64,000 nucleotides of DNA from an uncultured Lentimicrobiaceae bacterium (GTDB lineage Bacteria > Bacteroidota > Bacteroidia > Bacteroidales > F082): the NCBI GenBank assembly GCA_964567945.1, contig CAZMOS010000002.1, forward strand, positions 6,664-70,663, in the 5' to 3' direction. The notes beneath the pieces were generated by a model that searched no databases, had not been told where the DNA came from, and saw nothing but the letters and a program-made list of their open reading frames with translations. The position numbers and the translations under genes are program-made. Position 1 is the stretch's first letter. Each line of letters opens with the position of its first letter. This document shows, one piece after another, positions 1-64,000 of this stretch.

Positions 1-1817
1 TTGCCGTCATCGGAGCCGGTGTAAATGATATCGTTATTCACAGGTGAAACCGAAATAGTTGTCAGTGTGTTGTATGCCAGGTTTCCCGGCTGGTCGCCAT
101 CGGTAAGGTCGCCGCTGACGGGAAACCACGAAATGGCCCGGTTTACGGTCTTGTACAATCTGTTGGTTCCGAAATAAAGCGTTTTGGGTTCAGACGGATC
201 AAAAACCACCGGGCAGTTCCAGTTGAAACGGTCGCTCTGGCTGATGCCGGAGGTGGCATCCGAAAAACTTAATCCGCCGTTGGTTGACCTGCCGAGGCCG
301 CCATACTGATATTCGGCATAAATGTAATTGTTGTCCACCGGGTCCACAAGCACCTGAAACCCGTCACCGCCATAGATCATTTCCCAGTCATCCAAAGCGC
401 CTGTTGTTGTCCGGTTTGTTCCGTTATCCTGTGCTCCACCGTACAGCCGCCACGGCATCTGGCGATCCACTTCGCAGGTATAAAACTGGGTTATGGGGAT
501 CGTTTCGTTCCATGTCCACGAGCTGCCGCCGTCATAGGAAAGGTAAAGACCGCCGTCGTTTCCGAGGACGATAAAATTATGATTTAAGGGATGAATGTAC
601 AGTCCGTGCTGGTCCACATGTACATCCCAGCCGGAAACATCATTCCAGGAATTGCCACCGTCTTTGGTCCTGTAAAGCGTAAACCCGATCACAAAGGCAA
701 TGTCCGGATCAACCGGATCCACTTTGATTCGTCCGAACCACCAGCCGTATGAATAATAAGCGCCTGACAATCCCCCGTCGTTAGTTTGTATCCAGGTGTC
801 GCCGCCGTCAATGGTTTTGTAAACTCCTTTGAAATAGCCGATGCTGTCGGCATAAATGGCGTACAGGATATTGGGATTTGAAACTGAAATGTCAATTCCG
901 ATCCTTCCTTTGTCTTCCGCAAGTGCGGGCAGGCCATTGGTCAACTCCTGCCAGGTTTCTCCGCCGTCGAAAGAACGATAAATGCCGCAGGTGGGGCCGC
1001 CGTAACTTCTGCGGTTGGGTCGCCGCACCCTTTCCCACAAGGCTGCATACAGGGTGTCGGCATGCTCCGGATTGATGGCCACGTCAATGGCCCCGGTGGA
1101 ATCGGAAACATAAAGTACATTCTCCCAGGTGTCGCCACCATCTTCGGTCTTGTAGATACCACGGTTGGGGCTGTCGGCGAACAAGTTTCCCATTGCAGCC
1201 ACATAAACTACGTCAGGGTCACGCGGATCAACAACCATCCGCCCGATGTTGCGGCTCTCTTCCAGCCCCTTGTGCTGCCAGGTCTGGCCGCCGTCTTCCG
1301 ATCTGTAAACGCCCACACCGTCATACGCCAGCGAGCCGCCTCCCGCGTTGGCTTCGCCGGTTCCCACATACAAGATGTCAGGGTCGGACGGGGCAATGGC
1401 AATATCACCGATGGACAAACTCAATGCTTCATCAAAAACGGGTTGCCAGGTGATCCCGGCATCGGTTGACTTGAAAACGCCACCGGCAGCAGCGCCGAGG
1501 TAAATGGTATTCAGGTCATATGGATGCATCTCCACATCGGTGATGCGGCCACCCGTATTAATGGGCCCGGAAAACTCCCATACTCCTTCGTTCCGGCTGG
1601 CTTTGGCTTCTTCCCGGAATTGGTGTGCCTGTTGAAGGGCATTCAGGTAAGCAGTCTGGTTGATCTGTTCGAAAGGAAAAGCACGTTGCCTGAAAAACCA
1701 GTCGTTGGGTTTTTCTTTATGGAAAGGGTTTTCAGTAACTGTTTCTGTCTGGAGAAGATATATTCCAGATAAAACGAGGAGAAAAAATCCTGCTGAAAAA
1801 ATAAAAAGCTTGTTCAT
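1..1817 (-). CDS. Secreted BNR/Asp-box repeat beta-propeller protein (sortilin/VPS10-type, glycosyl-hydrolase-like); C-terminus lies beyond the window start
   Basis: Absent from the ORF track because no stop falls inside the window. My minus-strand translation from the ATG at 1817 gives MNKLFIFSAGFFLLVLSGIYLL (signal peptide), then GPINTGGRITDVEMHPYDLNTIYLGAAAGGVFKSTDAGITWQPVFD. Asp-boxes recur: RSEDGGQTW, KTEDGGDTW, RSFDGGETW, KTIDGGDTW, RTKDGGNSW, SYDGGSSW. The frame stays open to position 1. Confidence 0.8.
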   Translation of the reverse strand, partial: MNKLFIFSAGFFLLVLSGIYLLQTETVTENPFHKEKPNDWFFRQRAFPFEQINQTAYLNALQQAHQFREEAKASRNEGVWEFSGPINTGGRITDVEMHPYDLNTIYLGAAAGGVFKSTDAGITWQPVFDEALSLSIGDIAIAPSDPDILYVGTGEANAGGGSLAYDGVGVYRSEDGGQTWQHKGLEESRNIGRMVVDPRDPDVVYVAAMGNLFADSPNRGIYKTEDGGDTWENVLYVSDSTGAIDVAINPEHADTLYAALWERVRRPNRRSYGGPTCGIYRSFDGGETWQELTNGLPALAEDKGRIGIDISVSNPNILYAIYADSIGYFKGVYKTIDGGDTWIQTNDGGLSGAYYSYGWWFGRIKVDPVDPDIAFVIGFTLYRTKDGGNSWNDVSGWDVHVDQHGLYIHPLNHNFIVLGNDGGLYLSYDGGSSWTWNETIPITQFYTCEVDRQMPWRLYGGAQDNGTNRTTTGALDDWEMIYGGDGFQVLVDPVDNNYIYAEYQYGGLGRSTNGGLSFSDATSGISQSDRFNWNCPVVFDPSEPKTLYFGTNRLYKTVNRAISWFPVSGDLTDGDQPGNLAYNTLTTISVSPVNNDIIYTGSDDG

Positions 1818-2063
1818 AATTGCGGGGTAAATGATGGTTCAAAGTTATGGTGTTTTTTGTTTCAAAGATGAATTTCAAGTGTTGACGCTTGAACCGGAGT
1901 GTCCATTATCCCGAATGTATCGCCCTTACAGGGCTTTTGTTTTTTCGGCGATAACACAGGTTTTCGCTTCGCTTCAACCTGTGTTGGTACAGGGCGGGGT
2001 TTCACCCCTTATGTTTTGAATAAAAAAGCTTTTTCTTTACCCAACGTAAACAAACTAAAACCT

Positions 2064-3797
2064 CTAATCTGATCTTATTTTCACCTTAAACACCTTGCTG
2101 TTCAATCCAGGGGGCAGCCAGCCCGAACGGATGCAGACGCGCAGGTGATAATCTCCCGGCTCGGAAGGCGTTTCGGTGAGCAGGACAGTGTCGTAATTTT
2201 TTTTCAGCCATAGCAACGAAATGTCTTCGACTTCTGTATATAAAACCACTTTCCCTTTTTGTGTAAAAGCCACAGCCAGCCAGGTATCGCCTCCATCCTG
2301 CCTTACGGTCACGGCTGTATCCAGCGGATTGACAAGCTCCACAGGAATCCGGATCAATGTAGAGGGACTGAAGACGTGTTCTTTCATTTTTATTTTTACA
2401 GGAATGTAATTGTAAGAGTAGTAATGTTTCACGTCAATGTAATACCACCATCTGCCCAATATGTATGTACTGTCGGCATCCGGCAAGTAATAATATACCG
2501 TGTCATAAAGCCACATCCCTTTTTCGGGATAAACAAACAAAACCTTTTTATCAGCCAGTTTCGGTTCAATCCCTGCCAGGTCAAACTGGTTTTTCCGGTA
2601 AAGCAGATAGTTGAACGTAAACGACTCCCGTTTTGCATAAAACAGATACTTGGAGGCCTTCTGGTAAGAATTGGCAAACACCACCGGCCTGTCACCGGCG
2701 ATCTTTTTTAATTCTCCCGCCCATTTTTTCCATCCGCGAAACTCATTGGTCAGCTTCGGTTTATCTTTAACCTGAAGAAAATCATAAACCAGAAAAATAC
2801 GGAGCACGATGATCAGGACAAAACTGATCCCGCCAAGAATATACACAGCTTTGTGGATATTCAGGTTGTTTTCAATTAAAGGATAGCTAAGTAAAATCAG
2901 AGGCACGTAGGCAGTCACTGTCCAGTTGGCTTCCACGGGCCCGAAAAATGACAGCAGAAACCCCAGGCCGAAAACACCGATGATATTAAAGATTAACGCC
3001 CGGTGAAAAAGGGTTTTGGTTTTATTCTTAAAAGCATAAGAAATCAGAAAATAAGCCATCAACGGGTTCATGATCACCAGTTGCCCCGCCGGATAGTTGA
3101 TAAGGTTCAACACATCAAAATACGAGTTACGGCCCCTCTCAACCAAATAAAAATAAAAGTTGATGAAATAGTGATTAATTTGCCAGATCAGATGGGGAAC
3201 CATCAGCAGCGCAGAAAATATCACAATAAACCAGAACGATCTTCTTTTGGCGATCTTCAGATTGGAGAACAGTGTGAAAACAACCACCAGCCCGCCGAAA
3301 TATTTGCTGTAAAGCATTCCGGAAATCCCGAGGATCACCAGGAAGGCATTAAGCGGTTTATCGTCATCAAGATATTTCCCGTAAGCATAAAAAAACAGAG
3401 TGGCAAAAAAGATCAACGGTGTGTCGGGCACGGCTATAAAACCGCCTGCCTGGAAAATAACGATCGAGAAAACGAAAACGAAAAACAACAGGTAGTTTTT
3501 TACACGCATCATCTCAACGATCATCATCAGAATACCCACCGACATAACTGCCACCAGTAATCTGACTCCCAGCTCATTGGGAAACAAGGCATATCCCAGC
3601 CGGATAATCACGGCGATCATCGGCGGATGGTCATAATAGCCCCAGGAAAGATCGGTTGAATAAAACCAATAATAGGCTTCGTCGTGCAGCAGTTCGGTAA
3701 AATAAGACTGGAAAAGATTCAGGATAAACCACAGCGCCAGCAGCCCGTAATACAGTTGCCTGGAATGGGAAAAAGGCCTTGATGCCGGTTTGTTCAT
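2064..3797 (-). CDS. ArnT/PMT-like membrane glycosyltransferase (GT39/GT83 type)
   Basis: 577 aa. The N-terminal two thirds are polytopic and hydrophobic. An N-terminal HDEAYYW...YYDHPPM motif is typical of dolichyl/undecaprenyl-phosphate-sugar transferases. The C-terminal domain is soluble. Confidence 0.75.
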   Translation of the reverse strand: MNKPASRPFSHSRQLYYGLLALWFILNLFQSYFTELLHDEAYYWFYSTDLSWGYYDHPPMIAVIIRLGYALFPNELGVRLLVAVMSVGILMMIVEMMRVKNYLLFFVFVFSIVIFQAGGFIAVPDTPLIFFATLFFYAYGKYLDDDKPLNAFLVILGISGMLYSKYFGGLVVVFTLFSNLKIAKRRSFWFIVIFSALLMVPHLIWQINHYFINFYFYLVERGRNSYFDVLNLINYPAGQLVIMNPLMAYFLISYAFKNKTKTLFHRALIFNIIGVFGLGFLLSFFGPVEANWTVTAYVPLILLSYPLIENNLNIHKAVYILGGISFVLIIVLRIFLVYDFLQVKDKPKLTNEFRGWKKWAGELKKIAGDRPVVFANSYQKASKYLFYAKRESFTFNYLLYRKNQFDLAGIEPKLADKKVLFVYPEKGMWLYDTVYYYLPDADSTYILGRWWYYIDVKHYYSYNYIPVKIKMKEHVFSPSTLIRIPVELVNPLDTAVTVRQDGGDTWLAVAFTQKGKVVLYTEVEDISLLWLKKNYDTVLLTETPSEPGDYHLRVCIRSGWLPPGLNSKVFKVKIRSD

Positions 3798-4053
3798 ATT
3801 GCCGATGACTGAAAGACATTGGCAAAGATGGGAAATTTATTGAAGTCGGAAAGCAGAATGCACAAATTAGAATTTAGAAATTCAGGTGCCGGGGTTGATC
3901 CCTCCGTCCTCATTGTACTACCCGAGTCAGTTGATCTGCCCTTTTGCGAGGCAGTCCATCCCGATAGTGCAGGGATATAGAAACAGGATTAACACGGATA
4001 CGACCCGTCAGCCGACACACTTGAATTCGGTCCCCTTTGATAACAAATCCGGG

Positions 4054-5013
4054 TTAATAAAACCGAAGTTTTTCAGTGATCATGGGAGTGTTGATCCACC
4101 GGCGTTTATATATGTTTTCAATAAACATTTTTATGAATGCCTGTTCGACGCCGACTGCCCAGTGTTTGACCATTCCGCTTCCGCCGGCTTTTCCACTAAC
4201 CTCGGCTGCAAACAATATTTCGCGGGTGGCAATATCGAAAAACACAACCCAGATCAGTGAATATTCCCTTTCTTTATTAAAATTTTCCAGAACAACGACC
4301 ATTCCTAACCCGTTTTTCTCGGCCAGCACATACGATTTCACAATTTTCTCCAGGTCTTCATACGGAATACAATAATTATTCGCAATCACAAAATCCTGAT
4401 AATCCATAAAACGGTAATTGGAAAATACACTTTTCCCCACAAACATGGTTCTTTTATCCATCCAGTGGCGCATATCTTTTATGGTCAGCATTTTGTTGGT
4501 CAATTCATCATTCCATGCCTCATAATATTTTTGAACAATTTCAACACCATGCCCCAATTTAGTTGAATTCGTCAGTTTTAGATAAGTCATATCGAATCCG
4601 TAAAAAACGATATCCTGGCGGAAAAAGATTTCATTTGCCCGGTTGCCATATACTTTGCCACCCATTTGTTTTCTGATCTGGCAATAAGGATTGCCGATGG
4701 AAGGGTCGTAAACAAAATCAGCAGGTGGTTCCCAGGCAACAGGCTCAATTTTTTGTTTTTTTGCAGTTTCTGCATCTTCGGGTGCATTGAAAATATCTTT
4801 ATCCCCTGATTTATAGCGGATCATGAAAACTTTGGACTTTGCGATGCTGTATGTCGGGCCGTTCAGATTGGATGTTTTTTTATATCTGATTGTCTCTGCA
4901 AGAATTTCGGTGACTTTGGCATGGATTTCATCGCCATTTCTCAAAATAATCAAATCCTGCGAATAAGAATGGCCGACAATAAAAAGGAAAATAATGACAA
5001 GTAATTTTTTCAT
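4054..5013 (-). CDS. Hypothetical secreted protein
   Basis: 319-aa ORF with signal peptide MKKLLVIIFLFIVGHSYSQ. I recognise no family motif. It is flanked by repeat-rich non-coding DNA on both sides. Confidence 0.6.
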   Translation of the reverse strand: MKKLLVIIFLFIVGHSYSQDLIILRNGDEIHAKVTEILAETIRYKKTSNLNGPTYSIAKSKVFMIRYKSGDKDIFNAPEDAETAKKQKIEPVAWEPPADFVYDPSIGNPYCQIRKQMGGKVYGNRANEIFFRQDIVFYGFDMTYLKLTNSTKLGHGVEIVQKYYEAWNDELTNKMLTIKDMRHWMDKRTMFVGKSVFSNYRFMDYQDFVIANNYCIPYEDLEKIVKSYVLAEKNGLGMVVVLENFNKEREYSLIWVVFFDIATREILFAAEVSGKAGGSGMVKHWAVGVEQAFIKMFIENIYKRRWINTPMITEKLRFY

Positions 5014-5232
5014 TTTATGGTCTTTTAATTTTTGAACTAATAATCAACTAAAATAACAAAAAAGCAACATACTTTTCTTTACTGAAAAATCAGGATTTCG
5101 TTACATTTTTGTGTTGTTTTTTGGTCGAGGCGGAAAATCAAATCTTTGACTATACGACCATTTATTTATCGGATCTTATCGGATTTATCCGAAAGTTCAT
5201 CAAACATGAAACGGAGTAAAACAAGAACTGAT

Positions 5233-5400
5233 TTACAATAAAAACCGGGCTTCGGAAAGCTCTTTGCCAATTTGCTGAACTCCGGACAGAATACGCCTGG
5301 TCTGCCTTGCAGAGGGTTTTTTTACCCCTTTGATTTATTGTGCAAGCAGGCTTTGGTTCATTCCTATACGCTCTGACAACGTCTTCACATTAATTGCTTT
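5233..5400 (-). pseudogene. Remnant of an XRE/HicB-type HTH antitoxin-like gene (C-terminal fragment with in-frame TAA)
   Basis: Minus-strand translation reads KTLSERIGMNQSLLAQ*IKGVKKPSARQTRRILSGVQQIGKELSEARFLL*. This is a helix-turn-helix plus the GxKKPS tail typical of HTH_3 antitoxin C-termini. A TAA occupies 5335-5337. There is no start codon or N-terminal domain, and a terminator-like hairpin lies immediately upstream. Confidence 0.35.
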
Positions 5401-5632
5401 ATAAAGAAAAAGGCCCCACAAAAATGTGAGGCCCCAAAATCAGCGATAAAATTTTGGAGAACTTCCCCTCCTGTTTTTAGTTTGTTATAGAAAGGGCTCC
5501 AAAGTAGCTGTCATTTCACAGATATGAAAACCGCATTTTTTTCTTTTCACGTAATCATACCGGACTAGCTCACCGTTGATCCTTAAAATGGAATGCGTGA
5601 AAATAGAAATTAGAATCAGGTGCGGTGAAATT

Positions 5633-5680
5633 AACCTGTCAGGTTTCAAAAGGCTCCGTGCGCAAGCAACCTGACAGGTT
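5633..5680. repeat. Paired AACCTGTCAGGTT palindromic element (family E, copy 1)
   Basis: AACCTGTCAGGTT (5633-5645) and AACCTGACAGGTT (5668-5680) form a 13-bp stem around a 22-nt spacer. Confidence 0.75.
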
Positions 5681-5765
5681 TATGCACTTGAGGCGGGATT
5701 GTCGAAAACGGACAACGAAAACGAATGACGAAAAGAAATCCGAAGAACCGGATCATTTACCCCCA

Positions 5766-5800
5766 ATAAAAAAACCACCTGCAATAAATCATGCAAGTGG
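5766..5800 (-). terminator. Rho-independent terminator downstream of tRNA-Ala
   Basis: Minus strand reads CCACTTGCA-tgatttat-TGCAGGTGG followed by TTTTTTTT. Confidence 0.7.
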
Positions 5801-5813
5801 TTCGTTTCGTGTG

Positions 5814-5887
5814 TGGAGCATATCGGAGTCGAACCGATGACCTCTTGACTGCCAGTCAAACGCTCTAACCAACTGAGCTAATGCCCC
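5814..5887 (-). tRNA. tRNA-Ala (anticodon GGC)
   Basis: The reverse complement folds as a cloverleaf: GGGGCAT TA GCTC AGTTGGTTA GAGC G TTTGA CTGGCAG TCAAG AGGTC ATCGG TTCGACT CCGAT ATGCTCC A. The G3:U70 alanine identity pair is present and the anticodon loop is CT-GGC-AG. CCA is not encoded. Confidence 0.95.
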
Positions 5888-5949
5888 CTTTTGAGTTTTG
5901 AGTGTAGAGTTTTTGAGAGGGCAAAAGTAAAAACTTTTTGAATTAATCA

Positions 5950-5957
5950 TACATTTG
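5950..5957 (+). promoter_or_regulatory. Bacteroidota -7 box TACATTTG (thpR promoter)
   Basis: Matches the TAnnTTTG consensus, 11 nt upstream of the ATG at 5968. Confidence 0.45.
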
Positions 5958-5967
5958 CAGCGAAACC

Positions 5968-6522
5968 ATGAAACGACTTTTTGCCGCCATAAAAATTACA
6001 CCGGATAAAAATTTTCTGGGTATTTATTATAAACTCGTTAACGGGTTGGTTAATGACAGCATCAAATGGGTTGAACCACAAAATTTTCATCTGACATTAA
6101 AATTTTTTGGTGAGATCCCCGAAAAAAAGGTTGACCTCATTTGCAGGGAACTTGACTCCGTATCGCTTTCTTTTTCCCCTTTTACGATTAATATTCGGAA
6201 GACCGGTGTTTTTGGGAGCCATTATAACCCGAAAGTAATCTGGTTTGGTATTGAAGATTCCGGTTATGTGACGGAAATTGCCGAACAGATACTGACCAAA
6301 ATGGACAAGGCAGGTTTTGCACGCGACAGGCAGAATTTTGTTCCGCATCTCACAGTAGGCCGTATCAGGAGATTATCGGACAAACAACATTTTGAAAAAA
6401 CAATTAAAAGGTTTGAAAAGGCAAACCTTATGGAAATCAATATTAGTGAGATATATCTTTATGAGAGCCATCTGAAACCGGAAGGCCCCGTTTATGAAAC
6501 AGTTGAAAAATTCAGTCTTTAA
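5968..6522 (+). CDS. thpR: RNA 2',3'-cyclic phosphodiesterase (2H phosphoesterase, LigT/ThpR)
   Basis: 184 aa with the two HxT/S motifs HLTLKF and HLTVGR at the expected spacing. Confidence 0.85.
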   Translation: MKRLFAAIKITPDKNFLGIYYKLVNGLVNDSIKWVEPQNFHLTLKFFGEIPEKKVDLICRELDSVSLSFSPFTINIRKTGVFGSHYNPKVIWFGIEDSGYVTEIAEQILTKMDKAGFARDRQNFVPHLTVGRIRRLSDKQHFEKTIKRFEKANLMEINISEIYLYESHLKPEGPVYETVEKFSL

Positions 6523-6681
6523 TCAGTTGCTTTCCCTGATTTTTTAAACTTTTTATTGTAATTACGTATAATTGCTTTACTATATGCAACAAAATATTTT
6601 TTTGGAAGTTATTTTAGATATAAATTTTTTACTTTAGCCCCACTTTATCTTTATGAATTTCAGCGGCAGATTATTAACATA

Positions 6682-7617
6682 TTGTTTTTGTTTACCGGAC
6701 TGATTCTCATTACATACGTTTATTGTCAGCAGGCACCGATCTTTACACAATATTACAATACCTACATGTTTTCCAATCCTGCTTACGCGGGCATGAGACG
6801 TGGAATCTGTGTTGATGGTATTTATCGTCAGCAATGGGCTGGCGGGTTCGACGACGAAGACGGTTACAATATGGCTCCTCAGGATATATTGCTTTCCCTG
6901 GACTCTCCTTTAAAAGCTTTACACGGTGGTCTGGGGGGATCTGTTATTCAGGACAGGCTCGGATACCAGAGTGACATCATCGTTCAGGTGGACTATTCCT
7001 TTCATTTGAACCTTTCTATCGGAGTTTTGGGGCTTGGTGCGGGTCTGAACATCATTAACCGTAGTATTGACGGGTCCAAATTCAAACCCGTGGAAGACGG
7101 AGACCCCATATTGCCCACTTCCACTGTCAGCGACCTGCGGCTGGATGCAAGCGGCGGTTTATTCCTGAATCAACCGGGCCGGTATTATATTGGTATTTCG
7201 GTCGCCAACATACTCGAGTCCGGTTTCAAGAAGTTTGATCCTTCAGGAAATAGCATCACTTCGACCGACAGAACTTTTTACATTGTAGGGGGATATACTT
7301 ATACAATACCCCGCAATCCGAAATTTGAGATCATCCCCTCTGTTATGATTTTAAGTAATCTTGCATCAACACAATATAACTTAACAGGGATCGTTAAATA
7401 CAATGACAAATTTTGGGGGGGCGTAAATTATCGCTTCCAGGAATCGGTAGGATTTATTGCCGGGGTACGCTTCAAAAGCTTTAAGATCAGCTACTCTTAC
7501 GATTTGAATACGTTGCCGGTGAGCATTCCCGGAAGTCATGAGGTGTCCCTAAGCTATTGTTTTAAAATTAAAACAGAACATTATAAAACAAGTTATAAGA
7601 ATACACGTTATTTATAA
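6682..7617 (+). CDS. porP: Type IX secretion system membrane protein PorP/SprF family
   Basis: The N-terminus QQAPIFTQYYNTYMFSNPAYAG is the PorP/SprF hallmark. The rest looks like a beta-barrel and the gene sits directly upstream of gldK. TTG start; I found no in-frame ATG upstream, so the start is uncertain. Confidence 0.85.
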   Translation: MFLFTGLILITYVYCQQAPIFTQYYNTYMFSNPAYAGMRRGICVDGIYRQQWAGGFDDEDGYNMAPQDILLSLDSPLKALHGGLGGSVIQDRLGYQSDIIVQVDYSFHLNLSIGVLGLGAGLNIINRSIDGSKFKPVEDGDPILPTSTVSDLRLDASGGLFLNQPGRYYIGISVANILESGFKKFDPSGNSITSTDRTFYIVGGYTYTIPRNPKFEIIPSVMILSNLASTQYNLTGIVKYNDKFWGGVNYRFQESVGFIAGVRFKSFKISYSYDLNTLPVSIPGSHEVSLSYCFKIKTEHYKTSYKNTRYL

Positions 7618-7713
7618 TGACATTTTAATAATTGATCATTGAACACATATTTTTATATTTTTGGCACGCAAAAATTTGAACAATCGTAATCTTGATAAAC
7701 CAATAGAAATACA

Positions 7714-9084
7714 ATGAAAAAACTGGTTTTATACATTGTAGTGGCATTCTTTCTTGCCAGTTGCAGCAATTCCGGTAACGGAGAACTCGTTGGAACCCGC
7801 AAGAAATCTAAACCGTTTTACCAACCTGATCCTTATGGCATGGTATTCGTTCCGCAAGGAAGTTACGTGATGGGTGCTTCTTCCGAAGACATTACCCACG
7901 GACATCTTATCCAGCCAAAAACCATTTCCGTTTCATCTTTCTTTATGGATGAAACAGAAATAACAAATGACGAGTACCGTCAGTTTGTTTTCTGGGTAAG
8001 AGATTCCATAGCACGAACCATGCTGGGTGATGTCAGGCCTGATGAATTCCTTATAGAAGAAAATCCAAAAACCGGTGAAGTGTATGACCCGCCCTATCTG
8101 AACTGGAAAACAGAAATCGAATGGAATAGCGAAGATCAGGATGTCAGGGATGCCCTCGAGGACATGTATCTTCCGGAACATGAACGTTATTTCCGCCGAA
8201 AGGAAATAGACACACGTAAATTGATGTACTCTTATTATTGGGTTGATCTTCATGCTGCCGCGAAAAAAGATTTTACTGAAGAAGCTGATTACCGTAATGC
8301 CGGCCTGGCCAACCGTCCGCAGGGTTTACGCGACCGTTCTGTTTATGTAAGAAACGAAACTATTGCCGTTTATCCCGACACACTGGCCTGGATACACGAT
8401 TATACATATTCTTTCAATGATCCGCTTACCGAGAAATATTTCTGGCACCCGGCCTATGACCATTATCCGGTTGTAGGCGTTAACTGGAGGCAGGCACGCG
8501 CTTTTTGCGTTTGGCGGACAGAATATCTTAACAGCTATTTAAGGTCAAGAAAAGGCCAGGTATCACTTTCCGAATTCCGTCTTCCCACGGAAGCTGAATG
8601 GGAATGGGCTGCCCGCGGAGGTTATGCTTTGAATCCTTATCCTTGGGGAGGTCCTTATACAAGGAATGAAAAAGGCTGCTTCCTGGCTAACTTCAAACCG
8701 GTTCGCGGAAATTACATAGCTGATGGAGGTTTGCGTACGGTAATTGTTGCCCACTATCCACCCAACGACTGGGGTCTCTATGATATGGCAGGAAATGTAT
8801 CGGAATGGACAAGTAGTGCTTTCGACCCTTCTTCCTATAACTTCACCTGGGACATGAACCCCAACTATACGTACAATGCCAAAGAAGATGATCCGCCGGT
8901 CATGAAACGCAAAGTGATTCGTGGCGGTTCATGGAAAGATATTGCTTATTTCCTGGAAGTATCCTCAAGGGCATACGAATACCAGGATACAGCAAAATGT
9001 TACATAGGTTTCAGAACTATTCAGCCTTACCTGGGAAGAAACAAAGGGGATAACCCGAACAAGGCTTCAAGAGTATACAATTAA
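7714..9084 (+). CDS. gldK: Gliding motility / T9SS lipoprotein GldK (PorK), FGE-sulfatase fold
   Basis: Lipoprotein signal FFLASCSN, followed by GELVG...FYQPDPYGMVFVPQGSYVMG and a C-terminal VIRGGSWKD SUMF1-type motif. First gene of the K-L-M-N order. Confidence 0.93.
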   Translation: MKKLVLYIVVAFFLASCSNSGNGELVGTRKKSKPFYQPDPYGMVFVPQGSYVMGASSEDITHGHLIQPKTISVSSFFMDETEITNDEYRQFVFWVRDSIARTMLGDVRPDEFLIEENPKTGEVYDPPYLNWKTEIEWNSEDQDVRDALEDMYLPEHERYFRRKEIDTRKLMYSYYWVDLHAAAKKDFTEEADYRNAGLANRPQGLRDRSVYVRNETIAVYPDTLAWIHDYTYSFNDPLTEKYFWHPAYDHYPVVGVNWRQARAFCVWRTEYLNSYLRSRKGQVSLSEFRLPTEAEWEWAARGGYALNPYPWGGPYTRNEKGCFLANFKPVRGNYIADGGLRTVIVAHYPPNDWGLYDMAGNVSEWTSSAFDPSSYNFTWDMNPNYTYNAKEDDPPVMKRKVIRGGSWKDIAYFLEVSSRAYEYQDTAKCYIGFRTIQPYLGRNKGDNPNKASRVYN

Positions 9085-9131
9085 CATAATCAACAATTAA
9101 ATTAGTAAAATAAAATTTAAAAAAAATTATC

Positions 9132-9812
9132 ATGGGCTTATTTAATTTTACAAGAACACGGGGATACAGGAATTTCATGGCCAAGGTTTACGGATGGGGT
9201 GCATCCATTGTTTTGCTTGGTGCCATGTTTAAAATCAATCACTATCCTGGAGCAGATATTATGCTTGTCGTCGGCTTGGGAACAGAAGCAATCATCTTCT
9301 TTTTCTCCGCATTCGAGCCTCCTTTTGTTGAACCCGACTGGAGTTTGGTTTATCCCGAATTAGCAGGGATATATCATAAGGTTGATGACAGTTCGATATT
9401 GCAAAAAAGAAAATCAGCTACAGAACGACTTGATGAAATGTTTGAAAAGGCTAAACTTGATCAGAGAACAATTGATAAGCTAGGCACCGGTATTGAAAAG
9501 CTGGCTGAAAATGCAAGTCAGCTCAGTGACCTTTCTTCCGTTGCTTCTGCAACAAACGAATTTGCAACCAACGTCCAGCAGGCTTCCAACTCAGCCCGTA
9601 TATTTGGTGAGTCTGTTGCGAAAGATGCCGAAACAACCGGTTATTATGCTGAATCATTGCAAACAACAATGAGTGTTTTCCTCGAAAAACTTGAGCAGTC
9701 TTCCGCGTCGGCGACCGAATTTCACGATCAGATGGAGAATCTGACAACCAAAATGAGTGAACTGAACAAAGTTTACGGAAATATCCTTACAGCTATGAAT
9801 GTTAAGGGTTGA
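9132..9812 (+). CDS. gldL: Gliding motility / T9SS motor protein GldL (PorL)
   Basis: Two N-terminal TM helices (GWGASIVLLGAMFKINHYPGADIMLVVGLGTEAIIFFFSAFEPP) and a coiled cytoplasmic tail. Operon position fits. Confidence 0.92.
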   Translation: MGLFNFTRTRGYRNFMAKVYGWGASIVLLGAMFKINHYPGADIMLVVGLGTEAIIFFFSAFEPPFVEPDWSLVYPELAGIYHKVDDSSILQKRKSATERLDEMFEKAKLDQRTIDKLGTGIEKLAENASQLSDLSSVASATNEFATNVQQASNSARIFGESVAKDAETTGYYAESLQTTMSVFLEKLEQSSASATEFHDQMENLTTKMSELNKVYGNILTAMNVKG

Positions 9813-9872
9813 TCAAATAAAATAATTCAACAGTATTTAACCTCAAACCATTAACAAAAGAATTAATTAAAA

Positions 9873-11540
9873 ATGGCTGGATATAAGGAAACACCGCGGC
9901 AAAAGATGATCTCAATGATGTATCTTGTTTTGTACGCCCTGCTAGCATTAAACGTGTCAAAAGAAGTATTGAATGCTTTTATTGTCGTTAATGAATCAAT
10001 GGAAAGCGCCAATGTAAGTACTGCTGCCAAAATTAAAGATGCTTATGAAAAATTTCGTTTGCAAAACAAGCTTAACCCTGAAAAAGTTGGCCCCTATTTC
10101 AAACAGGCTGAAGTGATCAGGAATGAGGCCGAAAAAATGATAAAGTACATTGATTCCATTAAACTGGAACTGGTAAAAGTATCGGAACGCATGCCCATTG
10201 ATGAGATCATGCAAAAATATTATAAAGATACGATCATCAATGGTGAAAAGACCAAGTACCTCATGCTTGAAAAACTGGAGACTAAAGATAAATATGATGC
10301 GTCAACACACTTTATGGTCGGTACAGGCGACAAGATTGGAGTAGGCGAAGCTTATGTTTTGAGTAAAAAAATGGGTGAATACAGGGATTTGATCCTCAAA
10401 ACCATGAACCTTCCCGAAGACTCAAAAAAGGTTGGCCTGATAACCAATATGAAAGGTATTACTTACAGGGACAAGGATGGCCAAAAGCAGACGTGGGAGC
10501 AACATAATTTTTACTTTACCATTCTTGCGGCTGACATCACCATCCTAAACCGTATTATCGGAGAAGTGCAGACGGCAGAATACAATGCGATGAATTATTT
10601 ATACGGGTCCGTTTCGGAAACTGACTTTAAGTTCAATGAAGTGGCGGCCAAAGTCATCCCGAAAAGTACTTTTGTTCTGCAGGGACAGAAATACCAGGCC
10701 GATGTGCTGGTGGCTGCCTATGATAAAAAAACCGAAGTCACTATTAAAGTGCTCCCCGGCGCCGACACACTGACAGCCAAAAATGAGCCGCGCGCACAAG
10801 TCTTTAAAGGCCAGGCAGGATTGGGTAAACTAGAATTCCCCGCCACCAGGGTCGGGATTCAGAAATATGCAGGTGTCATCGAAATGATTGACCCCAAAAC
10901 CAACAAGCTGAAACCTTATCATTTCAAAGGTTCTTATATTGTTGCTCCTCCTGCACTAACGGTAGCTCCTCTGAAGATGAACGTGCTTTACATAGGTATT
11001 GACAACCCGGTTTCGATCTCTGCCCCCGGAATTCCGGATGAAAAGATCAAACCGACGATAGACCTTGGTGTTCTGAAAAAAGACACGGAAGGAAAAGACT
11101 GGATCGTCAGGATCAACAAAGTTCCTAAAGGTGTCCGGAAAGCTTTCGTCAGTGCAACTGCCAAAATACTGGGTAAGGAATTACCATTGGGAAAAGTGGA
11201 ATTCAGGGTAAAACGTGTACCCACACCTACCGCGCAGATTGCCGGCCAGTCTGATGGTCAGATAGATAAAAACCGCTTGCTGGCAGCAGGAGCCATTATC
11301 CCGAACATGAGGGATTTTGAATTTGAGGTTTATTACCAGGTAACGGGTTATACTTTTGGAACCATTATCAATGGCGATTATATACCGAAAAATGTAAAAG
11401 GAAACCGGTTTACCAAGGAAATCGTAAACATTATCAGAAACGGAAAACGTAAACAAAAATTCTTTTTTGATAATATCCGGGCAAAAGGGCCTGACGGTAC
11501 GATCAGGAGTCTTAACCCGATCAGTCTTGAGTTAAAATAA
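9873..11540 (+). CDS. gldM: Gliding motility / T9SS protein GldM (PorM)
   Basis: N-terminus ETPRQKMISMMYLVLYALLALNVSKEVLNAF (single TM helix, GldM signature) with a long periplasmic region. Operon position fits. Confidence 0.92.
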   Translation: MAGYKETPRQKMISMMYLVLYALLALNVSKEVLNAFIVVNESMESANVSTAAKIKDAYEKFRLQNKLNPEKVGPYFKQAEVIRNEAEKMIKYIDSIKLELVKVSERMPIDEIMQKYYKDTIINGEKTKYLMLEKLETKDKYDASTHFMVGTGDKIGVGEAYVLSKKMGEYRDLILKTMNLPEDSKKVGLITNMKGITYRDKDGQKQTWEQHNFYFTILAADITILNRIIGEVQTAEYNAMNYLYGSVSETDFKFNEVAAKVIPKSTFVLQGQKYQADVLVAAYDKKTEVTIKVLPGADTLTAKNEPRAQVFKGQAGLGKLEFPATRVGIQKYAGVIEMIDPKTNKLKPYHFKGSYIVAPPALTVAPLKMNVLYIGIDNPVSISAPGIPDEKIKPTIDLGVLKKDTEGKDWIVRINKVPKGVRKAFVSATAKILGKELPLGKVEFRVKRVPTPTAQIAGQSDGQIDKNRLLAAGAIIPNMRDFEFEVYYQVTGYTFGTIINGDYIPKNVKGNRFTKEIVNIIRNGKRKQKFFFDNIRAKGPDGTIRSLNPISLELK

Positions 11541-11558
11541 TTTTAAAAACAAAAGATA

Positions 11559-12401
11559 ATGAAAAGATTGTTTTTTGCCGTTTTTATTCTCACTTTGGGT
11601 TTCACACCTAACCTGAAAGCCCAAATTGTGGACGAATCACCTTCGGACAGATTATACGCTGAAGACGAAACGACTTTTGCCAAGCCGGTACCCTATCCCT
11701 ATATTCGTAAGGCCGACGTGATGTGGTCAAAAAGAATATGGAGGGAAATCGACTTCAGGCAAAAATTTAATCAAAAGTTTTATTTCCCGACCGATCCGCA
11801 GGAACGCTGGAAATCATTCATAATTGTAGTTCTCGATGCACTGAAAGAAGGCAAAATTACCGCTTATGACATTTCCAGCACTGATGAATTGCTCGTACCC
11901 ATAACTTACAGTGAAATTATCGCAAGGCAAACCGACTCGAGTTATCAGATAATGCAACGGCCTTATCCTCCTTATGAAGAATATGATACGGTAATCTTTA
12001 CCGAATTTGATCCGACAAAGGTGATGCGGCTGAGGATCAAAGAAGACTGGTACTTTGACAACGAACGCTCTCAAATGTTGGTACGAATCCAGGCACTGTG
12101 TCCGGTAATAATAAAAGAACGTAACGGAGAGGAGGTTACCGAACCTTTATTCTGGATATCTTATCCCGAATCGCGTGAGGTTTTTGCCAACGCCCTTGTT
12201 TTTAATGAATTCAATTCGGCGGCACGGCTGACTTATGACGACCTGTTCTGGAAACGCCTCTTTGAGAGTTACATTTATAAAGAGCAAAATGTTTTCGACC
12301 GTCGTATTGCACAATATGCAACCGGAGTGGATGCCCTGCTTGAGGCTGACAGAATCAAAAACGAAATGTTCAGGTTTGAAGAAAGCTTGTGGCAATATTA
12401 A
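11559..12401 (+). CDS. gldN: Gliding motility / T9SS periplasmic protein GldN (PorN)
   Basis: Signal peptide plus the MWSKRIWREIDFRQKFNQKFYFP motif typical of GldN. Last gene of the operon. Confidence 0.9.
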   Translation: MKRLFFAVFILTLGFTPNLKAQIVDESPSDRLYAEDETTFAKPVPYPYIRKADVMWSKRIWREIDFRQKFNQKFYFPTDPQERWKSFIIVVLDALKEGKITAYDISSTDELLVPITYSEIIARQTDSSYQIMQRPYPPYEEYDTVIFTEFDPTKVMRLRIKEDWYFDNERSQMLVRIQALCPVIIKERNGEEVTEPLFWISYPESREVFANALVFNEFNSAARLTYDDLFWKRLFESYIYKEQNVFDRRIAQYATGVDALLEADRIKNEMFRFEESLWQY

Positions 12402-12423
12402 TTTTGTTCTGAAAAAAATTTTA

Positions 12424-12457
12424 AAAACTCTCCCTGTTTTCGGAGAGTTTTTTTTAC
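12424..12457 (+). terminator. Rho-independent terminator of the gld operon
   Basis: AAAACTCTCC-ctgttttc-GGAGAGTTTT followed by a T-run. Confidence 0.8.
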
Positions 12458-12462
12458 CCACT

Positions 12463-13004
12463 CCCCTGCTTTAAGCATCCTTGAAGATTGACCGCGGAAT
12501 TCATTCCCCGGCTCAACGGGGCAAGCCTTTTGGGTCGAAGCAGGCCTGCGCGTAGAGACCCGAAAGGTTAATTGAGGATCCATTCCACGGCACCAATACC
12601 CTACCTCAAAAGAGTGGTTGTCGGGGGACACTAACAGCGGGGTAGAGGTTGACCGTACCGACAGCTTCAGCTGCCGAACCCATAAGAACAGGAAAACCCC
12701 GGAGATCGGTGGCTAAAGCCACCGGTACCATACTTTCCCCTTTGCTTCAAGCTTCCCTTTAAGATTGGCCGCAGAATAAAGAGATCAGAAAAGAGGAAGG
12801 TGCAGAGCACCGAAAATATTTATAGAAACAAGAAACAAGTAAAAGGAAAAGAAAGGTACGGAGTACCGTAATATTTTTTTAGCATTTTATCACATGTTCG
12901 AAACGGAATTTTGGTGTGGACACCAACGGCGGAGTAAAGTTTATACTTTCGACCTGCTGGGAATAAATCTACCCGGCGGGTCGGGGTTACCCCCTTGCTT
13001 CAAG
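12463..13004. repeat. Composite array of short hairpin modules, with a head motif CCCCT(TT)GCTT(C/T)AAG recurring three times
   Basis: The head motif occurs at 12463, 12737 and 12991. The first two copies extend to ...AAGATTG(A/G)CCGC(G/A)G. Perfect small hairpins include CGGTGGC-taaa-GCCACCG (12707-12724), GGTGC-aga-GCACC (12799-12811) and GGTAC-gga-GTACC (12855-12867). No credible ORF. Confidence 0.7.
12518..12567 (+). repeat. Intergenic repeat family B, copy 1
   Basis: GGGGCAAGCCTTTTGGGTCGAAGCAGGCCTGCGCGTAGAGACCCGAAAGG is roughly 80 percent identical by eye to 26682-26733. Confidence 0.65.
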
Positions 13005-13031
13005 TGGACATAAAGCTTCACACTGTTTTAT

Positions 13032-13039
13032 TACTTTTG
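13032..13039 (+). promoter_or_regulatory. -7 box TACTTTTG (recG promoter)
   Basis: TAnnTTTG match 20 nt upstream of the ATG at 13059. Confidence 0.5.
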
Positions 13040-13058
13040 CAATCTCATCCGGAAGATT

Positions 13059-15161
13059 ATGCAGAATATTTTTGAAACCCCCATCACTTACCTGAAAGGC
13101 GTAGGCCCGAAAAAAGCCGAAGTGCTTGAAAAAGAACTGGGGATAAAAACTTTCAACGACCTGCTGTATTATTTCCCTTTCAGATACATTGACAAAAGCC
13201 GTATTTACAAGGTCAAAGAGGTCACTACCGACAGCACCTATTTTCAGTTAAAAGGGAAAATATCCAATATGAGGATTGTCGGCGAAAAAAGGATGAAATA
13301 CATCACTGCCGTTTTTAGTGATGACACCGGAAGCATCGAGCTGGTCTGGTTCAAGGGGTTGAGATGGATCAAGGACCGCTTTAAGCCGGATAAAGAATAC
13401 CTTGTATTCGGAAAACCCTCTGCCTTTAAAAATCATTTCAACTTTGTCCACCCCGAAGTGGAAGACTACACAGGTGAGGAAGAAGTGGTAGGCCAGCGCC
13501 TCGAAGGCGTTTACAGCTCTACCGAGCGGCTGAAAAACAGTGGCCTGGGAACGCGGGGCATCAGCAAGCTGACACGCCGGCTGCTGAATCAGGTGGCCGA
13601 CGATATCCGTGAGATCCTGCCGGATTATATTTTAAAAGCCTATCATCTGATTGACAGAAAAACAGCGCTGCTGAATATCCATTTTCCCGAAAATCCGAAA
13701 ATAATAGAACAGGCCACCCGCCGGCTTAAGTTTGATGAACTTTTCTTCCTTCAGTTGCAACTTATCACGGGAAAGATCACTTTAAAAGAAAAGATCAAAG
13801 GCCATTTGTTTTCAAAAGTCGGCGAAAATCTGAACACGTTTTACAAAAAATACCTGCCCTTTGAGCTGACCAATGCCCAGAAAAGAGTGATCAGGGAAAT
13901 CCGTACCGATATGGGTTCGGGAAGACAGATGAACCGCCTGTTGCAGGGAGATGTGGGCAGTGGCAAAACCGTGGTGGCTTTGATGAGCGCTCTGATCGCC
14001 ATTGACAACGGATTCCAGGCCTGCCTGATGGCGCCCACCGAAATTTTGGCTACCCAGCATTTTAATAACATCCGGCAACTGCTGGACGGGATGGACATTA
14101 ACATCGCTTTGCTCACCGGTTCGACCAAACAGGCCGATCGGAAGATCATTCACGAGAACCTGCTCACCGGCGACCTCCACCTGCTGGTGGGCACACACGC
14201 CCTGATCGAAGAAACCGTGACTTTTAAAAAACTGGGATTTGTGATCATTGACGAACAGCACCGTTTCGGCGTTGAACAGCGTGCCCGCCTGTGGAAAAAA
14301 AACGTGAACCCGCCCCATGTGCTGGTCATGACGGCAACGCCAATCCCCCGCACACTGGCCATGACGGTTTACGGAAATCTGGATGTTTCTGTTATTGATG
14401 AAATGCCGCCCGGAAGAAAACCGGTGAAGACCATGTTGTTTTTTGAATCAAAAAGGCTGCGTGTCATCGGTTTCATTCGTGACCAGATAAAAAAAGGAAG
14501 GCAGGTTTACATTGTTTACCCGCTGATCAGGGAATCGGAAAAGATGGACCTGAAAAACCTGATGGACGGGTTTGAATACCTGCAGCGCGAATTTCAATTG
14601 CCTGAATACCGGGTGAGCGTACTGCACGGAAGAATGAAAACCGAAGACAAAGAATACGAGATGAAACGGTTCGTGGAAGGCAAAACACAGATCATGGTTT
14701 CCACTACCGTCATTGAGGTGGGCGTGGACGTGCCCAATGCTTCGGTGATGATCATCGAAAATGCGGAACGTTTCGGGTTGTCACAGCTTCACCAGCTCAG
14801 GGGACGCGTGGGAAGAGGAGCCGAACAGTCTTATTGTATCCTGATGGCGGGCGATAAAATCTCAAATGAAGGAAGGAAACGGCTCGAGACCATGGTGCGC
14901 ACCAACGACGGCTTTGAGATTGCCGAAGCCGACCTGCAACTGCGGGGGCCCGGAGATATTGAAGGCACACGGCAATCCGGGATGCTGAACTTTAAAATTG
15001 CCAACCTGGCACGCGACAACGAACTGATCGTCCAGACACGCAAACTGGCTGAAAAAATCCTTGAAAAAGACCCGAAACTGGAATTGCCAGTCAATCAATT
15101 GCTCAACACCGAACTCCACAAATTGCGCCGCGAAAAACACCAGTGGGCCAGGATTTCCTGA
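13059..15161 (+). CDS. recG: ATP-dependent DNA helicase RecG
   Basis: 700 aa with an N-terminal wedge/OB region. Helicase motifs are present: GDVGSGKT (Walker A), DEQHRFG (DEAH-type), TATPIPRT and HQLRGRVGRG. Confidence 0.95.
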   Translation: MQNIFETPITYLKGVGPKKAEVLEKELGIKTFNDLLYYFPFRYIDKSRIYKVKEVTTDSTYFQLKGKISNMRIVGEKRMKYITAVFSDDTGSIELVWFKGLRWIKDRFKPDKEYLVFGKPSAFKNHFNFVHPEVEDYTGEEEVVGQRLEGVYSSTERLKNSGLGTRGISKLTRRLLNQVADDIREILPDYILKAYHLIDRKTALLNIHFPENPKIIEQATRRLKFDELFFLQLQLITGKITLKEKIKGHLFSKVGENLNTFYKKYLPFELTNAQKRVIREIRTDMGSGRQMNRLLQGDVGSGKTVVALMSALIAIDNGFQACLMAPTEILATQHFNNIRQLLDGMDINIALLTGSTKQADRKIIHENLLTGDLHLLVGTHALIEETVTFKKLGFVIIDEQHRFGVEQRARLWKKNVNPPHVLVMTATPIPRTLAMTVYGNLDVSVIDEMPPGRKPVKTMLFFESKRLRVIGFIRDQIKKGRQVYIVYPLIRESEKMDLKNLMDGFEYLQREFQLPEYRVSVLHGRMKTEDKEYEMKRFVEGKTQIMVSTTVIEVGVDVPNASVMIIENAERFGLSQLHQLRGRVGRGAEQSYCILMAGDKISNEGRKRLETMVRTNDGFEIAEADLQLRGPGDIEGTRQSGMLNFKIANLARDNELIVQTRKLAEKILEKDPKLELPVNQLLNTELHKLRREKHQWARIS

Positions 15162-15337
15162 TACAATACAAATTGAGTGATTCCAATAGAAAATTTTTTT
15201 ATTTCGGAAATAAAATATTTACCATAACATCCAAAATCTAAAAACTTACAAAGGAATGCCCTTATCAAAAAATATCAAATCCAAAAATCCTTATATTTCT
15301 TTACTTTTACACTCCATTAATTGAAAATACTAAATAC

Positions 15338-17797
15338 ATGAAATTGTCATATAACTGGTTGAAACAATACGTTGACATTGATGTGGACCCGCTGGAATTG
15401 TCGGACATTTTGACAAACATCGGACTGGAAGTGGAAGGCCTTGAGAAGTTTCAGTCGGTCAAAGGAGGATTTCAGGGCGTAGTGATCGGGAAAGTGCTGA
15501 CTTGTGAAAAACATCCCGATGCCGATAAATTAAGCGTTACCACTGTGGATGTGGGCGACGGAAAGGTGCTGCCCATCGTTTGCGGCGCACCCAATGTGGC
15601 TGCCGGGCAAATCGTTCCAGTTGCTACTGTCGGCACCGTCCTGTATTCGGAGGAGGAGTCTTTCACCATCAAAAAAGCCAAAATACGCGGTGAGATATCC
15701 GAAGGGATGATCTGTTCCGAAGACGAACTGGGGCTGGGAACAAGTCACGAGGGAATTATGGTTCTGCCTGATAAACTTCAGCCCGGAACACCTGCCCGCG
15801 AATTTTTCAACATCGAAGAAGATCACGTTTACGAGATCGGGCTGACCCCCAACCGTGCCGATGCAGCTTCTCATATCGGTTCGGCAAGGGATGTGGCTGC
15901 CGGATTGAACCGGCTAAAAAACACCCGTTCGTACAAACTGCATCTTCCGGACGTGAGCGGTTTTACCGTGGATGACCATTCGCTGGATATTGATGTTATC
16001 GTGGAAGACACAATGGCCTGCCCCCGGTATTCGGGAGTCACCATTTCGGGCGTAAAAGTGGAAGAATCCCCCGAATGGCTGAAAAACCGCCTCAATGCCA
16101 TCGGCCTGCGACCCATCAATAACATCGTGGATATCACCAATTACATCCTGCACGAAACCGGGCAGCCTCTCCACCCTTTCGATGCCGACAAGATCAAAGG
16201 CAACAAGGTGGTTGTGAAAAAAATGCCGGAAGGCACCCAATTCGTTACTCTGGACGGTATTGAGCGAAAGCTTGATATTGATGACCTGATGATCTGCAAT
16301 GCGGAAGAGGGCATGTGTATCGGCGGCGTTTTCGGCGGACTGGATTCGGGAGTAACCGAACAGACCACTAACATTTTCCTTGAAAGCGCTTATTTCGATC
16401 CGTCCCACATTCGCAAAACCTCAAGGCGTCACGGATTGCAAACCGATGCTTCTTTCCGTTTCGAACGGGGTACCGATCCCGAAATGACTATTTACGCCCT
16501 GAAACGTGCAGCCATGCTGTTCAAAGAAATCGCGGGCGGTAAAATTTCTTCGGAGATCAAGGATGTCTATCCCGAAAAAATTGAAAAATGGACGGCGGAC
16601 ATCACTTATAAAAATGTTGACCGCCTCATCGGAAAAGTCATCGAGAGGAACATCATCAAAGATATCCTCGCCGACCTTGAGATTGAAGTTCTGGAAGAAA
16701 CCGGCGAAGGGATGAAGCTGCTGATCCCCACATTCAAGGTGGACGTCAAACGCGAAGCCGATGTCATTGAGGAGATACTCCGTGTGTATGGATACAACAA
16801 TGTGGAGTTTGAAGACAAAATTGACGCTTCGGTAAGCTACCGCAAAAAACCGGATCCGGAGAAAGTACAAAATCTGATCTCCGATCAACTGACGGCCCAG
16901 GGTTTTGTGGAAATGATCAACAACTCGCTGACCCGTTCGGCCTATTACACCGAAAACGAAGATTTTGACGAAAACAAAAGCGTCACGCTGCTCAACCCGC
17001 TGAGCAGGGACCTGGATGTTTTACGCCAGTCATTATTGTTCGGCGGCCTTGAAGTGGTAAGCTACAACATTAACCACAAAATAGCCGATCAGAAACTTTA
17101 CGAATTCGGGAAAATTTACAGCAAAGACCCCTCGAAAGACAAAAAGCCAGGATTGAAAAAATACAGTGAGGAAAAACATCTCTTCCTTTTCGCGACTGGT
17201 AATATTACTCCTGAAAACTGGAATAACGACAAACGGAAAGTGGATTTTTATTTCCTGAAAAGTGTTGTCGAAGGAATTTTCGGCAAACTGGGAATTAACC
17301 GAAGCAGTATGAGTATCCGGGAAACTGTTTCCAATAATTATAGTTACGGTCTGGAATACCTAAAAGACAATATCACGGTAGCCACGATCACTGCTTTAAG
17401 CAAAACGGTCCTGCGCCGGTTTGATATTGAGCAGGACGTGTTCATGGCTGACCTGAACTGGGAGAAGGTGATGAATTTGCATGCCAAAAATGAAACGCTT
17501 TATACTCCGGTTTCCAAATATCCTTCTGTACGCCGAGACCTGGCTCTGCTTGTGGACAAATCGGTTCATTTTGACGAGATGGAAAAACTGGCTTTTGATG
17601 CCGAAAGAAAAATTTTAAAGAAAGTGGGCCTTTTTGACGTTTATGAAGGAGACAAAATCCCGGAAGGAAAAAAATCATACGCTCTGTCATTCATCCTGCA
17701 GGATGAAGGAAAAACCCTTACCGACAAGGTGATTGACAAGACGATGAACCGTATCAGGCTGGCCTTTGAGCAAAAGCTGAATGCGGAATTGCGTTAA
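15338..17797 (+). CDS. pheT: Phenylalanine--tRNA ligase beta subunit
   Basis: 819 aa starting MKLSYNWLKQYV. It has the tRNA-binding (EMAP/OB) domain CEKHPDADKLSVTTVDVG plus B3/4, B5 and C-terminal anticodon-binding-like domains. Confidence 0.95.
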   Translation: MKLSYNWLKQYVDIDVDPLELSDILTNIGLEVEGLEKFQSVKGGFQGVVIGKVLTCEKHPDADKLSVTTVDVGDGKVLPIVCGAPNVAAGQIVPVATVGTVLYSEEESFTIKKAKIRGEISEGMICSEDELGLGTSHEGIMVLPDKLQPGTPAREFFNIEEDHVYEIGLTPNRADAASHIGSARDVAAGLNRLKNTRSYKLHLPDVSGFTVDDHSLDIDVIVEDTMACPRYSGVTISGVKVEESPEWLKNRLNAIGLRPINNIVDITNYILHETGQPLHPFDADKIKGNKVVVKKMPEGTQFVTLDGIERKLDIDDLMICNAEEGMCIGGVFGGLDSGVTEQTTNIFLESAYFDPSHIRKTSRRHGLQTDASFRFERGTDPEMTIYALKRAAMLFKEIAGGKISSEIKDVYPEKIEKWTADITYKNVDRLIGKVIERNIIKDILADLEIEVLEETGEGMKLLIPTFKVDVKREADVIEEILRVYGYNNVEFEDKIDASVSYRKKPDPEKVQNLISDQLTAQGFVEMINNSLTRSAYYTENEDFDENKSVTLLNPLSRDLDVLRQSLLFGGLEVVSYNINHKIADQKLYEFGKIYSKDPSKDKKPGLKKYSEEKHLFLFATGNITPENWNNDKRKVDFYFLKSVVEGIFGKLGINRSSMSIRETVSNNYSYGLEYLKDNITVATITALSKTVLRRFDIEQDVFMADLNWEKVMNLHAKNETLYTPVSKYPSVRRDLALLVDKSVHFDEMEKLAFDAERKILKKVGLFDVYEGDKIPEGKKSYALSFILQDEGKTLTDKVIDKTMNRIRLAFEQKLNAELR

Positions 17798-17853
17798 CTT
17801 TTTCGGTTTTGTGATTAATTACTAATTTTAAAAACTGTTTTACAATCTGATTT

Positions 17854-19077
17854 ATGGAGCTTCAAACAATAAAGCAACGGTTCGGGATCATCGGCAATTC
17901 ACCCATGCTGAACAGGGCGCTTGAAGTGGCCGTCCAGGTGGCTGCCACTGACCTTACCGTATTGATAACGGGTGAGAGTGGTGTGGGAAAAGAAGTCTTC
18001 CCCAAAATCATCCATCAGATGAGTTCCAGAAAACACAATAATTACATTGCCGTTAACTGTGGCGCCATCCCTGAGGGGACGATAGATTCCGAGCTGTTCG
18101 GACACGAAAAGGGGTCCTTCACCGGGGCACATGAAGCCAGGAAAGGATATTTTGAAGTTGCCGACGGAGGGACTATCTTTCTGGATGAAATAGCCGAGTT
18201 GCCGCTGTCCACACAGGTACGGCTTTTAAGGGTTCTGGAATCAGGGGAGTTCATGAAGGTGGGTTCTTCCAGGGTGATCAAAACAGATGTCCGGGTGGTA
18301 GCAGCCAGTAATGTGAACATCCCGAATGCCATCGAAAAGGGAAACTTCCGGCAGGATTTGTTTTACCGGTTGAATACGGTTCCTATTTTCATTCCGCCGC
18401 TGCGGCACCGCAAAGAAGATATTCATTTGCTGTTCAGAAAATTTGCTGCCGATTTTGCCGAAAAATACCGTATGCCTCCAATACGCCTCACTCCCGATGC
18501 AATTAAAATGATCGAGAATTATTACTGGCCGGGAAATATTCGTCAACTCAAAAACGTTACCGAGCAAATCTCAATCATCGAGAAAAACAAAGAAATTGAT
18601 GTGACTACGCTGAAACAATACCTGCCCGGAAATGAAACTCGTGAACTTCCCGTCCTTTATCAAAAGAAAGAAGAGCAACATATTTCGGAACGGGAATTGC
18701 TTTATAAAGTGCTGTTTGAGATGAAAAAAGACATGACGGAATTAAAGAAAATAGTAGCCTCCCTCATGGAACAAGCTGAGCATAAACCTACTGCCGAGCA
18801 GACCAAAGCCTTACTGGTAAAAGATTATCCGGATACTGTTCTGAAAGACCATTCAGAATATCCTGAAATCAAAATCACACATCCCGGACAGGGTGAAGAA
18901 GACGCTTTTCATCCTACCGAAGTTGTGGAAGAATCGCTCTCACTCCAGGAAAAGGAAAATGAACTCATAAAAAAAGCGCTGGAGAAACATCATGGAAAAA
19001 GAAAAAGTGCCGCTAAGGAGCTGGGCATTTCAGAACGCACGCTTTACAGGAAAATCAAAGAATACAATATCAAGTGA
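17854..19077 (+). CDS. Sigma-54-dependent transcriptional activator (AAA+ EBP) lacking an N-terminal sensor/receiver domain
   Basis: The protein starts directly with the AAA+ module. It carries GESGVGKE (Walker A), the GSFTGA sigma-54 contact loop, FLDEI (Walker B) and a C-terminal Fis-type HTH (KSAAKELGISERTLYRKIKEY). Confidence 0.9.
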   Translation: MELQTIKQRFGIIGNSPMLNRALEVAVQVAATDLTVLITGESGVGKEVFPKIIHQMSSRKHNNYIAVNCGAIPEGTIDSELFGHEKGSFTGAHEARKGYFEVADGGTIFLDEIAELPLSTQVRLLRVLESGEFMKVGSSRVIKTDVRVVAASNVNIPNAIEKGNFRQDLFYRLNTVPIFIPPLRHRKEDIHLLFRKFAADFAEKYRMPPIRLTPDAIKMIENYYWPGNIRQLKNVTEQISIIEKNKEIDVTTLKQYLPGNETRELPVLYQKKEEQHISERELLYKVLFEMKKDMTELKKIVASLMEQAEHKPTAEQTKALLVKDYPDTVLKDHSEYPEIKITHPGQGEEDAFHPTEVVEESLSLQEKENELIKKALEKHHGKRKSAAKELGISERTLYRKIKEYNIK

Positions 19078-19607
19078 TGAACCTGAATAACAACCGGCAT
19101 ATTGCGGGAAACATTTTTTTTGCATTAGTCATCTTTCTGCAATTTCTGTCCGAAGGATGCGGTGTGTATTCTTTTACCGGGGCTTCCATCCCTCCTGAAG
19201 CAAAAACCGTTTCGGTGGCTTACTTCCAAAACAGGGCTCCTTTGATCCAGCCTCTGTTAAGCCCTACTTTTACTGATATGTTAACAGATAGATTTACAAA
19301 TGAAGGGAACCTGGATATGGTTGAAACCAATGGTGACCTCGCCCTTGATGGTGAAATTATTGACTACAAAACCACTCCCGTTGCCATACAGGGAAATCAA
19401 ACAGCCGCTCTCAACCGCCTGACAATTACTGTAAATGTCAGATTTGTCAATAAATTTGAACCCGATAAAAATTTTGAACAGAAATTTACCGAGTTTCTCG
19501 ATTATCCTTCTGATGCCGACCTGAACAGTATCAGCGGTGACCTGATTGTGAGAATCAGCGAAATTCTGGTAACAGACATTTTTAACAAAGCCGTAGTCAA
19601 CTGGTAA
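19074..19607 (+). CDS. lptE: LptE-family lipoprotein (LPS assembly)
   Basis: Lipobox-like SEGC, then GVYSFTGASIPPEAKTVSVAYFQNRAP, which is characteristic of Bacteroidota LptE-like proteins. There is a 4-nt ATGA overlap with the upstream activator gene. Confidence 0.7.
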   Translation: MMNLNNNRHIAGNIFFALVIFLQFLSEGCGVYSFTGASIPPEAKTVSVAYFQNRAPLIQPLLSPTFTDMLTDRFTNEGNLDMVETNGDLALDGEIIDYKTTPVAIQGNQTAALNRLTITVNVRFVNKFEPDKNFEQKFTEFLDYPSDADLNSISGDLIVRISEILVTDIFNKAVVNW

Positions 19608-19620
19608 TTAATGTTTTTCG

Positions 19621-20553
19621 ATGAACAAAGAAGCGTTTTCAATATATGTTCTTGACCCGGGGCTGCTAAACGAAAAGTCACTGCCGGAATTTACGGAACT
19701 GGTAAAAGAATTTCCGTATTGCCAGACAGCACGAATTCTGCTCACATTGAACCTTTTCAAAGAAAAACATGTGCTTTATGACACGCAGTTGAAATTAACT
19801 GCCGTCCAGACAGGAAACCGGCGGATGCTGAAAAAACACATTGATACCTTATCCGGGTCACCTGAAAAAGTTGTTTTGCCTGATGAAGATATTGAAGAAG
19901 TAACCATTACCGAAGGAAAAACAGAAGATGCCGGAATAGAACAAAAAGAAGAGGTTCAGGTTGAAGATAAAAGGCCGGAAGACAAAAAACAAACGGAATT
20001 TCCTGAAGAAATAAAGATGCCTGATGTGACTGTAGAACCCCAACCGGTTCACCAGGAAGAGGAAAAAGTTCAGGAAATTCCTCCTCCGGCAGAAGATGTT
20101 TCCCCCGAACCTGCACAAAAACCGGGTGATATTCTGCAACCCGTCGAAGGAAGCGCTTCACATTCCGATTTGATGCGAATTGTTGCCGAACGTCTCAGGT
20201 ATCTTGAAAGAGAAAAAAGTACATTGCCACCACAGCCTGTTCAGGAAAAAGAAAAACCTGAAAAAGAAATCCAACCTCTGCGGCCGCAAAGTGAACTCAT
20301 TGACGAATTTATAAAAAACGAACCCAGTATTGCACGACCCCAACATTCATTCTTTAATCCCGAAGAAGCAGCAAAAGAAAGTGTTGTTGACGAAGAAAAC
20401 ATTGTAAGTGAGACGCTTGCAAAGATATATTTTGACCAGAATCGCTTTGAAAAAGCCATCAGTATTTACAAAAAATTAAGTTTGAAATTTCCGGAAAAAA
20501 GTAGTTACTTTGCAGCCCTTATTCGAAAAGCAGAGGAAGAACTTAAAAATTAG
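19621..20553 (+). CDS. Hypothetical protein with an E/K/P-rich low-complexity centre and a TPR-like C-terminus
   Basis: 310 aa. The centre is acidic and proline-rich (EDKRPEDKKQTEFPEE...). The C-terminus reads LAKIYFDQNRFEKAISIYKKLSLKFPEKSSYFAALI and looks like a TPR. Confidence 0.65.
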   Translation: MNKEAFSIYVLDPGLLNEKSLPEFTELVKEFPYCQTARILLTLNLFKEKHVLYDTQLKLTAVQTGNRRMLKKHIDTLSGSPEKVVLPDEDIEEVTITEGKTEDAGIEQKEEVQVEDKRPEDKKQTEFPEEIKMPDVTVEPQPVHQEEEKVQEIPPPAEDVSPEPAQKPGDILQPVEGSASHSDLMRIVAERLRYLEREKSTLPPQPVQEKEKPEKEIQPLRPQSELIDEFIKNEPSIARPQHSFFNPEEAAKESVVDEENIVSETLAKIYFDQNRFEKAISIYKKLSLKFPEKSSYFAALIRKAEEELKN

Positions 20554-20557
20554 AACG

Positions 20558-20920
20558 ATGTATCTTTTTGTTTCCATTTTAATTTTGATCGTATGTGTGT
20601 TGCTCGGGCTTATTGTTTTGGTTCAGAACCCCAAAGGCGGTGGCCTGGCAGCCAATTTTACCGGAGCAGGTTCACAGTTTATGGGTGTGAGGCAAACAGC
20701 CGATTTTCTTGAAAAAGCAACCTGGACACTCTCGGTAGCTTTACTGGTGCTTGCCCTCACGGCAACTATGGTTATTCCGCGTGGTACGGTTGACACTTCG
20801 CAACAGGATACGCAGATGAAAAAACAAATCGAGGATTTTACAAAAAATGCCCCGGCACCTGTTGACTTTCAACCCCCTCCGCAACAGGGACAACCAAACC
20901 AGCAAGGGGGAGGTAAATAA
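20558..20920 (+). CDS. secG: Preprotein translocase subunit SecG
   Basis: MYLFVSILILIVCVLLGLIVLVQNPKGGGLAANF is the SecG signature, and a second TM helix follows. I moved the start to the ATG at 20558, just after the upstream stop at 20551-20553. Confidence 0.88.
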   Translation: MYLFVSILILIVCVLLGLIVLVQNPKGGGLAANFTGAGSQFMGVRQTADFLEKATWTLSVALLVLALTATMVIPRGTVDTSQQDTQMKKQIEDFTKNAPAPVDFQPPPQQGQPNQQGGGK

Positions 20921-20945
20921 GCCATAAAAAAATTATCTCATAAAT

Positions 20946-20984
20946 AAAATGTCAGAATGTCATACCGTTCTGACATTTTTTTTT
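20946..20984 (+). terminator. Rho-independent terminator after secG
   Basis: ATGTCAGAA-tgtcataccg-TTCTGACAT followed by TTTTTTTTT. Confidence 0.8.
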
Positions 20985-21053
20985 AATCACCGGTTTGGCA
21001 CAAAATGTGAAAACTCCCAAGTCCATGAATAATAACCAAAAAATCTGTTTGAT

Positions 21054-21326
21054 ATGATAAAGATAAAACCACTTGGCGAAAGGGTTGTTGTTGAACCCGC
21101 TCCCGCCGAAGAAAAAACTGCTGGCGGGATCATCATCCCTGATACGGCAAAAGAAAAACCCCAACAGGGAACTGTAGTAGCCGTACCCGAAAAAACCGAT
21201 GACAATCCCGTCACCGTAAAAGTGGGTGACAGGGTGCTGTACGGTAAATATGCAGGGACTGAAATTACAATTGATGACAAAGATTATCTGATCATGAATC
21301 AGTCGGATATTCTGGCTGTCATTTAA
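21054..21326 (+). CDS. groES: Co-chaperonin GroES
   Basis: 90 aa: [12 protein letters not shown]...[25 protein letters not shown]...[13 protein letters not shown]. Confidence 0.97.
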
Positions 21327-21359
21327 AACATTTATGAATTAAAATTAATCATTTAATAA

Positions 21360-23009
<1,650 letters not shown>

Positions 23010-23030
23010 TAAACAATTCCTTAAAAATTA

Positions 23031-23062
23031 AAACCCGTTTCATTGAGAAGCGGGTTTTTTTA
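23031..23062 (+). terminator. Rho-independent terminator after groEL
   Basis: AAACCCGTTTC-attga-GAAGCGGGTTT followed by TTTTT. Confidence 0.85.
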
Positions 23063-23167
23063 TATTCTTCACCCGGCTGGCAGACTTGTTCCCGCCGGGT
23101 TGAAATTGTTTGTCGTTTCAGTAAATATTCCTCCAAACCCTTTGGATTGAATTTCCAAGTTTTTTTC

Positions 23168-23221
23168 GACCCGCTGAAAGCTCCTCCCCACATGCCTGCC
23201 CGGTAGTCCGTTCAGCGGGTC
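23168..23221 (+). repeat. Intergenic repeat family A, copy 1
   Basis: An 11-bp stem GACCCGCTGAA / TTCAGCGGGTC encloses a 32-nt loop AGCTCCTCCCCACATGCCTGCCCGGTAGTCCG. The second copy is at 63430-63484 with its loop inverted. Confidence 0.75.
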
Positions 23222-23466
23222 AGGCAGCCCACCAAACCCGCTAATAAACAGATTTCAACTCACATTCAAAAAATCCCGAAGGGATGAAATTATTATAGAA
23301 AACGAAAAACACAAATCAACCCCGAAGGGGTGACATTATTCGGTTGTAAACCCTCCCCGGACACTATTTTCACCCAAAATCCACAAACATCTTTTTGCAC
23401 GCTAATGATGGCAGGTAAATTCAATACCGTTGTTACAAAAGTTTCTATTCATAGTATTATTTCTAT

Positions 23467-23474
23467 TAACTTTG
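23467..23474 (+). promoter_or_regulatory. -7 box TAACTTTG
   Basis: TAnnTTTG match 25 nt upstream of the ATG at 23499. Confidence 0.45.
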
Positions 23475-23498
23475 CTTTTGTTAACAAAAGTTTTGGAT

Positions 23499-24053
23499 AT
23501 GAAAACTTTTTTGAGTTTGATTTTTCTTTTGACAGGCATGCAGATTTATACCCAGCACTTAAAAAAAGAGATTAAACTGTATCCCATTCCCGTGGATTCG
23601 GCAACCCGCGTGATCCGTTTCCGCAATGTAGTTGATGTTGAAGGAAACAAAGAAGAATTGTATAAACGGTGTGTTTACTGGCTGAATGATTTTTATAAAG
23701 ACCCGACCCGGGTCACTACTTTGCGCGACCCCAAATCAGGAAAGATCGCAGGCCGGCATCAGTTCCGCATCTATTACTATGATAAGGATAGCGTAAAATA
23801 TGCTGCCGGCATGATCCGTTATTTTTTCACGATTGAATTTAAGGATAATCGTTACCGCTACACAATTGATAAAATCGTACTGAAATCCAATACTTACGTG
23901 CCTGTTGAAAAATGGCTCAACAAAAATGATCCGGCCTATGATCCGCGCTGGGACGATTATCTGCAACAAATAGCACGCTATGTGGACAAATGGAGTACCA
24001 GCCTGGAAGAAAAAATGGTACCTCCCGAAAAGGAAAAACCTGACATTTGGTAA
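23499..24053 (+). CDS. Secreted hypothetical protein, DUF4468-like (TBP-like fold family)
   Basis: Signal peptide MKTFLSLIFLLTGMQIYTQ. The core FFTIEFKDNRYRYTIDKIVL resembles the DUF4468 pattern. I moved the start from the track's 23430 to the ATG at 23499, downstream of the promoter box. Confidence 0.55.
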   Translation: MKTFLSLIFLLTGMQIYTQHLKKEIKLYPIPVDSATRVIRFRNVVDVEGNKEELYKRCVYWLNDFYKDPTRVTTLRDPKSGKIAGRHQFRIYYYDKDSVKYAAGMIRYFFTIEFKDNRYRYTIDKIVLKSNTYVPVEKWLNKNDPAYDPRWDDYLQQIARYVDKWSTSLEEKMVPPEKEKPDIW

Positions 24054-24114
24054 ATTTTTATAATTTTAAATTGAAAATGTTGTTGTTTCTTTGAATCTCT
24101 GAAAATCAACCGGA

Positions 24115-25452
24115 ATGCCGAGAAGAAGAAAACGTGATCTGATCATCAAGGGGTTCTCAAAACTCCTGAAGGAAGACAAGCTTAAGATTGTCGCCGAGCT
24201 GATGGATAAGCAGGTGGAAAGTATTGAGCTGATGAAAAGCTTTTGGCATACCGACCATAAAGTTCAGAAAATATTTGATGAATTCAGCGAAAACACAATT
24301 TCCAATTTTTATATTCCTTATGGTGTCACTCCTAATGTGTTGATCAACGGTAAAGCCTATCTCGTTCCGTTGGTTATCGAAGAAAGTTCGGTTGTTGCCG
24401 CCGCTTCTTCCAGCGCCAAATTCTGGTCCGAACACGGTGGGTTTCACTCCAACGTTGTGGATGTGATCAAAATCGGACAAGTCCATTTTATCTGGAAGGG
24501 TGACAAAGAAAAACTGTTGTCGGTATTTAACGAACTAACCGCTGCCCTCCGGAGGGCTACGGCCCACATTACCGCAAATATGGAAAAACGCGGTGGCGGC
24601 ATCCTGGATTTTGAACTGGTTGATTTGACCGACAAAATTGATGATTATTATCAGATCAAAGTTTCTTTCAATACCGTGGATTCCATGGGTGCCAATTTTA
24701 TCAATTCGTGCCTTGAAGAATTTGCCGGTGAACTAAAATCATTTTTCAGGAATCATCCTGTTTTTACCGGTAACGAAAAAGAATGCCTTGTTGTCATGTC
24801 TATCTTATCGAACTACACGCCGGATTGCCTGGTGAGGACATGGGTGGAATGTAACATTGAAGAATTGAACGAAATTGACAATGACCTTTCAGGAGAAGAG
24901 TTTGCCGAAAAGTTCAGGATGGCTGTAAAAATTGCAGAAGTGGATGAATACCGGGCCGCAACACACAACAAAGGTATTTTTAACGGTATTGATGCCGTGG
25001 CTATTGCTACAGGGAATGATTTCAGGGCCATAGAAGCGGCAGGGCATACCTACGCCTCGCGAACCGGAAAATACAAAAGTCTTTCCACCGTGGAAATCAA
25101 AGACGGGAGATTTAAGTTTTTGCTTGAACTGCCCCTGGCCATGGGAACCGTTGGCGGGCTGACCAATTTGCACCCGCTGGCAAAAAAATCACTGGAAATG
25201 CTGGGGAACCCTTCTGCGAAAAAATTAATGATGATTGCCTCGGCTGTCGGCCTGGCCAACAATTTTGCTGCAGTTAAGTCATTAGTGACCAAAGGAATCC
25301 AAATAGGGCACATGAAAATGCACCTTTTTAATATCCTGAATCACCTTCAGGCCAACGACGAAGAAAAGAAAAAAGCGGAAGAATATTTTCTCGGGCACAA
25401 AATTTCTTTTGCCAATGTGAACGATTATATTTCCAAACTCCGAAAACCTTGA
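24115..25452 (+). CDS. Hydroxymethylglutaryl-CoA reductase, class II
   Basis: Motifs ENTISNFYIPYGV..NVLINGKAYLVPLVIEESSVVAAASSSAKF, DSMGANFINS, and GTVGG near the C-terminus. Confidence 0.9.
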   Translation: MPRRRKRDLIIKGFSKLLKEDKLKIVAELMDKQVESIELMKSFWHTDHKVQKIFDEFSENTISNFYIPYGVTPNVLINGKAYLVPLVIEESSVVAAASSSAKFWSEHGGFHSNVVDVIKIGQVHFIWKGDKEKLLSVFNELTAALRRATAHITANMEKRGGGILDFELVDLTDKIDDYYQIKVSFNTVDSMGANFINSCLEEFAGELKSFFRNHPVFTGNEKECLVVMSILSNYTPDCLVRTWVECNIEELNEIDNDLSGEEFAEKFRMAVKIAEVDEYRAATHNKGIFNGIDAVAIATGNDFRAIEAAGHTYASRTGKYKSLSTVEIKDGRFKFLLELPLAMGTVGGLTNLHPLAKKSLEMLGNPSAKKLMMIASAVGLANNFAAVKSLVTKGIQIGHMKMHLFNILNHLQANDEEKKKAEEYFLGHKISFANVNDYISKLRKP

Positions 25453-26372
25453 CGACACGAAAAAGTTGGTATTCATCAGGAAAACTCCTGATCACGGGAG
25501 AATATCTTGTCCTTCACGGGGCAAAGGCATTGGCATTTCCGCTTAAAACAGGGCAACATCTTACCGTTTCGGAAAACAAAGAAAAAAAGCTGCACTGGCG
25601 TGCCATCGAACCCGAAGGCCTGTGGTTTCAGTGTATTTTCAACCTGCCTGATCTGGAAATAACGTATTCGCCGGAAAAGGAATCCTGCGAAAAACTGAAA
25701 AACATCCTGCTGGCAGCCCGTGCATTGAATCCTGATTTTTTGAAGAACGGGGAAAATGGTTTTGAAGTGGATACCATTCTGGAGTTTGACCCTGATTACG
25801 GCTTCGGTTCCAGTTCAACATTGCTCAACAACCTGGCCGGGTGGGCAGGTGTTGACCCTTTCAAACTCCAACAACTGACTTTTGAAGGATCAGGATATGA
25901 TATTGCCTGCGCTTCGGCAAGAAAACCGCTTATCTATCAACTCGTAAACCACCGGCCGGTAGTTACCGAAGTGGATTTCTTTCCTCCTTTTAAGAATAAC
26001 CTGTACTTTGTGTATTCGGGTCGCAAACAACGAACTTCTGAAAGTCTTCAGGAATTCAAAAAGTCCTCATTTGATCAAAACGATATTGATGCCATCAGCA
26101 ACATTACTGAAAGTATCCTTTTTACCAAAAGTTTGAATGAGTTTGAATCTTTATTGGATGAGCACGAAAACCGGATGTCGAAAATCCTGAACCTGCCCAA
26201 AGCCAAAGACCGTCTCTTTCCGGATCATCAAGGTGTGGTGAAATCCCTCGGCGCATGGGGCGGCGATTTTATGCTGATGACTTTCCACAACGAACCGGCT
26301 GAAGCGAAAAGATACCTGAAACATAAAGGATTTGAAGTTTTTTACCGGTTTGAAGAGATCGTGCATAAATAA
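25449..26372 (+). CDS. GYDIA-family GHMP kinase (mevalonate-pathway kinase-like)
   Basis: GKLLITGEYLVLHGAKALAFP, a GFGSSST phosphate-binding loop and the literal GSGYDIACA motif. There is a 4-nt overlap with the HMG-CoA reductase gene. Confidence 0.85.
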   Translation: MTTRKSWYSSGKLLITGEYLVLHGAKALAFPLKTGQHLTVSENKEKKLHWRAIEPEGLWFQCIFNLPDLEITYSPEKESCEKLKNILLAARALNPDFLKNGENGFEVDTILEFDPDYGFGSSSTLLNNLAGWAGVDPFKLQQLTFEGSGYDIACASARKPLIYQLVNHRPVVTEVDFFPPFKNNLYFVYSGRKQRTSESLQEFKKSSFDQNDIDAISNITESILFTKSLNEFESLLDEHENRMSKILNLPKAKDRLFPDHQGVVKSLGAWGGDFMLMTFHNEPAEAKRYLKHKGFEVFYRFEEIVHK

Positions 26373-26390
26373 AAATCTTTCATAATCTGA

Positions 26391-26675
26391 ACCTATGCAC
26401 GGTCTGCCGGGCAGGCAGTAGTTTTCAGGATTGGTGGTGGTGTTTCGGGTTACAACGTTTCTGACAGTTATTTATCAGAAATCTACAACAACGGAACCTA
26501 TTATGGACAGAATACGATATCGGAAAAAAGAAATGCTTTCGGTTTCAACATCATTCTGGAAGATTCCTATACTTTTTCCGGTAAATTCCTGGTCGGTCTG
26601 AAACTTTTCACCCAGCCTTATACAAACGGCGATATCAACTCGGGGATCATGCTAAAATTCGGTGTGGCATTTTAA
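26391..26675 (+). pseudogene. Orphan C-terminal fragment of an outer-membrane beta-barrel protein
   Basis: The frame is open from 26391, just after the TGA at 26388-26390, and has no start codon. It translates as ...FRIGGGVSGYNVSDSYLSEIYNNGTYYGQNTISEKRNAFGFNIILEDSYTFSGKFLVGLKLFTQPYTNGDINSGIMLKFGVAF*. The alternating beta-strand pattern and terminal Phe are typical of the last strands of an OMP barrel. Confidence 0.45.
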
Positions 26676-26681
26676 ATTAAC

Positions 26682-26733
26682 GGGGGGTTGACCTTTTGGG
26701 TCAAAGCAGGCCGGTGCGGCAGGTACCCGAAAG
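26682..26733 (+). repeat. Intergenic repeat family B, copy 2
   Basis: GGGGGGTTGACCTTTTGGGTCAAAGCAGGCCGGTGCGGCAGGTACCCGAAAG. It contains the hairpin TTGACC-tttt-GGTCAA and matches 12518-12567. Confidence 0.65.
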
Positions 26734-26837
26734 AAGAAAAACAGCAAGATTATATAATGTCTGTCTGTAAAATCCCGAAAATGTTGAAAATCAAAATATA
26801 CCGACATTACAGACAGGCACCAGTCCTGCCGGCACAC

Positions 26838-26861
26838 AAGGCCTGACGGGAAGACTGGCGC
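26838..26861 (+). repeat. Intergenic repeat family C, copy 1
   Basis: AAGGCCTGACGGGAAGACTGGCGC differs at 2 of 24 positions from 63588-63611. Both copies are preceded by a CAGACAGG-containing hairpin. Confidence 0.7.
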
Positions 26862-26909
26862 TAGTTGAGTGTCAGTAGTTATTTTCCTTTTTCCTTTAAT
26901 TATCAGGGA

Positions 26910-26917
26910 TACTTTTG
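26910..26917 (+). promoter_or_regulatory. -7 box TACTTTTG (adenine deaminase promoter)
   Basis: TAnnTTTG match 67 nt upstream of the ATG at 26984. Confidence 0.4.
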
Positions 26918-26983
26918 TCTGCGGAAAGAACTTTCAAGTAATCCTTAAAAACATTAATTTTGACACCATTCAAATACAGTATC

Positions 26984-28627
26984 ATGCAACACGAAAATTC
27001 ATTTTCCCTTTCGGGGAATATCATTGACCTGCATACCGAAACCCTGTTCAAAGGAACTGTTCACGTAGAAAACGGATTTATCAAGTCCGTTGTCAGGGAT
27101 GATTCGGTGACGGAAGACCATTTCATACTTCCCGGGCTGATTGATTCCCATATCCACATCGAAAGCTCTATGCTGGTACCTTCCGAGTTTGCCCGGCTGG
27201 CTGTGATCCACGGCACGGTGGCCACTGTTTCCGACCCGCATGAGATCGCCAATGTGCTGGGCATTCCCGGTGTTGATTTTATGATCGAAAACGGCAAAAA
27301 GGTACCTTTCAAGTTCTATTTCGGCGCTTCGGCCTGTGTGCCCGCCACACCGTTTGAAACTGCCGGAAGCGCACTGGGCCCCAAAGAGCTGGACGACCTG
27401 CTCGGCAGGGAAGAGATCAAATATTTATCGGAGATGATGAACTACCCCGGCGTCATCCGGCACGATGATTCAGAAATGCAAAAAATTGCCATCGCCCGCA
27501 AATACGGCAAACCGGCTGACGGCCATGCCCCCGGTGTGAAAGGAGACGATGCCCGGAAATATGCCGAAGCAGGTATTACCACCGATCACGAGTGTTATAC
27601 AATGGAAGAAGCGCTGGACAAGCTGAAATATGGTATGAAAATCCAGATTCGTGAAGGCAGCGCCGCCAAAAATTTTGAAGCGCTCATCGGATTAATGGAT
27701 AAATATGCCGACCGCATTCTTTTCTGCTCGGACGACAAGCACCCCGACGACCTTGCGGAAGGTCATATCAATCAATTGGTCAAACGGGCAGTTGCCAAAG
27801 GATATGATCCCCTGAAGGTTTTGAAAAGCGCCATCCTCAATCCCATAAAACACTACAACCTGGATGTGGGAACGCTGCAAACCGGCGATCCGGCTGATAT
27901 GATCGTTGTGGATAACCTGCAGGATTTTAATATTCTTCAAACGTATGTGGATGGCATCAAAGTCGCCGAAAAGGGGAAGACTCTGATCGGGCACATTCAA
28001 ACAGACCACCCCAATGCCTTCAACGCATTGCCCATAACTGCCGACCAGATACGTACTCCGGCAAAAGGTGAAAAATTAAAAGTGATCGTTGCCTATGACG
28101 GTGAACTCATCACGGGAATAAAATACGTAACCCCAAAAGTTATTGACGGCTATTTGATCAGCAATACCAAAAACGATATCCTCAAGATCGTTGTACTTAA
28201 CAGGTACAGGAAAGCCGACCCGGCTGTGGCTTTTATCCATAACTTCGGATTGAAAACAGGGGCCATTGCATCCAGTGTGGCACACGACAGCCACAACATC
28301 GTGGCCGTGGGAACCGATGATGAACAGATTGTGAAAGCCATTAATCTTGTTATAGCTCAAAAAGGAGGCATCTCGATTGTCATGGGCAACGAACAAAAAG
28401 GTTTACCATTGCCCGTAGCCGGTTTAATGTCGGACCTGGACGGCTACCAGGTGGCCGCCCAATACCATGAACTGGACAAGGAAGCCCACCGGATGGGATC
28501 AGCCCTGCGTGCCCCTTTTATGACACTCTCGTTTATGGCCTTGCTGGTCATCCCCGAACTGAAATTAAGTGATAAAGGGCTATTTGACGGCAATACATTT
28601 TCTTTTACTTCCATTTTCATAAATTAA
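26984..28627 (+). CDS. ade: Adenine deaminase
   Basis: ILPGLIDSHIHIESSMLVPSEFARLAVIHGTVATVSDPHEIANV is the amidohydrolase metal site as found in Ade. Length is about 547 aa. I chose the ATG at 26984 over the TTG at 26960. Confidence 0.9.
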   Translation: MQHENSFSLSGNIIDLHTETLFKGTVHVENGFIKSVVRDDSVTEDHFILPGLIDSHIHIESSMLVPSEFARLAVIHGTVATVSDPHEIANVLGIPGVDFMIENGKKVPFKFYFGASACVPATPFETAGSALGPKELDDLLGREEIKYLSEMMNYPGVIRHDDSEMQKIAIARKYGKPADGHAPGVKGDDARKYAEAGITTDHECYTMEEALDKLKYGMKIQIREGSAAKNFEALIGLMDKYADRILFCSDDKHPDDLAEGHINQLVKRAVAKGYDPLKVLKSAILNPIKHYNLDVGTLQTGDPADMIVVDNLQDFNILQTYVDGIKVAEKGKTLIGHIQTDHPNAFNALPITADQIRTPAKGEKLKVIVAYDGELITGIKYVTPKVIDGYLISNTKNDILKIVVLNRYRKADPAVAFIHNFGLKTGAIASSVAHDSHNIVAVGTDDEQIVKAINLVIAQKGGISIVMGNEQKGLPLPVAGLMSDLDGYQVAAQYHELDKEAHRMGSALRAPFMTLSFMALLVIPELKLSDKGLFDGNTFSFTSIFIN

Positions 28628-28664
28628 AATTATTTAGAACAAGTATAAAATAGTTGTAAACAGT

Positions 28665-28702
28665 AATATATGTAAATATATTATTGCGTTGCATACATGT
28701 AT
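28665..28702. promoter_or_regulatory. Two AT-rich palindromes, candidate ArsR-family operator
   Basis: AATATAT-gtaa-ATATATT (28665-28682) and the perfect palindrome ATACATGTAT (28693-28702) lie immediately upstream of the -7 box of the ArsR-family gene. Confidence 0.3.
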
Positions 28703-28707
28703 ATTTT

Positions 28708-28715
28708 TACTTTTG
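28708..28715 (+). promoter_or_regulatory. -7 box TACTTTTG
   Basis: TAnnTTTG match 20 nt upstream of the ATG at 28735. Confidence 0.5.
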
Positions 28716-28734
28716 CGGCAAATGAATATCAAAC

Positions 28735-29031
28735 ATGGAACATTTGATTATTAATCTTAACAAATTGGAATCGGCAGCCGGTAAACTGAGGGTGATCTCA
28801 CACCCTATGCGAATTGCCATTATTGAATTGCTTTCAATAAACGACAGGATGAGTGTTACACAGATCTATGAAGAGTTGAATATTGAACAGGCAACTGCAT
28901 CACATCATTTGAATATTTTAAAAAACAATGGTATCCTGTTATCGCGCAGAGAAGGGAAAAAGATATACTACAGCCTAAAAAACCGTGTACTAACCGATAT
29001 TGTTGATTGCATCAATCGTTGTAACGATTAG
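28735..29031 (+). CDS. ArsR/SmtB-family winged-helix transcriptional regulator
   Basis: 98 aa: LRVISHPMRIAIIELLSINDRMSVTQIYEELNIEQATASHHLNILKNNGILLSRREGKKIYYSL. Confidence 0.88.
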   Translation: MEHLIINLNKLESAAGKLRVISHPMRIAIIELLSINDRMSVTQIYEELNIEQATASHHLNILKNNGILLSRREGKKIYYSLKNRVLTDIVDCINRCND

Positions 29032-29037
29032 CAGGAT

Positions 29038-30879
29038 TTATCTTAACTTCCATTCTTCCTGAATCTCCCAATTGGCCCTTATGGTCAATTTTTTATTATA
29101 AAAAACCACCCATTCGGGTTCAATCTTATGAATAAATTTTCCGCCGTCCCATTTTTTGTTACCATTGGCATCATAGATTATTTTCAGAATTATATCACCA
29201 GGCAACAAGTAATTAAAGGTAAATGTTGTGTCCGATGAAAAATAAACCTCGCGCTTGATTTCCTCTTTGTCGGTCATCAATTGTAAAATGTAGCTCATCG
29301 GATATGTCGGTTTCATCTCAATGACAAGTACTCCGTAATCACGCAGCGATTTGGTTGTAAATCCGATACTTTTTTCCTGGTTATGCAAGCCGTTCCAGTC
29401 AATTACCGACGAATCGGGAATAAAAAGCGTGTAACGTGTTTCTGTTTTGAGATCTATTGGGAAAACCATTTTACGGTGAAGCGAATCATCAAAATAGAAC
29501 TCCGGCTGATAAACAGAATCATTTCCCGACACTAACAAAACAGAATCACTGATGACTTTTACAACAGGATAATCAAAAACAAGTTCCGGGTTCTTATCCG
29601 GTCGCAGAGTATTGCCTTTAATGTTGCTTTTAAACCCCAGGTATTTCTTTTTCTCCTGCTGGTTTTTCTTTTTGCTCCTGACATTCCTCGCCTGAATTTC
29701 AATCGGACTCAATCGCTGATAGAATTTATCGAGGGTATCAGCAACATGCATGATGAGTATATCGAGTGTATCCACGGGCAGTTTTTTAATAAACCAGATA
29801 ATGGTATCTTTTCCGGGAGATGTTTCCACAAGATGCCATGTGGTATCGGCAGAAAAGTTGAGCGCTTCGATAGTAACATCTTCTGCCGGCCAGGCAAATG
29901 CAAACTCCACAACGTTTTTTCGCAACAATCTTATACCCAGCACTTTTTGCGTGCTGTCCTTTTCATCAAATAAGAACAATTCATAATTTATCTGTTGTGA
30001 TTTATCTTGCCTCAAAGAGTCCTGCTTAAGTGAATCAGTCACCTGATTCGGATTCTCCGGCACAATAGTGTCGGGAACAAAAACAGAACTGTCGGAAATC
30101 ACCGTATCCACTTTGCCCGGTGCAAAGTATTGAGGCCTGACCAGGGAATCAAGAAAAGCGATTTCTTCTCCCGGCTGGTCATAAATATAATTGGCATTCA
30201 AATCCTTCAAAGCAAAGATCATATACGGGACATTGGCCAGTCCGGTTAAAACAAAATGACCGTTTTTATCTGTCTTGCTCAGATAATAGGGTTGTACTTT
30301 GTATGGCATGGAATCAAGGGGTATCGAATCCTTTTCGTCTTTATACAACATCACCGATACATCCTCCACGGGTTTCAGGTCGAAAGCACTGTAAACATCC
30401 CCGGCAATGCTCATGGAATCAACCTTGTCCCCTGTTGAAAAAATGTATGTATAATTGAGCAAAGCATTTTTTTCGGTAATGTCATTAATGGCGTCGGCAA
30501 AATTTACCGAGTACGTGGTATTGGGTTTTAGCTCCTCCATGAATTTAACTTGCAACGACTTACCTTTCACTTTAAAATCGGGCAGCTTTTTCATGGGCGG
30601 CGAAATAAGGACTTTTTGCTTGATGTTGTCCAGTTGGATGAACTCATCAAAAGTGATCGTAAATTTTTTGGATGCAAAACGGGCACTTCCGTTCGGAGGT
30701 TCCGTTTTGAGAACTCCGGGCGGCATAATATCTTTCTTTCCACCGCTCGGCATCACCGGATGGGCACACCGGTAAATGATAAAAATCATTGAAACATAAA
30801 AAACGATTTTGACGAATCCCCGCATATAATCCAGGATGTTTAATCTGCAAAGATGCGAAATAAAACGGTTTTGAATCAT
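29038..30879 (-). CDS. Ig-like (SbsA/Big_5-type) domain-containing envelope protein
   Basis: An N-terminal hydrophobic segment is followed by CAHPVMPSGGKKDIMPPGVLKTEPPNGSARFASKKFTITFDEFIQL, typical of Bacteroidota Ig-like domain proteins. There is an ATGA overlap with the upstream deacetylase gene. An alternative start at 30825 is possible. Confidence 0.65.
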   Translation of the reverse strand: MIQNRFISHLCRLNILDYMRGFVKIVFYVSMIFIIYRCAHPVMPSGGKKDIMPPGVLKTEPPNGSARFASKKFTITFDEFIQLDNIKQKVLISPPMKKLPDFKVKGKSLQVKFMEELKPNTTYSVNFADAINDITEKNALLNYTYIFSTGDKVDSMSIAGDVYSAFDLKPVEDVSVMLYKDEKDSIPLDSMPYKVQPYYLSKTDKNGHFVLTGLANVPYMIFALKDLNANYIYDQPGEEIAFLDSLVRPQYFAPGKVDTVISDSSVFVPDTIVPENPNQVTDSLKQDSLRQDKSQQINYELFLFDEKDSTQKVLGIRLLRKNVVEFAFAWPAEDVTIEALNFSADTTWHLVETSPGKDTIIWFIKKLPVDTLDILIMHVADTLDKFYQRLSPIEIQARNVRSKKKNQQEKKKYLGFKSNIKGNTLRPDKNPELVFDYPVVKVISDSVLLVSGNDSVYQPEFYFDDSLHRKMVFPIDLKTETRYTLFIPDSSVIDWNGLHNQEKSIGFTTKSLRDYGVLVIEMKPTYPMSYILQLMTDKEEIKREVYFSSDTTFTFNYLLPGDIILKIIYDANGNKKWDGGKFIHKIEPEWVVFYNKKLTIRANWEIQEEWKLR

Positions 30880-31487
30880 ACATCAATCACTTTAAAGCGA
30901 TAACCCGACTCTGTAAAATGTTCAAGAAACCGCGGCAGTGCAAACAACATATTACCCGCTGCTTTTTCACTGTCATGAAAAACGATAATGGAACCGGGCT
31001 TGCTAAATTTCACTGCATAATCATAACATTTCTGCGGGGTTATTTTCGGGTGAAAGTCATAAGTCAGCACCGACCACATAATGATTCTGTAATTTATTTT
31101 CAGGTAACCGATTTGCAAATAAGTGATCCTCCCATAGGGAGGTCTGAACAAGTGTGAGCCAACCAGCCCGGCACAACGGTCTGCATCATCAAGATACTTC
31201 CTGTTGGAAGTTTTCCATCCGTTGAGGTGGTGAAATCCATGATTTCCTGTCTGATGGCCCTTTTTCAGTATCTGGTTATATGTTTCGGGATATTTCTTCA
31301 CGTTTTCACCCACACAGAAAAAAGTGGCTTTTGCCTGGTAGTTGTCAAGAATATCAAGCACGCGGGGCGTAATTTCAGGATGAGGTCCGTCGTCAAAAGT
31401 GAGGAATATCTCCCTTTCCGGTGTCGCAATTTCCCAGATCAATTGTGGGAATAAAAATTTTCCAATACCCGGCCTGATCAGTTTCAT
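30876..31487 (-). CDS. Polysaccharide deacetylase (NodB homology domain)
   Basis: FLTFDDGPHPEITPRVLDILDNYQAKATFFCVGENV...GHQTGNHGFHH carries NodB motifs 1-3. Confidence 0.9.
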   Translation of the reverse strand: MKLIRPGIGKFLFPQLIWEIATPEREIFLTFDDGPHPEITPRVLDILDNYQAKATFFCVGENVKKYPETYNQILKKGHQTGNHGFHHLNGWKTSNRKYLDDADRCAGLVGSHLFRPPYGRITYLQIGYLKINYRIIMWSVLTYDFHPKITPQKCYDYAVKFSKPGSIIVFHDSEKAAGNMLFALPRFLEHFTESGYRFKVIDV

Positions 31488-31542
31488 GTGAACAAAAATA
31501 ACATAGTCTTTGCTTACTCACTCCTGTTAGTCACCTTTTTTT

Positions 31543-31550
31543 TACTTTTG
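31543..31550 (+). promoter_or_regulatory. -7 box TACTTTTG (gpmA promoter)
   Basis: TAnnTTTG match 19 nt upstream of the ATG at 31569. Confidence 0.5.
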
Positions 31551-31568
31551 CGAAAAAACCATTAAGTC

Positions 31569-32315
31569 ATGAAACGACTCGTACTTTTACGCCACGGGCA
31601 AAGCCAGTGGAACAAAGAAAACCGCTTTACGGGATGGACAGACGTTCCCCTCTCGGAGGAAGGTGTAGAAGAAGCTGTCCGCGCCGGACAGACAATGAAA
31701 AAAGAAGGGTTTCAGTTTAAGATCGTATATACCTCCTATTTGAAAAGAGCCATTAAAACCTTATGGATAGTGCTTGAAGAGATGGACATGATGTGGTTGC
31801 CGGTGAAAAAAAGCTGGCGTCTCAACGAAAAACATTATGGAAATCTGCAAGGGTTGAATAAAGCTGAAACTGCTGAAAAATACGGCGCCGAGATGGTTCA
31901 ACTCTGGCGAAGAAGCTTTGACACGCCGCCACAACCACTAGATCCTGATGATGAACGGAATCCCACGTTCGATCCGCGTTATGCTGAACTGACTCCCGAA
32001 GAAATCCCACTCACCGAATCGCTGAAAGATGTTATTGAACGGTTCGTGCCTTACTGGGAAAATGAAATTGAACCCACTTTAAAAGAACAGAATGATGTTT
32101 TGATATCGGCCCATGGGAACAGCCTGAGAGCACTGGTGATGCACCTGAAAAACATGAGCAAGGAGGATATTCTCAAATTCAACATCCCGACGGGGATCCC
32201 TTATGTTTTTATTTTTGACGACAATATGAATTTACAAAAAGATTATTTCATCGGCGACCCGGAAGAGATCAAAAAGCTAATGGATCAGGTGGCAAATCAG
32301 ATTAAAAAGAAATAA
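31569..32315 (+). CDS. gpmA: 2,3-bisphosphoglycerate-dependent phosphoglycerate mutase
   Basis: [29 protein letters not shown]...[10 protein letters not shown]. Confidence 0.95.
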
Positions 32316-33067
32316 TGAATAAAATTTGGGTAATCCCTGACATTCACGGTTGTGCTTTAACCCTGAAGACACTGATCGAGAATCAGATCGAACCGGATAA
32401 AAAAGACAAACTTATCTTTCTGGGCGACTATATTGATCGTGGCCCCGACAGCAAAGGCGTGCTGGATTATATCATGAACCTGGAATCGGAAGGGTATGAT
32501 ATTACAGGTCTGATGGGCAATCACGAAGATTATTGCATTACCGCATGGGAAGACGATCAGGATGCAAAAAGTTTTCTGGGTATCAGGCCGAAGACCAAAA
32601 CGCAAAAAGAATGGGAAACCTACGGCGGGAAAGAAGCGCTTGAAAGTTTCAGTGTGGAGCGCCCGCGGGACATTCCACAGTATTACGTTGACTGGATGAA
32701 GAAACTGGAGTATTATGTTGAAATAAAAGATTTTATCATCGTACATGCCGGGTTCAACTTTTCACTTGAAGATCCTTTTGAAGACCGTTTTGCAATGATC
32801 TGGATCAGGGAGTATGTCCCCGATTTTAAGAAAATAAACAACAAGTCCATCATCCACGGCCACGTGCCTGTCAACCTGGAATATATTGATATGACTATCA
32901 AAGCCGAAGGCCCCCGGATCATTGATATTGATAACGGTATTTATTTTAAAAACATGCCGGGTTACGGAAACCTCGTTGCCCTTGAACTTACCAAAATGGA
33001 ATATGCAGTTCAATCGGTTATGGATGACGTGATATTCGGTAACAGGAACACGTGGAAACGGATTTGA
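32315..33067 (+). CDS. Metallophosphoesterase (PPP-family Ser/Thr phosphatase / ApaH-like)
   Basis: IWVIPDIHGC, LGDYIDRGPDS, GNHED and a later GH motif. The gpmA stop and this gene's start overlap by 1 nt (TAATG). Confidence 0.85.
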   Translation: MNKIWVIPDIHGCALTLKTLIENQIEPDKKDKLIFLGDYIDRGPDSKGVLDYIMNLESEGYDITGLMGNHEDYCITAWEDDQDAKSFLGIRPKTKTQKEWETYGGKEALESFSVERPRDIPQYYVDWMKKLEYYVEIKDFIIVHAGFNFSLEDPFEDRFAMIWIREYVPDFKKINNKSIIHGHVPVNLEYIDMTIKAEGPRIIDIDNGIYFKNMPGYGNLVALELTKMEYAVQSVMDDVIFGNRNTWKRI

Positions 33068-33272
33068 ATTTTTTCAGCAACAGAAATCGCCGGTACAAGA
33101 TATTACAAGAAACAAACGAAATATTTTTTCGCACCAATCCGAACCATCCGTGTCTGACTGACAGGCAGGCATTCGCAGCATTTTTTTAATGGTGTTCAGT
33201 CGAATATAACCGAAAAAGTCCTGGCCATTAAAAGGATATTTAATTACTGCTTTCAAAGCTTACTTTAATTTC

Positions 33273-33280
33273 TAAATTTG
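33273..33280 (+). promoter_or_regulatory. -7 box TAAATTTG
   Basis: TAnnTTTG match 8 nt upstream of the ATG at 33288, which implies a near-leaderless mRNA or a later start. Confidence 0.4.
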
Positions 33281-33287
33281 CACCGCA

Positions 33288-35066
33288 ATGACAACAAGGC
33301 GCAGAAAGATCATATTCAAAATATTACGCTGGATACACAAACTTCCATCCAAACAACTGATGATCACATTAAGTGTGATTGTCGGTTTCCTGGCGGGAAT
33401 TGTTGCCATGGTCATCCGGGGTCTGGTGAAAGAGCTGGAACATTTGCTGACTTCCGGTTTCTCGGTTGACTATTCCAACTACATGTATGTGGTATATCCG
33501 GCAATCGGTGTTTTGCTGACCATCCTATTTATAAAATATCTGTTACGGCAGCCTGTGCGCGATGGTGTGCCAAGTGTTTTATATGCCATTTCAAAGCAAC
33601 ACGGGCTGATAAAACCGCACAATACCTATTCTTCAATAATTACCAGTACGCTGACGGTTGCTTTTGGAGGTTCGGTGGGACTTGAAGGACCGACGGTTAT
33701 TACCGGGTCGGCCATTGGTTCCACTATCGGAAGGCTTCTGGGGCTCAACTACAAGCAAACAGTAGCTCTCCTGGGAATGGCCAGCGCTGCTGCCATGTCT
33801 GCCATTTTTAAAGCGCCCATAGCTGCCATCGTATTTGCACTCGAGATCATTCTTTTTGATATGACCATGACCGCTCTTGTGCCTTTGTTGATTGCTTCCA
33901 TCGTCGCCGTACTGACTACTTATTTCTTTCAGGGGCTGGATGTTCTTTATCCGATGAAAGGAATCAGTGTCTTCAAGCTTTATGAGACTCCTTATTATAT
34001 CGGCCTGGGTATTTTTACGGCCCTGATCTCCGCTTACTTCATCAAATTTTATGTTTGGACCGGAAAGTTGTTCGACAAGATCAAAGGATGGTTTTTAAAG
34101 TTCCTGATCGGTGCCTCGGCCCTAGGGCTGATCATTTTTCTGCTGCCTGCATTATACGGTGAAGGTTACGGCGCCATTAACAAGGCTATGGAAGGTGATT
34201 TAAGTTTTATATTCGATAACAGCCTTTTTTATTTTTATCATGGCAAAATGGGAATTACCCTGATGTTACTGCTTGCCATTATTTTATTTAAAGTCATCGC
34301 CACTACGTTGACATTCAGGAGCGGTGGTATCGGTGGTGTGTTTGCTCCTACCCTTTTCATCGGTACAATGTCCGGTTTATTTTTTGTCACCATAATCAAT
34401 CATTACGGATTGTCAGACCTGCCTGTCAGCAACTTTGCCATGGTGGGTATGGCAGGGATGCTTGCCGGCGTGATCCATGCCCCACTGACTTCTATTTTCC
34501 TTATTGCAGAAGTTACGGGAGGTTATGAGCTGTTTCTGCCCATCATGCTTGTGGCCACAACTTCCTATTCCTTAACTCGTTTCTTGTCACCGCGCTCGAT
34601 TTACACCATTCAATTGAAAAAACGGGGCGACATATTAACCCACCACAAAGACAAATCGCTGCTTTCGCTGATGAATGTAAGAGAACACATCGAAACTGAC
34701 TTTTCAAAAGTACATATTGACGCCACGCTGGGCGATCTGGTCAAAATAATTGCCGATTCACACCGTAACATTTTCCCTGTTGTTGACGATGAAGACAATT
34801 TTTACGGATTCATTATCCTGGACCAGATCAGGCACATTATGTTCCAACCCGAACTGTATGATAATGTAAAGGTGAAAAACCTGATGATGAAACCTTCCAG
34901 TATCGTTTACATTGATGACGACATGGAAACCGTCGCCCAGAAATTCCAGCATTCGGGAAAGTACAATCTTGTGGTACTGGATGGGGATAAATATGTGGGG
35001 TTCGTTTCGCGTGCCAATGTCTTTTCACATTACCGTGATTTGCTGAAAGATTTCTCGGAGGAATAA
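33288..35066 (+). CDS. ClC-family chloride channel/antiporter with C-terminal CBS pair (paralog 1)
   Basis: GGSVGLEGP (gating glutamate motif), GGVFAPTLF, about 10 TM helices and two CBS-like repeats at the C-terminus. Confidence 0.9.
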   Translation: MTTRRRKIIFKILRWIHKLPSKQLMITLSVIVGFLAGIVAMVIRGLVKELEHLLTSGFSVDYSNYMYVVYPAIGVLLTILFIKYLLRQPVRDGVPSVLYAISKQHGLIKPHNTYSSIITSTLTVAFGGSVGLEGPTVITGSAIGSTIGRLLGLNYKQTVALLGMASAAAMSAIFKAPIAAIVFALEIILFDMTMTALVPLLIASIVAVLTTYFFQGLDVLYPMKGISVFKLYETPYYIGLGIFTALISAYFIKFYVWTGKLFDKIKGWFLKFLIGASALGLIIFLLPALYGEGYGAINKAMEGDLSFIFDNSLFYFYHGKMGITLMLLLAIILFKVIATTLTFRSGGIGGVFAPTLFIGTMSGLFFVTIINHYGLSDLPVSNFAMVGMAGMLAGVIHAPLTSIFLIAEVTGGYELFLPIMLVATTSYSLTRFLSPRSIYTIQLKKRGDILTHHKDKSLLSLMNVREHIETDFSKVHIDATLGDLVKIIADSHRNIFPVVDDEDNFYGFIILDQIRHIMFQPELYDNVKVKNLMMKPSSIVYIDDDMETVAQKFQHSGKYNLVVLDGDKYVGFVSRANVFSHYRDLLKDFSEE

Positions 35067-35073
35067 AGGGGGA

Positions 35074-35116
35074 GTTCGATGGTTCGGTGGTTCGATGGTT
35101 CGAAGGTTCGATGGTT
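35074..35116. repeat. Tandem 8-bp repeat (GTTCGATG-like, about 5 units)
   Basis: GTTCGATG GTTCGGTG GTTCGATG GTTCGAAG GTTCGATG GTT lies directly after the ClC-1 stop. It is followed through about 35235 by an imperfect long hairpin built from CACAAAG / CCAAGG words. Confidence 0.85.
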
Positions 35117-35389
35117 GTGTCCACTCTGAAAAGTAAATTGCCACAAAGACAGAAAAACACCAAGGAACACCAAGCCCGTTTACCAGGATATCTATACTTT
35201 GTGCACCTTTGTGCCTTGGCGAATTGGTGGCTAAAATGACAGATTGGGGATTTCGGAGGGGACTCATTGTTCTATTGTTATACCTGAAACAAAAATTCCG
35301 TATTCCAAAATTAACAAAGCGAAATCAATGACATTGATGCGGAAATTGATACCGCTTAATATATAATCATCATCTTTCCGTTTTAATTC

Positions 35390-35397
35390 TAATTTTG
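35390..35397 (+). promoter_or_regulatory. -7 box TAATTTTG
   Basis: TAnnTTTG match 88 nt upstream of the ATG at 35485. Confidence 0.35.
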
Positions 35398-35484
35398 CAA
35401 CAGCTTTTTACAATATCGTTACTTGTTTTGGAACTGGCATAACCGGAAAATAGAAGAAGCGATTACAAAAAACGATTCACTGAA

Positions 35485-37257
35485 ATGCAGGGTATCAGGG
35501 ATTTTTTACACCGAAAACTGGTTTTTAATTCTTCCAGGCAAAGAAGGTTTGTCCTGCTACTTAGTCTCGTCATCGGGATAATCAGCGGACTGGCAGCCGT
35601 ATTCTTAAAAAATATGGTTCACCATGCTACCGACTTCATCATGCATGGTTTTGACTTTGCCGAAGGCAATTACCTCTATCTTGTTTTACCATTGACCGGT
35701 CTGGGACTTACAATTATTTTCACAGTATATGTAATTAAGGATGATATCAGCCATGGGGTGGCGCGCATTCTTTATGCCATCTCAAGGAAGAACGGTAAGA
35801 TAGACCGGCACAACATGTACTCCTCAATGGTCGGCAGTACGTTAACCATCGGTTTTGGCGGTTCCATGGGGCTTGAGGCACCTATCGTACTTACCGGCAG
35901 CGCTTTCGGCTCTTTTCTCGGGCGAAGTTTTCACCTTAACCGTAAAACCGTGACCCTGCTCGTTGGCGCCGGAGCCACCGGCGCGCTGGCAGGCATTTTC
36001 AAAGCTCCCATTGCAGCCGTTGTCTTTTCCCTTGAAGTGCTGATGCTTGATCTGACCATGGTCACGTTGATCCCTTTGCTGATATCCTCGGCAGCAGCAG
36101 CCACCATAGCTTTCTTTTTCATGGGTTCAAACGTGATGTTTTCATTTGAACTGATCAATCCTTTTTATTTAAAACACCTGCACTGGTATATTTTTCTGGG
36201 CATTTTCACAGGATTGATATCTGTTTATTTTACCCGCACCACACTCTTTATCGAATCGGGAATGAACCGGATAAAACACAAATGGCAAAAATGGCTTTTG
36301 GGTGGAATATCCCTCGGTATCATGATCTACGTATTTCCTGCGCTCTACGGTGAGGGCTATCAGTTTATGTATGACCTTGTCAACCAGAAAACCACCGGCC
36401 TGATCAATGAAACATTGTTTGGCGGGGTGAACGATGTCTGGTATTTTATCTTTTTGCTCGGGCTGATCATGTTGTTTAAAGTAGTGGCCATGGCTCTGAC
36501 AGGTGGGAGTGGAGGTGTAGGCGGTATTTTCGCCCCTTCACTTTTTGTTGGAAGTGTCAGCGGCGTTTTCTTCGGCAAAATGATCAATCAATTGTGGCCG
36601 ATGGCCGGTGTTCCTGAAAAAAATATGGCCCTCGTGGGTATGGCCGGCGTGATGGCCGGCGTGATGCAGGCACCCCTTACCGGTATATTCCTGATCGCCG
36701 AAAGTACGGGAGGATACGAATTGTTTACCCCATTGATTTTTACGGCTGTTATATCGTTCCTTACAATGAGGTTGTTTGAACCACGCAGTATTTATACAAA
36801 AAGACTGGCCGAACGCGGTGAACTGATGACGCACGACAAAGACAGGAATGTTTTGCAAATGATGAAAGTATCACAACTTATCGAAACGAACTTTCGTAAA
36901 GTTAATGTTGATGAAACTATGCGTGATTTCATCAAAGAAGTTGCCAAATCACAAAGAAATGTATTTCCCGTCGTGGATGGGGAGGATAACTTTTACGGGG
37001 TTATTTTCATCAACGACCTCCGCCACATGATATTCAAAACCGAACTCTGGGATACAACCATGGTAAGGAACTTAATGTTTATGCCCGATACGATCGTTGA
37101 CCCGGACGAATCCATGGAATCGGTGGCAACCAAATTTCAAAATACCGAACATTATAACCTGCCGGTAATCAAAGACGGCAAATACCTCGGTTTTGTGTCG
37201 AGAGCACAGGTTTTTTCTACCTACCGGAAACTGCTCCGTGAATTTTCGGATGAATAA
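35485..37257 (+). CDS. ClC-family chloride channel/antiporter with C-terminal CBS pair (paralog 2)
   Basis: GGSMGLEAP, GGIFAPSLF and the same architecture as paralog 1. Roughly half of the residues are identical to paralog 1 across the aligned core, judged by eye. Confidence 0.9.
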   Translation: MQGIRDFLHRKLVFNSSRQRRFVLLLSLVIGIISGLAAVFLKNMVHHATDFIMHGFDFAEGNYLYLVLPLTGLGLTIIFTVYVIKDDISHGVARILYAISRKNGKIDRHNMYSSMVGSTLTIGFGGSMGLEAPIVLTGSAFGSFLGRSFHLNRKTVTLLVGAGATGALAGIFKAPIAAVVFSLEVLMLDLTMVTLIPLLISSAAAATIAFFFMGSNVMFSFELINPFYLKHLHWYIFLGIFTGLISVYFTRTTLFIESGMNRIKHKWQKWLLGGISLGIMIYVFPALYGEGYQFMYDLVNQKTTGLINETLFGGVNDVWYFIFLLGLIMLFKVVAMALTGGSGGVGGIFAPSLFVGSVSGVFFGKMINQLWPMAGVPEKNMALVGMAGVMAGVMQAPLTGIFLIAESTGGYELFTPLIFTAVISFLTMRLFEPRSIYTKRLAERGELMTHDKDRNVLQMMKVSQLIETNFRKVNVDETMRDFIKEVAKSQRNVFPVVDGEDNFYGVIFINDLRHMIFKTELWDTTMVRNLMFMPDTIVDPDESMESVATKFQNTEHYNLPVIKDGKYLGFVSRAQVFSTYRKLLREFSDE

Positions 37258-37336
37258 ATCGGTTCTGCAACTTTCGGTTTAACATTATTTAAAAATAGTA
37301 GTCCCCTGGTAGGAAAAAGCTTAATGATATTATATG

Positions 37337-37344
37337 TACTTTTG
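37337..37344 (+). promoter_or_regulatory. -7 box TACTTTTG
   Basis: TAnnTTTG match 21 nt upstream of the ATG at 37365. Confidence 0.5.
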
Positions 37345-37364
37345 CCCCTCAATTTTTTGAATCA

Positions 37365-37787
37365 ATGATCTATATAACCCGGCGGGAACGGTTTAATGCG
37401 GCGCACCGGCTTTTCAGGGAGGATTTTACCGATGAACAAAACCTTGAAGTCTTCGGAAAATGTTCAAACCCGAAATGGCACGGACACAATTATGAGCTGT
37501 TTGTCACCGTTAAAGGGAATATAGATGTGAAAACAGGTTTTCTGGTCAATCTGAAATTTTTAAGCAAATTGATCCGGGAACACGTAATTGAAAAGCTGGA
37601 CCATAAAAATATCAATCTTGAAGTGGACTTCATGCAGGACAAACTGGCTTCAACGGAAAATCTGGCAGTGGGCATCTGGAATGAGCTTGAAAAGCACATA
37701 AAAAAGTTAAACGCTGAATTGCATTGTGTTAAAGTCGTTGAATCGGAAAATAATTATGTGGAATATTACGGAAACCGTTTTGAATAA
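37365..37787 (+). CDS. COG0720-family pterin synthase (6-pyruvoyl-tetrahydropterin / 6-carboxytetrahydropterin synthase)
   Basis: 140 aa. RFNAAHRL and the active-site motif C-SNPKW-HGHNY (Cys, 5 residues, then HGH) are present. It sits next to folE. Confidence 0.85.
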   Translation: MIYITRRERFNAAHRLFREDFTDEQNLEVFGKCSNPKWHGHNYELFVTVKGNIDVKTGFLVNLKFLSKLIREHVIEKLDHKNINLEVDFMQDKLASTENLAVGIWNELEKHIKKLNAELHCVKVVESENNYVEYYGNRFE

Positions 37788-37854
37788 ATAAGAATGAATG
37801 CAGGTTTAACTCTGGCACTTTATTTGAGAATAAGACTTTTACATTTAAAAAATA

Positions 37855-38472
37855 ATGGATAAACCGAAAGAATTATTAGGGTACGAAAAAATTGAAAAGT
37901 TTGCTCCCGAAAAGCTGAAACAACTGGAATATCATTACCGGGAAATACTAAAGCTGATTGAAGAAGACCCGACACGGGAAGGACTGCGGGAAACTCCTTT
38001 CCGGGTAGCAAAATCAATACAATTCCTTACCCAGGGTTATTTTCATGACCCGGAAGAAATCCTGCGTTCGGCCAAATTTAAAGAAGATTACAGGGAAATG
38101 GTCATCGTGAAAGACATTGATATTTTTTCGATGTGTGAACACCACATGATCCCTTTCATCGGGAAAGCACATGTGGCTTACATTCCCAACGGATACATAA
38201 CGGGATTGAGTAAAATTGCCCGCGTGGTGGAAGCTTATTCCCGAAGATTGCAGGTTCAGGAACGGCTGACAACCCAGATCAAGGAAACCATTCAAAAGGT
38301 GCTGAACCCGCTGGGCGTTGCCGTGGTTATCGAAGCAAGGCATTTGTGTATGGCCATGCGAGGTATTCAGAAGCAAAATTCGGTAACCACAACGTCGGAT
38401 TTTACGGGAGCTTTTGAACGTTCTGAAACAAGAGCTGAGTTTATCAGCCTGATATCTTCAAAATTATCTTAA
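37855..38472 (+). CDS. folE: GTP cyclohydrolase I (type 1)
   Basis: [14 protein letters not shown]...[21 protein letters not shown]...[23 protein letters not shown]...HLCMAMRG. Confidence 0.95.
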
Positions 38473-38504
38473 CATAAAGTTGAAAAATAAAAAACACAAT
38501 AGTC

Positions 38505-39230
38505 ATGGAAAATTTCAATAAACAAGTCGGTTATGTTCAGGGGCAACAAACAGTAAGTGTTGCCAGGACTTATCTTTCAGGCGTTTTTATGTGGATGACC
38601 ATCGCCCTGGGTATTACTGCAGCAACGGCATGGCTTTTTGCCACAACGCCCACGCTGATCAATGCGCTTTACAACCCCGAAACCGGCGGAATGTCTGTTT
38701 TGGGATGGATCATCATGCTTGCACCGCTGGGCATCGTCATTTGGATGTCGGCCGGATACAATAGATTATCGGCTTCGGCCATGCTGATGATATTCGTACT
38801 TTTTTCGATTTTGATGGGAGCCAGCCTGAGTTTTATCTTCCTGACTTTTACAGGAGCATCCATTGCCAAAACGTTTGTCATCACATCCGCCATGTTCGGT
38901 TTTATGGCCTTTTTGGGATATACAACAAAAACCGATCTTACTAAATTCGGAAGTATCATGTACATGGGGCTGATCGGTTTGATCATTGCCAGCGTGGTGA
39001 ATATGTTTACAAAAAGCAGCACCATGGATTACATTATCAGTTTTATTGGTGTGCTGGTATTTACCGGGCTAACGGCTTATGATGTACAGAAACTGAAAAG
39101 AATTGGTGCCCAGTTGGCGGCAGAAGGTGAGAACACGCGTAAAATGACCATAATGGGATCTTTAACTTTATACCTTGACTTTATCAATTTGTTTTTATTT
39201 TTGCTTCGATTTCTCGGTAATCGCCGTTAA
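38505..39230 (+). CDS. Bax inhibitor-1/YccA family membrane protein
   Basis: 241 aa with seven hydrophobic helices. The N-terminus has YLSGVFMWMTIALGITA and the C-terminal region has TAYDVQKLK...LTLYLDFINLFLFLLRF. Confidence 0.88.
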   Translation: MENFNKQVGYVQGQQTVSVARTYLSGVFMWMTIALGITAATAWLFATTPTLINALYNPETGGMSVLGWIIMLAPLGIVIWMSAGYNRLSASAMLMIFVLFSILMGASLSFIFLTFTGASIAKTFVITSAMFGFMAFLGYTTKTDLTKFGSIMYMGLIGLIIASVVNMFTKSSTMDYIISFIGVLVFTGLTAYDVQKLKRIGAQLAAEGENTRKMTIMGSLTLYLDFINLFLFLLRFLGNRR

Positions 39231-39259
39231 ATTTGTTCATTAGCCAAAAAGCCTGATTT

Positions 39260-40144
39260 ATGAATGCATACGTTTTTCCCGGTCAGGGAGCCCAGTTTGT
39301 CGGAATGGGTAAAGACTTGTACGACTTCTCTTCCAAAGCCAGGGACATGTTCCACAAGGCCAACAGCATCCTGAAATTCAAAATTACGGATCTGATGTTT
39401 GAGGGCACGGAAGAAGACCTGAAACAGACCAATGTTACCCAGCCGGCTATTTTTCTCCATTCGGTCATCCTGGCCCGGGTAATGGCAGATTTCAAACCCG
39501 ATATGGTAGCAGGTCACTCGTTGGGAGAATTTTCTGCACTGGTAGCCAACAAGACCCTGACTTTTGAGGATGGATTGAAACTGGTAGCCAAACGTGCCCG
39601 GGCCATGCAAAAGGCATGTGAACTGGAACCTTCCACCATGGCAGCCATTATCGGATTGGATGATGCAGTTGTAGAACAGGTTTGTGCGGGCATCAAAGAT
39701 ATCGTTGTTCCTGCTAATTACAACAGTCCGGGACAAGTTGTTATTTCCGGCTCGGTTAAAGGCGTTGAAAAAGCGGTTAAGAAACTGGATGAAGCCGGAG
39801 CCAAAAGAACGTTAATTCTTAAAGTTGGCGGCGCTTTTCATTCACCTCTCATGGAACCGGCAAGGGTAGAGCTTGCAGCAGCCATCAACAAGACAAAATT
39901 CAACAGTGGCGTATGCCCTATCTATCAGAATGTTACCGGGCAGTCGGTTACAGACCCGGAGATCATTAAAAATAACCTGATCAAACAACTGACCTCACCC
40001 GTTTGGTGGACACGTATCATGCAAAATATGATCGCCGACGGCGCCAACAACATCATCGAAGTGGGACCGGGCAAAGTCTTACAGGGATTATTCAAAAAAA
40101 TAGACCGCAAGATCAAAACACAGAGCGCCGGAATAGAAAGCTAG
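39260..40144 (+). CDS. fabD: ACP S-malonyltransferase
   Basis: YVFPGQGAQFVGMG, the GHSLGEFSAL nucleophile elbow and GAFHSPLM. Confidence 0.95.
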   Translation: MNAYVFPGQGAQFVGMGKDLYDFSSKARDMFHKANSILKFKITDLMFEGTEEDLKQTNVTQPAIFLHSVILARVMADFKPDMVAGHSLGEFSALVANKTLTFEDGLKLVAKRARAMQKACELEPSTMAAIIGLDDAVVEQVCAGIKDIVVPANYNSPGQVVISGSVKGVEKAVKKLDEAGAKRTLILKVGGAFHSPLMEPARVELAAAINKTKFNSGVCPIYQNVTGQSVTDPEIIKNNLIKQLTSPVWWTRIMQNMIADGANNIIEVGPGKVLQGLFKKIDRKIKTQSAGIES

Positions 40145-40162
40145 CCGGTTTCTTCCTTTATA

Positions 40163-40209
40163 AACCTGTCAGGTTTTTGCAGACCTTTGGGGATGCAATC
40201 TGACAGGTT
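40163..40209. repeat. Paired AACCTGTCAGGTT palindromic element (family E, copy 2)
   Basis: AACCTGTCAGGTT (40163-40175) and AATCTGACAGGTT (40197-40209) form a stem of about 10 bp around a 21-nt spacer. The architecture matches 5633-5680. Confidence 0.7.
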
Positions 40210-40250
40210 TTATTGTTTGAAAAATACATTCCGTTCCTTTGGAACTACAG

Positions 40251-40308
40251 ACTCTTCCAAGTCCTACGGACTCTGGAAGGTCTATTCTGCCCTATACCCT
40301 TATACCTC
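40251..40308 (+). repeat. Intergenic repeat family D, copy 1 (hairpin plus TATACC tail)
   Basis: ACTCTTCCAAGTCCTACGGACTCTGGAAGGTCTATTCTGCCCTATACCCTTATACCTC. The internal hairpin is CTTCCAAGTCC-tac-GGACTCTGGAAG. Confidence 0.75.
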
Positions 40309-40498
40309 ATTCTCTCCTCTTTCCTTTTCTATCATTCTTCAAATAATCCACAATTTATCAGTTTTTTATACCATCCACAGGTTTTTTGCCGGGCTCCGCT
40401 TTCAGGGGGGCTATTATTTTACCGATTTCAATAAAGACATCAACCACAATTATTTCGGGCTGTATTTAACACCGGTGGTTGTGGGGGTGAATTTTTAA

Positions 40499-43039
40499 TC
40501 AATACGAATCCACCAGGGAATAAACTTTCACTGCCTTTTGAAGATCCGGAATCTCCTCATCAATCTGAAAAACAGTGGTTACGGGCTGCCCCGGAATGAG
40601 ATCAAAAAAGTTGACGGTGAAGAATCCTTTGCCGTCGTCAGTGGAAAGAAATACTTCTTTTGCAAAAATATCGCTTGTAAAAGTCAGCTCATAGCCGTTT
40701 TCCACTTTTTGTGATGTAAAGCTTATCTTTCCCTTTTGCAGCATTAAATTCTTCGGATAAACAAAAAAGAAATGATTTTCTGCCTGCTGACCATTTTCTC
40801 CAGTAAATTTTGCTGTCAGTATCACATCATTTTTAGCATGTCCGTTAAGGAATTTACCGGCCGGGACCGAGTAATAGATCTGACTTGAATTCGGCGCCAC
40901 TTCAGTATCCTTTTTCACCGATTTCACAAGTTTCCCTTTAAAATCATACAGTTTCATTTCCAGCGTCCCATTTAACGGCTGTCGCGCATCGGATATCACA
41001 TAAACGTTTAATCTGTTTTTTTCGATCACCGGCGATACCAGGATTTTCCTGTATATGTCCCTGACCCTGTAATGCAGCGCTTTCCATTTTCCGTAATAAT
41101 CCACGCTTGACCAGGAAGCCACGGGATAACAGTCGTTCAACTGCCAGTAAAGCGTTCCCATACAGCGGGGCATGGAGCGGCGGTGGGCTTCGATGGCCAT
41201 ATCCATACCATACGACTGCAATAGCTGGCTGATATAAAGATATGCCCTGAAATCCTTCGGGAAACGGTAATACCATTTGATGTATTTGTCAATCACAGGA
41301 TAGCCGATGCGGTGCTTCTGGTGGGTGAGCATCACCTGGGAATGAATATCCCGGTCCTCCGGAATGGTGAACTTTTTTATGGAGCTCATTTCCGGCAAAC
41401 TCTGGAAACCGTATTCGCTCATAAACCGGCCGATGTTTTCCGGTTTTTTGAATTCTTCAAACGGCTCCTGCCCGTGCCACACGCCCCAATAATGCACATC
41501 ACCCTCCGTGTTTACCCGTCCGTCCCAGTTTGTTGACGGTGACGACGGCCAGTAAAACCGCTCCGGATCGTATTTTCTGATGACTTCGGGCAGGATTTGC
41601 TCAAACAGCTTTTCATAATCGTGCCACACTTTCGCCGAATCGGCTTTGTTGTATTTTTTTGGCCACCCCCAGTGACGCCAACCGACACTGACCTCATTGT
41701 TGCCACACCACAGGGCAATGGAGGGGTGGTTTCGCAGCCGTTTCACATTTTGGATGGCTTCCTCTTTCACGTTTTTCAGGAAATGTTCGTCGCCGGGATA
41801 CATGGCGCAGGCAAACATAAAATCCTGCCACACCAGCAGTCCGTTTTCATCGCACAGGTCGTAAAAAATATCTTTTTCATAAAAACCGCCGCCCCACACA
41901 CGAAGCATGTTCATATTGGCATCCACGGCATCTTTTATGGTACGTTTGTAAGTTTCAATGGTCGGGCGGTTGAGGAACATATCCTGCGGGATGTAGTTGG
42001 CACCTTTCATAAAAACGGGAACACCGTTCAGTTCGAAATAAAAACTCTTGCCAAGCGAGTCAGGTTTCTGAACCAGTTTGAGCGTCCGGAGACCTGTTCT
42101 TCCGCTGATGGAATCCACTGTTCTTCTGTTGATCTTCATTTCCGTTTTAAAAGTATAGAGATAGGGATCACCCAGGCCATTGGTCCACCAGCGTTTTGGG
42201 TTTTCAATGGTGAAAAACAGCCCCGCTTTGTTCATTCCCTTTTTTAAATGAAAAACATTCTGTTCCTTTTGTCCCGTATTTTCACAAACGGCTGTGATCT
42301 CTACCTCCACGTCCTTATCCGCTTCAATTTCATAAAGCAGCGTGAGATCAGCCTTTTTATCGGTCAGGCCGTTTTGGTAGATCCACATATTACGTATGCG
42401 GGCATTGTTCCAGCCCTCCAGCAGAACGGGTTGCCAGATGCCCTGGGTCACAAAAACGGGCCCCCAATCCCACCCGAAATGGTAAGCCGGTTTGCGGGTA
42501 TATGCGTAGAGGTATTCCAGCGGTATCCGGCTTTTTTCCTTTTTCTCTTTGTTGACTTTTATGGGAGAGGTAAATCGTATTTCCAGTGTGTTTTTCCCTT
42601 CTTTGAGCAACGGTTTGGCGTTCACCCGCCATTCCCTGAAAAAGTTGTCGGCTTTTAGCACTGGCGCATTGTTCAGGTAAACATCAGCATAAGTGTCCAG
42701 CCCTTTGAACACCAGTTCCACATTGTCCATTTTCATGATTCCGGGGGCTGCCCTAAATTCGGTTTGATATACCCAGTCTTTTTCACCGATCCACTGGAGA
42801 CTGTCTTCGTTAGTGCGGTAATAGGGATCGGGTATTTCGCCATTGGCCAGCAGGTCCATCTGGACGCAGCCGGGAACTTTTGCCGGCAGGATTTTGTCGC
42901 TGCCCTTTTCGTGGAATTTCCATTCTGCTTTTGAGAGGTCCATGATCTTTCTCTTTTTTGTGCTGTTACAGGAAGTGATGCCCGGGAGAATCAGGATAAC
43001 CAGGATGACTAACCGCAAAAGGGATAAGTATTTTTGCAT
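40499..43039 (-). CDS. Beta-mannosidase (glycoside hydrolase family 2), secreted
   Basis: 846 aa with a signal/lipoprotein-like N-terminus (ILPGITSCNS). GH2 sugar-binding and Ig-like domains are present. The TIM barrel has WCGNNE (acid/base) and MSEYGFQS (nucleophile Glu). Length and motif order fit Man2A-type beta-mannosidases. Confidence 0.85.
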   Translation of the reverse strand: MQKYLSLLRLVILVILILPGITSCNSTKKRKIMDLSKAEWKFHEKGSDKILPAKVPGCVQMDLLANGEIPDPYYRTNEDSLQWIGEKDWVYQTEFRAAPGIMKMDNVELVFKGLDTYADVYLNNAPVLKADNFFREWRVNAKPLLKEGKNTLEIRFTSPIKVNKEKKEKSRIPLEYLYAYTRKPAYHFGWDWGPVFVTQGIWQPVLLEGWNNARIRNMWIYQNGLTDKKADLTLLYEIEADKDVEVEITAVCENTGQKEQNVFHLKKGMNKAGLFFTIENPKRWWTNGLGDPYLYTFKTEMKINRRTVDSISGRTGLRTLKLVQKPDSLGKSFYFELNGVPVFMKGANYIPQDMFLNRPTIETYKRTIKDAVDANMNMLRVWGGGFYEKDIFYDLCDENGLLVWQDFMFACAMYPGDEHFLKNVKEEAIQNVKRLRNHPSIALWCGNNEVSVGWRHWGWPKKYNKADSAKVWHDYEKLFEQILPEVIRKYDPERFYWPSSPSTNWDGRVNTEGDVHYWGVWHGQEPFEEFKKPENIGRFMSEYGFQSLPEMSSIKKFTIPEDRDIHSQVMLTHQKHRIGYPVIDKYIKWYYRFPKDFRAYLYISQLLQSYGMDMAIEAHRRSMPRCMGTLYWQLNDCYPVASWSSVDYYGKWKALHYRVRDIYRKILVSPVIEKNRLNVYVISDARQPLNGTLEMKLYDFKGKLVKSVKKDTEVAPNSSQIYYSVPAGKFLNGHAKNDVILTAKFTGENGQQAENHFFFVYPKNLMLQKGKISFTSQKVENGYELTFTSDIFAKEVFLSTDDGKGFFTVNFFDLIPGQPVTTVFQIDEEIPDLQKAVKVYSLVDSY

Positions 43040-43592
43040 TTGTTTTGTCTTTGGAATGATAAAAATACTATTTCCTGCCGCTGGCAGTTTGGTTTATTTG
43101 TATTTTCCTGAATCTTTCGTGCCAACGACTTCAGTCGCCGTAATCGAATCAATCAAAGAGTTGTGAAATACGGCGACTCAAGTCGCCGGTACAGTAGTTT
43201 TACATCAAGATAGAAATCCTCTGAAGAAATAAATTAAGAAGGATTTATATATTTACAGAAATTCTAAATTTCGGAGAATTATAAAATAATCCCGTAAGGA
43301 TAAAATGTCATAGCCAGGGACGTGAGTCCCTGGTAAAAGGGAAAGTGAGATTAAGTTCCGTAGGAACGGTATGTTTTTAACCCTGACCCCACACTCGTAA
43401 ATTTTATTCTTACCTCTCGGATTTAAGACAAGTATTCATCCGAATAACGAATCCCTGTTTTTTTATTGAGCACAGAGAAAAAATATTTTGTTTATCAATT
43501 CACTAAGCATTATTTTTCCGGCTATGAAAGTAACCTTCCGGCCGGGCCGGAAGACTTGAGAGAACAACCACTCACTCACTAATCCTCCATCC

Positions 43593-43668
43593 ACTCTTCC
43601 AGGTCCTGCGGACTCTGGAAGGTTTATCCTGTCTCCCAACACCTTATACCCCTATACCTTTATACCTC
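43593..43668 (+). repeat. Intergenic repeat family D, copy 2
   Basis: ACTCTTCCAGGTCCTGCGGACTCTGGAAGGTTTATCCTGTCTCCCAACACCTTATACCCCTATACCTTTATACCTC has the same orientation as 40251-40308 and lies on the other side of the GH2 gene. Confidence 0.75.
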
Positions 43669-43696
43669 CCCCACTTTCAACATTCATCACTAAACA

Positions 43697-45082
43697 TTAC
43701 TTATACACCTTCTTCACGAACTCCTCCACTTCCGGCACACCGCCCTGGTAAACGAGGTAGCCGTTGTATGGCTCACGCAGGGTGATCTCGTCATTGACGG
43801 GGGTGAGCATCATTTCCTTAACCTTTTGCGGGTCATGGGTTTGTCCGAGTATCCAGCTCAGTTTCACCCAGGCCACTTCGGGCAGCATGTTTCCTGCCGG
43901 GATGATGCCTTTGGCCATCATGTCGCGGCCGGTATCGTAAACGAACATGTGCACATATCCCCAGATGGTCTGCAAAGTCATGTACATGTGAACGCCTTTT
44001 GCCTGTGCCCTTTCTATGGCGGGATACAATTCCTTGTTCACATGTCCCAGACCTGTCCCCACAAAGATGATCCCCCGGTAACCGGCATCAATCATGGCGT
44101 CCAGCACATCGGGCTTCATGCCGGGGTAGTAATAAAGCATGGTCACCTCATCGCTGAAATAAGGTAATATTTTCACATTTTTGTCGCTGCGGCGCCGGTT
44201 GTAATCTTCCTTGATGGGAATGATCTCTTCACGGTTTACGCGTGCCAGGGGCGTATCGCCGATGGTGCGGAAAGTGGAACGGTAGGAAGAGTGCATTTTG
44301 CGTACCCTTGTCCCTTTGTGCAGCAAACCGTATTTATCCGAAGTGGGCCCGAACATACAGACCATCACTTCGGCAATGTCGGAATGTCCGGAGGCTTTCA
44401 TGGCATGCATCAGGTTGAGAGCCGCATCGGAACTGGGCCGGTCGGAAGATCGCTGCGAGCCCACCAGTACTACGGGTACCGGAAGGTTCTGCACCATAAA
44501 TGTAAGTGCTGCCCCGGTATGGTGAAGCGTGTCGGTGCCGTGGCCGATCACAATACCGTCAACCCCTTTTTTGATCTCTTTCCCGATGGCTTTAGCCAGG
44601 GCAATGTATTGTTTCGGCCCCATGTTTTCACTGAAAACAGCAAACACCTTTTCGGTTTCCAGGTTGCAGATGTCAGCCAGCTCGGGCACAGCGCCGTACA
44701 GCTCGCCGGGGGAAAATGCAGGAATAACGGCGCCTGTCCGGTAATCCAGCCGTGAAGCGATCGTGCCTCCGGTCCCGAACAGCTTTACTTTCGGCAGGCC
44801 GGGAGTAACCGGGAATTCCTTCTCCGGGATTTTGTAATTGGCTTTTTTGTAGCCGGTTTCTTTCATCCGGATAATGGTTCGTATATCTAGGCCGATATTA
44901 TAACCCGTGATAATTTTGATGACGATATGCTGGTCATCATCATTTTCGGAACGGGGCAGCACGGTGCCTTCAAATGTCCCCCGTGTGGTTTCGGCTTTTA
45001 GCTGCCCCCATACCCGCACTTTGTATTTTTTCAACACTTCAAGGGCTTCGCCTTTGTATCCCTGAAAAATATCTTCTGTCAT
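43697..45082 (-). CDS. gatD: Glu-tRNA(Gln) amidotransferase subunit D, archaeal type (asparaginase-like)
   Basis: The N-terminal GatD-specific domain reads YKGEALEVLKKY...GTFEGTVLPRSENDDDQHIVIKIITGYNIGLDI. The type-I asparaginase core has GTGGTIASRLDYRTGAV, GHGTDTLHHTGAAL and SQRSSDRPSSDAALNL. The C-terminal domain has GTGLGHV and MLPEVAWVKLSWILGQT. It lies 2 nt downstream of gatE. Confidence 0.88.
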   Translation of the reverse strand: MTEDIFQGYKGEALEVLKKYKVRVWGQLKAETTRGTFEGTVLPRSENDDDQHIVIKIITGYNIGLDIRTIIRMKETGYKKANYKIPEKEFPVTPGLPKVKLFGTGGTIASRLDYRTGAVIPAFSPGELYGAVPELADICNLETEKVFAVFSENMGPKQYIALAKAIGKEIKKGVDGIVIGHGTDTLHHTGAALTFMVQNLPVPVVLVGSQRSSDRPSSDAALNLMHAMKASGHSDIAEVMVCMFGPTSDKYGLLHKGTRVRKMHSSYRSTFRTIGDTPLARVNREEIIPIKEDYNRRRSDKNVKILPYFSDEVTMLYYYPGMKPDVLDAMIDAGYRGIIFVGTGLGHVNKELYPAIERAQAKGVHMYMTLQTIWGYVHMFVYDTGRDMMAKGIIPAGNMLPEVAWVKLSWILGQTHDPQKVKEMMLTPVNDEITLREPYNGYLVYQGGVPEVEEFVKKVYK

Positions 45083-45084
45083 GG

Positions 45085-47031
45085 TTATATTTTATTGCTT
45101 AATTCCGTCAAATTCATATTGCCGATGGCAACACTTCTCAATTGTCCCATCACCCAGTTCTTCCGTTCAGTCTCTCCTCCTTTTTTGTGGTTATTTCCAA
45201 ACTTTTCATTCAAAACCTGAATCTGATCAAGTATGGTTTCAGGACTTACCCGTTTAAACTTTATCGAGTTGAGAATGGACTCGAAATCCATTTTTGCATT
45301 TTGCATCACAACGGGAAGCATGTTTCCAGCCAGGTTAAAATCCAGGTTTTCTTTTTTCAGAAAAGCAAGCATGTGATACAATATCGAATATTTGAAATCC
45401 TCTGCGCAGCATACTTTGTTCTCAACCGATTTCAAAGTATGACCGAAAAAAGTCCCCACAAATTTGGGATCAATATCCAGTTCTTCGATGATCCGTGATA
45501 TAAGGCCAAAGTGATCTTTTGAAAAGATATAGGTATAGGTATCTTCGGGTATCCCCCATTTTTTCAGCTTTTTATATCTGATGATAATGTCTTCCGGCAG
45601 ATTTTTTTTCAGCTTTTCAATGTCTTCGTCATCCAGCGGAATGGGCGCCGAATCTGTATCGGGATACATGCGGTCGGCACCCGGCAAGACCCGCTCAAAA
45701 ATTGTGGTGCCGTCCTCAAAAGATTTCCGCGTTTCATTGGGAATTCCCTCAAGGGCCATCCGGCATCTTTCTTCCACCGTTTCAAGGGCTACGGGAATAT
45801 CTCCGGCAGGGCCGGTAATGATCACCTGTGCGTCATTATCCTGTGCCCCCAGCAATTCCCTGATCTGTTTCCATTGTTCCTCCGAAACAACCGGTTCAAA
45901 CATTTCGGAATGCAACATGTTGGGGTGCTCAATGCAGGCAATCACCTTCAGGCGGACTGCAATTTCATCGGCAAACATTTTTCCCGGCTGGGTAAACCAT
46001 GACAGAGCGTCTTTAAAATCAGGCAGGTTCACAGCTACAAGTTTTTCGGCATGTTCCGGAAGTTTAACACCTTTCAGTATCCGTTTTCCGAGTTCAACCG
46101 AACTGATCTTCCAGTTGTCCGGTTTATTTATCCGTTTTTTTAACTCATCCCGTAAGAGCAAGAGCGACCATTGCCTGAAAGCTTCATTGTGTGTCAGTTT
46201 CTGGATCCATTTGGTATGTGCCACACCTTTGATCTCCACCCTGGAGCCGCCCCGGCAACTGACATTCACATCCTGGCGTCCAGCTCCCATACCCGTCCGT
46301 ACTTTGCCGGTACTCCGGTTCAGGAAACGGATGTAATCACAAGTGTCTCTTACTTCATGAGGATTCAAACAATCAGGGTAAGTTACCGTTTCGATGAGCG
46401 GCATACCCAGGCGGTCGGTTTTATAAACACGCGTATGCCCCACATCCGAAATCTCGCGGCACGAATCTTCTTCAATGCTCAACTGGATAAGCCGTATTTT
46501 TTTGTACGGCAGTTCTATCTCGCCTTCCACACCCAGGATAGCCGTACGCTGAAATCCCGTAGGGATACTCCCGTCAAGATACTGCTTGCGGGTGATGTGA
46601 ACTTCCCCCACAATATTCAATTTCGATAATAGTGATATCTCCAGTGCAATCTCCAGCGCGTCCCTGTTCATGGGAAAAGGGGGTGTATCATCTACTTCAT
46701 AAGTACAGGCCGATTGATTTTTTAAGCGGTATATGATCTGTTTCCTGGTCTTGAATTCCATCAAAGCGGTGCCGTCGTATTCACCCAGTTCGCTCAGTGT
46801 CGGACGCATGTGGCGGATGAGTTCGGCATCGTAATCATCATGGTCATTATAAACTCCGGATGGGCAATGACAAAAGAGTTTTTCACGCGTAAGCAACTGC
46901 TGGTGAACTTCCAGCCCCGACATGAATCCGATGCGGTCGTAATCTTTTTGGGTGGCTTCTTTCAACGTGACATATCCTGCTTTCCTGCGGCTTTCTTCAT
47001 AATTGCGTTTCGGATCGAACTTCATTTTCAA
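45085..47031 (-). CDS. gatE: Glu-tRNA(Gln) amidotransferase subunit E, archaeal type
   Basis: The GatB/E cradle domain has GLEVHQQLLTREKLFCHCPS, MRPTLSELG, ACTYEVDDTPPFPMN, TGFQRTAI, RLGMPLIETVTYPD, and GAGRQDVNVS followed a few residues later by GGSRVEIKGV. At 648 aa with an extra inserted domain after the cradle it fits GatE rather than the roughly 480-aa GatB. It is paired with gatD. Confidence 0.85.
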   Translation of the reverse strand: MKMKFDPKRNYEESRRKAGYVTLKEATQKDYDRIGFMSGLEVHQQLLTREKLFCHCPSGVYNDHDDYDAELIRHMRPTLSELGEYDGTALMEFKTRKQIIYRLKNQSACTYEVDDTPPFPMNRDALEIALEISLLSKLNIVGEVHITRKQYLDGSIPTGFQRTAILGVEGEIELPYKKIRLIQLSIEEDSCREISDVGHTRVYKTDRLGMPLIETVTYPDCLNPHEVRDTCDYIRFLNRSTGKVRTGMGAGRQDVNVSCRGGSRVEIKGVAHTKWIQKLTHNEAFRQWSLLLLRDELKKRINKPDNWKISSVELGKRILKGVKLPEHAEKLVAVNLPDFKDALSWFTQPGKMFADEIAVRLKVIACIEHPNMLHSEMFEPVVSEEQWKQIRELLGAQDNDAQVIITGPAGDIPVALETVEERCRMALEGIPNETRKSFEDGTTIFERVLPGADRMYPDTDSAPIPLDDEDIEKLKKNLPEDIIIRYKKLKKWGIPEDTYTYIFSKDHFGLISRIIEELDIDPKFVGTFFGHTLKSVENKVCCAEDFKYSILYHMLAFLKKENLDFNLAGNMLPVVMQNAKMDFESILNSIKFKRVSPETILDQIQVLNEKFGNNHKKGGETERKNWVMGQLRSVAIGNMNLTELSNKI

Positions 47032-47120
47032 TCTGTTTTCTGTTCAAAAAAATAAAGCGCTAATGTAGGAAAGTTAACCAGAACATTTGTCTGCAACAAA
47101 ACGAATGACCTCATTATTTT

Positions 47121-47128
47121 TACATTTG
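47121..47128 (+). promoter_or_regulatory. -7 box TACATTTG
   Basis: TAnnTTTG match 36 nt upstream of the TTG start at 47164. Confidence 0.45.
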
Positions 47129-47163
47129 CAGTATGAAGACAATCTTTTGCAAAGTTTGGAACT

Positions 47164-48750
47164 TTGGGAAAGACAATAAGTTGTTTTCAAAATTGTTTAT
47201 TTGATACATACAACAACAAAGACCGTTTATTGAAATCCGCTGTCCACATAATCGTTGCCGCTTTTATTTTTTTATTTCTCGCCGGCCTGACCACTTCGTT
47301 AAAGGCCCAGCGAAAAACAAAAATATACGTAGAGAAAACGGATGTCCAGCGATACACTAAAAAAATAGGAAAGGAAAGATTGCTCGGCAATGTGATCATA
47401 CGCCAGGGCAATACCCGTTTTTACAGTGACAGCGCTTATCTTGACGATAAAAAAAACAGTTTTGAAGCATTCAGCAATGTCCATATCAATGTGAATGACA
47501 CCATAGATGTCTATGGCAACCGGTTGCATTATAACGGCAATACCCGCATAGCTGAAATCTTCGGCGATGTTAAACTGGTTGACAAAAAAGCCACACTGAC
47601 AACTCCTCATCTGGTTTACAACAGAAATACCAAAATAGCCTTTTACGACCAGGGAGGAACCATTGTCAGCAAAGACAATACGCTGACAAGTAAAAGCGGT
47701 TATTATCAAACAGAAAACAAAACCTTTTATTTCAGAAAAGATGTGGTGCTGGTGAATCCGAGATCGGAAACATATTCTGACACTTTGATTTACAATACCG
47801 TGACGGAAACAGCTTTTTTTATCGGCCCGACAGTCATCAGGGGAAAAGAAAGCACAATTTATACCGAAAAAGGGTGGTACAATACAAAAACGGATTTTTC
47901 AAAACTGACCAAAAGGCCGGTGATCAGCAGTTCACAGCAAACCATCACTGCCGACAGTATCCATTACAATAACCTGACCTCTTTTGGCGAAGCATTTGGC
48001 CGGGTTGAAATACAGGACACATTACACAGTGTCATTATCAGGGGTAAGTTAGGTAAGATGTGGGACAAAAGTGGGGTGTCCTACATCACCGACAGCGCCA
48101 TGGCCATAACCTATGACGACAAAGACAGCATGTTTATTCATGCCGATACCCTGTGGATGTATTTTGACAAAAAACGGCAGGCCAAAAAGATGCTGGCTTA
48201 TTATACTGTCAGATTTTACCGTGATGATCTGCAGGGCCGGTGCGACTCGTTGGCTTACAGCATGAACGATTCAACCATCCGGCTTTATCATGAACCCGTA
48301 TTGTGGTCTGGCGAAAACCAGTTGACATCCGACTCCATTCATGTCGTGGTCTCGGGTAACCAGCTTGACTCTCTGGTGATGTTTAATACGGCTTTTATCG
48401 TTTCCCTCGATTCGCTTGATAAATACAATCAGATCAGGGGGAAAGACATGATCGGTTACTTCCGGAATAACCAATTGTATGAAATTCTTGTTGACGGGAA
48501 CGCCCAAACGCTTTATTACATCCGTGAAGATGACGGAAACCTGCTTGGGATTGACGTGGCCGAATCCAGCTCCATGGTTATCCGGTTAAAGAAAAACGAG
48601 GTAAACATTATCAAATATGTTTCGAGCATCAAAGAAATAACCTACCCTGAAAAAAAACTTCCCTCCGACATGAAGCTGTTAAAAGGTTTTAACTGGAAAG
48701 AAGAGCTGAGGCCGAAAAATAAAATGGATATTTTCAGGAAGACGAAGTGA
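47164..48750 (+). CDS. OstA-like (LptA/LptD N-terminal fold repeats) envelope protein
   Basis: An N-terminal TM anchor is followed by repeated OstA-type beta-jellyroll segments (GNVIIRQGNTRFYSDSAYLDDKKNSFEAFSNVHI...GNRLHYNGNTRIAEIFGDVKLVD...). TTG start as given in the track; no in-frame ATG precedes the anchor. Confidence 0.7.
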   Translation: MGKTISCFQNCLFDTYNNKDRLLKSAVHIIVAAFIFLFLAGLTTSLKAQRKTKIYVEKTDVQRYTKKIGKERLLGNVIIRQGNTRFYSDSAYLDDKKNSFEAFSNVHINVNDTIDVYGNRLHYNGNTRIAEIFGDVKLVDKKATLTTPHLVYNRNTKIAFYDQGGTIVSKDNTLTSKSGYYQTENKTFYFRKDVVLVNPRSETYSDTLIYNTVTETAFFIGPTVIRGKESTIYTEKGWYNTKTDFSKLTKRPVISSSQQTITADSIHYNNLTSFGEAFGRVEIQDTLHSVIIRGKLGKMWDKSGVSYITDSAMAITYDDKDSMFIHADTLWMYFDKKRQAKKMLAYYTVRFYRDDLQGRCDSLAYSMNDSTIRLYHEPVLWSGENQLTSDSIHVVVSGNQLDSLVMFNTAFIVSLDSLDKYNQIRGKDMIGYFRNNQLYEILVDGNAQTLYYIREDDGNLLGIDVAESSSMVIRLKKNEVNIIKYVSSIKEITYPEKKLPSDMKLLKGFNWKEELRPKNKMDIFRKTK

Positions 48751-48762
48751 AATTATTCTATT

Positions 48763-48815
48763 GCACCATGCACCCCGTATCTCGTATCTCGCACCCTGCA
48801 CCCCGCGCCCCGCAG
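48763..48815 (+). repeat. C-rich direct-repeat spacer between convergent genes
   Basis: GCACCATGCACCCCGTATCTCGTATCTCGCACCCTGCACCCCGCGCCCCGCAG contains GCACC(C) words and a tandem CGTATCT x2. No stable hairpin is present. Confidence 0.6.
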
Positions 48816-48816
48816 T

Positions 48817-49764
48817 CTAAAACAACGAGAACTTCACATACCGCTTCGGATTTTCACGGATGTCTTTCAGCAGTTTGTTCAATTCTTCAGCCGACTTGTT
48901 TATTTCGATATACAACGTATCATTATGCATGAGCATGCCCAGTGTTCCTTTGCCTTCGTTGATCTGGGTAAGGATAAACTGTAATTGCTCCAACGATTTG
49001 TTGGCATGGTCAATGGTTTTGGATATATCGGTTACAGCCAGCGTGTCACTGAAAGTACTCAGATTGGCAATCATGTTTTTAATTTCGCCCCTGCTTTTAT
49101 TCAAGGTAAAAGTTATCGAATCAATATTGGCTAATATGGACGAAATTCTGTTGGATTGCGAATCAACCAAAGTATCAATATTTGAGGTAGCACTTTCAAG
49201 GTGGCTGAATGTCTTCCGGATGTCGTTAAAACTTTGCGTTAAATTTTCAACTGCACTTTCGGTGAAAACGGTATGAATGGCAACCACCAATGAGTCAATG
49301 GATGATAATAATTTTTCCGCTTTCACTTTGATGGGTTGTACCTGTGCGCTGACGGCTTCTTTCAGCGAGGCTTCCGTAGCTGATTGAAGCGTATCTCCAC
49401 TGTGGACAAGGGTTGGAGAATCACCCAATATCAGGTCAATGGCTTTGGAACCCATCAGGTCGGCGCTGAATATTTTGGCAACCGTATTACCGGGAATCGG
49501 GAAATCCTGATGCAGGGTGATCATTACCATTACGTTTCCCGATAAATCCGGATTGAGGTAAACCCGGCTAACCTGCCCGACCCTGACACCATTGATCAGT
49601 ACGGGATTGGAGGTTGCCAGCCCGCTCACATTATTGTATGCAGCGTAATAGACTATCTGCTTTTCAAGAAGGTTTTTTCCTTTCAGAAAATTATACCCCC
49701 AGATAAAAAGTAAAAGGGCGAAAATAAAAGATACACCGATAAGAATTTGCTTATAGCGTTTCAC
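48817..49764 (-). CDS. MlaD/MCE-family protein
   Basis: An N-terminal TM helix is followed by the MCE domain (YYAAYNNVSGLATSNPVLINGVRVGQVSRVYL) and a long helical C-terminus. Confidence 0.85.
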   Translation of the reverse strand: MKRYKQILIGVSFIFALLLFIWGYNFLKGKNLLEKQIVYYAAYNNVSGLATSNPVLINGVRVGQVSRVYLNPDLSGNVMVMITLHQDFPIPGNTVAKIFSADLMGSKAIDLILGDSPTLVHSGDTLQSATEASLKEAVSAQVQPIKVKAEKLLSSIDSLVVAIHTVFTESAVENLTQSFNDIRKTFSHLESATSNIDTLVDSQSNRISSILANIDSITFTLNKSRGEIKNMIANLSTFSDTLAVTDISKTIDHANKSLEQLQFILTQINEGKGTLGMLMHNDTLYIEINKSAEELNKLLKDIRENPKRYVKFSLF

Positions 49765-49876
49765 AACTTTGGTTTTGCGTAATTATAACGTAATATTAGT
49801 TGAAATGTTTTCATCAAAATTAAACAAAACTTCACGGAACAAAAACTTTTTTTTTAAAATTCACAATTTAAAACCT

Positions 49877-50959
49877 CTATTTCAATTGTTTTGCTTCTTT
49901 CAGGCTGATCCTTTTCTGCCCGTTAAACACGACAACAAAGGCATCTTTAAAACCGGCATTTTTTACTGTTTTCAAATGCCGGTTTGCGCTGTCCGGTGTT
50001 GAAAATTCACCGGACGTAAATTTATATAAACCATTCTGCTGATACACCCGGACATCATTCACTTTTTTAAAACGTCTGTTTGTCAAAGGAATATTCTTTT
50101 TATTGGTGTAAAACTGAACCCGGTATTTCAATTCGGGTTTGGTCTTGTTTTTTGTTTCCGCCCGGGCAACAACCTTGTTTTGCTTTTCAAATTCCAGTTT
50201 ATATTCTTTAAAAGCCCTGTAAATTGCCGAGGCCATGTAAACCTGGCCTTCCTTTGACATGAGGAACTTTTCTTCGGTTGGGTTGCTCAAATACCCGAGT
50301 TCCACCAACACCCCGGGCATGGCTGTTTTCCATAATACGAGGAAGCCTGCCTGGTGAACACCACGGTCTTTCCTGCCGACTCTGTCATGAAACTGACGTT
50401 GAATATCGTAAGCCAGTTGCAGGCTTTGGTCAAGATATTCACTTTGAAAAAGGGAAAACTGTATATAGGATTCGGCTGACCTGGCATCAAATCCATCATA
50501 CGTTTTACCTGCATCTGCTTCAAACATGATAGCAGCATTTTCCATCATGGCCACATCCAGATTGGCTTTCGACTTGTGTAATCCCATTACATACGTCTCG
50601 GCCCCGTATGGTTTCGATGACTGATTGGAATTGCAATGAATGGAAATGAAAAAGTCGGCTTTATTTTTATTGGCAATTTCAGCCCTTTTGTATAATCCCA
50701 CAAAGCGGTCGTCTTTCCGGGTATAGATCACTTTTACATCGGGTAAATATTTTTCAATATAATATCCTGTTTTCAGGGCCACTGCCAGGGTGATGTCTTT
50801 TTCCCTTGTATGTTTCCCCATGGCTCCGGGATCTTTTCCCCCATGCCCTGCATCAATAACAACTGTAGTTATTTTGCTTCCTCTCTGCCCTTTTACCACC
50901 GATGAAAAAAATATCATCGCAATTGTTAAAACAATTATCTTACAACTCAATTTCATCAT
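49877..50959 (-). CDS. N-acetylmuramoyl-L-alanine amidase (Amidase_3) with C-terminal SPOR domain
   Basis: VVIDAGHGGKDPGA and SIHCNS motifs. The SPOR-like C-terminus reads YRVQFYTNKK...GLYKFTSGEFSTPDSANRHLKTVKNAGFKDAFVV. I moved the start to the MMKLSCK signal peptide at 50959. The track start at 51025 would add 22 residues before the signal peptide and would cover the lptD promoter box. Confidence 0.85.
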   Translation of the reverse strand: MMKLSCKIIVLTIAMIFFSSVVKGQRGSKITTVVIDAGHGGKDPGAMGKHTREKDITLAVALKTGYYIEKYLPDVKVIYTRKDDRFVGLYKRAEIANKNKADFFISIHCNSNQSSKPYGAETYVMGLHKSKANLDVAMMENAAIMFEADAGKTYDGFDARSAESYIQFSLFQSEYLDQSLQLAYDIQRQFHDRVGRKDRGVHQAGFLVLWKTAMPGVLVELGYLSNPTEEKFLMSKEGQVYMASAIYRAFKEYKLEFEKQNKVVARAETKNKTKPELKYRVQFYTNKKNIPLTNRRFKKVNDVRVYQQNGLYKFTSGEFSTPDSANRHLKTVKNAGFKDAFVVVFNGQKRISLKEAKQLK

Positions 50960-50985
50960 ACTGATAGAGTATTTGAAATTGGAAT

Positions 50986-50993
50986 TATATTTG
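50986..50993 (+). promoter_or_regulatory. -7 box TATATTTG (lptD-like promoter)
   Basis: TAnnTTTG match in the divergent spacer, upstream of the TTG start at 51057. Confidence 0.4.
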
Positions 50994-51036
50994 CAATGAA
51001 TAGTACCTTTTATCGTTTGTATCATACGTTATAACA

Positions 51037-51044
51037 CAAAAGTA
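51037..51044 (-). promoter_or_regulatory. -7 box TACTTTTG on the minus strand (amidase promoter)
   Basis: The reverse complement of CAAAAGTA is a TAnnTTTG match in the divergent spacer, upstream of the amidase start. Confidence 0.4.
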
Positions 51045-51056
51045 AATTAAAGCATT

Positions 51057-53726
51057 TTGCCTAAAGGTTGGTCATCCGGTGAATTATTAACATGGATATG
51101 GTTATTAATCCTGACCTTTCTTTTTAACGGCATTTTTGGTAATTCATTATTTACCGATACTCATTTTGGGGCTGATACGACAATAGTCATTGCCGGTGAT
51201 TCAACAATCATGGCCGATACGGTTAAAACTAATCCTGGAATTTCCGACACGACTGCTGCCGGCAAAAGCGGAAACGTAATCGAAGACCTCATCACGCGAA
51301 CCGCACGCGATTCCGTTGTCCAGGACCTGCCTGCACGAAAAATTTATATGTATGGTGATGCAGTAATTACTTATCAGGATATTACTCTGAAAGCAGCTTA
51401 TATTGAAGTGGATTTTAATACCAACACGGTGTATGCGACATATACCGTTGATAGTACGGGGAAAAAAATAGGAGTACCTGAGTTTACCGAAAACAAGCAA
51501 TCTTTCAAAGCAAAAGAAATTACGTATGATTTCAAAACGGAAAAAGGGATCATCCGGCATGTGCTGACTGAAGATGATCAGGGCTTCCTGCACGGTCAGA
51601 AAGTGAAAAAAATGCAGGACAACACCATCAATGTTCTTCATGGGTCTTTTACAACCTGTAATATTGAAGAACATCCCCATTTTGCTTTCAAATTCAAAAA
51701 GGCAAGGGTCATCCCCGATAACAAGATTGTCAGCGGGCCGGTTTACATGGAGATTGAAGGGGTTCCCACACCCCTGGTTTTGCCGTTCGGCCTTTTTCCA
51801 AACAAAACCGGACAAACCTCCGGAATTGTCATACCCACATACGGAGAATCGGTCAACCGCGGATATTACCTTGAAAACGGAGGCTACTACTGGGCCATAA
51901 ACGATTATATGGATTTTCAGATACTGGGAGATATTTATACTTATGGTAGCTGGGCCATCAAGCCCAGGTTCAGGTACAGAAAAATATACAAATACAGCGG
52001 ACAATTCGATTTTGGGTATGCTGTGAATGTTGTGGGCTTTAAAGAAACACCGGGGTATTCAAAGAGCACCGACTTCAAGATCAAATGGAGACACCAGCAG
52101 GACCCCAAGGCGAGACCCCGCAGTTCTTTTTCGGCAGATGTCAACATACTGACCGGCAATTATGTAAAATACAATGTAACATCAACCCAGGATTACCTGT
52201 CCAATGAGTTTCAGTCGAGCATTGCTTATCAAACCAACTGGGCCGGAAAATATTTTCTTACCCTCGACGGAAGTTTCCGGGAAAATACATTAACCCGGCA
52301 GATTGATATTACCCTGCCGTCGCTGACATTTACGGTCAACCGGTTTTATCCCTTGAAAAGCAAAACGAGTACAAAAAAAAGATTTTACGAAGAGCTCAGT
52401 ATCAGCTATACCATGAATGCAAAAGCTGCAATTTCCACACTGGACTCTTTGTTGTTTGAACCCGGAACCATCATAAAGGATTTACAAAACGGAGCCGTTC
52501 ATAAAATACCCGTTACCCTGCCCATCAGAATGTTTAAATACCTGACCCTAAGCAACTCCATTAACATAACAGACCGGATGTACTCTGCCAGTTCCAGGCT
52601 GCACTATGATCCTGATACATTGGTCATCGGAAATGACACTTTGCCTCCGGGTGTGAGAACGGATACCCTTTACGGATTTAATAATGCTTTTGATTTTTCC
52701 CTGAGCAGCTCTCTGTCCACAAAGATATACGGGATGATCCGTTTAAAAAAAGGACCTCTGCGGGCAATCCGTCATGTATTAACTCCCAGCATCAGCTTTT
52801 CTTATGTTCCTGATTTCGGAAATGAAAATCTGGGTTATTACAAAACTTACACAGATAAAGACGGGAATGAGGTAAAATACTCCATTTTCGATAATACTTA
52901 TTTCAGATCTTTGTACGGGAGTCCTCCTGCTAACCGGTCGGGAAGGATAAGTTTCAACTTCGGGAATAATCTTGAGATTAAAGTCCGTTCTAAAAAAGAT
53001 ACCATTACCGGGATGAAAAAGATCGCCTTGATTGATAATTTTAACATATCGGGCAGTTATGACCTGGCTGCCGATTCATTAAATTTTTCTTTTTTGTCCC
53101 TAACCGGCAGAACCAAATTATGGAAAAACCTGAATTTGAAATATGGCTCACGTTGGGATCCCTATACAGTTGACTCTTCGGGCAGAAGGATTAATACCTT
53201 TCAGTGGGATGTAAACCGTCAGTTGTTCAGGATGGATAATACGATCTGGGCTCTAAGCCTGGGCATTAAACTGGGAGACAAGGATTTCAAAAAAAAGAAA
53301 AAAGAAAAACCCAAAGAAGCCACAGAAAACGAATGGGAAGAGATTGAAAGCCATCCGGAGAATTATGTGGACTGGAGCATCCCCTGGTCACTTAACCTGA
53401 ATTATACTTTTCAATATTCTAACAATCCCATTTATCTGAATTATATAAGATCGAACAACAGAAAGATCGTCCAGACGCTTGCCATCAACGGTCAGGTGAA
53501 CATTACGCCCAAATGGAAATTTACTTTCCGCACCGGATGGGATTTTACGAACAACGAAGTTTCCTACACATCTATCAGCTTATATCGTGATCTGCATTGT
53601 TGGGAAATGCGTTTTAACTGGGTGCCTCTGGGTCCGCGTCAAAGCTGGAATTTCAGCATCAATGTAAAAGCATCCATTTTGCAAGACCTCAAACTGAACA
53701 AAAAGAACGACTGGAGGGATTTCTAA
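51057..53726 (+). CDS. lptD: Putative LPS-assembly outer-membrane protein (Bacteroidota LptD-like)
   Basis: 889 aa. An N-terminal OstA-like segment (YMYGDAVITYQDITLKAAYIEVDFNTNTVYA) precedes a very large beta-barrel-like region rich in aromatic-x-aromatic strands. The divergent pairing with the amidase gene is a conserved arrangement in Bacteroidota. Confidence 0.75.
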   Translation: MPKGWSSGELLTWIWLLILTFLFNGIFGNSLFTDTHFGADTTIVIAGDSTIMADTVKTNPGISDTTAAGKSGNVIEDLITRTARDSVVQDLPARKIYMYGDAVITYQDITLKAAYIEVDFNTNTVYATYTVDSTGKKIGVPEFTENKQSFKAKEITYDFKTEKGIIRHVLTEDDQGFLHGQKVKKMQDNTINVLHGSFTTCNIEEHPHFAFKFKKARVIPDNKIVSGPVYMEIEGVPTPLVLPFGLFPNKTGQTSGIVIPTYGESVNRGYYLENGGYYWAINDYMDFQILGDIYTYGSWAIKPRFRYRKIYKYSGQFDFGYAVNVVGFKETPGYSKSTDFKIKWRHQQDPKARPRSSFSADVNILTGNYVKYNVTSTQDYLSNEFQSSIAYQTNWAGKYFLTLDGSFRENTLTRQIDITLPSLTFTVNRFYPLKSKTSTKKRFYEELSISYTMNAKAAISTLDSLLFEPGTIIKDLQNGAVHKIPVTLPIRMFKYLTLSNSINITDRMYSASSRLHYDPDTLVIGNDTLPPGVRTDTLYGFNNAFDFSLSSSLSTKIYGMIRLKKGPLRAIRHVLTPSISFSYVPDFGNENLGYYKTYTDKDGNEVKYSIFDNTYFRSLYGSPPANRSGRISFNFGNNLEIKVRSKKDTITGMKKIALIDNFNISGSYDLAADSLNFSFLSLTGRTKLWKNLNLKYGSRWDPYTVDSSGRRINTFQWDVNRQLFRMDNTIWALSLGIKLGDKDFKKKKKEKPKEATENEWEEIESHPENYVDWSIPWSLNLNYTFQYSNNPIYLNYIRSNNRKIVQTLAINGQVNITPKWKFTFRTGWDFTNNEVSYTSISLYRDLHCWEMRFNWVPLGPRQSWNFSINVKASILQDLKLNKKNDWRDF

Positions 53727-54045
53727 ACCGGTTATGTTTTTAACCGTTTGCCGGTAACAAAAAAAGAGATGGTTTTTTTCTTTCAAGTCAAAAAAATTTT
53801 ATATTTGAGTCGTCTTTTATAAACCAACAACTTTTTTTATTTTATAACTTACTAACCTTCAATAAGTAATTACTTTGTTTTAAGGTTTTTGTTGAGGTTG
53901 AGGAATCTAAAACAGAACAACTGAATGGCACGACCATTATTAAAACGCATCATACTCCAGGAAATTTCCATTTGTCGAAGTTGTAAACACCCAAACAAAA
54001 TATTTTTTTCAAACCCATACTTTTCATTAACTTAATATTACCATT

Positions 54046-57000
54046 ATGAGAAAACATTATGCTTTTGTAATTGCGTTGAGCATGCTGATCATTTTGCCAT
54101 CCTCAATGCTTTGGTCGCAAAACAAACCCATCTATCCGGCCAAGATCCTCAAACCAATCCACTTTGACGTTTCAAAAAATTTGAGGGATGTCACACCCAT
54201 TCCGCCCGGGGAACGCACCCGCTCGTGGAAAGAAAACCTGATCAAAAATAAATTCGGTTTTCAGGAAGAATTCAAACGGCCATCAACCTTAGTGGGCCCG
54301 GACCCTGTACTTCAGGATAACATCCCTGCGACAAGGGCAACGGTTACAATCGGCCAGAATTTTGCCGGTGTCAGCAACCTTAACGGGGTAGCCCCTCCGG
54401 ACACGGACGGTGATGTTGGTCTCAGTCATTATTTTCAAATGATCAATTTGTCGTATGCCGTATGGGACAAAAACGGGAACCAGTTACTTGCCCCGGCCGA
54501 CAACCAGACCATCTGGGAAGGTTTTGATGACGGGCAGCCGTATGACAACGCCAATGATGGCGATCCCATCGTTTTATATGACGAGTATGCCGACAGGTGG
54601 CTTGTGAGCCAGTTTGCCGTAAATACAACAAACACAAAATATTATGAACTGGTTGCCATATCCACAACTTCTGATCCTACCGGTTCATGGTACAGATATG
54701 CTTTTGAGTTTGACAATATGCCCGATTACCCGAAATTCGGTATCTGGCCTGATGGATATTATCTTACAGTAAACCAGTTTGCCAACGGGTCAACGTGGGC
54801 CGGAGGTGGTGTGGCCATCCTTGACCGGTCAGCCATGCTCAATGGAAATGCAACAGCCACGATGGTGTTTTTCAACCTGGGAACCAGTTACGGAAGCTTA
54901 TTGCCTGCTGACTGCGATGGTGCCACTTTACCACCGACCGGAGCGCCCAACTATCTGATGAACCTGACAACAAACGGGCTCCGTATATGGGAAGCACAGG
55001 TTGACTGGGGAAATACAAGCAACTCAACCGTTACGCTTGTGAGTACCTTGTCGGTACAGGCCTATTCATACAGTGGTATAACCATTAATCAACCGGGCAC
55101 AACCCAGACACTGGACGACCTTGCCGACAGGTTGATGTACAGGATCCAATACAGAAATTTCGGCGATCATCAGACGATGGTCACCAGCCACACTGTAAAT
55201 GCAGACGGTAACGGCCAGGCGGGTGTCCGCTGGTACGAATTGAGAAACACGGGTAGCGGATGGAGCGTTTACCAGCAAGGGACCTATGCCCCTGCTGACG
55301 GAGACAATCGCTGGATGTCGAGCATTGCCATGAACGGCAGCGGTGATATTGCCATCGGATATTCCGTTTCGAGTTCCTCAACCTATCCCTCCATTCGCTG
55401 TGCCGGACAAACGGCAGGTGCTCCTTCGGGATTAGGTGTTTTGGATATTGCTGAAACAACTATCAAGGCGGGTGCCGCCTCACAAACCGGCGTAAGCCGA
55501 TGGGGTGATTATTCCATGATGTCTGTTGATCCCACTGATGACGCTACTTTCTGGTACACCCAGGAATATTCAACCGGGAGTTGGGACTGGAAAACACAGA
55601 TTGCTTCATTTTCATTCGAAACGCCTCCCCCGGTTGCTCCAGTCGCAGATTTTACTGCTGACCAGACTTACATTGCAACAGGCACTTCGGTTAACTTCCA
55701 GGATCAGTCATTGAATAACCCCACATCATGGAGTTGGTCGTTCCCAGGAGGAACTCCCTCTTCAAGCACTGCCCAAAATCCAACCATAGCTTACAATACG
55801 GCAGGAGTTTATTCGGTAACCCTGACTGTTTCGAACTCAGCAGGTTCTGATACCAAAACGATTACAAATTATATAACGGTTGAAGACGCACCTGTTACCT
55901 ATTGCGCCTCACAAGGGAACAGCCAGTCGTATGAGTGGATCAAAGAAGTACAATTCGGCACGTTTGTTAACAGCTCGGGAGCTACTCCTTATTCCGATTT
56001 CACAAGCATGACCGTTTCCATGGAAGCCGGTTCCACAATTTCGGTAACGCTCACACCAGGATTTTCGGGAAGTACCTACACCGAAGATTTTAAAGTCTGG
56101 ATTGATTACAACAAAAACGGTGACTTTACCGATGCAGGTGAAGAGGTTTTCAGCGGTGCGGGGTCAAGCGCCGTGTCAGGCAGTTTCACCGTGAGTGCAG
56201 CAGCAACCGGAAACACAAGGATGAGGATATCCATGAAATGGAATGGCTATCCCACACCCTGTGAAACTTTCAGCTATGGAGAAGTAGAAGATTACACGGT
56301 TTCAATTACATCAGCAACACCTGTTGCTCCGGTAGCCGACTTTACAGCCGACAATACCACCGTAGCAGAAGGAACGGTTGTGAATTTTACAGACCAGTCG
56401 TCCAATGTACCAACATCGTGGGCGTGGACGTTCACCGGAGGTAACCCCTCAAGCAGCACGGCACAAAATCCAAGTGTTCAGTATGATGTTTCAGGAAGTT
56501 ATACGGTTGAGCTGACAGCTACAAACGATGCCGGTTCGGATACCAAAACAAAGGTAGATTATATTACGGTGATGAAATTGCCGGTAGCCGACTTTACGGC
56601 TGACCAGACAGTTATTGACAAAGGACAAAGTGTGAATTTTACCGACTTGTCCACCGATGCCACAAGCTGGTCATGGACATTTAACGGAGGTACACCTGCA
56701 ACAAGTACTGCACAAAATCCAACAGTAACCTACAATACGCCGGGAACTTATACAGTGGAGCTTACAGCCAGCAATGCCGTGGGTTCCGACACCAAAACAA
56801 AAACGGCATATATTACCGTAAACGATGTGGTTATTGCTCCCGTTGCCGACTTTACCGCAGATGCTACTTCGGTAACGGAAGGAACGACAGTTAATTTCAC
56901 CGACCTCTCGACCAATAACCCGACAAGCTGGTCATGGACATTTAACGGAGGTACGCCTTCAAGCAGCACAGCACAAAACCCTTCAGTGACATACAATACA

Positions 57001-57873
57001 GCCGGAACTTATGATGTCACGCTGGTTGCGTCCAACTCGGCCGGCTCGGACAGCAATACAAAAACAGGGTACATCACAGTCACGACAGCCCCATCAACCG
57101 TTACACTGAGTTTTACAGACTTCGAAAGCGGTTGGGGAATCTGGACTGATGGCGGTGTTGATTGTAAATATTATACCGGTGGAACCTATGCATGGAGTGG
57201 AAGCGATGCGGCAGATATTCAGGATAATTCCGGTATAAAATCTTCTTTCTATATGACAAACGGAGAAGATGTCAATTCACCGGGTTATATTCAAATACAG
57301 GTTGAGTTTTACTTTGTTGCCATCAGTATGGAATACGGAGAAGATTTCTTTGTCCAGTATTATGACGGCTCTTCCTGGAATATTGTAGCTGATTTTGCAA
57401 GAGGCTATGATTTTGAAAACAATTATTTCTATATAGCCACTGTCAACATTTATGAATCCGATTATACATTCCCTTCCAATATGAAGATACGGTTTATGTG
57501 CGATGCAAGTGGAAACTGGGATGATGTTTACATTGATGACATCACGATTCTGGCCTCCACTTCAACAATCAACGGACCTGTTAAAATGGTTGATGTGAAG
57601 GATACGGGTAAAAAATTGTCAGCCGGTGACATAGAAGATGAAGTTACCCTTTATCCGAATCCGGCAAATGATGTTTTAAATGTTATTGTTGATGTTGAAA
57701 GCGACGAAAGCAGTGATGTTACCATCTACAGCACCTCGGGAGAAATGATGCAGCATGTTACTTTACCGGCCGGTGAAGAACAAATCAATATCAATAAACT
57801 GCGTCCCGGAGTATATATTGTAAAAGTAACAATCGGAGATGAAACCTATTCAAAGAAAATTATCAAAAAATAG
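54046..57873 (+). CDS. Large T9SS-secreted modular protein: N-terminal domain of unknown function, PKD, GEVED, 3x PKD, MAM-like, C-terminal sorting domain
   Basis: A signal peptide and a roughly 520-aa uncharacterised domain come first. Four PKD units follow the pattern PVADFTAD...SW.W.F.GG.P..STAQNP.V.Y...G.Y.V.L.A.N..GSD. A literal YGEVEDYTV motif marks the GEVED domain. An FESGWGIW... jelly-roll (MAM-like) follows. The C-terminus LYPNPANDVLNV...GVYIVKV...KKIIKK is a type A T9SS sorting domain. Confidence 0.88.
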   Translation: MRKHYAFVIALSMLIILPSSMLWSQNKPIYPAKILKPIHFDVSKNLRDVTPIPPGERTRSWKENLIKNKFGFQEEFKRPSTLVGPDPVLQDNIPATRATVTIGQNFAGVSNLNGVAPPDTDGDVGLSHYFQMINLSYAVWDKNGNQLLAPADNQTIWEGFDDGQPYDNANDGDPIVLYDEYADRWLVSQFAVNTTNTKYYELVAISTTSDPTGSWYRYAFEFDNMPDYPKFGIWPDGYYLTVNQFANGSTWAGGGVAILDRSAMLNGNATATMVFFNLGTSYGSLLPADCDGATLPPTGAPNYLMNLTTNGLRIWEAQVDWGNTSNSTVTLVSTLSVQAYSYSGITINQPGTTQTLDDLADRLMYRIQYRNFGDHQTMVTSHTVNADGNGQAGVRWYELRNTGSGWSVYQQGTYAPADGDNRWMSSIAMNGSGDIAIGYSVSSSSTYPSIRCAGQTAGAPSGLGVLDIAETTIKAGAASQTGVSRWGDYSMMSVDPTDDATFWYTQEYSTGSWDWKTQIASFSFETPPPVAPVADFTADQTYIATGTSVNFQDQSLNNPTSWSWSFPGGTPSSSTAQNPTIAYNTAGVYSVTLTVSNSAGSDTKTITNYITVEDAPVTYCASQGNSQSYEWIKEVQFGTFVNSSGATPYSDFTSMTVSMEAGSTISVTLTPGFSGSTYTEDFKVWIDYNKNGDFTDAGEEVFSGAGSSAVSGSFTVSAAATGNTRMRISMKWNGYPTPCETFSYGEVEDYTVSITSATPVAPVADFTADNTTVAEGTVVNFTDQSSNVPTSWAWTFTGGNPSSSTAQNPSVQYDVSGSYTVELTATNDAGSDTKTKVDYITVMKLPVADFTADQTVIDKGQSVNFTDLSTDATSWSWTFNGGTPATSTAQNPTVTYNTPGTYTVELTASNAVGSDTKTKTAYITVNDVVIAPVADFTADATSVTEGTTVNFTDLSTNNPTSWSWTFNGGTPSSSTAQNPSVTYNTAGTYDVTLVASNSAGSDSNTKTGYITVTTAPSTVTLSFTDFESGWGIWTDGGVDCKYYTGGTYAWSGSDAADIQDNSGIKSSFYMTNGEDVNSPGYIQIQVEFYFVAISMEYGEDFFVQYYDGSSWNIVADFARGYDFENNYFYIATVNIYESDYTFPSNMKIRFMCDASGNWDDVYIDDITILASTSTINGPVKMVDVKDTGKKLSAGDIEDEVTLYPNPANDVLNVIVDVESDESSDVTIYSTSGEMMQHVTLPAGEEQININKLRPGVYIVKVTIGDETYSKKIIKK
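56320..57085 (+). repeat. Three tandem PKD-domain coding repeats (about 255 bp each) inside the cargo gene
   Basis: DNA-level similarity is visible, for example AGCTGGTCATGGACATTTAACGGAGGTAC at about 56667 and about 56925. A fourth, more diverged unit lies at about 55630-55880. Confidence 0.85.
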
Positions 57874-57893
57874 TCCTTTCATCACTAATTAAG

Positions 57894-57934
57894 AAAACCC
57901 TGTCCGGGAAATTCCTGGACAGGGTTTTTTTCTT
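57894..57934. terminator. Strong, potentially bidirectional terminator hairpin between convergent genes
   Basis: AAAACCCTGTCCGGG-aaatt-CCTGGACAGGGTTTT is flanked by an A-run on the left and a T-run on the right. Confidence 0.8.
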
Positions 57935-58006
57935 TTTTAGAAATAAACCCGTCAGGTCTCTGTGGGTTTTAATACTGATGGGGAAATCAATTGCAAGGAA
58001 AGTCAT

Positions 58007-59173
58007 TTACTCAAACGCCGGAATACCCGTAATATCCATACCTGTGATCAGCAAATGGATATCGTGCGTACCTTCATACGTGATAACCGATTCCATGTTC
58101 ATCATGTGGCGCATCATCGGGAAATCGCCGGTGATACCCATGGCTCCGAGAATCTGCCGGCTTTCACGGGCAATCTTTAACGCCATTTCCACATTGTTTC
58201 GTTTGGCCATTGAAATTTGTGCTGGTGTTGCCCTGTCTTCATTTTTCAGCATGCCCAGGCGCCATACCAGCAATTGAGCTTTTGTGATTTCCGTTAACAT
58301 CTCTGCCAGTTTCTTTTGCTGCAATTGGAACGAAGCAATGGGTTTTTTAAATTGTTTGCGTTCCAGGGCATAACGTAATGCGGTATCGTAACAATCCATT
58401 GCTGCTCCCAGCACGCCCCACGCAATGCCGTAACGGGCAGAATTCAGGCACATGAGCGGCCCTTTCAGTCCTTTGATGTTTGGCATCAGGTTTTCTTTCG
58501 GCACCCTGACATTGTCAAAAATCAGTTCGCCTGTGGAAGATGCCCGCAACGACCATTTTTTTTTGGTTTCAGGAGTGGTAAAACCCTCCATACCGCGTTC
58601 CACGACCATCCCCCTTATTTTACCCTCTTCATCTTTTGCCCAGACTACAGCCACATCACAGATCGAAGCATTCGTGATCCACATTTTGGAACCGTTCAGC
58701 AAATAATGGTCGCCTTTATCTTTAAAACTGGTCAGCATGCTACCGGGATCCGAACCATGATTCGGTTCGGTCAGACCGAATGCACCGACCCACTCGCCGG
58801 TTGCCAGTTTAGGCAGGTATTTCATCCGTTGCTCCTCCGACCCGAAAGCGTATATGGGATACATCACCAGCGAAGTCTGTACGGAAGCCGTGGAGCGGAT
58901 AGCCGAGTCACCCCTTTCCAACTCGGTCATGATCAGGCCGTACGAAATATGATCCAAGCCCGAGCCGCCGTACTTCCCGGGAATAAAAGGCCCGAAGGTG
59001 CCGATCTCTCCCATCTCTTTGATCAGGTGGGTGGGATAAGTATGTTTTTGAGCATAATCGTCAATAATGGGTTTTACGGAGCGATCCACCCAGTCGCGAA
59101 TAGCCGAACGTATAATTTTATGTTCATCTGTCAACAGTTCGTCAACCAGGTAATAATCAGGAGGATTGTACAT
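58007..59173 (-). CDS. Acyl-CoA dehydrogenase family protein (glutaryl-CoA dehydrogenase-like)
   Basis: 388 aa with the ACAD N/M/C domain pattern: GAFGLTEPNHGSDPGSM, WITNA and a C-terminal YEGTHDIHLLI. The overall layout resembles GcdH. Confidence 0.85.
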   Translation of the reverse strand: MYNPPDYYLVDELLTDEHKIIRSAIRDWVDRSVKPIIDDYAQKHTYPTHLIKEMGEIGTFGPFIPGKYGGSGLDHISYGLIMTELERGDSAIRSTASVQTSLVMYPIYAFGSEEQRMKYLPKLATGEWVGAFGLTEPNHGSDPGSMLTSFKDKGDHYLLNGSKMWITNASICDVAVVWAKDEEGKIRGMVVERGMEGFTTPETKKKWSLRASSTGELIFDNVRVPKENLMPNIKGLKGPLMCLNSARYGIAWGVLGAAMDCYDTALRYALERKQFKKPIASFQLQQKKLAEMLTEITKAQLLVWRLGMLKNEDRATPAQISMAKRNNVEMALKIARESRQILGAMGITGDFPMMRHMMNMESVITYEGTHDIHLLITGMDITGIPAFE

Positions 59174-59438
59174 ATTATACGGATTTTGAATATGCGGGTA
59201 AAGATAGGGAAAAAGATATAAAAAAATACGCTGATGACTGAAAGATACACCCAGCCAGAACCCAACCTAACCCAGCCCTAAAGGACTGGGAAACTGATGT
59301 GATGTATAATGAATGCTATGAAACACATCAGTAACCCACGGCTTCAGCCGTGGGGTTATGATGATTTACCTGTTCTGTAAAACAGGAAGCAGAAAATTCG
59401 CATCAGAATACTTATCTTTGACGAAAAATCAAAAACCT

Positions 59439-59816
59439 ATGAAAAAGATTATTCATACAGCCAAAGCTCCGGCAGCTATCGGGCCATACAGCCAGGCCGT
59501 GGAAGCCGGGGGAATGTTATTCATTTCGGGACAAATACCCATAAATCCGGAAACAGGAAAAGTTATAGAAGGAAATATCACCGAACAAACCGAACAGGTT
59601 ATGAAAAACATCGGCGCTATTCTTGAGAAAGCCGGATACGGTTTTTCGGACGTTATTAAATCCACCTGCCTGTTGAGCGACATGGGCAACTTCAAAGCAA
59701 TGAACGAAGTTTACGGAAAATATTATCCGGAAGACCCGCCGGCCAGAGCAGCATTTGCAGTGAAAGAGTTGCCGCTCGGTGTTTTAATTGAGATAGAAAC
59801 TATTGCGGTGAAATAG
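59439..59816 (+). CDS. ridA: RidA-family reactive enamine/imine deaminase (YjgF/L-PSP)
   Basis: MKKIIHTAKAPAAIGPYSQAVEAGGMLFISGQIPINPETG...ARAAFAVKELPLGVLIEIE. I moved the start to the ATG at 59439. Confidence 0.92.
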   Translation: MKKIIHTAKAPAAIGPYSQAVEAGGMLFISGQIPINPETGKVIEGNITEQTEQVMKNIGAILEKAGYGFSDVIKSTCLLSDMGNFKAMNEVYGKYYPEDPPARAAFAVKELPLGVLIEIETIAVK

Positions 59817-59902
59817 AGTTGTGTGTTGTTGATTGAGAATTACTATTAACTATTTTCCATTAACCATTTACCATTAACTCCTTCCTCCATAATACATAAC
59901 GC

Positions 59903-60469
59903 TCAACTCCCAATCCAGTTCCCGATCATCTCCTGCCCGTATTCTGTCATAACCGATTCGGGATGAAACTGCAATCCGGTAAGATCGTATTGGCGATGCC
60001 TGAAGGCCATGATCAGTCCGTTCTCATCTTTCATTGTCGCTTCCAGTTCTCCGGGCATACTTTCTTTTTCAATGATCCACGAGTGATAATGTCCGATATA
60101 AAAATCTTCAGGCAATCCTTCAAAAATTCCCTCTCTGACCAGCACTTTCCCTTTGTTGCGCAAGCCGTGCATCGGCTCGTGCAAACGGACAAGTTTTCCT
60201 CCACACAACTGGGCAATGGCTTCGTAACCCAGGCAAATTCCAAGAAAACATTTATCTTTCAGATGTTTTTCAACAAACGGTAAAAGGTACCCCGCTTCAG
60301 AAGCTATCCCCGGACCCGGAGAGATGAGTACTTTGTCAAATACCCGGGTATCAATGTCAAACAAACGGTCATTTTTTATTAACCGGTAATCATAGGTGCC
60401 ACAATGCTCAACCAATTGCACAAGATTATAGGTAAACGAATCGTAGTTATCAATGATCAGGAGTTTCAT
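59903..60469 (-). CDS. pabA: Aminodeoxychorismate/anthranilate synthase component II (class I glutamine amidotransferase)
   Basis: MKLLIIDNYDSFTYNLVQL, GICLGYEA (nucleophile Cys) and QFHPES. The divergent chorismate-binding gene nearby suggests PabA rather than TrpG. Confidence 0.85.
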   Translation of the reverse strand: MKLLIIDNYDSFTYNLVQLVEHCGTYDYRLIKNDRLFDIDTRVFDKVLISPGPGIASEAGYLLPFVEKHLKDKCFLGICLGYEAIAQLCGGKLVRLHEPMHGLRNKGKVLVREGIFEGLPEDFYIGHYHSWIIEKESMPGELEATMKDENGLIMAFRHRQYDLTGLQFHPESVMTEYGQEMIGNWIGS

Positions 60470-62199
60470 CCCTGTTGTTTTTGTCTTTCAGTTTTTGAAG
60501 CTTTGGAAAAGGTGATTATGCTTTCCACCAGTATCCAGGCTGCCAGGATAAAAATAACAGCGTTTACCACAATGAGCAATACATTCTGGTGCTTATCAAA
60601 GATATCCTGATTGATCAGTGTGGCCCAGAAAATGCTGATCGCCATAAAAATCGCCGGAATTCCGCTGATCAGCCATTTCCACCCGTTTTTCCGTTTCAGA
60701 TAAATCGTGATAACCAGCAAAGAAATGGCTGCCAGTATCTGGTTGACAGCTCCGAACAACGGCCAGAGCTTCAAGGCCCCTTTCCCGTCGGCTCCTGTGA
60801 CAAAAGCCAGGGCAAGTGCTGAAAGTACAGCCAGGGCAGTTGTGAAATAGCGGTCTTTCAGGAGTTTTATTTTTGTTCCTTCAAATAATTCCGTGAGCAC
60901 ATAACGTTGTACGCGGGTACCGGTGTCCAGGGTAGTTCCTGCAAAGGAAGCCACAAAAACGCCCATGATGACAATAGAAATACCAGGTGGTATTCCGATG
61001 GTATCAATCATATTGGCAGCGCCGTTCACAAAAGCCTGCAACTTGGATCCCAATCCCTGTGCAGCCGTCCATGAAGCATAATGTGCCGACCATGCGTGTG
61101 TACCCGTGAGTATCTCTCCTGCATTATCCTTAAATCCCATACCTATCCCTGCAGCTACGGCAATAAGCACCAGAGTGGCTAGGGCTCCTTCGGTCAGCAT
61201 TCCTCCGTAACCTACAAACAGCGAATCTTTTTCGTTCATCACCTGTTTGGAAGAAGTTCCCGAAGCCACAAGTGAATGAAAGCCCGACACGGCACCGCAA
61301 GCAATGGTGATAAACAAAAACGGGATCAATGGCGGGGCATCCTTAACATGAACATGAATCGCGGGAGCCGCCATGCGCAATTCACCCATGAATGAGGCCG
61401 CAATAACGCCAAGCGACATTAACAGCATGGCAAATATCAGTTGATAAGTGTTGATGAAGTCGCGGGGCTGAAGCAATGTTTTTACAGGTAGAACGGAAGC
61501 CACAAAAGCATAGATCAGTAAAACGATCGTCCAGACACCGGTGGGCGGAATACCCGCAATAACGGGTATTTCGATGGGTAAATAATAGCCGAGAACTACC
61601 GTAAAATACATCAGGATAACGGCGTAAATGCTCCATTTCCACATGTTTTTTCCTTTTTGGTAGATCAGCCATCCCAGGGTAACGGCGATGGGTATCTGCA
61701 TCCACACCGGAAATACCGAGGCGGGAAACATTTTAAAGATCACGGCAATCACCAGCCCGAAAACAGCGATCAGTATCCAAAGCTCAAGGAATACAATGAT
61801 AAAAAACAAAAAACGTATTCTCCGGTTGATGGTTTTTCCTGCTATGTCGGCAATGGATTTCCCCTGGTTACGCATGGAGAGGATCAATACGCCGAAATCA
61901 TGGACAGCTCCGATAAAAATGCTGCCTAAAAAAATCCAGAGGATGGCCGGTACCCATCCCCAGATCACGGCAATGGCAGGTCCTACGATCGGCCCGGTTC
62001 CGGCAATGGAAGCAAAATGATGACCGAATATGATCTCTTTCCGGGTGGGCTGGTAATCAACGCCGTCCTGCATGGAAATGGAAGGGGGAACCCTGTGTTC
62101 ATCTAGTTTGAATATCCATTTGCTGATGTACTTTCCATATAAACGGTACATCAGGATATACCCGAAAAATACAATTACCATTAAAATGAGTGCGGACAT
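60466..62199 (-). CDS. cstA: Carbon starvation protein CstA family transporter
   Basis: GHHFASIAGTGPIVGPAIAVIWGWVPAILWIFLGSIFIGAVHDFG plus more than 14 TM helices. There is a 4-nt overlap with pabA. Confidence 0.92.
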   Translation of the reverse strand: MSALILMVIVFFGYILMYRLYGKYISKWIFKLDEHRVPPSISMQDGVDYQPTRKEIIFGHHFASIAGTGPIVGPAIAVIWGWVPAILWIFLGSIFIGAVHDFGVLILSMRNQGKSIADIAGKTINRRIRFLFFIIVFLELWILIAVFGLVIAVIFKMFPASVFPVWMQIPIAVTLGWLIYQKGKNMWKWSIYAVILMYFTVVLGYYLPIEIPVIAGIPPTGVWTIVLLIYAFVASVLPVKTLLQPRDFINTYQLIFAMLLMSLGVIAASFMGELRMAAPAIHVHVKDAPPLIPFLFITIACGAVSGFHSLVASGTSSKQVMNEKDSLFVGYGGMLTEGALATLVLIAVAAGIGMGFKDNAGEILTGTHAWSAHYASWTAAQGLGSKLQAFVNGAANMIDTIGIPPGISIVIMGVFVASFAGTTLDTGTRVQRYVLTELFEGTKIKLLKDRYFTTALAVLSALALAFVTGADGKGALKLWPLFGAVNQILAAISLLVITIYLKRKNGWKWLISGIPAIFMAISIFWATLINQDIFDKHQNVLLIVVNAVIFILAAWILVESIITFSKASKTERQKQQG

Positions 62200-62310
62200 G
62201 GCCTGAAAATTTTCGCTAAATTCGGAAATTTGGAAGTAACTCCGGGCGTTTAAAACAAAAATAATAATGCTTTAAAAATCATTTTCCAAAATAGTGTTAA
62301 CGGTTTGTTT

Positions 62311-62318
62311 TAAGTTTG
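62311..62318 (+). promoter_or_regulatory. -7 box TAAGTTTG (pabB promoter)
   Basis: TAnnTTTG match 23 nt upstream of the ATG at 62341. Confidence 0.45.
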
Positions 62319-62340
62319 TACCTAACAGAAACAAAAGTTT

Positions 62341-63306
62341 ATGTTATCACAGACCGTTCAAAAGATCAACCAACTGGGAAAGGAAAAAATTCCTTTTCTG
62401 TTTATTGTGGATTACAATATGCTGAATCCGGTTGTTGTACCTTTAACGGAAGTTGATCCTGAAGAAATTTTGTATGCGGTCAACCTGAAGACAAATGTCC
62501 CCGGATTTGATCCGGTGAAGAAAAAACCCGTTATCAGCGCCCGGCCCGTTTCGTTTGAGAAATACAGTGAAGCTTTTCATTTTGTTCAGAAGCATATTCA
62601 TCACGGTAATTCTTTTTTGCTGAACCTGACCTTCCCGGCAGGAATAGAAACCAATTATACGCTGAAAGAGATATTTTATCAAAGCAGGGCAAAATTCAGA
62701 CTTTGGTATCAGGACCGGTTTGTGGTCTTTTCACCGGAAACATTTGTACAGATCAAAGGCCGGAAGATCAGCTCATTCCCTATGAAAGGAACCACGGACG
62801 CCACCCTACCGGATGCTGAAAACCGTTTGCTTAACAGCAAAAAAGAGCTGGCCGAACACTATACCATTGCGGACCTTATCCGGAACGATTTGAGTATGGT
62901 AGCCAAAAAAGTGAAAGTAGAGAAATTCAGAAACATCGAAAAGATCAAAACACACCGGGGGGAATTACTCCAGATGAGTTCGGTCATTACGGGTACATTG
63001 CCTGAAAACTACCGGGAACAACTGGGATATGTTTTATCTAAGCTTTTACCGGCAGGATCAATATCGGGTGCGCCGAAACAGAAAACCCTGGAGATTATCC
63101 GTGAAGCCGAACAATATGACCGGGGATATTATACCGGTATTTTCGGTATATTCGACGGGGAAACCCTGGACAGCGGAGTAATGATCCGGTTCATTGAAAG
63201 AACACCCGAAGGGCTGGTTTACAAAAGCGGAGGAGGAATTACGGCAAAAAGCAATTGCGAAGAAGAATACCGCGAGTTGACTGATAAAATTTACATCCCT
63301 GTTTGA
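62341..63306 (+). CDS. pabB: Aminodeoxychorismate synthase component I (short chorismate-binding form)
   Basis: Chorismate-binding core: SPETFVQIKG..ISSFPMKGT, ELAEHYTIADLIRNDL, LLPAGSISGAPK, RGYYTGIFG and GGGIT. Confidence 0.85.
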   Translation: MLSQTVQKINQLGKEKIPFLFIVDYNMLNPVVVPLTEVDPEEILYAVNLKTNVPGFDPVKKKPVISARPVSFEKYSEAFHFVQKHIHHGNSFLLNLTFPAGIETNYTLKEIFYQSRAKFRLWYQDRFVVFSPETFVQIKGRKISSFPMKGTTDATLPDAENRLLNSKKELAEHYTIADLIRNDLSMVAKKVKVEKFRNIEKIKTHRGELLQMSSVITGTLPENYREQLGYVLSKLLPAGSISGAPKQKTLEIIREAEQYDRGYYTGIFGIFDGETLDSGVMIRFIERTPEGLVYKSGGGITAKSNCEEEYRELTDKIYIPV

Positions 63307-63320
63307 TCACCTGTTCACCC

Positions 63321-63343
63321 GCTTTGAGCGTCACGCTCAAAGC
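63321..63343 (+). terminator. Hairpin after pabB (possible terminator)
   Basis: GCTTTGAGCG-tca-CGCTCAAAGC is a perfect 10-bp stem 15 nt after the stop. It is followed by the interrupted T-run AGTTTCTTTATC. Confidence 0.5.
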
Positions 63344-63429
63344 AGTTTCTTTATCAATGGTTCACAGACTTTTTTCTTCCCGGCGGGAATATGATAACTA
63401 CCGTGAACCTGCCGGAAGAGGCGCCCCCT

Positions 63430-63484
63430 GACCCGCTGAACGGGCTACAGGGTAGGGTTTGTGGGCAGGAGCTTTCAGCGGGTC
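63430..63484 (-). repeat. Intergenic repeat family A, copy 2 (loop inverted relative to copy 1)
   Basis: The same 11-bp stem GACCCGCTGAA / TTCAGCGGGTC is present. The reverse complement of its 33-nt loop (AGCTCCTGCCCACAAACCCTACCCTGTAGCCCG) aligns with the loop of 23168-23221. Confidence 0.75.
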
Positions 63485-63587
63485 GAGAAAAGGGCTCTAT
63501 TTGAAAATGAAGTTTATTTTTACCCCAGCACCAGCCTGCCTGTCATCCTTCGGCTGGTAAATCGGCAGACAGGTCTCTCTAAAGCGT

Positions 63588-63611
63588 AAGGCCGGGCGGG
63601 AAGACTGGCGC
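63588..63611 (+). repeat. Intergenic repeat family C, copy 2
   Basis: AAGGCCGGGCGGGAAGACTGGCGC matches 26838-26861 at 22 of 24 positions. Confidence 0.7.
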
Positions 63612-63653
63612 AAAAAGGGGTAGATTCGGACAAGCAACAATAGTTCGTTGTTT

Positions 63654-64000
63654 TTATTTTTGCTTCACCCATTTTCCCGACTCAAGCATTTGTTTACCAT
63701 CATTTAAAGTCCAATTATAAATACCGGCAGGCAGGCGAGACATATTGAACCGGCTGATTAATTGCTCAATTTTCTGCCTGATTACCGGCTTCCCTTGCAT
63801 ATCGAACATCACAAAGGTTGTATTGTGTAAAGCCGTGCGGAGGTAAAGTGCATTCCCACCCGGGTTGGGATATACAATGGCTTTTTTAATAGTTACTCCT
63901 GTTTGTATTTCTTCATTTCCGACAATTATACCCTCCGGGTTCAGTTTCATAATGATGGCCTTTTTTCTTGCTACCGGTTCCCAGTAGTCGTAACGTGTTC
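63654..64000 (-). CDS. C-terminal end of a T9SS-secreted protein (type A sorting domain); N-terminus lies beyond the window end
   Basis: The track ORF contains VYPNPGGNALYLRT...GIYNWTLNDGKQMLESGKWVKQK, a T9SS C-terminal sorting domain pattern. The frame stays open upstream of the listed Met (..TRYDYWEPVARKKAII-MKLN..) to position 64000. Confidence 0.75.
   Translation of the reverse strand, partial: TRYDYWEPVARKKAIIMKLNPEGIIVGNEEIQTGVTIKKAIVYPNPGGNALYLRTALHNTTFVMFDMQGKPVIRQKIEQLISRFNMSRLPAGIYNWTLNDGKQMLESGKWVKQK

Follow-up and report, generated by a model that had tools for sequence, protein, structure and literature searches.

A bacterial gatE–gatD operon of apparent archaeal origin with remodelled tRNA-contact elements in an uncultured Bacteroidales genome

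Archaeal GatDE, known from the M. thermautotrophicus (2D6F) and Pyrococcus abyssi (1ZQ1) structures, pairs GatE, the kinase/transamidase subunit of a tRNA-dependent amidotransferase, with the glutaminase/asparaginase-type subunit GatD. Archaea have no GlnRS (PMC9499178), and their GatDE relies on the first base pair together with positions 19/20 of the D-loop to discriminate tRNA-Gln from tRNA-Asn (PMC2330236). The usual bacterial enzyme for the same job is GatCAB, whose GatB subunit (S. aureus 3IP4, Aquifex 3H0L) is a paralogous cradle/helical/tail protein with the same kinase/transamidase chemistry; it works with amidase-type GatA and GatC. Among sequenced Bacteroidetes, the majority rely on GlnRS and have no GatCAB (PMC3927822). 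In the literature that we searched, reviews included, GatDE is called archaea-only, although GenBank entries already carry GatE and GatD names for the proteins described here. They apparently represent a large, undescribed bacterial branch of the enzyme.

The operon and its products

The window, a 64,000-nucleotide stretch from an uncultured Lentimicrobiaceae bacterium, contains two adjoining minus-strand open reading frames, gatE (45085..47025) and gatD (43697..45082; 461 aa). As the preliminary description had reported, they are separated by 2 nt (45083..45084, minus strand; TAA-CC-ATG), and the coordinates agree with the junction sequence (...AAA ATA TAA CC ATG ACA...). A gap of this size implies co-transcription and, probably, translational coupling. 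GatE had been given 648 residues, which is possible from a TTG at 47031; however, the in-frame ATG two codons further on (47025) yields a 646-residue protein that equals database entry P0001 in length and sequence and has the GatE length of most homologs. A divergent LptA/OstA-like gene (47164-48750, plus strand) leaves a 138-nt intergenic region (47026..47163) in which the operon promoter is presumably located. Scanning with a sigma-70-type consensus, whose coverage stops short of Bacteroidota promoters, gave one weak site (9/12) in this region, and overall its sites were not more numerous than in shuffled sequence. Compared with three relatives, gatE and gatD had Ka/Ks values of 0.02-0.09; the operon is intact and strongly conserved.

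The family assignments made from motifs held up against curated models, both proteins scoring above the NCBI equivalog cut-offs. GatE reached 459.5 bits against NCBIfam NF003107 (cut-off 456) and 412 bits against TIGR00134 (cut-off 319.55) but at most 117 bits against GatB models, whose cut-offs are at least 315. Similarly, GatD reached 499.8 bits against TIGR02153 (cut-off 324) and 496.2 bits against NF003217 (cut-off 310), compared with 371 bits for the type I asparaginase subfamily model. Thus, neither protein scores better as GatB or as a stand-alone asparaginase. Solved structures gave the same picture: GatE matched 2d6f_C at 298 bits and the best GatB at 73 bits, while GatD matched 2d6f_A and 1zq1_A at 390 bits and the best asparaginase at 138 bits. 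In Foldseek searches with the window GatE, known GatE ranked first, with an E-value of about 1e-30.

The window proteins share the two-subunit architecture and domain order of archaeal GatDE, GatE consisting of a cradle, an AspRS-like insertion, a helical domain and a YqeY-like tail. All of the motifs previously picked out in GatE (GLEVHQQL...KLFCHC, TGFQRT, RQDVNVS) are found in its translation, and of 73 columns invariant in archaea it keeps 66, including GxExH, RK, DGS, GFQRT, EE, RQDxNxS and YPxTD. The extra inserted domain that had been proposed (residues about 300-426, approximate boundaries; 45748..46128, minus strand) sets GatE apart from GatB, which has no such insertion. It aligns without a break to the insertion regions of M. 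thermautotrophicus and P. abyssi GatE, forms an alpha/beta domain in the AF2 model and, in Foldseek, locally matches bacterial AspRS 6wom_C over 129 columns (rmsd 4.6, probability 0.99).

GatD likewise combines the expected N-terminal domain with a type I asparaginase core in one chain, with Pfam domains GatD_N, Asparaginase and Asparaginase_C and the motifs TGGTIAS and HGTDT in its translation. Within the catalytic span (44297..44764, minus strand), T107 (44762-44764), T183 and D184 (44531-44536) and K262 (44297-44299) align with T101, T177, D178 and K254 of M. thermautotrophicus GatD and do not vary among the 59 bacterial and 5 archaeal GatD sequences compared; we take them to be the catalytic residues described in the mutagenesis literature. 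The core (about 96-434) shares its fold and its Thr/Thr-Asp/Lys set with the stand-alone type I L-asparaginase of Thermococcus (5OT0). GatD differs from the latter in its PF18195 N-terminal domain and its strict coupling to gatE. Identity to archaeal GatD is about 45%, and by bit score the window GatE is the more weakly matched of the two subunits.

Distribution in bacteria and origin of the operon

At least 60 genomes of uncultured bacteria carry the gatE–gatD operon. They belong mainly to Bacteroidales, but MAGs with the labels Ignavibacteria, Cloacimonadota, KSB1, Eisenbacteria, Gemmatimonadota and others are also among them; none of the 78 recovered genome loci came from a cultured isolate. 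Adjacency and coupling extend over about 60 loci in several phyla. Where both genes run from E to D, the gap lies between -11 and +36 nt in 52 of 61 loci, most commonly as a 4-nt overlap. By contrast, three of four archaeal contexts inspected were divergent or unlinked. In 14-18 Bacteroidales loci the flanking genes are conserved, with the same upstream neighbours and GatE identities of 64-90%. The neighbours of the basal bacterial member are Mur, Lnt and RsmH genes. The possibility raised earlier, that the pair is a long-known, vertically inherited feature throughout Bacteroidota, applies only in part: inheritance is vertical within a subset of uncultured Bacteroidales and GenBank already names the proteins, but Bacteroidota in general do not share the pair.

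The bacteroidotal context noted previously is borne out by GldK, GldM, bacterial PheT, RecG, GroEL and T9SS cargo genes in the window. The same gene arrangement and neighbours were recovered in independent assemblies: on a 47.8-kb contig from JGI and a 13-kb one from Logan, gatED has bacterial LptD/OstA/MlaD/amidase genes on one side and a GH2 mannosidase on the other. The window is divided into two contigs in the JGI assembly, but the split lies about 30 kb from gatDE. Together with the many independent MAGs, these assemblies refute the idea of an archaeal fragment artificially joined to bacterial DNA, to which we give virtually no credence, as the preliminary description had anticipated.

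Phylogenies were built by neighbour-joining only and were unrooted or, for GatE, rooted with GatB as outgroup. In unrooted trees bacterial GatE forms one clade (100/100 bootstrap), as does bacterial GatD (200/200 for the split from archaea). Among the archaea sampled, Asgard sequences (Heimdallarchaeota TET29438.1, Hodarchaeales MHA2245723.1, Lokiarchaeum ossiferum WP_371806633.1) stand closest in the GatE tree as well as in the GatD tree. They lie in archaeal context with archaeal-type ribosomal protein genes; the Hodarchaeales contig has the overlapping gatE-to-gatD order of the bacterial loci. In GatB-rooted trees archaeal GatE was rarely monophyletic (1-4 replicates in sets of 60, 7 in a set of 100; 2-7%), and labelled Asgard sequences were included in the sister group in 76-86% of the replicates with monophyletic bacteria. 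With moderate support, these sequence comparisons place the bacterial GatE clade inside archaeal GatE, nearest to and as sister of Asgard, in agreement with the inter-domain transfer that had been suggested. Moreover, the operon is common to many uncultured bacterial lineages and its neighbourhood is kept across Bacteroidales, indicating that the transfer is ancient and neither recent nor unique to this genome. We propose that the ancestor of a mostly uncultured bacterial group would have gained the operon from an archaeon long ago, followed by vertical inheritance at a fixed chromosomal position in the Bacteroidales lineage and some spread between phyla.

Two other histories were weighed against this ancient transfer. 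The operon could have arrived recently on a mobile island, with the region 3' of gatD as its scar. Consistent with this idea, no other of the 39 window genes reaches the GC (0.520) or GC3 (0.628) of gatD, some relatives have small inserted ORFs and restriction-modification cassettes beside gatED, and the operon is followed by a 657-nt non-coding spacer (43040..43696). This spacer had been described as 650 bp and repeat-filled; it is present but not filled with repeats, having only several short hairpins that are independent of one another, two families of direct repeats (15-16 nt, 2 copies each) and five inverted-repeat pairs. It contains one match to the Rfam family Acido-Lenti-1 (43288-43333, minus strand), and comparison with the corresponding region of relatives revealed no similarity. 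However, gatE is compositionally native (its GC is average, and few window genes have a more typical codon usage), synonymous sites between close relatives are near saturation, and a search for an integrase, a tRNA attachment site and flanking direct repeats found none; with the upstream flanks so widely kept, recent acquisition is scarcely credible. Inheritance from LUCA, a hypothesis cited in PMC9499178, would fit a single well-supported bacterial clade that stands apart from all sampled archaea and covers many phyla. It is nevertheless improbable in view of the rarity of archaeal monophyly in the rooted trees, the position beside Asgard, the GatD tree, which separates the euryarchaeal trio from the bacteria together with Heimdall-group sequences (200/200), and the patchy, uncultured-only distribution among recovered loci.

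tRNA-contact elements and the likely substrate

The locus very probably encodes a working aminoacyl-tRNA amidotransferase. Homology to the archaeal enzyme of known structure suggests the chemistry: GatD would release ammonia by hydrolysing Gln or Asn, the ammonia would travel on to the GatE cradle domain, and GatE with ATP would phosphorylate the carboxyl group in the side chain of a mischarged aminoacyl-tRNA and then amidate it.

The two GatE elements that read tRNA differ from their archaeal counterparts. GatB reads U1-A72 of bacterial tRNA-Gln and tRNA-Asn via a 3-10 turn (PMC2811023) that corresponds to window residues 243-244. In the window GatE, which lacks this turn and the Lys-rich tail motif of GatB, the loop GKVRTGMG (residues 240-247; 46285..46308, minus strand) takes its place beside tRNA base pair 1:72, an element whose role is described in PMC2811023. 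Site 244, which aligns with M184 in the S. aureus GatB turn, is R in 96% of archaeal sequences and T in 96% of the inner bacterial clade, including the window; the window sub-clade also carries G233R. Asgard GatE, by comparison, keeps the archaeal loop states (G233, R244), and most keep the tail states. In the YqeY-like tail, the region contacting the tRNA D-loop (residues 618-639; 45109..45174, minus strand) has ETERKNW in place of GXXAXGX, a motif with a role in telling tRNA-Gln from tRNA-Asn (PMC2811023), and reads R, I, N and L where archaea have M630, R634, K/R636 and G639. Judged from the sequences, both the 1:72 loop and the D-loop pocket are remodelled in the window sub-clade, presumably having been rebuilt to suit bacterial tRNA. 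On balance we favour a functional GatDE heterodimer of ancient archaeal origin, adapted at its tRNA sites, with Glu-tRNA(Gln) as likeliest substrate; whether Glu-tRNA(Gln) is the sole or main substrate, giving Gln-tRNA(Gln), we regard as evenly balanced.

Evidence from a related lineage bears on this question. In three of its MAGs, glnS and gltX are found on the same contig as the operon at a distance of 3-6 kb, and the GatE of these MAGs carries the same derived residues as the window GatE. GatDE thus coexists with the direct GlnRS route in that lineage and, with GlnRS and GluRS alongside, would be dispensable there as sole route to Gln-tRNA(Gln). The two gatE-linked GluRS genes encode Arg at the position of T. 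thermophilus R358, a discriminating-type signature by which the linked GluRS would not make Glu-tRNA(Gln), although this rule varies by phylum (PMC3927822). Taken together, the remodelled contacts and the coexistence with GlnRS leave as substrate either Glu-tRNA(Gln) or possibly Asp-tRNA(Asn), and the earlier suggestion of a different tRNA substrate gains weight.

Under such a switch or broadening, the inner-clade enzyme, that of the window included, would amidate Asp-tRNA(Asn), alone or besides Glu-tRNA(Gln), and fill the role of GatCAB in tRNA-dependent asparagine synthesis in GlnRS-bearing bacteria. The changes R244T, G233R, M630R, R634I, K636N and G639L and the loss of GXXAXGX, which is implicated in tRNA-Asn rejection, hit both discriminating elements, and in some Bacteroidetes GatCAB is retained alongside GlnRS and AsnRS, where it apparently serves Asn synthesis (PMC4206432). 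We nevertheless consider this switch rather unlikely. Adaptation from A1-U72 to the U1-A72 of bacterial tRNA-Gln explains the remodelling equally well, the insertion domain, with its modelled clash with ND-AspRS (PMC2330236), is kept, the lineage with linked GlnRS lies outside Bacteroidales, and asnS, aspS and asn genes were not syntenic in the neighbourhoods compared, leaving no direct link to Asn. A role away from tRNA altogether, as an asparaginase/glutaminase with a kinase for some other carboxylate substrate, might be read from the altered D-loop contacts and from the GatB_Yqey domain, undetected by Pfam in the window GatE. Such a role is highly improbable: GatD and GatE are strictly coupled, the GatE HMM alignment is full-length with the tail included, the tail and helical domains are modelled with confidence as helical bundles (AF2), and the archaeal-invariant residues of the CCA/aminoacyl-binding cradle are all kept.

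Identity and setting of the gatE-gatD pair

The preliminary description had placed two minus-strand open reading frames, gatE followed by gatD, at this site, and both were found there, at window positions 45085-47025 (gatE) and 43697-45082 (gatD). They are joined by the sequence TAA-CC-ATG, as described, which leaves 2 nt between the gatE stop and the gatD start. GatE is a protein of 646 residues that begins at an ATG two codons into a 648-residue reading frame opening with TTG. The shorter form matches the database entry P0001 exactly and has the same length as most homologs.

Profile comparisons bore out the assignment of both proteins. GatE passed the NF003107 equivalog model narrowly (459.5 bits against a cut-off of 456) and the TIGR00134 equivalog with 412 bits against 319.55, while no GatB model, with cut-offs that begin at 315 bits, gave more than 117, the best reaching 116.8 bits against 338. 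Against solved structures, the protein scored 298 bits with GatE and at most 73 with GatB. An AlphaFold2 model of GatE was used for fold assignment only and was of moderate quality (pLDDT 70.8, pTM 0.69) because the alignment was shallow; a structure search with it returned GatE chains first (E ~1e-30, TM 0.66-0.71) followed by GatB (1e-16 or weaker). The protein aligned throughout to the AspRS-like insertion regions of 2d6f_C and 1zq1_C, and the insertion domain of the model had a local fold match to AspRS 6wom_C, indicating that the GatE-specific insertion is present. In the window protein this domain fell below the threshold of the Pfam GAD model and the archaeal HxDE motif was not conserved. 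GatB has no such insertion, and is marked by a Lys-rich tail motif and a 3-10 turn. We rejected a GatB identity on the low GatB scores, the presence of the insertion, and a tree in which the protein grouped with GatE and not with the GatB outgroup in 100 of 100 replicates.

GatD passed TIGR02153 and NF003217 (499.8 bits against 324 and 496.2 against 310, respectively), above the 371.5 bits that it scored with the type I asparaginase subfamily model asnASE_I. The GatD-specific N-terminal domain that had been proposed was recovered as PF18195 (GatD_N; 40.4 bits against a cut-off of 25.7) and aligned to 2d6f_A from residue 8. Among solved structures, the M. thermautotrophicus and P. abyssi GatD proteins gave 390 bits and the best asparaginase 138. 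A stand-alone type I L-asparaginase would account for the matching core, but not for the N-terminal domain or the coupled gatE, and was rejected. The catalytic residues of GatD, which we take from the mutagenesis literature to be T101, T177, D178, and K254 in M. thermautotrophicus numbering, correspond to T107, T183, D184, and K262 here, and all four were invariant in 64 of 64 sequences. In 85 archaeal representatives, 73 GatE columns reach a conservation of 93% or more, and the window protein keeps 66; in 104 sequences of the bacterial clade, 62 of them are conserved to at least 90%. Ka/Ks values against three relatives were 0.02-0.09, with synonymous sites near saturation. Judged by these patterns of conservation, gatE and gatD are functional and under strong constraint.

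The surroundings of the operon are bacteroidotal, as had been reported: the window encodes GldK, GldM, RecG, a bacterial-type PheT, GroEL, and T9SS-tailed proteins, together with LptA/LptD-like and MlaD-like proteins. The earlier judgment that a binning artefact was unlikely can be strengthened, since the same bacterial genes flank gatE-gatD in JGI and Logan assemblies made independently for this organism, which excludes an assembly or binning error. In the JGI assembly, made from the same sample, the sequence is broken at window ~12.4-13.0 kb, where the NCBI MAG contig is joined; the gld genes are on Ga0257019_1001238 and gatDE is on Ga0257019_1000209. This join lies ~30 kb from gatDE and leaves the finding unaffected. 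Extending the contig through its edge proteins added ~8 kb, in which there were no translation genes; in all, ~80 kb of the genome was covered.

Distribution and origin of bacterial GatDE

At least 8,000 candidates were scored in a search of 5.8 billion proteins, and every one of them was significant. The top 120 were 66-100% identical to the window GatE, and those with organism names were 'GatE' entries from Bacteroidales, Bacteroidetes, Chlorobi, or unclassified bacterial MAGs. Scanning one genome per GTDB species identified 78 loci, all in MAGs and none in a cultured isolate. Some 50 of the 78 carry labels of Bacteroidota lineages (Bacteroidales, Marinilabiliales, Lentimicrobiaceae); the other labels include Cloacimonadota, KSB1, Bipolaricaulota, Kapaibacteria, Ignavibacteria, Eisenbacteria (one complete chromosome), Fermentibacteria, Gemmatimonadota, Stahlbacteria, and Aminicenantes, among others. 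Bacterial GatD and GatE are on record in databases, in that the GenBank pipeline already names them so. The papers found nonetheless all state that GatDE is exclusive to archaea (PMC2811023, 2009; PMC8007984, 2021; PMC9499178, 2022), and we found no description of bacterial GatDE in the full-text literature searched. The question of whether the pair is long known throughout Bacteroidota thus has a divided answer: it is named in GenBank, but the publications found treat it as archaeal only. The gap probably exists because none of the 78 loci comes from a cultured isolate.

At nearly every locus where the contig continues, gatD comes after gatE in the same orientation, usually overlapping it by 4 nt or starting less than 40 nt beyond it, and adjacency is kept in ~60 loci. 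The exceptions (L004, L005, L047, and L071) look secondary. The order is D-E in L071. In L004 (11942-12637) and L005 (11942-12607), a reading frame of 136-138 residues (MKRKIIPYN...) bordered by 35-48-nt direct repeats lies between gatE and gatD and splits the otherwise coupled operon. In L047 (11983-14153), a Type II restriction-modification cassette with a TdeIII-type endonuclease and a methylase adjoins gatE and sits where gatD would be expected; no gatD occurs within 10 kb. A second Type II cassette, with a HinfI-type endonuclease and a methylase, directly adjoins gatE or gatD in L086 (12230-14609).

The upstream neighbours (OstA/LptA-like, MlaD-like, amidase, and LptD-like) are kept in 14-18 Bacteroidales loci with GatE identities of 64-90%; among the loci compared, no functionally linked neighbour was conserved across phyla. 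Comparison of composition with the flanks gave a split result. Within the 39 genes of the window, gatE is average in GC content and codon usage and carries no foreign signal, whereas gatD is the most GC-rich (GC 0.520, GC3 0.628, ~2.6 s.d. above the mean). Because the two genes share one history, we attribute the latter to a gene-specific effect, and it may reflect expression level or amino-acid composition. The conserved upstream neighbours and the ordinary composition of gatE indicate that the operon is old and vertically inherited in the Bacteroidales lineage, and on the same grounds a recent island was rejected.

How bacteria came to have these genes was addressed with neighbour-joining trees and bootstrap. 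In an unrooted GatE tree of 189 sequences (the window protein, those of 68 labelled loci, and 120 representatives of clusters obtained by exhaustive HMMER search), bacterial GatE formed one clade in 100 of 100 replicates. Nested in it, also in 100 of 100, was an inner clade of Bacteroidota, Cloacimonadota, KSB1, and Bipolaricaulota that contains the window protein. The most basal member of the bacterial clade is itself bacterial, as its neighbours encode Mur ligases, Lnt, and RsmH. Nearest outside the clade were sequences labelled Heimdallarchaeota, Hodarchaeales, Lokiarchaeum ossiferum, Thorarchaeota, and Odinarchaeota. A GatD tree with five archaeal sequences separated archaea from bacteria in 200 of 200 replicates and set the two Heimdall-group sequences between the bacteria and the euryarchaeal trio, again in 200 of 200. 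One explanation is that bacterial GatDE is a relic from LUCA, in which case archaeal GatE is expected to be monophyletic. Rooting with three GatB outgroups, however, recovered archaeal monophyly in only 7 of 100 replicates; with four settings tried, the count was 1-4 of 60. In the GatB-rooted trees, bacteria were monophyletic in 48-75% of replicates and, where they were, the sister group included labelled Asgard sequences in 76-86%. The alternative, inter-domain transfer, had been raised in the preliminary description, and trees that nest bacterial GatE near Asgard sequences lend it moderate support. We therefore read the distribution as an ancient archaeon-to-bacterium transfer, with moderate support from neighbour-joining, and tentatively regard the donor as Asgard-like. 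Gene order in archaea varies: a Hodarchaeales contig has an overlapping E-to-D arrangement like that of the bacterial operon, whereas in three other archaeal contexts gatE and gatD are divergent or unlinked. Separately, the gatE-gatD pair of a 6.2-kb contig labelled 'uncultured archaeon' (L074, CAYSUX010000176.1) groups within the bacterial clade. The contig is too short to be classified and the genes around the pair are no guide, which leaves either misbinning or a back-transfer.

The use of GatDE as an archaeal signature, and the statement that only archaea have it, are contradicted by a large clade in Bacteria that is under strong purifying selection. The clade also matters for reconstructions in which GatDE goes back to LUCA, and represents a candidate case of Asgard-to-bacteria gene flow in a core translation function.

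tRNA-reading elements and candidate substrates

Archaeal GatDE recognises tRNA-Gln by the A1-U72 pair and the D-loop, and rejects Asp-tRNA(Asn) via the first pair and D-loop positions 19/20 (PMC2330236; PMC9499178). In GatE, a short, conserved, positively charged loop replaces the 3-10 turn of GatB beside pair 1:72, and a GXXAXGX motif in the tail domain contacts the tRNA D-loop and serves to tell tRNA-Gln from tRNA-Asn (PMC2811023). The loop reads G-K-V-[KR]-R-G in archaea, with R244 in 96%, and G-K-V-R-T-G in the window protein and 96% of the inner clade. The window GatE thus keeps R243 and has T in place of R244; G233, invariant in archaea, is R. Our mapping of the loop was confirmed by the alignment of site 244 with M184 of S. 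aureus GatB, within the 3-10 turn. The YqeY-like tail domain is present, with an HMM alignment extending to residue 645 and helices with pLDDT above 90. Its GXXAXGX motif, GMGAMGP in M. thermautotrophicus and GMGAMGL in P. abyssi, aligns with ETERKNW in the window protein and is absent from both the inner clade and the remaining, outer bacterial clade. At tail positions 630, 634, 636, and 639, where the conserved residues are M, R, K/R, and G, the window protein has R, I, N, and L, and the inner clade has the same or similar replacements; the outer clade mostly keeps the archaeal versions. With catalytic residues retained and the 1:72 loop and tail changed, the window's lineage has kept the catalytic machinery intact and rebuilt both of the elements that read the tRNA. 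By sequence, this is a genuine GatDE in another domain of life with altered tRNA-recognition elements. It amounts to a natural experiment in tRNA identity: after co-evolving with an archaeal tRNA-Gln that has A1-U72, the enzyme now resides in cells with U1-A72 tRNA-Gln and tRNA-Asn, and the changes sit exactly at the tRNA-reading sites.

We searched the flanks for gatA, gatB, glnS, and gltX. They total 1.29 Mb, or ~14 kb per genome, a span at which the lack of any gatB or amidase-signature reading frame is uninformative. Matches were limited to glnS and gltX in L038 and gltX alone in L047. The L038 glnS is bona fide (TIGR00440, 662 bits against 425.8), its gltX is bacterial (513 bits against 290), and both lie 5.5-8.7 kb from gatED; the GatE of this locus has the same derived residues as the window protein. 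Linkage of glnS/gltX to gatED at 3-6 kb recurred in two further assemblies, L092 and L094. The GlnRS of this lineage has its nearest counterparts in Edwardsbacteria, TA06, and Planctomycetota MAGs, which places the lineage outside Bacteroidales. These loci show that GatDE of the window's class and the direct GlnRS route coexist stably. In this candidate-phylum lineage, gltX and glnS belong to a translation-related cluster (L038 1227-4453, L092 5140-11722, L094 7710-11725), and a TilS-like PF01171 gene was called within it in L092 and L094. Arg occupies the position of T. thermophilus R358 in the gatE-linked GluRS of both L038 and L047; this mark of discriminating enzymes is only suggestive here because the rule is phylum-dependent (PMC3927822). 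In the same survey, 12 of 14 Bacteroidetes genomes had GlnRS and one GluRS and lacked GatCAB (PMC3927822). A tRNA-Gln gene, from which the 1:72 pair and D-loop could be read, was found neither in the window nor in the 78 loci.

The family assignment points to the canonical role, sole supply of Gln-tRNA(Gln) from Glu-tRNA(Gln). The archaeal enzyme operates in hosts that have no GlnRS and whose GluRS is non-discriminating. Coexistence with GlnRS, the type of GluRS, and the Bacteroidetes norm make that role less certain than the assignment suggests; Glu-tRNA(Gln) is still the single most likely substrate, with about an even chance of being the right one. Another reading is that the inner-clade enzyme, acquired by an Asgard-like transfer and with both tRNA-reading elements re-tooled, acts in GlnRS-containing hosts on other or a broader range of mischarged tRNAs, most plausibly Asp-tRNA(Asn). 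GatDE would then replace GatCAB in tRNA-dependent asparagine synthesis. We think such a switch or extension improbable, yet give it real weight because the rebuilt elements are those that archaeal GatDE uses to exclude tRNA-Asn. If true, the Asp-tRNA(Asn) reading would give Bacteria a third way, not known before, of forming amide aminoacyl-tRNAs. That a related lineage has GatDE alongside GlnRS poses the question of what the enzyme is for, and the answer affects how Gln- and Asn-tRNA pathways are inferred from MAGs.

The spacer and neighbouring genes

The spacer downstream of gatD (43040-43696) is real and 657 nt long, but contains short hairpins and is not filled with repeats as the preliminary description had it. 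It was not conserved in the relatives compared, and repeat analysis together with that comparison led us to reject a mobile-element scar or repeat array. A run of small stem-loops in the spacer includes two near-identical palindromic hairpins at 43119-43192, CGACTTCAGTCGCCG and CGACTCAAGTCGCCG, 48 nt apart. On the minus strand, positions 43288-43333 match the Rfam Acido-Lenti-1 motif (RF01687; 43.3 bits against a gathering score of 37), an isolated match that was not found in eight related loci. Promoter and terminator scans returned sites no more often than in shuffled sequence, with a sigma-70-type consensus that does not cover Bacteroidota promoters.

Four loci share an identical tRNA-Glu(UUC) gene, which is located 0.3-0.9 kb beyond the end of gatD and on the other strand (L026 5452-5524, L028 13844-13916, L041 14845-14917, L056 14803-14877). 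Read from the acceptor stem, its first pair is G1-U72 and not G1-C72. This is an ordinary tRNA-Glu whose position reflects lineage synteny. Finally, a class II ('degradative'-type) HMG-CoA reductase (TIGR00532, 266 bits) is encoded at window 24115-26372, a span that includes the overlapping next reading frame, and the same two genes occur just downstream of gatD and the tRNA-Glu in L026, L041, and L056, all Bacteroidales. This suggests that mevalonate-pathway genes are present in the window's Bacteroidales lineage.
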